Shown: piece after piece, positions 1-9,668 of the stretch | Position numbering within the stretch: the first letter of the stretch is position 1 | How the letters are laid out: each line of letters begins with the position of its first letter | The notes under the pieces: generated by a model | What the model was told of the DNA's origin: nothing | Seen by the model: the letters and a program-made list of their open reading frames with translations, nothing else | Database searches by the model: none | Position numbers and translations under genes: made by a program | Source: a virus | Lineage: Duplodnaviria > Heunggongvirae > Uroviricota > Caudoviricetes | Reading direction: 5' to 3' (one strand) | DNA: 9,668 nt | IMG/VR virus record: IMGVR_UViG_2657245500_000002 | Coordinates: 1 to 9,668 of that record

Positions 1-415
1 CGGCTATGCCTGACTTAAGCCGAGCATTTTCCATAAATAGAACTTTTGCCCGCTGTTTTTCTGCTTCAAGCTCAACGCGCAGCTTCCCTACCGTTAGCGC
101 AATATCCTCGTTCTCCTGATCGCGGCTTTTGATGTATTGCAGGTTTCTTTCCCGTTCATCCAGCAGTGCCAGCACGGTAGCCGGGTTAGCCTCTGCTATG
201 AATTCAGCGTTTGCATAAGCCTGAGCATCTGTTTCAATCAGGCAGTTAATATGACATTCCGCAATCACGCCACCGGGTTCTCCTTTCCATTTTTGGCAAA
301 CAAAAACTCCTGTTAAATTGCCGTGCTGGTTAACAGATGTATGCCCTACGATGTAGCTTCCTTTAGTTGCTTTCTCTGCCTTTTCACGCAGTGCCTGATA
401 GTCAATCTTGCTCAC
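1..415 (-). CDS. Ead/Ea22-like prophage protein, N-terminal ~138 codons only (C-terminus lies beyond the window start)
   Basis: Minus-strand frame open from the window edge up to a GTG at ~413-415, preceded by AGGAGG about 6 nt upstream. Hand translation: MSKIDYQALREKAEKATKGSYIVGHTSVNQHGNLTGVFVCQKWKGEPGGVIAECHINCLIETDAQAYANAEFIAEANPATVLALLDERERNLQYIKSRDQENEDIALTVGKLRVELEAEKQRAKVLFMENARLKSGIA. The FIAEANPA..L.LLDERE segment and following coiled coil match what I recall of Ea22-family proteins. Not in the ORF track because it is truncated. Confidence 0.5.
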   Translation of the reverse strand, partial: MSKIDYQALREKAEKATKGSYIVGHTSVNQHGNLTGVFVCQKWKGEPGGVIAECHINCLIETDAQAYANAEFIAEANPATVLALLDERERNLQYIKSRDQENEDIALTVGKLRVELEAEKQRAKVLFMENARLKSGIA

Positions 416-716
416 TGGCTGCCTCCTTTGCCGGGATTTCTAACTTTTGAGTGGTTGTATCAAATTCAAACAACTTAACCACGTCATCAAACAGGACATA
501 ATCACCATCAGGATCTTCAGTCATATCTGCGCCACAATCCTGACCGCACGAGTCGCAACCATCCATATCAAGCTCGTATCGCTTCAGGTTTGCGATATTT
601 GATAAATTCAGCGCCAGTACAGCCAGGTCATAAACCTCTTCGGCAGTGACATCGCTGTTCAGTCCCATTTCATGGCGATATATGATTTTTTCTACTCGTT
701 GTTTTGTGATCGTCAT
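402..716 (-). CDS. Hypothetical acidic protein with CxxC-x3-C cluster
   Basis: ORF track 402..740 (112 aa, TTG-initiated as listed). The in-frame ATG at 714-716 (MTITKQRVEKI...) is the more credible start. Cys cluster DGCDSCGQDCG and strongly acidic C-terminal half. No family recognised. Confidence 0.45.
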   Translation of the reverse strand: MTITKQRVEKIIYRHEMGLNSDVTAEEVYDLAVLALNLSNIANLKRYELDMDGCDSCGQDCGADMTEDPDGDYVLFDDVVKLFEFDTTTQKLEIPAKEAASEQD

Positions 717-746
717 TTTTCTCTTCACTCCGATATACAAGGATTA

Positions 747-986
747 CTACACCCCCTCTGCTGATTGCGCGAGCTGGATCCCCTGGTTCCATGCCGTCAA
801 TTCCGAAGGCTTCGAAAATGCATCCATTGCCTTCTGGCGTTGCTCCTGCTTACGGCGTTTATTCCATTTTTTCATGAACAACAGTGACAGCCATCGTCCG
901 CTGCAGAACATGATGTAGAAATAACCAAGAAGTGCCAGGCCGGTGTTCAGGGCCATATCAATCGTTATCGCCGGGTCAATATTCAC
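747..986 (-). CDS. Small membrane protein (one predicted TM helix, basic tail)
   Basis: ORF track. GTG start at 984-986 with AGGAGG 6 nt upstream; start overlaps the stop of the upstream DUF4406-like gene (976-978). Hydrophobic stretch AITIDMALNTGLALLGYFYIMF followed by KKWNKRRKQEQRQK. Confidence 0.5.
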   Translation of the reverse strand: MNIDPAITIDMALNTGLALLGYFYIMFCSGRWLSLLFMKKWNKRRKQEQRQKAMDAFSKPSELTAWNQGIQLAQSAEGV

Positions 987-1278
987 TGCCCACCTCCTGA
1001 AAAATCACCGCATGGCCCAGTTTCTCCGCCAGTGCCAGCTCAGCCCTTGCACCTGCCGACTGCTGCCAGCCTTTCAGCATGTAAACCGCATCCACGCAAC
1101 GGAGCATTGCCATGCAAATATCCATGTAGTGTGGTTGAGTCAGCCCGTCCGGAAGTACTGCCGGGTTTAAAACGGTATGCCCTTCCCGTTTCAGCGCATC
1201 TTCCGCCCTGTGAAACGCCTCGCGGTTGAAATTTTCATATCCCGTCATCGGACCGGCGATATAAATCCTCACCCTCAC
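976..1278 (-). CDS. DUF4406 / nucleoside 2-deoxyribosyltransferase-like phage protein
   Basis: ORF track. GTG start at 1276-1278 overlaps the TGA of the upstream gene (GTGA), with GGAGG ~8 nt upstream. N-terminal IYIAGPMTG...N...F motif and ~100-aa size match the DUF4406 pattern as recalled (not searched). Confidence 0.65.
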   Translation of the reverse strand: MRVRIYIAGPMTGYENFNREAFHRAEDALKREGHTVLNPAVLPDGLTQPHYMDICMAMLRCVDAVYMLKGWQQSAGARAELALAEKLGHAVIFQEVGSEY

Positions 1279-1529
1279 TCCTGAACCCTCCTGTCGAAAT
1301 AAACGTAGTTATTCACTGCGCCCAACTTCATCCCAAACTTTTCGGCAATTTCCCGTCGGGGTACGCCACGCTGATGCAGTTGCCGCGCCAGCTCAATATC
1401 ACGCTGTGAATATTTTGCCGACGGGTGAAAATCACCCCGTAAAATCATGCTGATACCCAGTTCCCGCGCTTTCGTCCTGACGGCTGACTCACTACGACCA
1501 ATCAGATAACCGATGCTTTCGACTCTCAT
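1275..1529 (-). CDS. Putative small DNA-binding protein (two HTH-like segments)
   Basis: ORF track 1275..1679 trimmed to the internal ATG at 1527-1529 (MRVESIGYLIGRSE...) to avoid a 90-nt overlap with the upstream gene. RBS is weak, so the start is uncertain. HTH-like segments SESAVRTKARELGIS and RREIAEKFGMKLGAVNNYV. Confidence 0.45.
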   Translation of the reverse strand: MRVESIGYLIGRSESAVRTKARELGISMILRGDFHPSAKYSQRDIELARQLHQRGVPRREIAEKFGMKLGAVNNYVYFDRRVQE

Positions 1530-1588
1530 CGTTCCCGCACACTGCCGGAGTATCAGGATTTCAGCCCAGCGCCACTTCTTCCAGCCAC

Positions 1589-2305
1589 TCACCGCTGCTG
1601 CTCTCTGGTGGCGGTAATATCCCGGAGAATATCCCTGTGTTTGTTCAGTTCCCGCAGCGCAGCACAGACTCGCTCCCACTTCTGGACATCACTTTTCGCC
1701 CGGCGCAGCTCGCGGTTAGCCACATGCAGCGATGGTAGAATCAGGTCATCTGCTTTCATTTCGGTGATCGATGGCTGTAACCTCACAATGTCTTCCACGA
1801 TTTCTGTTTTCATTTCTTCCTGTGCCATCATTTCCTGTACTGGTAACGCAACACCTGCTGGCTGAGGAAAGGCTTTACCATCGGTTTCCGCTACGGATGC
1901 AGCTTCCGGCTCTGCCGGTAAATCAGCGCCCGGTATGCAGTAACGAAATTTACCACCCTGATTCACGCGAATCAGACGCCCTTTGCTGATTGCCATGGCC
2001 AGCGATGAATTCGCCCGGCGGGAGGTAATCCCGAACATCAGTGCCAGCTCATCCGCCGTTTGTGGGCCATGTTGTTCAATCGCCTCAGTCAGCATTTGCG
2101 CTGTCACTTTCGGTACCGGTGACACCGGTTCACTTTCACCAGCCTGAATCAGCCACCACATCGAACCCTTGTTATCCGCTTCACCGCGGCGCTTCAGTTT
2201 CCACAGTTCGTTGACCGCATCTTCACGGCTGATTCCAAGGCGGGCCGCCACTACCTGTGAAGAGGCTCTTTTCAGTGCTTTCAGTGCGTCAAATACGGTT
2301 TCCAT
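1589..2305 (-). CDS. DUF1627-like protein with two tandem winged-helix-like segments
   Basis: ORF track 1589..2323 (TTG). In-frame ATG at 2303-2305 with GGAGG 8 nt upstream preferred. Two wHTH-like repeats ([41 protein letters not shown] and [44 protein letters not shown]), acidic linker, coiled-coil C-terminus. Family assignment is recalled, not verified. Confidence 0.55.
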
Positions 2306-2338
2306 TAAAATTTCCTCCGACAAAATCGTTTCTCAGAC

Positions 2339-3001
2339 TCAAATAAAACCAGCTGCCTTCCGGCGTTCGTATTCCTGTTTCAGCCGTTCAATTGGCGTTG
2401 GCCCTTGCGGGTGTTTCGCCCCTTCCAGTTGTCGTCGCACTGGCGGAACACTCATCCCGTTACCAACATGCTTTGCCCATTTCGTCAGTTGCCGTTCCGC
2501 AAGTCGTTTTAACTCACCCTGCGTCATCTGGCGCTCAATCCCTCTGGTACGCATTTCGAGGCAGATGTGGTACAGCACAGGCTGTGGCCACGGGTATTTA
2601 TCACTCCCGTCGTATCGCCAGGATTCATTGCGCCAGCGCCGGTACTCTTCCATCACTGCATCCACCGTAAGACCAAATGGATTTGCCCCACTCTCCGAAA
2701 TCAGTGCAACAAACTCAGCCAGGTCTGGGGGCCACGTTTCACCCGCCCGGCAGCGGTCCATGCACTGACGGCAGACCAGCCGGATTTGCTGTTCAGTCAT
2801 CGTGCCAATCTGGGCAATCCAGAGCTTCGAAGGTGCGGCCCCGTTCTTCTGAGTCCAGCGGTTCGAATACACCTCCCCCATAAGCTCCCACAGCTTCCAG
2901 GCCATTTCCGTTGCTGATAAATCCGTTGTCTCGTTCCCACTGTTCGCGTGCTGCCCGGATTTCCTGAACTGCCCGTGATGCCGTGCCACCTGATGCTGCA
3001 T
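2339..3001 (-). CDS. Replication protein P-like (lambda P family, DnaB helicase loader)
   Basis: ORF track. ATG at 2999-3001 with GGGGG 6 nt upstream. C-terminal two thirds align by eye with lambda P (PPDLAEFVALI vs PSPGQFVAWC; YPWPQPVLYHICLEMRTRGI...ELKRLAERQL vs YPWKSNAHYWLVTNLYQNMRANALTDAELRRKAADEL). The 5' 209 nt overlap the O-like gene out of frame; alternative internal starts at 2905, 2881 and 2800. Confidence 0.7.
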   Translation of the reverse strand: MQHQVARHHGQFRKSGQHANSGNETTDLSATEMAWKLWELMGEVYSNRWTQKNGAAPSKLWIAQIGTMTEQQIRLVCRQCMDRCRAGETWPPDLAEFVALISESGANPFGLTVDAVMEEYRRWRNESWRYDGSDKYPWPQPVLYHICLEMRTRGIERQMTQGELKRLAERQLTKWAKHVGNGMSVPPVRRQLEGAKHPQGPTPIERLKQEYERRKAAGFI

Positions 3002-3830
3002 GGCTTACCCCCTTGCTGACTGGTTTTACCTGTGTCCTGACGTGCTGCACGTGGCGGGCAAATTTCTGCTCCCACTGAACCTGTGTGAAAACCTTCCCCT
3101 CCGCCATCCAGTAATCCCGGAATGCGGCAAGCTCAGCAGGTGTAAATTCCGGCTCAGGCAGAGCCATACCCCACACTGCTGCCCGTTGTCGAAAATCCGA
3201 CGACGGCTGCCAGACAGTAGTCATCGAAAATTTCCCGATCGGTTCGCTCAGGCCGTCCAGGTATTCAGGTTCGGCTGTCTGCAACGGCGCACCATGCGAC
3301 TCACCGGTTGGAGCACTCTCGCGCATGCGCGCGTTATGTGTGGGGTTTAATTCTGTATCTGTATCTTTATCTGTCGTGACTTGTCGTGACAGATGCGTGA
3401 CACGTCGTGACTCATCGTGACAATCAGCATCATATTTCCGCAGCTTTTCGCGCTCCCGCTGCGCTCTCTTGCGCTCTGCCGGGGATTTTGCCGTTTGCGA
3501 AACGTTACCATTGTCCTCTTTCAGCACCTGACGTTTTTCCCATCCGGAAATAAGGTCACCATCCAGAACCCGCCCCTGCATTGCATGCAAAATTGAATCA
3601 ATTACGTCTTCCGTCACATCAAGCGCACTTGCTAAATCTTCCGTCGTGACATCAATGTGACCACGTAGTGACACGCCGTGACATGTCGTGACATTTCGTG
3701 ACGCACTCACCAGAAGGTGGATATACACCGCCATCACTGTTGCGATTGGCTGTCCTGAGACCCTGGCAATGGTTCGCCATTTGGGATCATTTGGCATGTC
3801 ATGCCACAATCTGAGCCAGGCATTAGCCAT
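2793..3830 (-). CDS. Replisome organizer (lambda O-like / YdaU-like replication initiator)
   Basis: ORF track 2793..3836 (GTG). ATG at 3828-3830 with GAGG 5 nt upstream preferred. N-terminus WLRLWHDMPNDPKWRTIA matches the phage replisome-organizer N-terminal domain signature; C-terminal half resembles the DnaT/YdaU-like region. The gene contains the phased repeat arrays listed below. Confidence 0.75.
   Translation of the reverse strand: MANAWLRLWHDMPNDPKWRTIARVSGQPIATVMAVYIHLLVSASRNVTTCHGVSLRGHIDVTTEDLASALDVTEDVIDSILHAMQGRVLDGDLISGWEKRQVLKEDNGNVSQTAKSPAERKRAQREREKLRKYDADCHDESRRVTHLSRQVTTDKDTDTELNPTHNARMRESAPTGESHGAPLQTAEPEYLDGLSEPIGKFSMTTVWQPSSDFRQRAAVWGMALPEPEFTPAELAAFRDYWMAEGKVFTQVQWEQKFARHVQHVRTQVKPVSKGVSHAASGGTASRAVQEIRAAREQWERDNGFISNGNGLEAVGAYGGGVFEPLDSEERGRTFEALDCPDWHDD
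3375..3421. repeat. Iteron-like array A: 5 direct copies of CGTGAC phased at 10-11 bp, inside the O-like gene
   Basis: CGTGAC at 3375, 3385, 3396, 3406, 3416 (spacing 10/11/10/10). Flanked on the low-coordinate side by a TATCT-type short repeat (3351-3372) and on the other by three GCGCTC copies (3449-3478). Encodes residues ~136-152 of the O-like protein. Confidence 0.6.
3645..3703. repeat. Iteron-like array B: 6 direct copies of (C/T/A)GTGAC phased at 10-12 bp, inside the O-like gene
   Basis: CGTGAC at 3645, TGTGAC 3656, AGTGAC 3668, CGTGAC 3678, 3688, 3698. An inverted copy (ccGTCAC) sits near 3613-3618. Encodes residues ~42-62 of the O-like protein. Confidence 0.55.
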
Positions 3831-3898
3831 ACTCACCTCATCTGATACCGAACTTTACCCTCGAACATCCGGAAGAAATCCGGCATGAATATTGTTGG

Positions 3899-4324
3899 TC
3901 AATGCACGACAACAGCATTACCAGGCTGACCACCACTGTTAGTCAGGGTGCCCCAGGCGATCGCCGCTGCGACAAAATCATCCACATCTTTCACCAGCCG
4001 ATCCCTCCGTTCGACGATCTCACGGTAATATTCAGAGCTGTGACTGCGCATACGGGCCACCAGCAGAGGCGGCATTGCCTTTTCGATCGCCGGTAACAGA
4101 GCCTGAATTTTTTCAACAGCATCAGGGGTGTCTTTATCCAGCCAACGGAAAATTTTCTGGGTATTACGAGCCAGGGCTTCCGGATGGCTGTCGTCGTACA
4201 GTTCCGGGAACGTCATTCCCAGCTCGAAATACGCTTTGGTAATTTTCGCAGCCGGTACTTTTTCGCCGTCCGGATGCGCCCAGACATTCATCGCCATGCG
4301 GATGTGTTCATGCTTGATTTTCAT
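3899..4324 (-). CDS. YdaT-like protein (CII-position regulator, toxin-annotated family)
   Basis: ORF track. ATG at 4322-4324 with AGGAG 8 nt upstream. Begins MKIKHEHI and ends VVVH, as recalled for Rac YdaT. Overlaps the cro-like stop by 17 nt. Confidence 0.7.
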   Translation of the reverse strand: MKIKHEHIRMAMNVWAHPDGEKVPAAKITKAYFELGMTFPELYDDSHPEALARNTQKIFRWLDKDTPDAVEKIQALLPAIEKAMPPLLVARMRSHSSEYYREIVERRDRLVKDVDDFVAAAIAWGTLTNSGGQPGNAVVVH

Positions 4325-4589
4325 GAATCAAGCTCCTAGAAAGTGGTTGTGTTAACGTTTTGGTATCTTCCAGCTCGGGCCAAATATTCATCCAATCAAA
4401 AGGCCTTAGTTGCTGACGTGTAACTTCACCATTACTGGCTCGCTCAATAAGGACACATAACGATGCCCCTAACACTTGACCTTTACTCAATGCTTTTCTT
4501 AGATAACCGATGCTGGTATCACACTCGCATGCAAACATACGCTGTTCATCTGACGAAAGAGAATTGAGAAATATTCTTAATTCTTCCAT
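4308..4589 (-). CDS. Cro-like HTH regulator, YdaS family
   Basis: ORF track. ATG at 4587-4589 with AAGGAG 5 nt upstream. Segment LCVLIERASNGEVTRQQLRPFDW matches the YdaS-type motif as recalled. First gene of the leftward operon, divergent from the repressor. Confidence 0.7.
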   Translation of the reverse strand: MEELRIFLNSLSSDEQRMFACECDTSIGYLRKALSKGQVLGASLCVLIERASNGEVTRQQLRPFDWMNIWPELEDTKTLTQPLSRSLIHENQA

Positions 4590-4594
4590 AGCTA

Positions 4595-4689
4595 CTCCTT
4601 AGTAAACACAGCAAAGAATACCCGCAGGTAAACAAAAGTCAATACCCACAGGTTGTTTACCTTGCGGTAATCGCATCTATTATTTACCT
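4595..4689. promoter_or_regulatory. Immunity switch: divergent promoters plus three operator-like palindromes
   Basis: TACC-N4-GGTA-type sites at 4619-4630 (tacccgcaggta), 4643-4654 (tacccacaggtt) and 4658-4669 (taccttgcggta). Leftward promoter: -35 TTGACT (revcomp of 4637-4642), 16-bp spacer, -10 TATTCT (revcomp of 4615-4620). Rightward promoter: -10 TATTAT (4678-4683), weak -35, start site predicted at the A of the repressor ATG (leaderless). Confidence 0.55.
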
Positions 4690-5109
4690 ATGGACAAATA
4701 TGAATTTAGACGACAGCAACTCATCAAAATTCGTGATGAGAAATGCGATGGTAAAGCGGTTAACGTGGCCAGAAAGATCGGGCGCGAGCCTTCTTATGTA
4801 TCAAGAATGTTGTACCCAGAGGGGAAAAAGGGAAAAAAACGGATCGCTGATGATATGGTGGAGATTATCGAAGAGTCCTTTGGGTTACCCCGGGGATGGA
4901 TGGATGGTATCGTTTCATCATCAACGAACACAGCCTCCAGTTATGAAACAAGGGTTCTAACGCCACGACAACGTATTTTTTTAGATCTCTTAGACGAACT
5001 GCCAGAAAGTGAAGCGGATAAATTATTAAAAACTCTTGAAGAGAAAAAACAGTATTACAATATGATCTACGAAGAAATCCGTAAAAAGAAAGCACAAAAC
5101 GCATCATAG
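4690..5109 (+). CDS. Prophage repressor, DicA/RacR-like HTH protein without peptidase domain
   Basis: ORF track. N-terminal HTH (GKAVNVARKIGREPSYVSRML); C-terminal LDLLDELPESEADKLL resembles the DicA ALPESEQD motif as recalled. 139 aa with no S24 peptidase domain. No SD upstream, consistent with leaderless translation. Confidence 0.75.
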   Translation: MDKYEFRRQQLIKIRDEKCDGKAVNVARKIGREPSYVSRMLYPEGKKGKKRIADDMVEIIEESFGLPRGWMDGIVSSSTNTASSYETRVLTPRQRIFLDLLDELPESEADKLLKTLEEKKQYYNMIYEEIRKKKAQNAS

Positions 5110-5152
5110 CTCACCAAACAACTAGTCACCAGTTAAGACACCGCAAAAATTT

Positions 5153-5187
5153 ACCCATAGGTATTTACTTTTTAAATACCTATGGGT
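5153..5187. terminator. Palindromic hairpin (15-bp perfect stem, 5-nt loop) after the repressor gene; probable bidirectional intrinsic terminator
   Basis: acccataggtattta (5153-5167) and taaatacctatgggt (5173-5187) are exact reverse complements. A-tract upstream (aaaaattt), T-rich tract downstream (tccttcttttcat). Lies 44 nt after the repressor stop. Confidence 0.5.
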
Positions 5188-5373
5188 ATCCTTCTTTTCA
5201 TACCAACCCACCCCGCCCCACAGAATGCAGGGCAATACTTCGAGTTACCCGGCAGTGGTCAGGGGTTAAGTAGCCAGCCCGAGGCGTATGAACATGACGG
5301 CGGGAACACTTTGTATAACAGCGCAGCAGGTTTTTGTTCCGCTCCCCCGGCGTTAAGGGGAAATGAGGTCAAC

Positions 5374-5526
5374 ATGGATACTATCGATCTTGGCAACAGC
5401 GAATCTCTGGTATGCGGCGTGTTTCCCAACCAGGACGGCACGTTTACCGCGATGACGTATACCAAAAGTAAAACGTTTAAAACCGAAGCTGGCGCGCATC
5501 GCTGGTTAGCAAGAAACTCCGACTGA
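5374..5526 (+). CDS. YdfA/YdaF-like small protein (50 aa)
   Basis: Internal ATG at 5374-5376 of ORF track 5182..5526, with GAGG 5 nt upstream; the longer listed ORF would start inside the terminator hairpin. Product MDTIDLGNSESLVCGVFPNQDGTFTAMTYTKSKTFKTEAGAHRWLARNSD resembles the ~50-aa proteins encoded next to dicA/racR (recalled). Confidence 0.6.
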   Translation: MDTIDLGNSESLVCGVFPNQDGTFTAMTYTKSKTFKTEAGAHRWLARNSD

Positions 5527-5537
5527 TGAGGTTGACG

Positions 5538-5939
5538 ATGGAATTTAAAGATTTACCAGTACCATTCCAGGAAATGGCATCTAATGTGGTTCGCTCTCAA
5601 CTGGCGACTCTTGACCTGAGTACTGTAGAAAAGGAAACCATCGATACTATATCCGGTAACGTGCGTCGTGCCTTTATAGGTCTGTATGAAGAGAAGCGCC
5701 TATTCGGCGGACAGAATTCGACTGAAAACAAGAATCAAGCAAATGATGAGAAGCTGAAACACATTATCGCCTTACTTTTGGAAGACGCAAAACGTCTACA
5801 GCAACTGGAACCAAATGCAGGCACAGAGGCCCGCATTTGGATTGCCATGAAATCACTCAAATGTGAAAGCAGTGATTATTTCAAAACAACAATTAAAACT
5901 ACTCAACTTTCGGGAGAGCTACTGAAGAAATTGCCATAA
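5538..5939 (+). CDS. Hypothetical protein, 133 aa, no recognisable domain
   Basis: ORF track 5526..5939. ATG at 5538-5540 with GAGG 6 nt upstream preferred (the ATG at 5526 overlaps the upstream stop as TGATG). No TM segment or motif recognised; lower GC than flanks. Confidence 0.6.
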   Translation: MEFKDLPVPFQEMASNVVRSQLATLDLSTVEKETIDTISGNVRRAFIGLYEEKRLFGGQNSTENKNQANDEKLKHIIALLLEDAKRLQQLEPNAGTEARIWIAMKSLKCESSDYFKTTIKTTQLSGELLKKLP

Positions 5940-6093
5940 GAGCATGGTCTTTCTCTTGTTCTGCAAGATGAGCATTAATACCTGCTATGGTTTTTTCAAA
6001 TTTATCTATCTGTTGAATAACAACTTCGCGGTATACGTTTGTATTTGTACCACCAAGCGCAGCCGTTAATGCAGAAAGCATATTTAGTATCAT
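5899..6093 (-). CDS. Small ORF-b (64 aa), translationally coupled to ORF-a
   Basis: In-frame internal ATG (6091-6093) of ORF track 5899..6183, placed 1 nt after the TGA of ORF-a (TGAtATG). Product MILNMLSALTAALGGTNTNVYREVVIQQIDKFEKTIAGINAHLAEQEKDHALMAISSVALPKVE. Its 3' end overlaps the 3' end of the 133-aa gene by 41 nt (convergent). The track's GTG at 6183 directly abuts the SD and is implausible as a start. Confidence 0.35.
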   Translation of the reverse strand: MILNMLSALTAALGGTNTNVYREVVIQQIDKFEKTIAGINAHLAEQEKDHALMAISSVALPKVE

Positions 6094-6094
6094 A

Positions 6095-6178
6095 TCAGTG
6101 CGATATGAAAAGAATCCTGATAGCTTCATCTTGTTTTTCAATAATAGATTGCAGGGCCTCAATTTGCTTTTTATCCAT
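6095..6178 (-). CDS. Small ORF-a (27 aa) with strong SD
   Basis: Below the ORF-track size cut-off. ATG at 6176-6178 preceded by AGGAGG (revcomp of 6184-6189) with a 5-nt spacer. Product MDKKQIEALQSIIEKQDEAIRILFISH looks like an amphipathic helix. TGA at 6095-6097. Confidence 0.3.
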   Translation of the reverse strand: MDKKQIEALQSIIEKQDEAIRILFISH

Positions 6179-6512
6179 TTCACCCTCCTGAGGGTTGGTA
6201 ATTAAGGAGTTCTCCACGGGTCAGGTGGAGTGCGTGCGCCGGACACGGGTGAGCATCCGGCACTGACAGTTTACTGAAAAGGATATATCCCTGAAAAGTC
6301 AGGGCATAACACGAAAGCGCCCGGCGAAGTTAGTCTCTCTGTATAGGTCGTCATTAAATTTTCGTCGACCGCGCGCTTCCGGTTGTGGCACTCCGCGAAA
6401 TGGCGCGGCGGTAAGTATGGCGGGGTTATTCCTTCCCCGTTGAGGACACCGGGTTGTCAGGTTGACCATACGCTTAAGTGACAACCCCGCTGCAACGCCC
6501 TCTGTTATCAAT

Positions 6513-6570
6513 TTTCTGGTGACGTTTGGCGGTATCAGTTTTACTCCGTGACTGCTCTGCCACCCTTTTT
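6513..6570 (+). ncRNA. dicF: DicF small RNA (53 nt plus U-tract)
   Basis: tttctggtgacgtttggcggtatcagttttactccgtgactgctctgccaccc followed by TTTTT matches the DicF sRNA of the Qin dicB operon as recalled. It sits immediately upstream of dicB, as in Qin. Confidence 0.7.
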
Positions 6571-6574
6571 AAAG

Positions 6575-6735
6575 TGAATTTTGTGATGCGGTGAATGCGG
6601 CTATGCGCACGCGGAACAGTTAAAACCGTAAAGTGGTCTTTTACGGGGCGTAACGGGCATCCTTCTGTATTCCGGCGTTAATTGTTAACTGGTTAACGTC
6701 ACCTGGAGGCACCAGGCACCGCATCACAAAATTCA
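6575..6735 (+). repeat. 19-bp perfect long-range inverted repeat bracketing the dicF-dicB spacer
   Basis: 6575-6593 (tgaattttgtgatgcggtg) is the exact reverse complement of 6717-6735, with a 123-nt spacer. The left arm starts 5 nt after the DicF U-tract; the right arm ends 5 nt before the dicB SD (GAGGA 6741-6745). Confidence 0.6.
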
Positions 6736-6752
6736 TTGTTGAGGACGCGATA

Positions 6753-6941
6753 ATGGAAACGTTATTACCAAACGTTAATACGTCTGAAGGTTGTTTTGAT
6801 ATTGGTGTTCTGCTCAGTAACCGGGAGTTTACGGAAGATGCCATTAAGATGAGAAAATATGAACCTTATCTTCTCAATGATAATTCCATACTTTCCAGAA
6901 TTGCCCTTCTTGAACTTGGTATTATCGGAGAACAGCAGTGA
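6753..6941 (+). CDS. dicB: Cell division inhibitor DicB
   Basis: ORF track. ATG at 6753 with GAGGA 7 nt upstream. The 62-aa product METLLPNVNTSEGCFDIGVLLSNREFTEDAIKMRKYEPYLLNDNSILSRIALLELGIIGEQQ matches DicB in length and in the N-terminus as recalled (METLLPNVNTSEGCFEIGV...FTEDAI). Confidence 0.8.
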   Translation: METLLPNVNTSEGCFDIGVLLSNREFTEDAIKMRKYEPYLLNDNSILSRIALLELGIIGEQQ

Positions 6942-7126
6942 CTTCAGCATTTGCACTGGTGATGACCGTTTTTCTTATAACGGGTGAGCCACAAAATGTG
7001 ATTACCGGAATTTATGACAGTAAGTCATCCTGCATTCAGGTAAGGGACGAACAAAAAATCCCCGGTGAATGCCTCCCGTTAAAAAAAGTATCGCTGAACC
7101 TGAATAACGAAATACCGGCTGGATAA
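6938..7126 (+). CDS. ydfD: YdfD-like small membrane protein (lysis protein family in Qin)
   Basis: ORF track. GTG start overlaps the dicB stop (GTGA at 6938-6941). 62 aa with an N-terminal hydrophobic segment (SAFALVMTVFLITG). Assignment rests on position, size and features, not a verified alignment. Confidence 0.55.
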   Translation: MTSAFALVMTVFLITGEPQNVITGIYDSKSSCIQVRDEQKIPGECLPLKKVSLNLNNEIPAG

Positions 7127-7221
7127 CCCGCCAGCCATATTAACGCCATACCAACGGATTAAAAATGCCAGCAATGGCAGGGATTCGTTCACCCTGAAAT
7201 CTGTAATGAGGTTAAAACAAA

Positions 7222-9668
7222 ATGAGTAAAGTCTTTATTTGCGCCGCTATTCCTGACGAACTGGCAACAAGGGAAGAAGGCGCTGTGGCTGTAGCCACAG
7301 CCATTGAAGCTGGCGACGAACGCCGTGCTCGAGCAAAATTTCACTGGCAATTCCTGGAACATTATCCGGCTGCTCAGGACTGCGCTTATAAATTTATTGT
7401 CTGCGAGGATAAACCCGGCATACCCCGCCCTGCCCTCGATTCCTGGGATACCGAATATATGCAGGAAAATCGCTGGGATGAGGAGTCAGCTTCCTTTGTA
7501 CCGGTCGAACCTGAATCCGATCCGATGAACGTCAATTTTGACAAGCTGTCCCCTGAAGTACAGAACGCAGTCCTGGTTAAATTCGACACATGCGAAAACA
7601 TCACCGTTGATATGGTGATTAGCGCACAGGAATTACTACAGGAAGACATGGCAACATTCGGCGGACATATCGTTGAAGCGTTTATGAAAATGCCAGAAGT
7701 TAACTCCATGTATCCTGAACTTAAACTGCATGCCATCGGGTGGGTTAAGCATAAATGTGAGCCTGGCGCTAAATGGCCTGAAATTCAGGCAGAGATGCGC
7801 ATCTGGAAAAAACGCCGCGAAGGTGAACGCAAGGAAACCGGAAAATACACGTCTGTTGTTGATCTCGCCCGTTCCAGAGTAAACCAACAGAACACTGAAA
7901 ACGCTGCTGAAAAAAACGGAGCTGTCACTGTTGCCGTTCGCCGCGAATACAAACAGACATGGAAAACTCTCGACAATGAGCTGGCCTGCGCCCTCTGGCC
8001 CGGTGATGTGGATGCGGGAAACATTGACGGCAGCATCCATCGCTGGGCAAAAAATGAAGTTATCGACAACGACCGCGAAGACTGGAAGCGTATCTCGGCA
8101 TCAATGCGCAAACAGCCTGAAGCACTTGGCTATGACCGTCAGACTATTTTTGGCCTTGTCCGTGAACGTCCGATCGACATTCACAAAGATCCCGTGGCGC
8201 TGAACAAATACATCACTGAATACCTGACTACAAAGGGCGTGTTTGAAGATGAAGGAACAAATCAGAGCACAACTAATACTCTCCCGTCGCCAGTACCAGA
8301 AGCTGATGCAGTGGAAACGGCAATGCCGGACAACGAAAAAACCGAATGCAAAGTGGAAGTCGAACCATCTGTAGAGCGTGAGGGGCCGTTCTACTTCCTC
8401 TTCACCGACAAGGATGGCGAAAAATACGGTCGCGCAAACAAACTTTCTGGTCTGGATAAGGCGCTGGCTGCCGGGGCAACTGAAATCACGAAAGAAGAAT
8501 ATTTTGCCCGCAAAAACGGCACATACACAGGTTCACAACAAAATACTGATGCATCTGACACGACCGCACAACCAGACCTGGTAAAAGTTACCGCTGACGA
8601 AGTAAACAAAATTATGCAGGCAGCCAGTATCAGCCAGCCTGACGCCGATAAGTTGCTTGCTGCCTCTCGCGGAGAATTTGTTGCAGGGATTAGCGACCCG
8701 AATGATCCGAAATGGGTAAAGGGGATTGAAACCCGCGATTCTGTGCACCAGAACCAGTCAGAAACGGAACAGTACGACCAAAAAGCGGAACAAAACAGCC
8801 AAAATGCGTTACAAAACGAGCCAGAAACGAAACAACCTGAACCAGTAGTGCAACAGGAACCGGAAAAGATCTGCACCGCCTGCGGTCAGACCGGCGGCGG
8901 CAACTGCCCTGATTGTGGCGCGGTGATGGGCGACGCAACATACCAGGAAACATTCGATGAAGAGTATCAGGTTGAAGTTCAGGAAGATGATCCGGAGGAA
9001 ATGGAAGGCGCTGAACATCCACACAAGGAGAATGCTGGCAGCGCTCAGGATCACGCCAGCGATAGTGAAACTGGCGAGACGGCAGATCCCTTAATTACGG
9101 TGAACGGTCATCACGTTATCACATCCACCAGCAGGTTTTGGCACCATCTGATGATTGACCTTGAAACAATGGGCAAAAATCCTGATGCCCCGATTATCTC
9201 AATAGATGCAATATTTTTCGATCCGCAAACCGGAGATATGGGACCGGAATTTAGTAAGACTATCGATCTGGAAACTGCTGGCGGAGTCATTGATCGGGAC
9301 ACCATTAAATGGTGGCTTAAGCAATCACGCGAAGCGCAATCTGCCATTATGACCGATGAAATCCCGTTAGATGATCCGGAGGAAATGGAAGGCGCTGAAC
9401 ATCCACACAAGGAGAACACTGGCGGCAATCAGCATCACAATAGCGATAATGAAACTGGCGAGACGGCAGATCCCTTAATTACGGTGAACGGTCATCACGT
9501 TATCACATCCACCAGCAGGTTGTGGCACCATCTGATGATTGACCTTGAAACCATGGGAAAAAATCCTGATGCCCCGATCATCTCAATAGGTGCAATATTT
9601 TTCGATCCGCAAACCGGAGATATGGGACCGGAATTTAGTAAGACTATCGATCTGGAAACTGCTGGCGG
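7222..9668 (+). CDS. YdfE/RecE-like large exonuclease-family protein, 5' portion (at least 815 codons, no stop in window)
   Basis: Frame open from ATG 7222 (in-frame TAA at 7213-7215, GAGG 10 nt upstream) to the window end; absent from the ORF track because unterminated. N-terminus MSKVFICAAIPDELATREEG. Contains CxxC-x7-CxxC (8872-8916) and, from ~9100, a DnaQ-like DEDD Exo I motif (HHLMIDLETMG). Position after dicB-ydfD corresponds to ydfE of Qin or recE of Rac; the nuclease core lies beyond the window. Confidence 0.6.
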   Translation, partial: MSKVFICAAIPDELATREEGAVAVATAIEAGDERRARAKFHWQFLEHYPAAQDCAYKFIVCEDKPGIPRPALDSWDTEYMQENRWDEESASFVPVEPESDPMNVNFDKLSPEVQNAVLVKFDTCENITVDMVISAQELLQEDMATFGGHIVEAFMKMPEVNSMYPELKLHAIGWVKHKCEPGAKWPEIQAEMRIWKKRREGERKETGKYTSVVDLARSRVNQQNTENAAEKNGAVTVAVRREYKQTWKTLDNELACALWPGDVDAGNIDGSIHRWAKNEVIDNDREDWKRISASMRKQPEALGYDRQTIFGLVRERPIDIHKDPVALNKYITEYLTTKGVFEDEGTNQSTTNTLPSPVPEADAVETAMPDNEKTECKVEVEPSVEREGPFYFLFTDKDGEKYGRANKLSGLDKALAAGATEITKEEYFARKNGTYTGSQQNTDASDTTAQPDLVKVTADEVNKIMQAASISQPDADKLLAASRGEFVAGISDPNDPKWVKGIETRDSVHQNQSETEQYDQKAEQNSQNALQNEPETKQPEPVVQQEPEKICTACGQTGGGNCPDCGAVMGDATYQETFDEEYQVEVQEDDPEEMEGAEHPHKENAGSAQDHASDSETGETADPLITVNGHHVITSTSRFWHHLMIDLETMGKNPDAPIISIDAIFFDPQTGDMGPEFSKTIDLETAGGVIDRDTIKWWLKQSREAQSAIMTDEIPLDDPEEMEGAEHPHKENTGGNQHHNSDNETGETADPLITVNGHHVITSTSRLWHHLMIDLETMGKNPDAPIISIGAIFFDPQTGDMGPEFSKTIDLETAG
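8986..9668 (+). repeat. In-frame tandem duplication, 384-bp period, within the large exonuclease-like ORF
   Basis: Copy 1 is 8986-9369; copy 2 starts at 9370 and is cut by the window end. About 95% identical over the 299 bp visible, with differences clustered at ~9030-9065 versus ~9414-9449. Each copy encodes DDPEEMEGAEHPHKEN...HHLMIDLETMGKNPDAPIISI.AIFFDPQTGDMGPEFSKTIDLETAGG. Confidence 0.8.

Follow-up and report, generated by a model that had tools for sequence, protein, structure and literature searches.

Two arrays of the short word GTCACG lie inside the replication initiator gene of an E. coli prophage, and both are likely to be iterons for the phage's own initiator. In this reading, array A and the AT-rich tract next to it would form the core of an origin, and array B would be a second array bound by the initiator. 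That the initiator is the protein that binds the repeats, and that replication starts there, we infer by analogy with lambda O and with plasmid RepA_N systems. A cluster of direct repeats in phase, conservation at the DNA level and an adjacent AT-rich region, which are the features of an iteron-type origin, are all present. An origin inside the initiator gene is a classical principle. What is new here is an initiator of another fold family, iterons that are very short, occur once per turn and are read in three frames, a second array that is conserved within the sequence coding for a DNA-binding domain, and three motif classes that switch concordantly. In the searchable literature (subscription journals were outside our reach), no description of the repeats or of the origin of this initiator family was found. 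For a family of phage initiators that is widespread and unstudied, the arrays mark where the origin of replication probably lies.

The repeat arrays and the initiator gene

The window, the whole stretch of 9,668 nucleotides that was analyzed, is the Rac/lambdoid early region of an E. coli prophage and is 100% identical to strain JE86-ST05. All of the repeats are held by the initiator gene (2793..3830, minus strand; 345 aa, ATG at 3830). On the same strand are a YdaS-like cro gene (4308-4589), a YdaT/CII-like gene (3899-4324), a lambda-P-like helicase loader gene (2339..2800; Pfam Phage_lambda_P, E=1e-15; PHROG 109, "P-like helicase loader") and, after the loader, a DUF1627 gene, and a divergent repressor-like gene lies on the plus strand at 4690-5109. 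The mechanical open reading frame of the loader reaches 3001, and homologs annotate it as a 462-nt gene with an 8-nt overlap. The start of the loader overlaps the stop of the initiator (ATGA; ATGACTGA) at 2793-2800, an arrangement that suggests translational coupling. Neighboring genes of unknown function, of the type found in Rac-like prophages (DUF4752, DUF4406, DUF1627 and DUF1391), were observed at 747-1278, 1589-2323 and 5182-5526.

The word GTCACG on the coding (minus) strand reads CGTGAC on the plus strand. Array A (3375..3421, minus strand) consists of five exact copies, with plus-strand starts at 3375, 3385, 3396, 3406 and 3416 and a coding-sense spacing of 10, 10, 11 and 10 bp. Array B (3645..3702, minus strand) has six copies, spaced by 10, 10, 10, 11 and 11 bp in coding sense. 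Four of these are GTCACG (plus-strand CGTGAC starts at 3645, 3677, 3687 and 3697) and two, GTCACA and GTCACT, are degenerate, differing in the first base of the plus-strand word (TGTGAC at 3656 and AGTGAC at 3667). The GTGAC cores of array B start at 3646, 3657, 3668, 3678, 3688 and 3698, a plus-strand spacing of 11, 11, 10, 10 and 10 bp. CGTGAC was observed 10 times in the window against 4.0 expected, with at least 10 copies in 0 of 200 shuffles. The maximum number per 60 bp was five for CGTGAC and six for GTGAC, against no more than two and three, respectively, in 1000 dinucleotide-preserving shuffles.

The initial annotation had reported five and six copies of the repeat, phased at about one helical turn. 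The repeats are real and, at their 10-11 bp spacing, cluster more densely than in any shuffle, but in array B only four of the six copies are exact. An inverted copy placed near 3613-3618 was also found, as CGTCAC at 3612..3617 on the plus strand. It is GTGACG in coding sense, encodes D-V-T-E and lies 33 bp downstream of array B, and at the equivalent position of the gene (nt 193, base state) most class-1 homologs have GTGAC. Likewise, the TATCT-type repeat at 3351-3372 is present, inside the AT-rich tract (76% A+T) at 3346-3374. The third word in the same annotation, GCGCTC (coding GAGCGC), does occur three times (3450..3476, minus strand, starts at 3450, 3461 and 3471), in the part of the gene that codes for the basic helix AERKRAQRERE, but it has no signal at the DNA level. 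Synonymous codons in its Arg/Lys/Gln/Glu columns are free among homologs, with a normalized entropy of 0.81-0.98, and because of this free variation the copies were rejected as a DNA element and are taken as a by-product of coding the basic helix.

Two other candidates were set aside. Three more GTGAC copies on the plus strand at 6478-6552, within 75 bp, were judged to be chance occurrences lacking extended similarity to the repeat unit. DnaA boxes gave 36 matches with no more than two mismatches against 27.7 +/- 4.9 expected and formed no cluster at the arrays, and a DnaA-dependent origin, which was to be recognized by such a cluster near the repeats, was rejected.

The initiator has a winged-helix N-domain (aa 1-100), a basic helix (aa 117-134), a disordered linker (aa ~143-173) and a DnaT-like ssDNA-binding domain (aa ~195-268). 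The last of these was the only domain returned by a Pfam scan (aa 203-268), and the protein belongs to PF17948 (DnaT-like) based on a profile match above the curated cut-off together with the DnaT fold. NCBIfam gave a sub-threshold DnaT match and nothing else. The PHROGs label is "replication initiation protein" and the database name is "phage replisome organizer". In an AlphaFold2 model built on 75 sequences, both the N-domain, with a helix-turn-helix and a beta wing, and the DnaT-like domain were predicted with confidence. The N-domain matched no Pfam family, the lambda O family Phage_rep_O and Phage_rep_org_N included, and membership in these two families was therefore rejected. In the model, its fold seems close to that of the N-terminal domain of DnaD and of a RepA_N plasmid initiator. 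The earlier description of the protein as "O-like" thus gives way to an N-domain outside the Pfam families whose fold may be DnaD-NTD/RepA_N-like and a C-domain that is DnaT-like; in function the initiator corresponds to lambda O, to which it is not homologous. Array A encodes CH-DE-SR-R-VT-HL-SR-Q-VT, part of the disordered linker in the model, and array B encodes aa 43-63 (SASRNVTTCHGVSLRGHIDVT), which comprise the end of helix 3 and a loop of lower confidence before the N-domain helix-turn-helix.

DNA-level selection and conservation among homologs

Both arrays are kept by selection on the DNA, not on the protein. In an alignment of six E. coli/phage alleles of 83-97% identity, all five array-A cores were invariant and the spacers were variable. 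Around copy 3 of array A, a compensated +1/-1 indel pair gives Val-Thr in the window and Cys-His in three other alleles, with the DNA word kept. In array B, the alleles differ by a 21-bp in-frame indel of exactly two repeat units (six versus four copies). All three frames are used to read the hexamer, which gives CH/GH, SR or VT, and the residues that are invariant in the protein alignment within the array segments are exactly these dipeptides. In the arrays, a protein code and a DNA code cleanly overlap in three reading frames. One allele, in E. coli OkiPb01704 (locus L004, 1501-2541), is annotated as a pseudogene with an internal stop; its first array-A copy is GCCACG and the others are intact.

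Comparing synonymous sites among homologs had been proposed as a check in the initial annotation, and the outcome clearly favors DNA-level selection on both arrays. We compared 13 motif columns with 49 other conserved columns from the same 25 genes, which range from 42 to 69% G+C. The normalized codon entropy was 0.12 in the motif columns versus 0.83 in the other columns (Mann-Whitney p=3e-8). Over the motif columns, Val was GTC, Thr ACG, Gly GGT and His CAC in 24/24 genes each, and Ser was TCA in 22/24 and 25/25; in array B the counts were V=GTC, T=ACG, G=GGT and H=CAC at 24/24 each and S=TCA at 22/24. These data make it very unlikely that the arrays are protein-level repeats, or low-complexity sequence generated by slippage, that have no function as DNA. 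Both arrays do lie in low-confidence or disordered segments of the protein, where repeats can expand freely, and a two-unit indel was seen. However, the peptide is not repetitive, as one hexamer gives three different dipeptides in three frames, synonymous codons are fixed under the motif only, the frame change alters the amino acids and keeps the DNA word, and the conservation extends across genomes of 42 to 69% G+C.

A word-indexed search gave 1157 homologs of the N-domain, which is ~60% identical even in Pseudomonas, Bordetella and Chromobacterium. Among the hosts are Escherichia, Shigella, Serratia, Enterobacter, Klebsiella, Pseudomonas aeruginosa, Bordetella and Chromobacterium; isolated phages, for example Evi, Tritos and P. 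aeruginosa phi1, have homologs too. Of 5426 complete E. coli genomes, 1262 contain the gene type, at up to six places per genome and at 3-4 in several O157:H7 strains. With several such places in one O157:H7 genome, shared iterons could cause cross-activation or interference between co-resident prophages. Near-identical or close homologs were also recorded under unlikely taxa (P0050, L036, L041, L049 and L057: Staphylococcus saprophyticus, Collinsella, and Anaerolineaceae, Terracidiphilus and Solirubrobacteraceae MAGs), and these records are probably contamination or mis-binning of proteobacterial prophage DNA.

For comparison, 49 genomic loci of distant homologs were taken. In 25 of the 49, from many genera and with 42-69% G+C, GTCAC was found at gene positions 129/139/149/160 and at about 387-418; most of them also have an inverted copy at 193, and the rest of the gene has almost no copies. 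Four copies at nt 129/139/149/160 are the base state of array B, seen in ~20 genera, and the positions of the arrays are kept across Enterobacterales, Pseudomonas, Bordetella, Chromobacterium, Acidovorax, Gilvimarinus and others. Over 40 loci, neighboring copies were spaced by 10 bp 140 times, by 11 bp 36 times and by 21 bp nine times. A second array, which had been called unusual when only the window was considered, is thus a family-wide feature at a fixed position in the gene.

Two further motif classes were observed, CGAACGC in eleven further loci and GTAACG(C) in four. Each of these motifs is found in array A and in array B alike, at unchanged gene positions and with a spacing of 10 bp. 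In a Sphingomonas locus (L011) both arrays contain a duplicated 33-nt segment; those of an Erwinia locus (L019) both have overlapping copies at 5-bp spacing, followed by one inverted copy. That the two arrays evolve in concert argues that the same factor reads both, with the concordant switching of motifs partly confounded with phylogeny, as the motif classes largely follow clades. Three related iteron words combined with nearly invariant initiator domains make this family a natural series for the evolution of origin specificity.

Homologs that have no obvious arrays (L034, L039, L044, L046-48) carry at most one or two degenerate copies in the linker. Three of them, L034, L039 and L044, are without array B and have 1-2 degenerate linker copies left, which indicates that array B is dispensable in some lineages. 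From this distribution, array A appears to be the more basic element. Serratia/Pantoea homologs (L047, 3001-4188; L056, 3001-4302) were seen to combine the conserved N-domain with an unrelated C-part that has no Pfam match; they have no GTCACG-type arrays, and a cluster of CTACGTA/TACTACG words lies around gene nt 330-370.

The distance from the last B copy to the last A copy ranges from 227 to 339 bp among homologs, in steps that do not keep helical phase. A conserved helical phase between the arrays was therefore rejected, and the earlier suggestion that both lie on the same helical face is not supported. This bears on a possible, less favored explanation, that the arrays constitute one bipartite origin in which the initiator bridges or wraps the ~230-260 bp between B and A, both being needed in cis, as are ori and crr of P4. 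The arrays share orientation, motif and phasing and evolve in concert, and the DNA-level constraint on array B is as strong as that on array A, all of which such an origin would explain. On the other side are the variable phase, the homologs that lost array B and kept linker copies and the AT tract, and the fact that the tract and the module junction described below abut array A only.

A candidate origin and its proposed mode of action

In the likelier explanation, array A and its AT-rich neighbor would make up the core of the origin, with array B as a further array for the initiator to bind. Directly downstream of array A, at 3346..3374 (minus strand), there is a purine-skewed tract of 76% A+T, ACAGATAAAGATACAGATACAGAATTAAA in coding sense. 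The skew makes the coding strand rich in A/G, in a stretch of AGATAAAGATA type that always follows array A. In the 40 nt that follow array A, A+T averaged 68% over 39 loci from all motif classes, compared to a gene mean of 44%. The sequence after the last array-A copy is (A/C)(C/T)AGATAAAGATAAAGA-like in all classes, with 72% purine on the coding strand, and the consensus AGATAAAGATAAAGA is kept even in a Pseudothauera gene of 69% G+C. For Asp, the ratio GAT:GAC was 104:6 in the tract versus 294:373 elsewhere (p=2e-26), and for Lys the ratio AAA:AAG was 90:17 versus 246:243 (p=4e-11). With the place and composition to be expected of a DNA-unwinding element, the tract is a candidate for one. 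Just downstream of the tract in coding sense, at 3320-3331, is a perfect 12-bp GC palindrome, CGCGCATGCGCG, which is partly kept in E. coli alleles (CGCGCGTGCGCG, CGCACGTGCG) and absent from locus L007; its layout recalls the inverted repeat beside the AT-rich region of lambda.

We hypothesize that the winged-helix N-domain binds the copies and oligomerizes on them, the copies being placed on one face of the DNA by their spacing of one per helical turn. Array A and the adjoining AT-rich, purine-skewed AGATAAAGATA tract would be the origin core, where the duplex opens. The DnaT-like C-domain would then hold single-stranded DNA, and the P-like loader, encoded next door, would bring in host DnaB. 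Array B, which lies inside the N-domain coding region and 229 bp upstream of array A in coding sense, would be a second array with the same specificity determinant. Its role in the origin complex could be auxiliary, architectural or that of an enhancer, or it could be a control site acting through titration or handcuffing. The choice of array A as the likely origin had already been made in the initial annotation. Its position in the inter-domain linker, its AT-rich neighbor and the module junction next to it speak for that choice, and are what a lambda-style origin within an initiator gene would lead one to expect.

A purely negative role for array B is a tentative alternative. Here array B would titrate the initiator, handcuff to array A or block transcription of the initiator gene, like P1 incA and the extra iterons of RK2 and F. 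This would fit a second cluster of the same sites that lies away from the AT tract and early in the initiator transcript, and that varies in copy number (four or six in E. coli alleles, 2-6 elsewhere); in O157:H7 genomes, in which the gene type occurs at up to 4-6 places, cross-control could matter. However, a phage origin used in the lytic phase needs copy control less obviously than does a plasmid.

Our preferred reading, of iterons that belong to the initiator, agrees with the way in which these genes recombine. Megablast matches showed the C-half of the window joined to other N-domain types (DUF1376; HTH_36 type), with breakpoints at ~3349-3372. Such initiators, of the DUF1376 type in Rac-SA53 and TW08637 and of the HTH_36 type in RM11911, all share the C-half of the window. 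At the same place in the linker, immediately upstream of the junction sequence that they have in common, they have repeats of their own: TGTTCAAAC in the DUF1376 type and ACACCCAAAAACGG in the HTH_36 type. Conversely, what phage vB_EcoM-606R7 shares with the window runs from the N-domain through both arrays into the beginning of the AT tract, after which an unrelated C-terminal half follows. The type of repeat co-varies with the type of N-domain, in three classes within the family and in the other N-domains that sit on the same C-half with other repeats, a pattern partly confounded by phylogeny. The recombination junction between N-domain types (window ~3349-3372; L006, L007, L008) was observed to coincide with the boundary of array A and the AT tract. 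As judged from these alignments, the joint movement of the N-domain, the arrays and the start of the AT tract matches the behavior of an origin-recognition module.

The genes on either side also vary. Upstream of identical arrays there may be RacR/YdaS, LexA-type CI or other HTH regulators, and the downstream gene may encode a P-like loader, a DnaC/IstB-like AAA+ loader or a DnaB helicase. The arrays stay while both neighbors change, which ties the repeats to the initiator N-domain and not to the immunity system or the loader. We therefore regard it as unlikely that the repeats bind a different factor, such as a phage immunity or CII-like regulator or a host protein, or act at the level of RNA. 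Outside the array-coded loop the N-domain hardly differs from one motif class to the next, and the initiator is the presumed reader of the motif; both points leave room for another factor. Against it, the upstream regulators (RacR/YdaS, LexA-family CI and other HTH proteins) differ among loci with the same arrays, the motif travels with the N-domain across recombinant genes, and DnaA boxes are not enriched; direct repeats form no RNA hairpins.

One observation counts against the initiator as the reader of the repeats. Apart from the array-B-encoded segment and the region that follows the wing, its N-domain hardly changes among the three motif classes. This near-invariance would place the determinants of specificity in the array-B loop or the post-wing segment, or else in another factor. 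It is quite unlikely that this loop is also the reading head that sets the specificity, in which case one stretch of nucleotides would be both binding sites and code for the reader peptide; the idea comes from the N-domain differing between motif classes in that loop and the post-wing segment alone. If it were true, a change in the iterons would automatically change their reader, a self-referential coupling of origin and initiator. For the family as a whole, a large and uncharacterized one among phage and prophage initiators, the arrays provide a concrete, testable candidate origin.

Comparison with known replication systems

The initiator G38P of Bacillus phage SPP1, which is of the replisome-organizer type, has its binding repeats (oriL) within its own gene. 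The naming as a replisome organizer and the repeats inside the gene are shared with the system described here; the differences are the lack of a Pfam Phage_rep_org_N match in our initiator, and the host phylum, the repeats and the C-terminal domain.

In lambda, and also in 434, phi80 and P22 (gene 18), the ori is inside the linker-coding part of the initiator gene, where direct repeats are followed by an AT-rich, strand-asymmetric tract. In lambda the N-terminal domain and the repeats are swapped as one module, the C-terminal part pairs with the helicase loader, and a P-like loader gene comes next. The candidate origin in the window is similar in being embedded in a linker, in the order of repeats and then AT tract, in its modular exchange and in the P-like loader gene next to it. 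Ori-lambda lies in O and is bound by O (PMC6022878, PMC7466680). Unlike lambda O, the initiator here has a DnaT-like C-domain and an N-domain with no sequence relationship to that of O (no Pfam match). Its iterons are words of 6-7 bp repeated once per helical turn, in contrast to the ~19-bp inverted-repeat iterons of lambda, and it has a second array inside the region that codes for the DNA-binding domain. The RepA_N initiators (pSK41/pTZ2162 type; PDB 4pta), whose fold may be similar, are found in plasmids of Firmicutes, whereas the proteins here are from phages of Proteobacteria and have no detectable sequence similarity to them; the C-domain and the partner proteins differ as well.

The Rac module (ydaS-ydaT-ydaU-ydaV, oriJ) comes from a prophage that carries an active origin, oriJ (PMC3945230). 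The gene order and the DnaT-like C-half are the same as in the window, with 87% DNA identity to Rac-SA53 ydaU over the C-half. Rac-SA53 YdaU, the one Rac-type YdaU examined, differs in having a DUF1376-type N-domain and the linker repeats TGTTCAAAC, and the GTCACG arrays are absent from it.

Two clusters of the same initiator-binding repeat, one at the opening site and one distant, are known from P1 oriR/incA, F ori2/incC, the RK2 oriV clusters and P4 ori/crr. The arrays described here are similar in forming two separate clusters, one of which adjoins the candidate opening site. In those systems, the second cluster is intergenic or, in P4, kilobases away. Array B, in contrast, is part of the sequence that codes for the DNA-binding domain of the initiator itself, and about 230 bp separate it from array A.

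Follow-up and report, generated by a model that had tools for sequence, protein, structure and literature searches.

The locus at positions 5899-6178 raises the question whether two short minus-strand open reading frames, which follow each other almost without a gap, are two genes translated in a coupled manner or the remains of one gene. The window, as we call the whole stretch of 9,668 nucleotides that was analysed, is an E. coli lambdoid prophage of the DicF/DicB (Qin-like) type, and the original prediction had left two answers side by side: a coupled two-gene module (toxin/antitoxin-like or a small regulator), or one gene of about 92 codons split by a frameshift. The comparison with related genomes favours the second of them. 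With a probability of about 0.88 in our estimation, ORF-a and ORF-b are the halves of one 92-codon gene, named Y here, which was inactivated in this prophage lineage by the +1 insertion of a T (T3 to T4).

All elements described for the pair could be located on the minus strand. The Shine-Dalgarno (SD) sequence AGGAGG (6184-6189) is followed by the 5-nt spacer GTGAA (6179-6183) and by the ATG (6176-6178) of ORF-a, which occupies 6095-6178 and consists of 27 codons and a TGA at 6095-6097. Its translation, MDKKQIEALQSIIEKQDEAIRILFISH, corresponds to native residues 1-23 of Y and continues with the out-of-frame FISH. A single nucleotide (6094) separates this stop from the start of ORF-b, the junction being UGA-U-AUG, and ORF-b (5899-6093) runs for 64 codons to a TAG at 5899-5901. 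It represents native residues 29-92 (MILNM...LPKVE), its ATG at 6091-6093 is the native Met29 codon, and no SD-like motif is visible upstream of it. Together the two frames constitute the frameshifted copy (pseudogene), at 5899-6178 on the minus strand, of a 92-codon prophage accessory gene that belongs to phrog_18692 and is represented in its intact form by WP_000358769.1 and WP_000358771.1.

The site of the frameshift was recognized by pairwise alignment with ECO_1_S, which is 98.8% identical over the locus and carries one annotated 279-nt minus-strand CDS there; the sole length difference is TTT in place of the TTTT of the window. The T4 run is found at 6108-6111 on the minus strand (AAAA on the plus strand), and the sequence spanning the slip region is AGGAUUCUUUUCAUA. 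Removal of one T from the window restores a 92-aa ORF, 97-98% identical to the intact E. coli proteins, while the frame of the T4 allele stops at codon 28. When 5426 complete E. coli genomes were searched with allele-specific 49- and 50-mers, T3 was detected in 121 genomes, E2348/69, 042, SE11 and CE10 among them, and T4 in 5, i.e. the ORF is single and intact in 121/126 carriers. The profile search that had been suggested for the two peptides and for their fusion gave the same picture: ORF-a matched positions 1-23 of phrog_18692 (E 1.9e-10), ORF-b positions 29-92 (E 2.8e-40), and the intact protein positions 1-92 of 92 (E 8e-63). No single ORF of the window covers this profile from end to end; its copy gives two separate matches in different frames and has to be regarded as a disrupted member of the family. 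Residues 24-28 are missing from both fragments, including the family-invariant R26 and the near-invariant Y25 and D28. Among the invariant residues only R26 is lost in the window, while L9, L31, S35, R50, E75, K76 and S85 are kept on one or the other fragment. Furthermore, the homologues of Y in Salmonella, Klebsiella oxytoca and metagenomes are uninterrupted single ORFs of 90-98 aa across the frameshift site, and R26 is invariant in a 15-sequence alignment reaching 24% identity. The 121 T3 genomes, the single ORFs of the diverged homologues and the invariance of R26 are the reasons why the intact state is considered to be ancestral.

These data also bear on the idea that ORF-a and ORF-b form a genuine translationally coupled two-gene module, either toxin/antitoxin-like or a regulator with its partner. 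The strong SD before ORF-a, the UGA-U-AUG junction, typical of termination-reinitiation, and the occurrence of the split allele in five complete genomes would all fit such a module. However, the two parts are fused in frame in the great majority of the carriers and in all diverged homologues, both of them lie in one family profile at consecutive positions, the junction deletes the invariant R26, and no PADLOC or TA-family match was obtained. The stop-start arrangement exists in the mutant allele only, and its second "start" is an internal methionine codon of the native gene; because ORF-b begins at native Met29 and has no visible SD-like motif in front of it, the apparent coupling is best explained as an accident of the frameshift. 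We regard the two-gene module as extremely improbable, and the reading as one split gene was retained.

An extra base in a homopolymer may also originate from sequencing or assembly, in which case the gene would be intact in the real organism. Such an error would be a single-base difference in a run, as is the case here, and most of the other frameshifted Y variants in the protein database stem from drafts or metagenomes. The distribution of the T4 allele argues against this explanation. The five T4 genomes are complete assemblies from three projects, made in Japan, Ecuador and Chile, all with the prophage at the same yccA-side site and all with the same linked substitutions, N45 and A65. In SW070917, which is one of the five, the repressor/cro region differs and the left arm shows 3.3% divergence from that of the window, and yet its Y equals the window copy in every base, the two linked substitutions included. 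Truncated products of the T4 type also form separate protein clusters (P0010 and P0013) from ENA and NCBI sources, and errors do not typically cluster at runs as short as four bases. Being shared across countries, across two immunity regions and by independent protein clusters, the T4 allele is an inherited variant and a sequencing error is unlikely; we consider this explanation highly improbable. The second homopolymer of Y, an A6 run, was intact in 126/126 complete genomes. Its A5 variant was absent from the complete genomes, although A5-type products are present in the protein database; these are probably draft-assembly errors or rare variants.

The split allele might still be functional, either by low-level +1 slippage or by association of the 27-aa fragment with a reinitiated 64-aa fragment. 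The T4 context, A-UUC-UUU-UCA, contains CUU_U, the slip site used in prfB, with an AGGA two nucleotides upstream, and a +1 slip at this site would recreate the wild-type protein exactly (...ILSYRTD...). Additionally, ORF-b starts one nucleotide past the ORF-a stop with a native methionine, and in the AlphaFold2 model the break lies inside the long first helix. On the other hand, the codon in the A site during the slip would be UUC, which is a sense codon and not a slow stop, and the configuration is unconserved, occurring in 5/126 genomes and in no outgroup, as would not be expected of a programmed frameshift. A protein assembled from two pieces would be devoid of residues 24-28, with R26, Y25 and D28 among them. 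Nothing suggests that a reinitiation or a slippage route has been selected, and residual function of either kind appears quite improbable to us. The window feature, understood as the frameshifted half-pair of Y, is a lineage-specific, ordinary pseudogene of a catalogued prophage gene.

The original prediction had judged the minus strand to be protein-like and the plus-strand ORFs over the same DNA to be poor coding candidates, and both judgements held. The plus-strand ORFs over Y, with a length of only 41 and 50 aa, are hydrophobic and carry no annotation, and none of the homologous loci has a single uninterrupted plus-strand ORF in this place. The minus strand carries a RefSeq-annotated frame, it matches the PHROG profile end to end once repaired, and it has the lowest dN/dS of the six frames. 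The Y frame is under purifying selection: compared with a Salmonella homologue (L006), dN/dS was 0.24, with pS 0.47 and pN 0.16. The ORF length of 90-98 aa is retained down to 24-33% identity.

The family of intact Y is already catalogued as phrog_18692, and it is uncharacterised. It is narrow: among 1.84 billion representatives, searched exhaustively with an HMM, it comprised only 13 clusters at 50% identity, none of them named and each of them from Enterobacteriaceae; RefSeq labels the 92-aa intact products WP_000358769.1 and WP_000358771.1 as "hypothetical protein". AlphaFold2 with a 15-sequence alignment yielded a model with pLDDT 83.8 and pTM 0.70, in which a long helix (residues 3-41) is followed by shorter helices at 47-59 and 69-85; a run with 3 sequences was poor (pLDDT 68.6) and was not used. 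The maximum 19-residue Kyte-Doolittle mean is 0.93, and Y is predicted to be a small soluble three-helix protein. A reading of Y as a type I toxin, i.e. a membrane peptide, was rejected on this hydropathy, which indicated no transmembrane segment. Nothing significant was found in Pfam, NCBIfam and PADLOC, where the best match was RelB-like (E 0.013, 15.7 bits against a cutoff of 50), and the best E in a sequence-profile search of the PDB was 0.62. The Qin antirepressor Rem was also considered as a relative of Y and rejected, since no alignment was obtained. Literature searches by accession and family id returned nothing on Y, and the INPHARED phage genomes contained no DNA or tblastn match to it. 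Y was seen only in integrated prophages and islands.

Positions 1-9375 of the window are 99.85% identical to the prophage located beside yccA in E. coli JE86-ST05. The minus strand of the window encodes replication genes, a YdaT-family gene and a cro-like gene. Plus-strand genes are, first, the repressor of 139 aa (4690-5109), then a DUF1391/ydfA-like gene and then the convergent partner of Y, a 133-aa gene called X here (5538-5939). On the 3' side of the X/Y region there are a structured leader of about 330 nt, DicF, dicB (6753-6941), a DUF1482/ydfD-like gene and a RecE-like exonuclease. The DicF sRNA gene (6514-6565, plus strand) is a member of Rfam RF00039, its covariance-model score of 70.1 bits (E 3e-14) exceeding the gathering score of 48. 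The ydfABC-dicF-dicB operon of K-12 has dicBp as its promoter, DicA as its repressor and a transcript that RNase III and RNase E process (10.1101/2023.04.14.536235). The gene order of the K-12 Qin dicBF operon (dicA; ydfA-ydfB-ydfC-dicF-dicB-ydfD) recurs in the window as repressor, DUF1391/ydfA-like gene, structured leader, DicF, DicB and DUF1482/ydfD-like gene. Both X and Y are absent from K-12 Qin; the window has about 650 bp comprising X, Y and the SD of Y where K-12 has ydfB and ydfC, so that in comparison with K-12 the segment appears as if inserted after the ydfA/ydfC genes and ahead of the ydfC-dicF leader. From about 6193 onwards the two sequences are homologous again, and they align closely as far as dicF (mean identity 92% over a 372-column alignment in which the non-homologous left flank is included). 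Unlike the K-12 operon genes, Y stands on the strand opposite the operon. The intact E. coli members of phrog_18692 are this same gene, and they too are flanked by the DUF1391/X genes and by the dicF leader; the window copy differs from them in having the +1 T insertion.

The convergent arrangement deserves separate consideration. X is annotated by PGAP as WP_001625307.1 and consists of two modules with separate PHROG matches, a widely conserved N-terminal one (aa 1-64) and a variable C-terminal one (aa 69-117). X ends over the 3' end of Y, to which its stop and the 13 codons before it are antisense; the overlap of ORF-b with the 133-aa gene is indeed 41 nt long (5899-5939), as it had been given. 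In Salmonella lambdoid prophages a separate gene of 71 aa corresponds to the C-terminal module of X, and it is likewise convergent with Y with a 41-nt overlap; the module changes together with the antisense gene. Among the homologous loci the overlap measures 41, 23, 21 or 0 nt; since its length varies in this way it is taken to be incidental, and the 41-nt overlap was rejected as a conserved regulatory feature. The expectation of transcriptional interference or antisense pairing with the 133-aa gene was sound in principle and understated in extent: judged by analogy with the K-12 dicBF operon, the whole of Y would lie antisense inside the early-left transcription unit leading to dicF and dicB, and not the 41-nt overlap alone.

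The slot of Y is polymorphic. In EC931 it holds WP_000102678.1 (91 aa), which is distantly homologous to Y (28% identity; E 1e-5 in the pairwise comparison). It shares with Y the slot, the leader, the SD and the convergence with an X-type gene, and differs from it in having no PHROG match, another C-terminal module of X and a 23-nt overlap. In O157:H7 the slot is occupied by an unrelated 77-aa gene (phrog_10348); like the EC931 gene, it is preceded by the upstream leader and SD that are found in the window. ETEC4073 has a 151-aa zinc-ribbon protein on the minus strand, to the right of the conserved stretch and without the shared leader. Outside the lambdoid setting, P2-like Salmonella prophages carry Y downstream of cox and head-on to the early operon, with a 41-nt overlap with a cII-like HTH gene, a 21-nt overlap with another gene, or no overlap. 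In all prophage contexts examined Y pointed against the early-operon genes next to it, and this head-on placement, close to the immunity region, is the constant of the prophage loci. The only non-prophage locus is a K. oxytoca island, where Y stands alone beside an integrase and there is no early operon to compare.

Upstream of the Y ATG about 85 nt are conserved in most contexts. The RNAalifold consensus for the 5' leader of Y (6185-6261, minus strand) contains three hairpins, HP1 (6238-6261), HP2 (6212-6230) and HP3 (6185-6209), all on the minus strand; in HP3 an anti-SD CUCCU pairs with the AGGAG of the SD, and this pairing is conserved as CUCC(U/A) with (A/U)GGAG. The GGAGG is kept in most homologous loci and diverged in two of them (L017 and L020). 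The SD had been called perfect in the original prediction; because HP3 pairs with it, it is probably masked in the free mRNA. Over 11 loci, 92.4% of the cells were paired as compared with 33-45% when the partners were slid, 6 pairs had changes on both sides, and none of 500 shuffles reached the observed covariation score. In the window the folding of the leader was much stronger on the minus strand (z = -3.22) than on the plus strand (z = -0.62), and several of its G-U pairs become A-C mismatches on the opposite strand. The strand bias is clear only in the promoter-proximal 93 nt: for the long dicF leader (6193-6513) RNAalifold gave similar structures on both strands, with -79.6 and -72.6 kcal/mol. 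Additionally, HP1 and HP2 are present in K-12, which has no Y, so the conservation of these two hairpins may partly serve the plus-strand dicF precursor.

A weak candidate promoter for Y lies just upstream of HP1 on the minus strand (6268-6297), with TTTTCA (6292-6297), an 18-nt spacer and TAAACT (6268-6273), scoring 8/12; the E. coli sequence of this putative element is not conserved in Salmonella. At the aligned position a TGnTA extended -10-like motif was present in 5/9 aligned loci (L006, L010, L012, L018 and L019). The standard, stricter scan detected no consensus sigma-70 promoter on the minus strand, and no terminator was detected between the end of Y and the bidirectional hairpin at 5152-5188.

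The properties of the leader could be taken to mean that the locus is non-coding, that its minus-strand transcript has no role other than that of an antisense RNA to the early-left operon, and that the ORF is incidental. The leader and the SD are also used by unrelated ORFs of the slot in other prophages, as exemplified by the 77-aa gene of O157, and K-12 keeps part of the leader without any ORF. This interpretation does not agree with the dN/dS of 0.24 reached at a pS as high as 0.47, with the ORF length held among the most diverged homologues, with a fold prediction that became confident after the alignment had been deepened, or with the conservation of the SD. The chance that the locus is antisense-only is practically negligible in our view, and Y is treated as a protein-coding gene in what follows.

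How intact Y might work can be proposed from its position and leader. It could be a self-contained accessory (moron-like) unit, inserted on the opposite strand in a DicA-controlled early-left operon of the dicBF type, and its promoter probably lies immediately before the conserved leader, with the pairing of HP3 and the SD gating its translation. Since Y faces an operon with toxic dicF, dicB and ydfD-like genes, it would be expressed in the lysogen, where the operon is repressed, and on induction it would be silenced by head-on transcription and duplex RNA. Our best guess is that Y is a lysogen-expressed factor of regulatory or protective nature. From the window allele only the 27-residue N-terminal peptide would be made efficiently from the strong SD, and the role of Y has most likely been lost there.

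Lysogen-expressed accessory genes of phages, or morons, are exemplified by rexAB, sieB and bor of lambda. Y resembles these in being a small and dispensable mosaic cassette by the immunity region, present, absent or swapped between otherwise similar prophages, and apparently in having its own expression signals. It differs from them in being antisense to its host operon and not co-directional with it, and in that no terminator was found. A second comparison is offered by type I toxin-antitoxin loci with convergent, 3'-overlapping transcripts, such as txpA/RatA and bsrG/SR4 of Bacillus subtilis. The convergent 3' overlap, the structured 5' leader pairing with the SD and the prophage location are common features, but Y encodes a soluble-looking helical protein of 92 aa in place of a hydrophobic peptide of less than 60 aa, and its overlap partner is a protein-coding mRNA, with an overlap that varies between 0 and 41 nt among the loci.

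A more far-reaching proposal, which we put forward tentatively and consider rather unlikely at present, is that intact Y and its SD-pairing three-hairpin leader form a dedicated lysogeny-side module, which would either hold back leaky expression of toxic early genes (dicF, dicB and the ydfD-like gene) as a safety catch or serve as a new exclusion factor. It might act by way of its protein, small and helical, or by means of convergent transcription and duplex RNA. Two unrelated phage architectures have Y head-on to the start of the early lytic operon, on the early-left side in lambdoid prophages and on the Cox side in P2-like ones. If this proposal were true, the T4 allele of the window would be a natural loss-of-function mutant.

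The window illustrates the single-base pseudogenisation of a prophage accessory gene, in which an apparently coupled pair vanishes once related genomes are compared. The remnant is listed in RefSeq as a 76-aa protein (WP_225380399.1) that is not flagged as a pseudogene, and protein catalogues are inflated by such entries. Y adjoins the toxic dicF/dicB cassette, the control of which in lysogens is only partly understood, and the Y family with its structured leader offers a modest lead on how dicBF-type prophage regions stay silent. Matched natural alleles are available for asking what Y does: E2348/69 has a repressor protein identical to that of the window (WP_000362153.1) together with an intact Y, locus E2348C_RS07385, and JE86-ST05 and the UCPROB strains have the same repressor protein with the frameshifted gene. 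The host prophage also has other frameshifted or truncated genes, and these additional broken genes are consistent with decay of the prophage.

The place beside X where Y lies (Y being the 92-codon minus-strand gene of phrog_18692, split in the window by a frameshift) is occupied in other E. coli prophages by differing genes of the minus strand, namely a 77-aa phrog_10348 protein in O157:H7 (L003 2276-2509), a remote 91-aa homologue of Y in EC931 (L004 2228-2503) and a 151-aa protein with a coiled coil and a zinc ribbon (phrog_1244) in ETEC4073 (L005 2616-3071). The same leader and Shine-Dalgarno sequence as those of Y are reused by the O157 and EC931 genes, and this slot seems to be a hotspot for accessory genes in antisense orientation. 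The convergent plus-strand gene X (5538-5939) encodes a two-module protein of 133 aa: the N-terminal part (aa 1-64; phrog_1363, phrog_6937) shows wide conservation, and the C-terminal part (aa 69-117) matches phrog_30817, phrog_12693, phrog_32391 and phrog_2982. In other prophages this C-terminal part and the antisense gene have been swapped together, and in Salmonella the same part is found as a stand-alone gene of 71 aa.

The frameshifted remnant of Y was called by RefSeq/PGAP in JE86-ST05 (L001), L014 and L015 as an ordinary 76-aa protein, WP_225380399.1, starting at window position 6129, with no mark that it is a pseudogenic member of the 92-aa family.

The spacer of about 320 nt between Y and the DicF gene (window 6193-6513; L016 6063-6382) aligns closely with the ydfC-dicF spacer of K-12 and is also kept in P2-like Salmonella prophages (L012 4640-5000), in which no Rfam DicF match was obtained at the gathering threshold. 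Within this spacer about 6305-6330 pairs with 6390-6415 to form a long stem, in which compensatory changes are present; RNAalifold did not distinguish which strand the structure of the spacer serves. A plus-strand hairpin, CCCTGA-AAAG-TCAGGG, stands at 6289-6304, and O157 has a compensatory form of it (CTCTGA...TCAGAG). The hairpin bears a superficial likeness to a lambdoid boxB/nut-type stem-loop, and its loop holds the candidate -35 element of the putative Y promoter.

In the Y-bearing P2-like Salmonella elements, the same early operon also contains, further downstream and on the minus strand, the sequence of a C4-type antisense RNA (Rfam RF01695, 77 bits; L012 4026-4113, L013 4034-4121). 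In the lambdoid prophage L017, genes for a HipA-like kinase and a DUF3037 protein (4628-6276, minus strand) separate the Y homologue from the cI-like repressor and so occupy the position of rexAB in lambda.

Going downstream from Y on the minus strand, the first terminator-like site lies at 5152-5188, just downstream of the repressor gene. There a perfect palindrome of 16 bp forms a hairpin, with T-runs after it on either strand, and the element resembles a bidirectional terminator dividing the repressor from the early-left operon.

Within the plus-strand RecE-like exonuclease gene there is a 300-nt direct repeat (8973-9272 and 9357-9656), the copies of which are 93% identical and spaced by 384 nt; the colinear alignment of the window with JE86-ST05 stops at 9375, within the second copy.

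Follow-up and report, generated by a model that had tools for sequence, protein, structure and literature searches.

A gene in the early-left region of a Qin-type Escherichia coli prophage combines an uncharacterised phage head with a YmfJ-like head

The ORF133 locus and its prophage setting

The DNA analysed here, referred to as the window, comprises 9,668 nucleotides (positions 1 to 9,668 of IMG/VR record IMGVR_UViG_2657245500_000002) and is 100% identical to a lambdoid prophage integrated beside yccA in E. coli JE86-ST05. The window covers the dicA-dicF-dicB immunity and early-left region of a Qin-type prophage, and its plus strand corresponds to "leftward" in lambda terms. Minus-strand replication genes and a ydaT-like gene are followed by a minus-strand cro/YdaS-like gene and then by the repressor gene. 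After the repressor come ydfA, ORF133, a convergent small ORF on the minus strand, the DicF RNA and dicB, while a ydfD-like DUF1482 gene, a RecE-like exonuclease gene and an integrase gene lie 3' of dicB. The prophage carrying ORF133 is decaying, with several genes frameshifted. The features of the locus are as follows.

4308 to 4589, minus strand: cro/YdaS-like regulator (DicC/Cro equivalent), divergent from the repressor gene; phrog_35 transcriptional repressor, E 8e-22
4619 to 4669, no strand assigned: OR-like operator cluster with TACCCGCAGGTA (4619), TACCCACAGGTT (4643) and TACCTTGCGGTA (4658), overlapping divergent promoter-like sites
4690 to 5109, plus strand: prophage repressor, 139 aa; phrog_5736 transcriptional regulator, E 6e-70
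5152 to 5188, no strand assigned: OL-like operator pair, two perfect, mutually reverse-complementary 12-mers, TACCCATAGGTA and TACCTATGGGTA
5199 to 5373, plus strand: 5' leader of the ydfA operon, common to prophages of different immunity type
5374 to 5526, plus strand: ydfA (DUF1391), first gene of the operon; Pfam DUF1391 E 1.9e-28, DNA 90% identical to K-12 ydfA
5538 to 5939, plus strand: ORF133, predicted soluble all-alpha protein of ~15 kDa; WP_001625307.1, phrog_1363
5538 to 5693, plus strand: module A of ORF133, residues 1-52 (MEFKDLP...FIGLY), a predicted helical hairpin head found on many small phage proteins with different C-termini
5742 to 5867, plus strand: module B of ORF133, residues 69-110, corresponding to the YmfJ N-terminal domain, a predicted helical hairpin with an EPNAGT loop
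5868 to 5936, plus strand: C-terminal tail of ORF133, residues 111-133 (pLDDT 45-47), with the 3' end of the convergent ORF antisense to it
5899 to 6178, minus strand: convergent gene, phrog_18692, 92 aa when intact and a pseudogene here; AGGAGG Shine-Dalgarno 7 nt before ATG 6178
6193 to 6513, plus strand: dicF 5' precursor leader, kept relative to K-12 Qin; right boundary of the variable cassette
6514 to 6565, plus strand: DicF sRNA; Rfam RF00039, 70.1 bits against a gathering score of 48, full length
6753 to 6941, plus strand: dicB, cell-division inhibitor; Pfam DicB E 3.7e-38
6938 to 7126, plus strand: ydfD-like DUF1482 gene directly after dicB; Pfam DUF1482 E 2.8e-15

The cro/YdaS-like gene has a weak match to Pfam YdaS_toxin and is labelled "transcriptional regulator" in RefSeq. 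The 139-aa repressor is without an S24 peptidase domain and its C-terminus is weakly DicA-like (24.5 bits to NCBIfam DicA over residues 86-136, under the cutoff); the repressor of this prophage is not DicA.

An earlier sequence-only reading of this DNA had described an unrecognised 133-codon ORF with a good ribosome-binding site directly downstream of the repressor and a ydfA-like gene, and all of this stands. The frame runs from ATG 5538 to TAA 5937-5939, a GAGG Shine-Dalgarno sequence lies 6 nt before the ATG, and the repressor gene (4690-5109) and DUF1391/ydfA (5374-5526) precede it, with 11 nt between the ydfA stop and the ATG. Initiation at a further ATG (5526), which overlaps the ydfA stop, would extend the protein by just MRLT; because every homologue begins MEFKDLP, 5538 is the likely start. 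The same reading held the gene to be AT-richer than its neighbours. With a GC content of 41.8%, this is true relative to ydfA (49.7%) and the dicF leader (54.2%) and incorrect relative to the repressor gene (40.7%) and the convergent ORF (36.8%).

ORF133 is identical (100%) to the RefSeq CDS WP_001625307.1, annotated "hypothetical protein" in E. coli JE86-ST05, and matches phrog_1363 over its full length (E 1.6e-44; residues 1-131 align with positions 1-126 of the 139-position profile). Among 5,426 complete E. coli genomes, 168 (~3%) carry the part specific to ORF133, and EPEC E2348/69 has a copy with 99.6% identity. Two alleles with 12-13% amino-acid divergence give dN/dS values of 0.21 and 0.34, similar in both halves of the gene, and these values show that ORF133 is under purifying selection. 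Because dN/dS is low and the frame is unbroken in nearly all of ~69 independent viral-contig loci, ORF133 is a real gene and not a chance ORF. The full-length frame is also retained across alleles down to 84-88% identity.

Operators and transcription between the repressor gene and dicB

Operator-like sequences are present on both sides of the repressor gene. Between the cro-like and repressor genes, the OR-like cluster contains three copies of TACC-N4-GGTA and overlaps promoter-like sites at 4656-4683 on the plus strand and 4642-4615 on the minus strand. The two OL-like copies match these operators; they are located at 5152-5163 and 5177-5188, downstream of the repressor stop (5109) and upstream of ydfA. 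Over the whole window, TACC-N4-GGTA has 7 matches compared with 1.65 expected, and 7 matches were reached in none of 200 shuffles. The pair at 5152-5188 also folds as a 16-bp hairpin followed by a T-run, and this structure may terminate the repressor transcript. A candidate promoter, TTTACT (5164-5169) separated by 17 nt from TATCCT (5187-5192), overlaps the second operator; it was read directly from the sequence and scores 8/12, under the threshold of the promoter scan.

The same ORF133 is found at a second locus, L002, behind a different, LexA-like repressor. The ydfA leader is 93% identical to L002 from exactly 5199, just past the immunity-specific operators. The immunity-specific sequence thus ends at 5198, and the leader and ydfA beyond it are shared with prophages of other immunity types, L002 among them. 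In L002, the repressor gene ends ahead of a strong intrinsic terminator, after which come a TTGACT promoter with an operator across it, the shared leader and ydfA; this promoter-overlapping operator, GTAACTCTTGTTAC, matches the L002 OR operator GTAACAATAGTTAC. As a candidate structured RNA, for instance a put-like element, the 175-nt leader (5199-5373) was rejected (z = +0.74, no Rfam match).

In the scans, no promoter-like site was found at 5200-5540 and no plus-strand terminator between the end of ORF133 (5939) and dicF. Because ORF133 follows ydfA so closely, is without a promoter-like site of its own and is not separated from dicF by a terminator, it should share the regulation of the ydfA operon. 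ORF133 is also co-oriented and contiguous between ydfA and dicF/dicB, and its flanks are homologous to K-12 Qin, as in a dicB-type operon. By this arrangement, ORF133 belongs to the early-left, PL-type ("dicB-type") operon of the prophage, which would be under repressor control. The homologous K-12 operon has its promoter, dicBp, upstream of ydfA; dicBp is described as PL-like, and its activity increases 22-fold upon deletion of dicA. Its product is a polycistronic ydfABC-dicF-dicB RNA that is processed to give DicF (PMC10448788). The K-12 operon is not fully silent, with DicF building up in stationary phase and ~1% of cells derepressing spontaneously (PMC10448788), and, therefore, some expression of ORF133 at the level of the lysogen is possible.

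These data bear on the claim of the sequence-only reading that ORF133 occupies a lysogeny-expressed slot equivalent to that of rex/sieB and is a candidate exclusion or defence gene. In lambda, rexAB share a transcript with cI; BstA is an example of lysogeny-expressed cargo beside a repressor. Like rexA/rexB and sieB, ORF133 is near the immunity region and on the repressor's strand. However, rexAB lie between cI and the PL operators, whereas ORF133 lies beyond the operators in what appears to be a repressed operon. The slot premise is not supported in view of the operators and terminator-like hairpin that separate the repressor gene from ydfA and ORF133, the order of terminator, promoter and operator in L002 and the PL-like, DicA-repressed nature of K-12 dicBp. 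The interval between the repressor gene and ydfA is the true counterpart of the rex slot: in other ORF133 prophages, it contains HigB/HigA (L007) or PaaA2/ParE (L009), while in the window it consists of 42 bp and is empty.

ORF133 has no homology to RexA, RexB, SieB or catalogued defence proteins in Pfam, NCBIfam and PADLOC searches, and all its PHROG matches are of "unknown function". In contrast to SieB or RexB, it has no transmembrane segment (maximum Kyte-Doolittle score 0.38 in a 19-residue window, GRAVY -0.47). We consider it quite improbable that ORF133 is expressed in the lysogen, together with the repressor or from its own promoter, and acts in superinfection exclusion or anti-phage defence as rexAB and sieB do. 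Against the low-level and subpopulation expression of the K-12 operon, which would suit such a role, stand the operators with hairpin and T-run upstream of ORF133, the clear terminator in L002 and the lack of a promoter-like site before the gene. Its location near the repressor on the same strand and an AT-richness like that of horizontally acquired cargo would also be in line with defence, but the true rex-like slot is elsewhere and is the one that holds toxin-antitoxin cargo in relatives, no PADLOC, Pfam SieB or Rex match was obtained, and the prototype of the family, ymfJ (see below), is induction-specific. In favour of a defence role, the same operon also encodes DicB, which has a protective side-effect in that it is reported to block phages that use ManYZ (PMC6832061). 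Because ORF133 appears to lie in a repressed early-left operon and is without a defence signature, it should not be prioritised as a lysogenic defence candidate. Our result is in this respect mainly corrective.

Architecture of ORF133 and its relation to YmfJ

ORF133 is predicted to be soluble, with a pI of 6.6 and no transmembrane segment. The AlphaFold2 model, for which a 48-sequence alignment was the input, has two confident hairpins at residues 8-55 and 63-108 (pLDDT ~85-93) and a disordered linker; with a pTM of 0.39, the arrangement of the two modules relative to each other is unreliable. Module A consists of helices 8-23 and 32-55 (pLDDT 85-93) and module B of helices 63-90 and 94-108 (pLDDT 88-92). 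In this model, ORF133 is made up of two independent helical-hairpin modules connected by a flexible linker. The PHROG matches divide in the same manner: phrog_6937, 2151 and 9419 match residues 1-64 only, phrog_30817, 12693, 32391 and 2982 match module B, and the separate matches there span residues 69-117.

The sequence-only reading had noted the lack of a recognisable motif and had proposed Pfam, PADLOC, AlphaFold and Foldseek analyses. Neither Pfam nor PADLOC returned a significant match for ORF133, nor did NCBIfam or sequence searches of the PDB, in which two profiles were used. Apart from the two predicted hairpins, the structural analysis yielded only uncharacterised relatives of ORF133 itself in Foldseek searches of PDB and BFVD. 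Pfam searches on 43 family members for informative fusions gave scattered chance matches only, and a literature search on protein accessions and PHROG identifiers gave no match.

An exhaustive HMMER search of 1.84 billion representative proteins identified only 107 relatives, all of at most 208 aa. They split in two groups, i.e. proteins that share the A head only and proteins that have the B motif, MNExELKHVIALLLEDAKRLQQxEPNAGTEARIW, at their own N-terminus. Heads A and B carry many tails, with at least 42 clusters among 108 tails of at least 25 aa, and one tail type is found on both heads. In a search with a B-head profile, the commonest form is a complete microprotein of 47-50 aa, which is present in prophages of Klebsiella, Enterobacter, Salmonella, Citrobacter, Yersinia and other genera. 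In Stx, Shigella, Aeromonas and E. coli phages, A- and B-headed genes are co-oriented with N, kil, gam/bet/exo or dicB. MAFFT had aligned the two heads together; the possibility that they are distant paralogues was rejected by hhalign (probability <1%). An origin of ORF133 by fusion of adjacent A- and B-genes is not supported, as the gene preceding the B-gene in POCJ13 does not belong to the A family and no tandem A-B locus was found.

The B module connects ORF133 to a K-12 gene. Residues 69-108 are 75% identical over 40 residues to residues 2-41 of YmfJ (b1144) of the e14 element (E 2e-20), and the ~40-aa LKHVIALLLEDAKRLQQxEPNAGTEARI hairpin of the YmfJ family is present in ORF133 with the invariant D, P, N and T. 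In 76 other collected members, this motif starts at residues 2-5 or after a short extension, whereas in ORF133 it begins at residue 69, after the A head and the linker. In e14, ymfJ comes immediately after the repressor gene ymfK, in the same orientation, and converges with a 63-nt overlap on ymfI, which is followed by ymfH-xisE-intE; this is the same architecture as in the ORF133 window. Thus, ymfJ and ORF133 both occupy the repressor-proximal part of an early-left operon, have a convergent small gene over the 3' end and are functionally uncharacterised. They differ in that the YmfJ domain of ORF133 is internal, behind the unrelated MEFKDLP head, that the YmfJ tail (…VYHDTMVKALRIELDGL…) is absent from ORF133, and that the convergent partner of ORF133 is unrelated to YmfI (b1143) and a pseudogene in the window.

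Published data on ymfJ describe the behaviour of a gene that is repressed in the lysogen and switched on by induction. In K-12, ymfJ is among the genes that rise late in the SOS response, as are intE and ymfM (log2FC 4-4.8; PMC11002266). It also shows the strongest up-regulation of all genes in a dam mutant and is included in a published e14-induction gene set. Moreover, ymfI-ymfJ is listed as a convergent transcriptional overlap, or "excludon", in K-12 RNA-seq data (PMC12288877). Altogether, ORF133 was already catalogued as a hypothetical protein and as phrog_1363, and the family to which it belongs is uncharacterised and has a K-12 member; the sole new feature of ORF133 is the fusion of the A head to the YmfJ head.

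Such a chimera could also be a functionless recombination scar, i.e. an in-frame junction of gene fragments that is kept through its location in a transcribed operon. ORF133 is visibly chimeric, its B module normally forms the start of other, separate proteins, the DNA homology to alternative alleles breaks inside the gene at about codon 54, and several genes of the decaying host prophage are frameshifted. A scar is, however, difficult to reconcile with dN/dS values of 0.2-0.35 in both halves, with retention of the full-length frame at 84-88% identity and in ~69 viral loci, with the occurrence of ORF133 in 168 complete genomes and with the confident predicted folds of both modules, and we regard this explanation as very unlikely.

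Cassette exchange, the convergent gene and the probable role of ORF133

The interval between ydfA and the dicF leader is variable. Compared to K-12 Qin, homology extends over ydfA (5336-5519) and returns at 6193, so that window positions 5520-6192 stand in place of ydfB-ydfC of K-12; in some prophages, the ORF133 cassette instead comes after ydfA-ydfB-ydfC. Like ORF133, ydfB and ydfC are small and occupy the same slot in the same operon, but they have no sequence similarity to it. Alternative alleles retain the first ~53 codons of ORF133 and then differ, with a break in DNA homology at ~5697 and a return of homology at ~6175, at the start codon of the convergent gene. At the convergent position, at least five unrelated small minus-strand genes are found across prophages (92, 57-61, 73, 91 and 77 aa), and each alternative gene has its own Shine-Dalgarno sequence and adjoins the conserved dicF leader. 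The suggestion that a synteny comparison might reveal cassette swapping in this slot is, thus, borne out by the replacement of ydfB-ydfC, the alternative C-termini and the convergent genes, of at least five unrelated kinds, at the same junctions.

The convergent ORF overlaps ORF133 by 41 nt. In the window, it is disrupted by a +1 T insertion at ~6108, as seen in an alignment with the intact L002 copy, and its phrog_18692 matches are split over two frames. Independent frameshifts of the phrog_18692 gene occur in L009 and in 4 of 54 viral loci, with ORF133 intact. Among the viral loci, ORF133 is paired with phrog_18692 in 54 cases and with an unrelated 61-aa gene in 15. Because the neighbour is frameshifted repeatedly and is replaced by the unrelated 61-aa gene, ORF133 does not depend on it, and the proposal of the sequence-only reading that ORF133 works with the convergent small ORFs is weakened accordingly. 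A scan and a multi-allele alignment gave nothing convincing as a minus-strand promoter for the convergent gene. For neither ORF133 nor the convergent ORF was a match to a toxin-antitoxin family found in Pfam, NCBIfam or a further search, and the obligate co-occurrence of a toxin-antitoxin pair is not observed, as ORF133 occurs with two unrelated partners and stays intact while its partner is repeatedly frameshifted.

The situation is different for standalone B-head genes. Their partners from an Aeromonas phage and from prophages of Klebsiella and Yersinia are mutual homologues (41-52% identity), belong to phrog_8894 and have a weak match, under the cutoff, to the NCBIfam "YmfI family". The Aeromonas phage has this pair beside the repressor gene, whereas the Klebsiella and Yersinia prophages have it between lysis and terminase genes. 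Of 11 standalone B-head loci from viral contigs, eight have a YmfI-like partner, with overlaps of 4-30 nt; ydfA is just upstream in six, five of which also have a YmfI-like partner. The ydfA-dicF slot can, therefore, hold a canonical ymfJ-like/ymfI-like cassette, and ORF133 is an allelic variant of this cassette. Its own partner, phrog_18692, is without similarity to YmfI-like proteins, and homology between the E. coli convergent partner and the Aeromonas partner was rejected for lack of similarity.

It has to be considered whether ORF133 and the convergent antisense gene form a two-gene module. Such a module could be an excludon switch or resemble a toxin/antidote pair, with a lysogen-expressed partner countered by PL-driven transcription or by the head protein. 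A convergent small gene almost always overlaps the 3' end of B-head genes and is YmfI-like in 8 of 11 standalone loci; the pair is kept in Aeromonas, Klebsiella, Yersinia and E. coli e14 at different genome positions; and the K-12 excludon listing of ymfI-ymfJ (PMC12288877) has a parallel in the 41-nt overlap in the window. At the ORF133 locus itself, by contrast, the partner is phrog_18692 or the 61-aa gene instead of a YmfI-like gene and assorts independently, it is frameshifted in the window, L009 and 4 of 54 viral loci, all with an intact ORF133, and no minus-strand promoter was found. We, therefore, consider a two-gene module involving ORF133 unlikely.

Based on the data reported here, we favor, as on balance probable, a model in which ORF133 is an early-expressed accessory gene of the PL-type operon that encodes a non-enzymatic protein-binding product with a host or phage protein as its target. 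In this model, a transcript shared by ydfA, ORF133, DicF and dicB would start at the operator-controlled promoter just past the repressor gene. As a consequence, ORF133 would be off in the stable lysogen, or on in a small subpopulation only, and inactivation of the repressor would switch it on. The product would then bind its host or phage target stoichiometrically during early lytic development. Because ORF133 has two heads, it might bridge two partners. We infer the expression class from the sequence and the K-12 analogues, while the binding mechanism is suggested by the size and predicted fold of the protein and the neighbourhood of its gene.

With Kil, cIII, Gam and DicB, ORF133 shares that it is small, non-enzymatic and encoded in a PL-type operon and, by prediction, that it is expressed upon derepression. 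ORF133 is in one operon with DicB and DicF, but it has no sequence or fold similarity to Kil, cIII, Gam or DicB, and the likeness would be an analogy of class and not membership. What remains of the initial reading is an unrecognised accessory gene in a cassette-swapping hotspot, while the lysogeny-expressed rex slot is not supported; a host-modulation gene is plausible as an early lytic gene and not as a lysogenic one.

An anonymous hypothetical protein of ~3% of E. coli genomes is now tied to ymfJ, a K-12 y-gene open to direct study. In addition, the ydfA-dicF interval emerges as a hotspot of cassette exchange in which heads are conserved, tails can be swapped and at least five unrelated genes occur antisense, and the ymfJ-like and ymfI-like genes as a convergent pair conserved across genera. 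This convergent pair together with the antisense-cargo hotspot is a more interesting lead than ORF133 itself, and it could be tested in K-12. Should these small proteins be host-takeover or anti-defence factors, the head-and-tail polymorphism would represent a compact arms-race locus in an operon that controls cell division through DicF and DicB.

Finally, we speculate, and assign only a low probability to this, that YmfJ-head microproteins and their antisense small genes constitute a widespread mobile "induction switch" cassette in phages of Enterobacterales. The antisense cargo, YmfI-like or one of the alternatives, would be expressed in the lysogen and might serve, e.g., in exclusion or defence, whereas PL read-through and the head protein would shut off or neutralise this cargo upon induction; ORF133 would be a two-headed variant for two partners or targets. 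If this were true, these cassettes would represent a new class of prophage self-immunity or anti-defence module for which K-12 ymfJ/ymfI would be a tractable model.

Putative operators and repressor of the window

The putative operator motif of the window's immunity type, TACC-N4-GGTA, is present in two regions.

4619-4669: three copies, in the intergenic region of the cro-like and repressor genes
4690-5109: repressor gene
5152-5188: a pair of perfect copies that precedes the ydfA leader

The two copies at 5152-5188 together make a 16-bp hairpin with a T-run and, because of this, the pair may double as a terminator. Like DicA, the window repressor (139 aa) is short and lacks an S24 peptidase domain; therefore, prophage induction is probably driven by an antirepressor and not by RecA-mediated cleavage. 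In other prophages that carry ORF133 (the 133-codon gene at 5538-5939, plus strand), the repressors are LexA-like (238 aa) or HTH_3 proteins (120-130 aa).

Cargo positions around ORF133

The sequence-only reading had placed ORF133 itself in a rex/sieB-equivalent slot. The real "rex-like" cargo slot is the stretch that separates the repressor gene from ydfA; in related prophages, it contains HigB/HigA or PaaA2/ParE toxin-antitoxin pairs (2897-3561 in locus L007 and 2681-3152 in locus L009). In the window, this slot is empty (5110-5151).

A second variable position adjoins the dicF leader. Comparison of window 5698-6174 with five other loci (L007, L008, L011, L014 and L018) identified at least five small minus-strand genes, unrelated to one another, at one position, and this position is a hotspot across the compared prophages. 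The alternative genes code for proteins of 92, 57-61, 73, 91 and 77 aa, and all of them adjoin the conserved dicF leader and have a Shine-Dalgarno sequence of their own; a promoter for these genes was sought in the window and the compared prophages and none was found. Their antisense orientation relative to the early-left operon makes these genes better candidates than ORF133 for lysogen-expressed cargo.

The hotspot gene of the window is convergent to ORF133.

5899-6178, minus strand: phrog_18692 gene, 92 aa if intact

This copy is a pseudogene because an additional T is inserted within a T-run at ~6108, and the RefSeq annotation includes only a 76-aa remnant. Independent frameshifts affect this gene in L009 (-1 A) and in four of 54 viral-contig loci. 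The prophage of the window's host genome (L001) appears to be decaying; at 1-1700 of this locus, several nearby prophage genes (DUF551, ead/Ea22-like, DUF4752) are annotated as frameshifted or partial. In DicF (6514-6565), an A replaces G within the 3' arm of the terminal stem (…CUGCCACCC vs …CUGCCGCCC in the Rfam consensus), which gives rise to one non-canonical pair; despite this change, the window copy scores 70 bits.

Exchangeable heads and the YmfJ-head/YmfI-like pair

The YmfJ C-terminal tail (…VYHDTMVKALRIELDGL…) is also carried by a protein whose head is of the unrelated "MEFKDLP" type (proteins P0161, P0168 and P0191; K-12 YmfJ). Therefore, the two heads are interchangeable on one tail. 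YmfJ-head genes recur together with YmfI-like genes as a conserved pair whose members converge and overlap at their 3' ends.

L006: 3995-4522
L019: 4001-4428
L024: 4001-4430
L026 (K-12 e14): 4498-5085
Further loci: L097, L100-L104 and L106

The phages with this pair have Aeromonas, Klebsiella, Yersinia and E. coli as hosts. The genome position of the pair varies among these phages, and the pair thus behaves like a mobile two-gene module.

Follow-up and report, generated by a model that had tools for sequence, protein, structure and literature searches.

DicF is among the oldest known bacterial small RNAs. In Escherichia coli K-12 its transcript begins upstream of ydfA, RT-PCR products span ydfA to dicF, and neither Northern blots nor primer extension found a promoter inside the operon (PMC10448788). 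Two stable DicF species of 190 and 53 nt are present, of which the longer requires RNase III for its 5' end and accumulates in stationary phase, and the shorter requires RNase E (PMC10448788); the RNase E dependence of the 53-nt species is also known from other K-12 work (PMC5069750). In the published K-12 accounts compared here, the spacer in front of dicF figures as precursor. The stems cut by RNase III in the rRNA flanks and in phage T7 early mRNA are long imperfect duplexes.

Antitermination offers the other points of comparison. The boxA element, found as rrn-type boxA and in lambda nut, counteracts Rho on untranslated RNA together with Nus factors. Phage HK022 has put sites in both of its early operons, and the read-through at these sites is factor-independent and is abolished by changes in the zinc-binding domain of the RNA polymerase beta-prime subunit. 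The put RNA comprises about 70 nt and forms two stem-loops arranged in a V shape (PMC9378689). For N-less lambdoid phages, the mechanism of early antitermination is acknowledged as unknown (PMC12315714).

The stretch of DNA analysed (the window, 9,668 nt of the Caudoviricetes record IMGVR_UViG_2657245500_000002) has the gene order cI/DicA-like, DUF1391/ydfA-like, dicF, dicB, DUF1482, exonuclease, integrase, and the region under study, positions 6184-6512, has its homologue in the untranslated spacer between ydfC and dicF in the K-12 prophage Qin. From position 6192 on, the identity to the K-12 spacer, to a prophage of E2348/69 and to phage Tritos is approximately 90-100%, and the homology to Qin runs from about 6192 through dicF and dicB. 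The genes upstream differ between the window and these relatives: Qin has ydfB and ydfC, and the window has instead a 133-aa ORF and a minus-strand ORF, while both spacers occupy the same operon position upstream of dicF-dicB. A sequence-only reading of the window had assumed that small ydf ORFs fill the space upstream of dicF in Qin, which is not the case, as Qin has the same ORF-free, unannotated gap of 340 nt. It had also remarked that an N-like gene is absent from the window, and no N came up when the early-left ORFs were searched against Pfam and PHROGs. By synteny, the operon promoter should lie here between the cI/DicA-like and the ydfA-like genes. The coordinates of the features discussed are given in Table 1.

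Table 1. Features of the dicF upstream region and its surroundings (window coordinates).
Feature	Position	Strand	Details
cI/DicA-like gene	4690-5109		
ydfA-like gene	about 5374-5526		
Module A1	6190-6283	+	conserved start GGTTGGTAATTAAGGAG; hairpin 1 at 6212-6230; hairpin 2 at 6239-6260; tail CACTGACAGTTTACTGAAAAGG
Hairpin 3	6289-6304	+	CCCUGA-AAAG-UCAGGG; immediately 5' of the long A2 stem
A2, long imperfect stem	6305-6387	+	5' strand 6305-6327; 3' strand 6362-6387; about 21 pairs
Module B	6382-6496	+	four-way junction and pseudoknot; 115 nt; from covariation
Helix P1 (closing)	6382-6389/6489-6496	+	module B
Helix P2	6393-6397/6404-6408	+	module B
Helix P2b	6409-6412/6448-6451	+	module B
Helix P3	6421-6425/6435-6439	+	module B
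Helix P4	6452-6459/6479-6486	+	module B
Pseudoknot PK1	6415-6420/6466-6471	+	module B; GUAUGG with CCAUAC
Linker	6497-6513	+	module B to DicF; 17 nt; predicted RNase E cut at 3' edge, 6513/6514
DicF sRNA and intrinsic terminator	6514-6565	+	Rfam RF00039; 70.1 bits (gathering score 48)

Our preferred reading, to which we assign a probability of about 0.6, is that 6184-6512 is an internal untranslated spacer of a dicBF-type early-left operon and carries an RNA cassette of conserved structure, processed and refolded as proposed below. A structured non-coding RNA with a role in processing had already been suggested upstream of dicF by the sequence-only reading, and this part of it is supported. 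Its description of the region as GC-rich and ORF-free likewise stands: the GC content is 0.48-0.59 across 6184-6512, compared with 0.32-0.45 in the flanks, and a 70-aa minus-strand ORF, for which Pfam gave no match, is intact in only 4 of the 39 distinct full-length homologous regions. These are 324-328 nt long, so that their length differences are not multiples of 3, and their longest ORFs typically comprise 24-37 aa. A small protein-coding gene, which would require an ORF conserved in frame, was rejected on these grounds. The AAGGAG at 6204-6209, seen as an orphan Shine-Dalgarno sequence, is indeed without a usable start codon, and is part of the conserved module start GGTAATTAAGGAG. The fold energy of the whole + strand is ordinary (z = -1.27), and that of the minus strand (z = -2.78) favours the strand opposite to the one indicated by G-U pairs; energy was therefore set aside as uninformative, and the evidence for structure is covariation.

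The 5' part of the cassette consists of module A1 and hairpin 3. The hairpins CTCCAC-n7-GTGGAG, CCGGA-n12-TCCGG and CCCTGA-AAAG-TCAGGG (hairpins 1 to 3) were found at the positions previously assigned to them; for the repeat CACGGGT(C/G)AG this was true of the second copy at 6244, the first starting at 6215 and not at 6216, and this loop repeat is lost in the L031-type allele. Conservation of the stems across relatives was borne out by compensatory changes in hairpin 3, while hairpins 1 and 2 are kept with little informative variation. Indeed, the position of hairpin 3 retains a hairpin whose sequence is replaced in relatives (GCCUG..CAGGC, CCGG..CCGG, CUGG..CCAG, GAUUAU..AUAAUC), and in 4 of the 6 pairs both sides have changed; a boxB-like hairpin was rejected in view of this replacement, the 6-bp stem and the 4-nt loop. 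According to nhmmer searches, A1 moves independently of A2, and some prophages have a 620-bp insert between them. In sister A1 alleles, hairpin 2 is followed at once not by the tail but by an rrn-type boxA, either a perfect TGCTCTTTAACAA or GTTCTTTAAAAA. What stands there in the window and in K-12 is CACTGACAGTTTACTG, and no match to the boxA consensus (GCUCUUUAACAA or close) with up to 3 mismatches was found in 6184-6512; the best boxA-like matches elsewhere in the window have 3 mismatches. As in the rrn and lambda nut systems, the sister alleles hold boxA where protection of a long untranslated RNA from Rho would fit, a feature missing from the window's own A1. The two largest structures of the region, both within 6305-6497, had been absent from the list of the sequence-only reading.

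The more upstream of the two is the A2 stem. RNAfold predicts this same hairpin for the majority of sequence types, the exceptions being the phage P1-type, L015, L025 and L154-type sequences. For hairpin 3 and A2 jointly (37 sequences), the paired share of cells is 89%, and both sides have changed in 12 of the 27 pairs; none of 500 shuffles reached the observed value, a control that overstates significance here and for module B because the sequences are related, and slid controls gave 28-38%. Compensation in A2 can be followed stepwise from C-G through U-G to U-A (L064/L224, L043/L205), while the window's A2 has a C-C mismatch at 6321/6372 where relatives show A-U. RNase III substrates were taken to be duplexes of about 20 bp or more that are conserved as structure. 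A2 is such a duplex, and on this model it is probably an RNase III substrate. The cut yielding the 5' end of the 190-nt DicF would fall at about 6375-6377, in the 3' strand of A2, a position derived from the 190-nt length as measured from the DicF 3' end, with the RNase III dependence taken from K-12 (PMC10448788). The K-12 species matches 6376-6566 of the window in length, which corresponds to module B plus DicF. Like the stems of the rRNA flanks and of phage T7 early mRNA, A2 is a long imperfect duplex in which the presumed cut of one strand would part upstream mRNA from a downstream stable RNA; unlike in those stems, the 3' strand is predicted to be reused after cleavage in the closing helix of the downstream domain. 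Two other candidate structures were set aside. A processing stalk pairing 6300-6382 with 6597-6706 (RNAduplex, -44 kcal/mol) was dropped because the local A2 stem explains the cut and has covariation, and a local hairpin at 6367-6412 as RNase III site competes with helices P1 and P2 and is absent in relatives without the upstream arm.

Module B is recognised by its covariance model, R1, with 142 bits at 6380-6498. With 93 distinct sequences, paired cells make up 95%, and both sides have changed in 19 of the 36 pairs; for these values it should be borne in mind that the structural alignment was fitted to the model and thus favours the structure. None of 500 shuffles reached the observed value (with the same caution as for A2), and slid controls gave 31-53%. 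The frequent G-U pairs place the RNA on the + strand. Helix P4 is completely rewritten in L146, L148 and L154, and PK1 changes from GUAUGG/CCAUAC to GCAUGG/CCAUGC in phage P1, while the unpaired bases of the P4 loop and of the junctions are invariant. No Rfam 15 family matches module B of the window, phage P1, Ayreon or pPE4, and no riboswitch was found, with cmscan at E <= 10 for window positions 5900-6800 and at E <= 1 for the three related loci. A second pseudoknot between UCCUU (6430-6434) and GAGGA (6442-6446) was rejected since shuffling of the tail gives equally long matches. A tRNA-like reading was likewise discarded: ARAGORN returned nothing, the mascRNA match had E = 9, and no CCA-like 3' end follows helix P1. 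The GGCGGTA found in module B and in DicF is presumably not an RfaH ops element, as its agreement is limited to 7 of 12 positions and does not extend to the pairing base. The four-way junction, the pseudoknot, the proposed switch between A2 and helix P1 and the occurrence without DicF are not described in the published K-12 accounts compared. These observations suggest that the DicF precursor, hitherto treated as a passive spacer, carries a conserved and independently mobile structured RNA domain.

This domain is widespread. Of 5426 complete E. coli genomes, 4315 (80%) carry it, with as many as 8 copies in one genome, and it also occurs in P1-type phage-plasmids; it has never been annotated. 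In phages P1 and P7 it lies in the leader of the ban operon, about 35 nt after the C1-controlled Pban start, with no A2 stem, no DicF and no DicF-like seed; it is followed by a plain, strong terminator (GCCCAUCUUCGGGUGGGC then U6-7), and ban is 2.4 kb downstream. Module B of the Ayreon, Stx2c-type, cdtI and pPE4 phages is found no more than about 350 nt from the end of the repressor gene, and each phage record has one copy of the region. Of 148 distinct downstream sequences, 144 have an intrinsic terminator that begins no more than about 40 nt after module B; the contexts without an adjacent one are L154, L233, L244 and L170. The terminator hairpin itself varies, with at least 12 alleles including DicF, which suggests that the hairpins attached to module B are interchangeable, a set of a dozen or more in which DicF is a single member. 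With three N proteins as tblastn queries, an N homologue was found within 5 kb upstream in none of 163 module-B loci and in 22 of 24 cassettes lacking module B, an anticorrelation which comes from essentially one lineage of N-bearing Stx phages. A covariance-model search of the N-bearing Stx phages examined showed that they have the same cassette with module B missing, and cassettes of this kind retain helix P1 as a hairpin, GGUUGUG-AAUA-ACAAC. As a scan of the genome collection for the DicF pattern gave 8 loci, and only 2 real matches were present among the 80 searched of 120 metagenome matches found, the family seems, as judged from these searches, to be confined to Enterobacteriaceae phages.

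According to the processing reading, transcription would start at a repressor-controlled promoter upstream of the ydfA-like gene and run through a cassette of separately exchangeable parts (A1, hairpin 3, A2 and module B) into the linker and the DicF terminator hairpin. The A2 stem would form first during transcription and hold GUUGUGG, after which RNase III would cut the 3' strand of A2 near 6376. The released GUUGUGGC would then pair with GCUGCAAC (6489-6496) and close helix P1, so that the 5' part of the 190-nt 'long DicF' becomes compact and base-paired, and a later RNase E cut at 6513/6514 would free the 53-nt DicF. The latter position is taken from the Rfam DicF match and the RNase E dependence from K-12 (PMC10448788, PMC5069750). 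We infer the switch from A2 to helix P1 from the GUUGUGG that both have in common, so that cleavage would free this segment to close module B; RNase III cleavage may in this way be the trigger of the refolding that builds the domain. At the least, module B would lend the processed RNA stability and shape. The invariant loops, and the presence in phage P1 without DicF, suggest an additional function proper to the domain. A plain hairpin is evidently enough for the DicF-like cassettes of N-bearing phages, so a domain of 100 nt whose unpaired bases are invariant calls for more than stabilisation, and since module B of phage P1 comes without A2 and without DicF, DicF processing cannot be its general role. 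Module B is a new RNA family even if it is a mere stabiliser, and the mutations that would probe it are clear.

The sequence-only reading had instead placed an early-left promoter in 6184-6512, with its -35 hexamer at 6263-6268 and its -10 hexamer at 6284-6289, so that a dicF-dicB transcript would begin here with a 5' leader; we consider this highly improbable. The two hexamers, cTGACA and TATATC, do exist, and a divergent minus-strand ORF from about 6178 with a strong Shine-Dalgarno sequence makes the region look like a divergent intergenic one. However, the hexamers are 15 nt apart, and their spacer is one base shorter still in the K-12 homologue; a consensus scan for sigma-70 promoters, in which a spacer of 16-18 nt is expected, found none on the + strand of 6184-6512, and the putative -10 sits at the recombination junction between A1 and A2. 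The same module lies directly 3' of the + strand gene ydfC in K-12 and Tritos, so this is not a divergent promoter region: it is internal to the operon, as is its Qin homologue. The K-12 results also speak against a promoter here: RNase III and RNase E are needed for the 5' ends, the transcript can be followed by RT-PCR all the way between ydfA and dicF, and the search for a promoter within the operon was negative (PMC10448788). The antitermination that the same reading had considered now attaches to module B and not to the hairpins it had listed. Module B could be a cis-acting processive antiterminator RNA, with a function like that of put but a different, unrelated fold, the rest of the region being the processing cassette; the nascent domain would bind polymerase and bring about read-through of the adjacent DicF-type terminator and of later stop signals, enabling expression of dicB, the recombination genes and int (in phage P1, of tRNAs, tciABC and ban) without an N protein. 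We regard this as unlikely, albeit with several observations in its favour. In phages P1 and P7, polymerase must pass a strong terminator to reach ban; the domain is promoter-proximal there and in Ayreon-type phages, as putL is, and lies near the end of the repressor gene in the latter and in similar phages; a terminator adjoins it almost always, whatever the terminator sequence; N is missing upstream of it; and the invariant unpaired bases suggest a conserved binding partner. Like put, it is a nascent structured RNA in the early operon of N-less temperate coliphages, upstream of terminators. However, while put consists of two stem-loops, module B is a domain of about 115 nt with a four-way junction and pseudoknot and has no sequence relationship to put, and R1 matches nothing in the HK022 genome at E <= 10. 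Phage records carry a single copy and not one in each early operon, the N anticorrelation has the narrow basis noted above, and the DicF terminator works in K-12, where it sets the 3' ends of both the 53-nt and the 190-nt species. If module B did act on the polymerase, only one other antiterminator RNA fold would be known from phages, delayed-early expression in many N-less temperate coliphages would have an explanation, and the question of early antitermination, in N-less lambdoid phages as in the phage P1 ban operon, would become directly testable.

Two further readings of module B concern its relation to the adjacent terminator. It could be the body of a trans-acting structured ncRNA of about 180-190 nt including the terminator, and its target, to be bound or sequestered, would be a protein of host or phage; RNase III would generate the 5' end in the lambdoid operons and the promoter would fix it in phage P1, and the terminator hairpin would be its 3' end, co-opted in some lineages as the DicF antisense regulator. 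The stability and stationary-phase accumulation of the 190-nt species in K-12 (PMC10448788) are in keeping with this, as are the layout of a structured domain followed by a terminator, which is usual for sRNA genes, the freedom of the terminator loop to vary next to a conserved 5' domain, the phage P1 unit without a DicF-like seed, and the high number of E. coli genomes and copies. We nevertheless find it distinctly improbable, as no protein gene consistently co-occurs (the downstream genes differ among Qin-type prophages, Ayreon-type phages and phage P1) and the adjacent terminator is missing in the four contexts named above; sequence data alone do not separate it from the cis-acting readings. 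Far less credible is a riboswitch-like or attenuator aptamer in which a ligand or protein controls the adjacent terminator. A junction with a pseudoknot, invariant unpaired bases and a closing helix P1, followed by a terminator 10-40 nt further on, is the typical layout of such elements, but no known class matches even at E <= 10, inspection across the terminator alleles found no conserved alternative pairing with the P1 3' strand or the linker, the strand that competes for helix P1 is upstream, in A2, and not in the terminator, and the same four contexts have no terminator to control.

DicF is the 3' end of the RNA unit that includes 6184-6512. The match to RF00039 is confined to DicF itself, with none in 6184-6512, which thus lies upstream of DicF and outside that family. 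Neither the DicF model nor that of STnc100 (RF02076) covers 6184-6512; a stretch similar to STnc100, which reaches 36.5 bits where the gathering score is 47, covers the dicF-dicB spacer at 6577-6730.

The window comes from a Qin/Rac-like lambdoid E. coli prophage, of which it spans the immunity and early-left region; a second, identical copy of the locus lies beside yccA in strain JE86-ST05. From ~6192 onward, the stretch 6184-6512 upstream of dicF is homologous to the unannotated 340-nt ydfC-dicF gap of the K-12 prophage Qin, the region with which the sequence-only reading had proposed comparing it, as well as to the ydfC-dicF gap of E2348/69 and phage Tritos. The genes to the left of the stretch differ between the window and its relatives, which marks 6190 as a mosaic junction. 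The minus-strand ORF at 5899-6183, left of module A1, has a strong Shine-Dalgarno sequence at 6182-6189, and its RefSeq starts differ (shorter, 76 aa in JE86; longer, 92 aa in E2348/69). Such minus-strand genes occupy module junctions within the plus-strand operon, both here and in homologous locus L031 (2882-3370, between A1 and A2). The 3' flank of the cI/DicA-like gene has, at 5152-5188, a perfect palindromic hairpin of 16 bp flanked by T-runs on both strands; this is likely a bidirectional terminator that precedes the presumed early-left promoter.

The sequence features that had been noted in 6184-6512 were all recovered at their coordinates, except for a one-base slip in the first repeat copy. 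The stretch is GC-rich, as claimed (G+C of 0.48-0.59, against 0.32-0.45 in the flanks), and noncoding: among 39 distinct full-length homologues (324-328 nt), the 70-aa minus-strand ORF, which had been dismissed as not credible, is unbroken in only four, a family search gave no match for it, and the longest ORF on either strand is usually 24-37 aa. The observation is real; its interpretation as an early-left promoter is wrong. The proposed hexamers are 15 nt apart and fail a consensus scan, and in K-12, where the transcript begins at dicBp, upstream of ydfA (Ragunathan et al. 2023), a search gave no promoter beyond dicBp (PMC10448788). The stretch is a spacer internal to the operon, and the locus itself is already known as the dicF precursor spacer. 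In the available papers and Rfam, we found no description of its anatomy, of the modular spread of its parts, including into phage P1, or of the switch and fold described below. The earlier suggestion of a structured processing or antitermination RNA pointed in the right direction, while the key structures lie in 6305-6497, outside the hairpins it had listed.

Genes and RNA elements of the locus (window coordinates; P1-P4 and PK1 belong to module B)
Feature	Position	Strand	Remark
cI/DicA-like repressor	4690-5109	+	
DUF1391/ydfA-like gene		+	after repressor, before 133-aa ORF
133-aa ORF	5538-5939	+	
ORF, phrog_18692	5899-6183	-	start immediately left of 6184-6512
A1	6190-6283	+	hairpins 1 and 2
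Hairpin 3	6289-6304	+	hairpin preserved in relatives with very different sequences
A2	6305-6387	+	long imperfect stem, folded in most sequence types examined
P1	6382-6389 / 6489-6496	+	7/8 pairs covarying
P2	6393-6397 / 6404-6408	+	invariant, neutral evidence
P2b	6409-6412 / 6448-6451	+	1 pair covarying
PK1 (pseudoknot)	6415-6420 with P4 loop 6466-6471	+	1 pair covarying
P3	6421-6425 / 6435-6439	+	4/5 pairs covarying
P4	6452-6459 / 6479-6486	+	6/8 pairs covarying
DicF	6514-6565	+	Rfam match, 70.1 bits
dicB	6753-6941	+	
DUF1482 gene		+	3' of dicB
Exonuclease gene		+	3' of DUF1482 gene; integrase next in full locus

Homologues in phage, plasmid and viral-contig collections, from which the modules were delimited, show the spacer to be modular, with parts that also occur separately. 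In some alleles a 620-bp insert with a minus-strand gene splits A1 from the rest. These alleles, and some others, carry either the perfect rrn boxA TGCTCTTTAACAA or GTTCTTTAAAAA directly 3' of hairpin 2 (L031 2844-2856 and 13 other loci; variants in L047, L063, L073, L181 and L182); the window and K-12 are without boxA and have CACTGACAGTTTACTG in its place. The element in the sister alleles precedes the long untranslated dicF region and resembles an anti-Rho site for Nus factors. The loop repeat that had been noted in A1 is absent from them.

At the base of A2, CAYAAC pairs with GUUGUG, followed by a small internal loop and ~13 more pairs around GAAAGCGCACGG / CCGUGCGCUUCC. When hairpin 3 and A2 are counted jointly (37 sequences), 89% of cells are paired and 12 of the 27 pairs have changed on both sides; none of 500 shuffles reaches the observed value, and slid controls have 28-38% of cells paired. 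Compensation in A2 is stepwise (C-G to U-G to U-A), and Ayreon-type phages retain its architecture with an unrelated sequence. The window itself has a C-C mismatch at 6321/6372: both bases differ from the A-U pair found in K-12, Tritos and E2348/69. K-12 produces a stable 190-nt DicF species whose 5' end is RNase III-dependent, and RNase E is required for the 53-nt DicF (PMC10448788). Measured from the DicF 3' end, a 190-nt RNA would begin at ~6376, at GCGC|UUCC within the A2 3' strand, and A2 is therefore read as a predicted RNase III substrate, with the cut placed by length arithmetic.

For module B (6382-6496), a four-way junction with a pseudoknot was derived as a model from 93 distinct copies. 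The sequences are related and were aligned by fitting them to the model; in them, 19 of 36 pairs have changed on both sides and 95% of cells are paired. None of 500 shuffles reaches the observed value, the relatedness of the sequences applying here too, and slid controls have 31-53% of cells paired. Helix P4 is wholly rewritten in loci L146, L148 and L154. The frequent G-U pairs indicate an RNA on the plus strand.

The segment GUUGUGG(C) at 6382-6389 is shared: it ends the A2 3' strand and also supplies helix P1 with its 5' strand. The two helices, each backed by covariation, are mutually exclusive. A2, the earlier of the two to be transcribed, would fold first; an RNase III cut at ~6376 would strip its 5' strand, after which the freed GUUGUGGC could close P1. 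In the N-bearing Stx phages (PhiR5_2, phiSTEC1589-Stx1c, 75/02 Stx, and 38 viral contigs), A1, hairpin 3, A2 and a terminator of DicF-like type are all retained, and GGUUGUG-AAUA-ACAAC, a bare P1 hairpin, replaces module B, the interior of which is missing. This suggests P1 as the general 5'-terminal hairpin of the processed RNA, and module B as an optional element, inserted in the P1 loop, that has its own function.

A 100-nt core of module B is found in the ban-operon leader of phages P1 and P7, ~35 nt past the C1-controlled promoter, and is named 'dicF-like region' in the phage P1 record. The core also lies shortly after cI in Ayreon, Stx2c-type, cdtI and 2H10 lambdoid phages, and occurs in phage pPE4. 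Of 5426 complete E. coli genomes, 4315 carry module B, in as many as eight copies each, and it is never annotated there; nothing convincing was found beyond Enterobacteriaceae phages, and the window, phage P1, Ayreon and pPE4 copies gave no match in Rfam 15. The dicF-dicB spacer (6577-6730) has a sub-threshold match to STnc100 (36.5 bits; gathering score 47), and a stretch resembling it precedes tciA in phage P1; loci L013 (3842-3961) and L015 (3258-3442) belong to the same observation. The ban operon of phage P1 therefore seems to contain the entire lambdoid cassette in split form, interrupted by inserted tRNA genes. On the minus strand of Ayreon (L014), a C4 antisense RNA (80.7 bits) and isrK (58.9 bits) adjoin at 40-127 and 152-228, within a region annotated 'immunity region'.

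As to what module B does, we give a probability of roughly one in three to a stabilising or processing role only, in which it would be a compact, nuclease-resistant 5' body of the 190-nt RNA and would space the RNase E cut. This agrees with the K-12 data, but leaves the invariant unpaired bases of module B unaccounted for, and explains neither the phage P1 copy, which is without DicF, nor why N-bearing phages can do without the module. That it is an antiterminator RNA is possible, if doubtful: it is promoter-proximal in phage P1, Ayreon-type phages and pPE4, a terminator comes after it, and none of the 163 loci with module B has a detectable N gene upstream, compared with 22 of the 24 cassettes without it, although this N association comes essentially from one lineage. 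The mechanism of early antitermination in N-less lambdoid phages has been noted by others as unknown (PMC12315714). Against the antiterminator reading, module B bears no relationship to put, the cis-acting antiterminator RNA of HK022, and there is a single copy per phage. A role outside those named here has a somewhat smaller chance, a trans-acting structured RNA is unlikely, and a riboswitch-like attenuator highly improbable.

Downstream of module B, an intrinsic terminator begins ~10-40 nt past helix P1 in 144 of 148 distinct sequences. Its hairpin exists in at least 12 versions, among them canonical DicF, several DicF-like ones with a common GGCGG/CCGCC base and differing U/C-rich loops, and the plain, UUCG-capped one of phage P1; given this variety, DicF is one allele among those of a 3' module that varies, attached to a conserved 5' domain. 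Conversely, a DicF copy from Salmonella is preceded by neither A nor B. The hairpins with the GGCGG/CCGCC base (e.g. in L014, L015, L025, L038, L049, L065, L073, L112, L241 and L242) are possibly a family of sRNA alleles with different targets. A divergent phage group (L154 5123-5300, L244, L233, L148 5192-5480) has module B with no terminator after it and, 3' of it, a second conserved structured stretch of ~170 nt, which has no Rfam match, contains a motif GCGGCGTAAGGTGGTC resembling module B, and lies inside a ~1.3-kb ORF-free region. In the window, DicF has A at 6562 in place of the G of K-12 and most copies (GCCACCC vs GCCGCCC), which makes a C-A mismatch at the base of the terminator stem; of the loci compared, only the identical one in JE86 shares this A. 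A hairpin at ~6622-6646, CCGTAAAGTGGTCTTTTACGG, is created by a 13-nt insertion that K-12, Tritos and E2348/69 lack, and it scores as a terminator when read on the minus strand.

Follow-up and report, generated by a model that had tools for sequence, protein, structure and literature searches.

The locus raises the question of why the interval between dicF and dicB is bracketed by a long, perfect inverted repeat, and whether that repeat acts as DNA or as RNA. The window, by which we mean the whole 9668-nt stretch that was analysed, is an exact match to a lambdoid prophage region of E. coli JE86-ST05 adjoining yccA. The DicF sRNA lies at 6514-6565 (+) (Rfam RF00039, 70.1 bits) and, on the Rfam match and a comparison with the K-12 sequence, occupies 6514-6570 (+) when the terminator U-tract (6566-6570) is included. 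The dicB gene, a 62-codon ORF at 6753-6941 (+), is identified by a Pfam match (PF05358, E 4e-38) and by its annotation in the E. coli record of identical sequence; its ATG is at 6753 and its Shine-Dalgarno (SD) sequence, GAGGA, at 6741-6745 (+). Sequence matching this dicF-dicB module region is present in ~87% of complete E. coli genomes. An inverted-repeat search and the sequence itself agree with the first-pass annotation that 6575-6593 (TGAATTTTGTGATGCGGTG) and 6717-6735 (CACCGCATCACAAAATTCA) are exact reverse complements, 19/19, with 123 nt between them, and the distances it gave to the flanking elements are also right: the U-tract is followed by AAAG and then by the left arm from 6575, and the right arm ends at 6735, five nucleotides (TTGTT) before the SD. 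This is the longest inverted repeat in the window (spacer 3-300 nt); in 200 first-order Markov simulations the longest arm measured 9-14 nt, and the analytic expectation for a perfect inverted repeat of at least 19 nt is ~1e-5. In RNA, two outer pairs, G6574.U6736 and A6573-U6737, extend the repeat to a 21-bp helix, here called P1, with its left arm at 6573-6593 (+) and its right arm at 6717-6737 (+). The minimum-free-energy structure of 6500-6780 pairs both arms (z = -4.75), in keeping with the stem that had been proposed.

Pattern scans of viral, genome and phage collections yielded ~150 loci, from which we obtained 99 unique elements and 66 unique arm pairs. The first-pass annotation had staked its reading on covariation of the arms among homologues, and covariation is what we found. 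In the main alignment (A1: 77 distinct elements, structure-blind MAFFT), P1 is 93.6% paired, a figure lowered by the misplacement of the bulged A of the L009-like group, which a second alignment, A2, corrects, and 12 of its 21 pairs vary on both sides. The whole structure is 96.3% paired in the 77 elements, against 29-46% when the partners are slid by one to three columns, and none of 500 shuffles matches the observed pairing, the number of both-side changes or the covariation score. A cleaner alignment of 39 sequences gives 97.1% for P1. These pairing counts are counts of sequences, and as the sequences are related they overstate the number of independent events. RNAalifold predicts P1 unprompted. 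The stems of Klebsiella and Enterobacter lineages still measure 20-21 bp with 9 of 21 positions altered, and at one locus (L041, arms ACAGACCTTGCAATGCAGTG/CACTGCATTGCAAGGTCTGT) all nine of the positions that are unlike those of the window are compensated. Closer to the window, the K-12 Qin arms (left GAUGUGGUG, right CACUGCAUC) are the same except that two G.U pairs stand in place of a C-G and a G-C.

Could the repeat instead act as DNA, in the form of MITE-like terminal repeats, a protein-binding palindrome or a cruciform? A perfect 19-bp repeat around a 123-bp segment that recurs in unrelated gene contexts and in different phage types, P1-like phages included, has the look of such an element. 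Against this, the segment is not flanked by a target-site duplication, its left and right flanks being AAAG and TTGT, and its arms, which fall into 37 distinct haplotypes, covary rather than being conserved in sequence, so that both hallmarks of a MITE-like element are absent. G.U pairs, which would be mismatches in DNA, are tolerated, as in the two of K-12, and they are in clear excess: non-Watson-Crick cells of the 19-bp core comprise 67 G.U and 24 A.C, and those of hairpin Hb (described below) 75 G.U and 4 A.C. The strand asymmetry and the fixed site just upstream of a ribosome binding site, oriented along transcription, point to RNA, and a covariance model built from the dicB/kil-type elements (R1) scores the window at 169 bits on the + strand and 38 bits on the - strand. 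This last comparison and the G.U asymmetry also dispose of an RNA made from the minus strand. The covariation, the G.U excess and the strand scores of R1 therefore rule out a DNA palindrome, MITE ends and a minus-strand RNA, and we give a DNA-level role a very small probability. With both partners altered in 12 of the 21 pairs and G.U accounting for many of the departures, the repeat is a real, non-random + strand RNA helix that is maintained by selection.

The 123 nt between the arms had been regarded as a spacer. This description has to be given up: the interval is a conserved multi-helix RNA, and the repeat is its closing helix. The whole module spans 6573-6738 (+) (Rfam RF02076 and model R1) and has the consensus order P1, hairpin Ha, helix P2 closing a variable arm, hairpin Hb and hairpin Hc, with compensatory changes in P2, Hb and Hc. 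Ha (6597-6612 (+), GCGGC...GC.CGC, from RNAalifold) falls within a nearly invariant 5' block, AAUGCGGCUAUGCGCACGCGGAACAGUUAAAA; its pairs are invariant and give no covariation signal. P2 (6613-6673 (+), also from RNAalifold) pairs 6613-6615 with 6671-6673 and changes from A-U to C-G in 13-19 sequences. The arm that it closes differs in sequence and length between lineages, and in the window it holds a hairpin at 6626-6646 in the minimum-free-energy fold. Hb (6674-6700 (+), GGCGUUAAU...GUUAACGUC, with a conserved loop containing GUUAACUG) has four pairs that change on both sides and 97.7% of its cells paired, and corresponds to a helix of the Rfam STnc100 family. Hc (6702-6716 (+), CCUGG-AGGCA-CCAGG), likewise an STnc100 helix in Rfam, is 100% paired with U-A changed to G-C in 9-13 sequences; it runs straight into the right arm without an intervening unpaired nucleotide and might form a coaxial stack with P1. 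A candidate pseudoknot would join CAGUUAA (6617-6623) to UUAACUG in the Hb loop (6685-6691); the two segments are near-invariant, with one U.G variant and one mismatch. A scan of 6250-6950 found no promoter-like site on either strand and no terminator-like site on the + strand. An intrinsic terminator or attenuator was accordingly rejected, the right arm being followed by UUGUUGAGG, and a search for a tRNA-like element found none. The literature searched takes the dicF-dicB interval for a spacer rather than a conserved folded RNA.

Conservation of the interior might also reflect a leader peptide (ATG at 6595, MRL[C/S]ARGTVK...) whose translation the stem controls, since an ORF of 11-46 codons runs from a conserved ATG in 75 of the 77 variants. 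Conservation stops after the first 10 codons, the very stretch of the nucleotide-invariant block, and loop positions and the covarying P2 helix account for the variable sites in it. Beyond it the C-termini are unrelated and the conserved 3' block is read in different frames. With a fourfold variation in length, the ATG lost in two variants and no SD, a peptide is a most improbable explanation, and we rejected it for lack of conservation past the invariant block.

The fold has relatives. A lenient search with Rfam RF02076 (STnc100) matches 6577-6730 at 36.5 bits (E ~1e-6), below the gathering cut-off of 47 bits. The homologues score 28-44 bits (K-12 Qin 34.4, Rac-SA53 43.8, P7 43.0), and L127, which belongs to the same dicB-type alignment, clears the cut-off with 47.8 bits. 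The consensus closing helix of STnc100, its Hb-type hairpin and its CCGGG-AGGCA-CCCGG hairpin align to P1, Hb and Hc, respectively. Reciprocally, model R1 finds bona fide STnc100 copies (53-95 bits with Rfam) at 38-73 bits, E 1e-10 to 1e-21. The module thus has an STnc100-like fold, sharing with STnc100/PasD the closing helix GcaUGGUG/CACCAugC, the Hb and Hc hairpins and the conserved loops. The differences are equally clear. The match covers model positions 21-154 of 206 and leaves out the 3' part, which in bona fide STnc100 genes is their own terminator; the window copy has neither promoter nor Rho-independent terminator of its own, and so is not a stand-alone STnc100 gene, but is part of an operon, with an ORF immediately downstream. 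P1 measures 19-21 bp, against 4-11 bp for the closing helix of STnc100, and the Ha hairpin differs. Elsewhere, STnc100 and PasD copies are reported as Hfq-associated prophage sRNAs, the PasD RNAs belonging to lambdoid prophages (PMC13192938, PMC12370729), and in EDL933 the Rfam-annotated STnc100 copies are not adjacent to the DicF copies. None of the papers searched links STnc100/PasD to dicF-dicB or to the kilR leader. It seems, then, that dicB, kilR and other prophage early genes share an operon-embedded, divergent RNA of the STnc100 family that was previously undescribed. We note separately that bona fide STnc100 copies form tandem arrays of 3-5 copies per 1-2 kb at Pantoea, Leclercia and Enterobacter loci (L133 894-2010, L153 5406-6576, L136 2583-3377), at two of which (L136 and L153) they are interspersed with isrI matches.

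The contexts of the homologues separate the module from both of its neighbours in the window. The repeat-bounded segment is still present in phage sequences that have neither the DicF antisense part nor dicB: it immediately precedes kil in Shigella phage POCJ13, kilR in Rac-SA53 and terB in P7 and D6, and it is found in Klebsiella phages as well. The downstream ORFs are unrelated, encoding DicB, Kil, a Rha/Ash-family protein, TerB and small unknown proteins. When unique copies are divided by the length of the closing stem, those with long stems (17-30 pairs in a bulge-tolerant count; 17-22 bp in operon-embedded copies) have no promoter and no terminator of their own (0 of 68 for each) and 66 of the 68 have an ORF within 75 nt. 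Among the 20 with short stems (11 pairs or fewer, stand-alone STnc100 stems being 4-11 bp), three have their own promoter, eight their own terminator and six an ORF within 75 nt. Operon embedding does not always go with a long stem: the P7 and D6 copies upstream of terB are embedded with stems of only 9 bp. Even so, the distribution suggests that the extended stem defines RNA ends through RNase III where promoter and terminator are absent. In P7 (L004, 1304-1388 and 1499-1618) the short-stem module belongs to the ban operon, just upstream of terB, and ~110 nt upstream of the module there is an unannotated match to the tRNA-Sec model (46.6 bits, cut-off 47). A Citrobacter braakii locus (L154) has matches to C4 antisense RNA (80 bits) and isrK (67.5 bits) at 5208-5396, within ~250 nt of a long-stem copy.

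In the lambdoid prophages of E. coli, the terminator of DicF or of a DicF-like RNA (...GCCGCCCUUUUUAAAG) normally stands ahead of the module. The Rac prophage of K-12 supplies the closest parallel: an sRNA, a DicF-like terminator, UUUUUAAAG, the same long-stem module and the gene of an FtsZ inhibitor follow one another in the KilS-kilR operon. The sRNA upstream of the module is the Northern-verified KilS (RefSeq b4833, PMC8175672), which in our coordinates (L155, NC_000913.3 1418100-1419100, minus strand 403-306) ends at the U-tract of the DicF-like terminator. KilS is the positional counterpart of DicF, since its terminator lies directly upstream of the Rac long-stem module. The Rac module scores 146 bits with R1; it differs from that of the window in a bulged A in the right arm, and kilR is unrelated to dicB. 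No RNase III site has been reported in the Rac stem. A site with rnc-dependent coverage at 1418510 (Gordon 2017) was considered as a cut in it and rejected, as it lies 8 nt upstream of the KilS 5' end, outside the stem.

What would such a stem do in the dicBF operon? RNase III requires about two turns, ~20-22 bp, of double-stranded RNA (PMC6212723), and the 19 perfect pairs of P1 with the outer G.U and A-U make 21 bp, so that the helix of RNase III size that had been postulated is present, conserved, covarying and on the + strand. Two 3' ends of DicF are known from Balasubramanian et al. 2016 and a 2022 review, which refer to Faubladier 1990 for them (PMC5069750, PMC9438474): Rho-independent termination gives the 53-nt form, and a 72-nt form is said to owe its 3' end to RNase III acting on the full-length mRNA. 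A length of 72 nt, measured from the annotated K-12 DicF 5' end (583 in locus L006), leads to 654, the 10th nucleotide of the K-12 left arm (645-663), and in the window to ~6584, again the 10th nucleotide and the middle of the left arm; this end is arithmetic from the secondary citations and holds within ~2 nt. Qin carries the orthologous prophage operon, the same type of locus, and by these citations its reported 72-nt DicF would thus end in the middle of the left arm. The claim that the stem sets the DicF 3' end therefore stands for the read-through, 72-nt form and falls for the major 53-nt form, which is made by the Rho-independent terminator. We infer a cut after ~6584 on the left arm of P1. 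Under the canonical rule of a 2-nt 3' overhang (PMC6212723) its partner would follow ~6727 and place the 5' end of the dicB mRNA at ~6728. According to the in vivo rule of Altuvia et al., the two positions flanked by the staggered cuts form base pairs, of which at least one is usually G-C or C-G (PMC6212723); if the 72-nt end is at ~6584, these positions are G6583-C6727 and U6584-A6726. No report of right-arm cleavage was found in the literature searched, in which the 1990 primary account is represented by citations.

Other evidence for RNase III at this site is coarse. Table S1 of Gordon 2017 lists a dicF-dicB intergenic site, 1649470 (NC_000913.3), flagged as known, with 0 and 0 reads in the wild type and 26 in the rnc mutant, from unstranded data of very low coverage. 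It falls 8 nt past the left arm, in data that are not nucleotide-precise. An older review also counts the dicF-dicB intergenic region among RNase III substrates. Because the published 72-nt DicF end falls in the left arm, the role of the stem as an RNase III substrate is not new; it is essentially old knowledge, in substance since 1990. The best-documented RNase III cut in the operon is a different one, upstream of DicF (PMC10448788): it creates the 5' end of the 190-nt DicF, whereas the 5' end of the 53-nt DicF is a product of RNase E (Ragunathan 2023, PMC10448788). In the window, a G+C-rich hairpin (ACCGCGCGC...GCGCGGCGGT) is possible at ~6367-6412, and the published RNase III cut at the 190-nt 5' end would be expected near 6381, within it.

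Combining these observations, we think it likely that P1 closes a ~165-nt module related to STnc100/PasD and that read-through RNA is cut by RNase III in the middle of this helix, with three products. Transcription from dicBp that passes the DicF terminator would allow P1 to form, and RNase III would cut both of its strands near the middle, after ~6584 and ~6727, leaving 2-nt 3' overhangs. The upstream product would be a ydfABC-dicF RNA that ends 14 nt past the terminator U-tract, from which RNase E would release the 72-nt DicF; the downstream product would be the dicB-ydfD mRNA with a 5' UTR of ~25 nt; and between them a core of ~143 nt, closed by a 9-bp stem, would be excised. Folding of the predicted product (6585-6727, 143 nt) gives the same junction, and the 9 bp left of P1 are the size of an STnc100 closing helix. 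In the window the supply of read-through RNA may be increased. The stem of its DicF terminator (6527-6565) pairs GGCGG with CCACC and has a C.A mismatch where K-12 has CCGCC; the Rfam alignment marks the mismatch 'v', the consensus scan passes over the site without calling a + strand terminator, and two further loci (L009, L032) have the same variant. A weaker terminator would let more read-through transcripts reach the RNase III stem.

The arrangement resembles that of the precursor stems of 16S and 23S rRNA in E. coli, where the flanks of a structured RNA pair over a long range in a helix of ~20 bp or more and RNase III, by cutting both strands, excises the enclosed RNA from a polycistronic transcript. 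The analogy is one of mechanism only: there is no sequence relationship, and the RNA enclosed here is far smaller. The RNase III sites of early polycistronic phage RNA (T7 R1-R5, the lambda N leader) are also placed just upstream of a gene's ribosome binding site; cutting them separates cistrons and can alter how stable the message that follows is, or how it is translated. Such sites consist of local hairpins, many of which have internal loops and are cut on a single strand, whereas the dicF-dicB helix encloses a 123-nt multi-helix domain.

How processing would affect dicB is less clear, and two readings have to be weighed. The first-pass annotation suggested that the arms may gate dicB translation, and in the strong form of this idea DicB would be left untranslated on read-through RNA until the stem is cut by RNase III or melts. 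Partition-function folding gives the idea some substance: the unpaired probability of the dicB SD is 0.18-0.25 in read-through RNA and rises to ~0.8 once the predicted cut is made and to 0.70 without the left arm, a pattern seen in both the window and K-12. Occlusion of the SD arises because the helix places the C/U-rich end of the terminator beside GAGG, and in the minimum-free-energy structure CCUU just before the U-tract pairs with GAGG of the SD. This comes only from computed folding, however; the conserved helix does not include the SD, and the additional pairing, of a U/C-rich with a purine-rich segment, is of a generic kind. The dicB AUG, which sits in a small predicted hairpin with a GNRA-type loop (AUAAUG-GAAA-CGUUAU, 6749-6768), is predicted to be mostly paired in all the transcript forms that we examined. 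Moreover, the module also precedes unrelated genes with different sequences past the arm, and in the kilR leader, which has the same module, the SD is unpaired at 0.77 before the cut and 0.46 after it. The folding of the dicB leader thus speaks for gating and that of the kilR leader against it; as the latter lacks the effect, gating is possible for dicB and is not a conserved property of the module, and we doubt that the stem is mainly a translational gate.

The alternative is that the cut in P1 serves chiefly as an entry point for decay that limits dicB (and kilR) mRNA. It would leave a 5'-monophosphorylated, largely unstructured leader open to RNase E, as for the pnp and rnc mRNAs. The predicted processed leader is indeed short and weakly structured (-12.5 kcal/mol), the spacer reads of 0 in the wild type and 26 in the rnc mutant (Gordon 2017) run in the expected direction, DicB and KilR are toxic, which makes negative control plausible, and decay is what RNase III cuts in 5' UTRs most often lead to (Gordon et al.). 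Two observations weigh against it: an rnc mutant loses, rather than gains, the upstream ydfA-containing transcripts (Ragunathan et al., PMC10448788), so RNase III does not simply destabilise the operon RNA, and decay leaves the conservation of the interior fold unexplained. We hold it possible, but on balance improbable, that decay is the chief role of the cut. Given mid-helix cleavage of a module-closing stem, exposure of the dicB mRNA to decay is as plausible an outcome as gating of its translation.

Taken by itself, the RNase III stem adds little, since it has been known in substance since 1990. DicB and KilR are the two classic prophage proteins that block E. coli cell division, and a conserved structured leader common to both means that the basis of their post-transcriptional control may be shared and open to test. 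Pathogenic E. coli contain STnc100/PasD RNAs in abundance, and the existence of two types of copy, operon-embedded with a long stem and stand-alone with promoter and terminator, provides a simple genetic handle on what the fold does. A more speculative extension, to which we give a low probability, is that the dicBF and Rac KilS-kilR operons have a third product, a ~143-nt RNA of the STnc100/PasD class freed by RNase III, the long stem replacing the promoter and terminator of stand-alone STnc100 genes. That no wild-type reads cover the spacer makes it somewhat less likely that an excised core accumulates stably, although the locus is expressed at a very low level and the libraries may have lost short RNAs. 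If the extension is correct, prophage operons for division inhibitors carry an sRNA, a structured RNA and a toxin as one processed unit.

A minor observation concerns the distal part of the window, where two ORF fragments, at 8957-9094 and 9371-9478, have a peptide in common (IRRKWKALNIHTRR...LAA). From the sequence, this points to a direct repeat ~414 nt apart inside an exonuclease (recE-like) gene.
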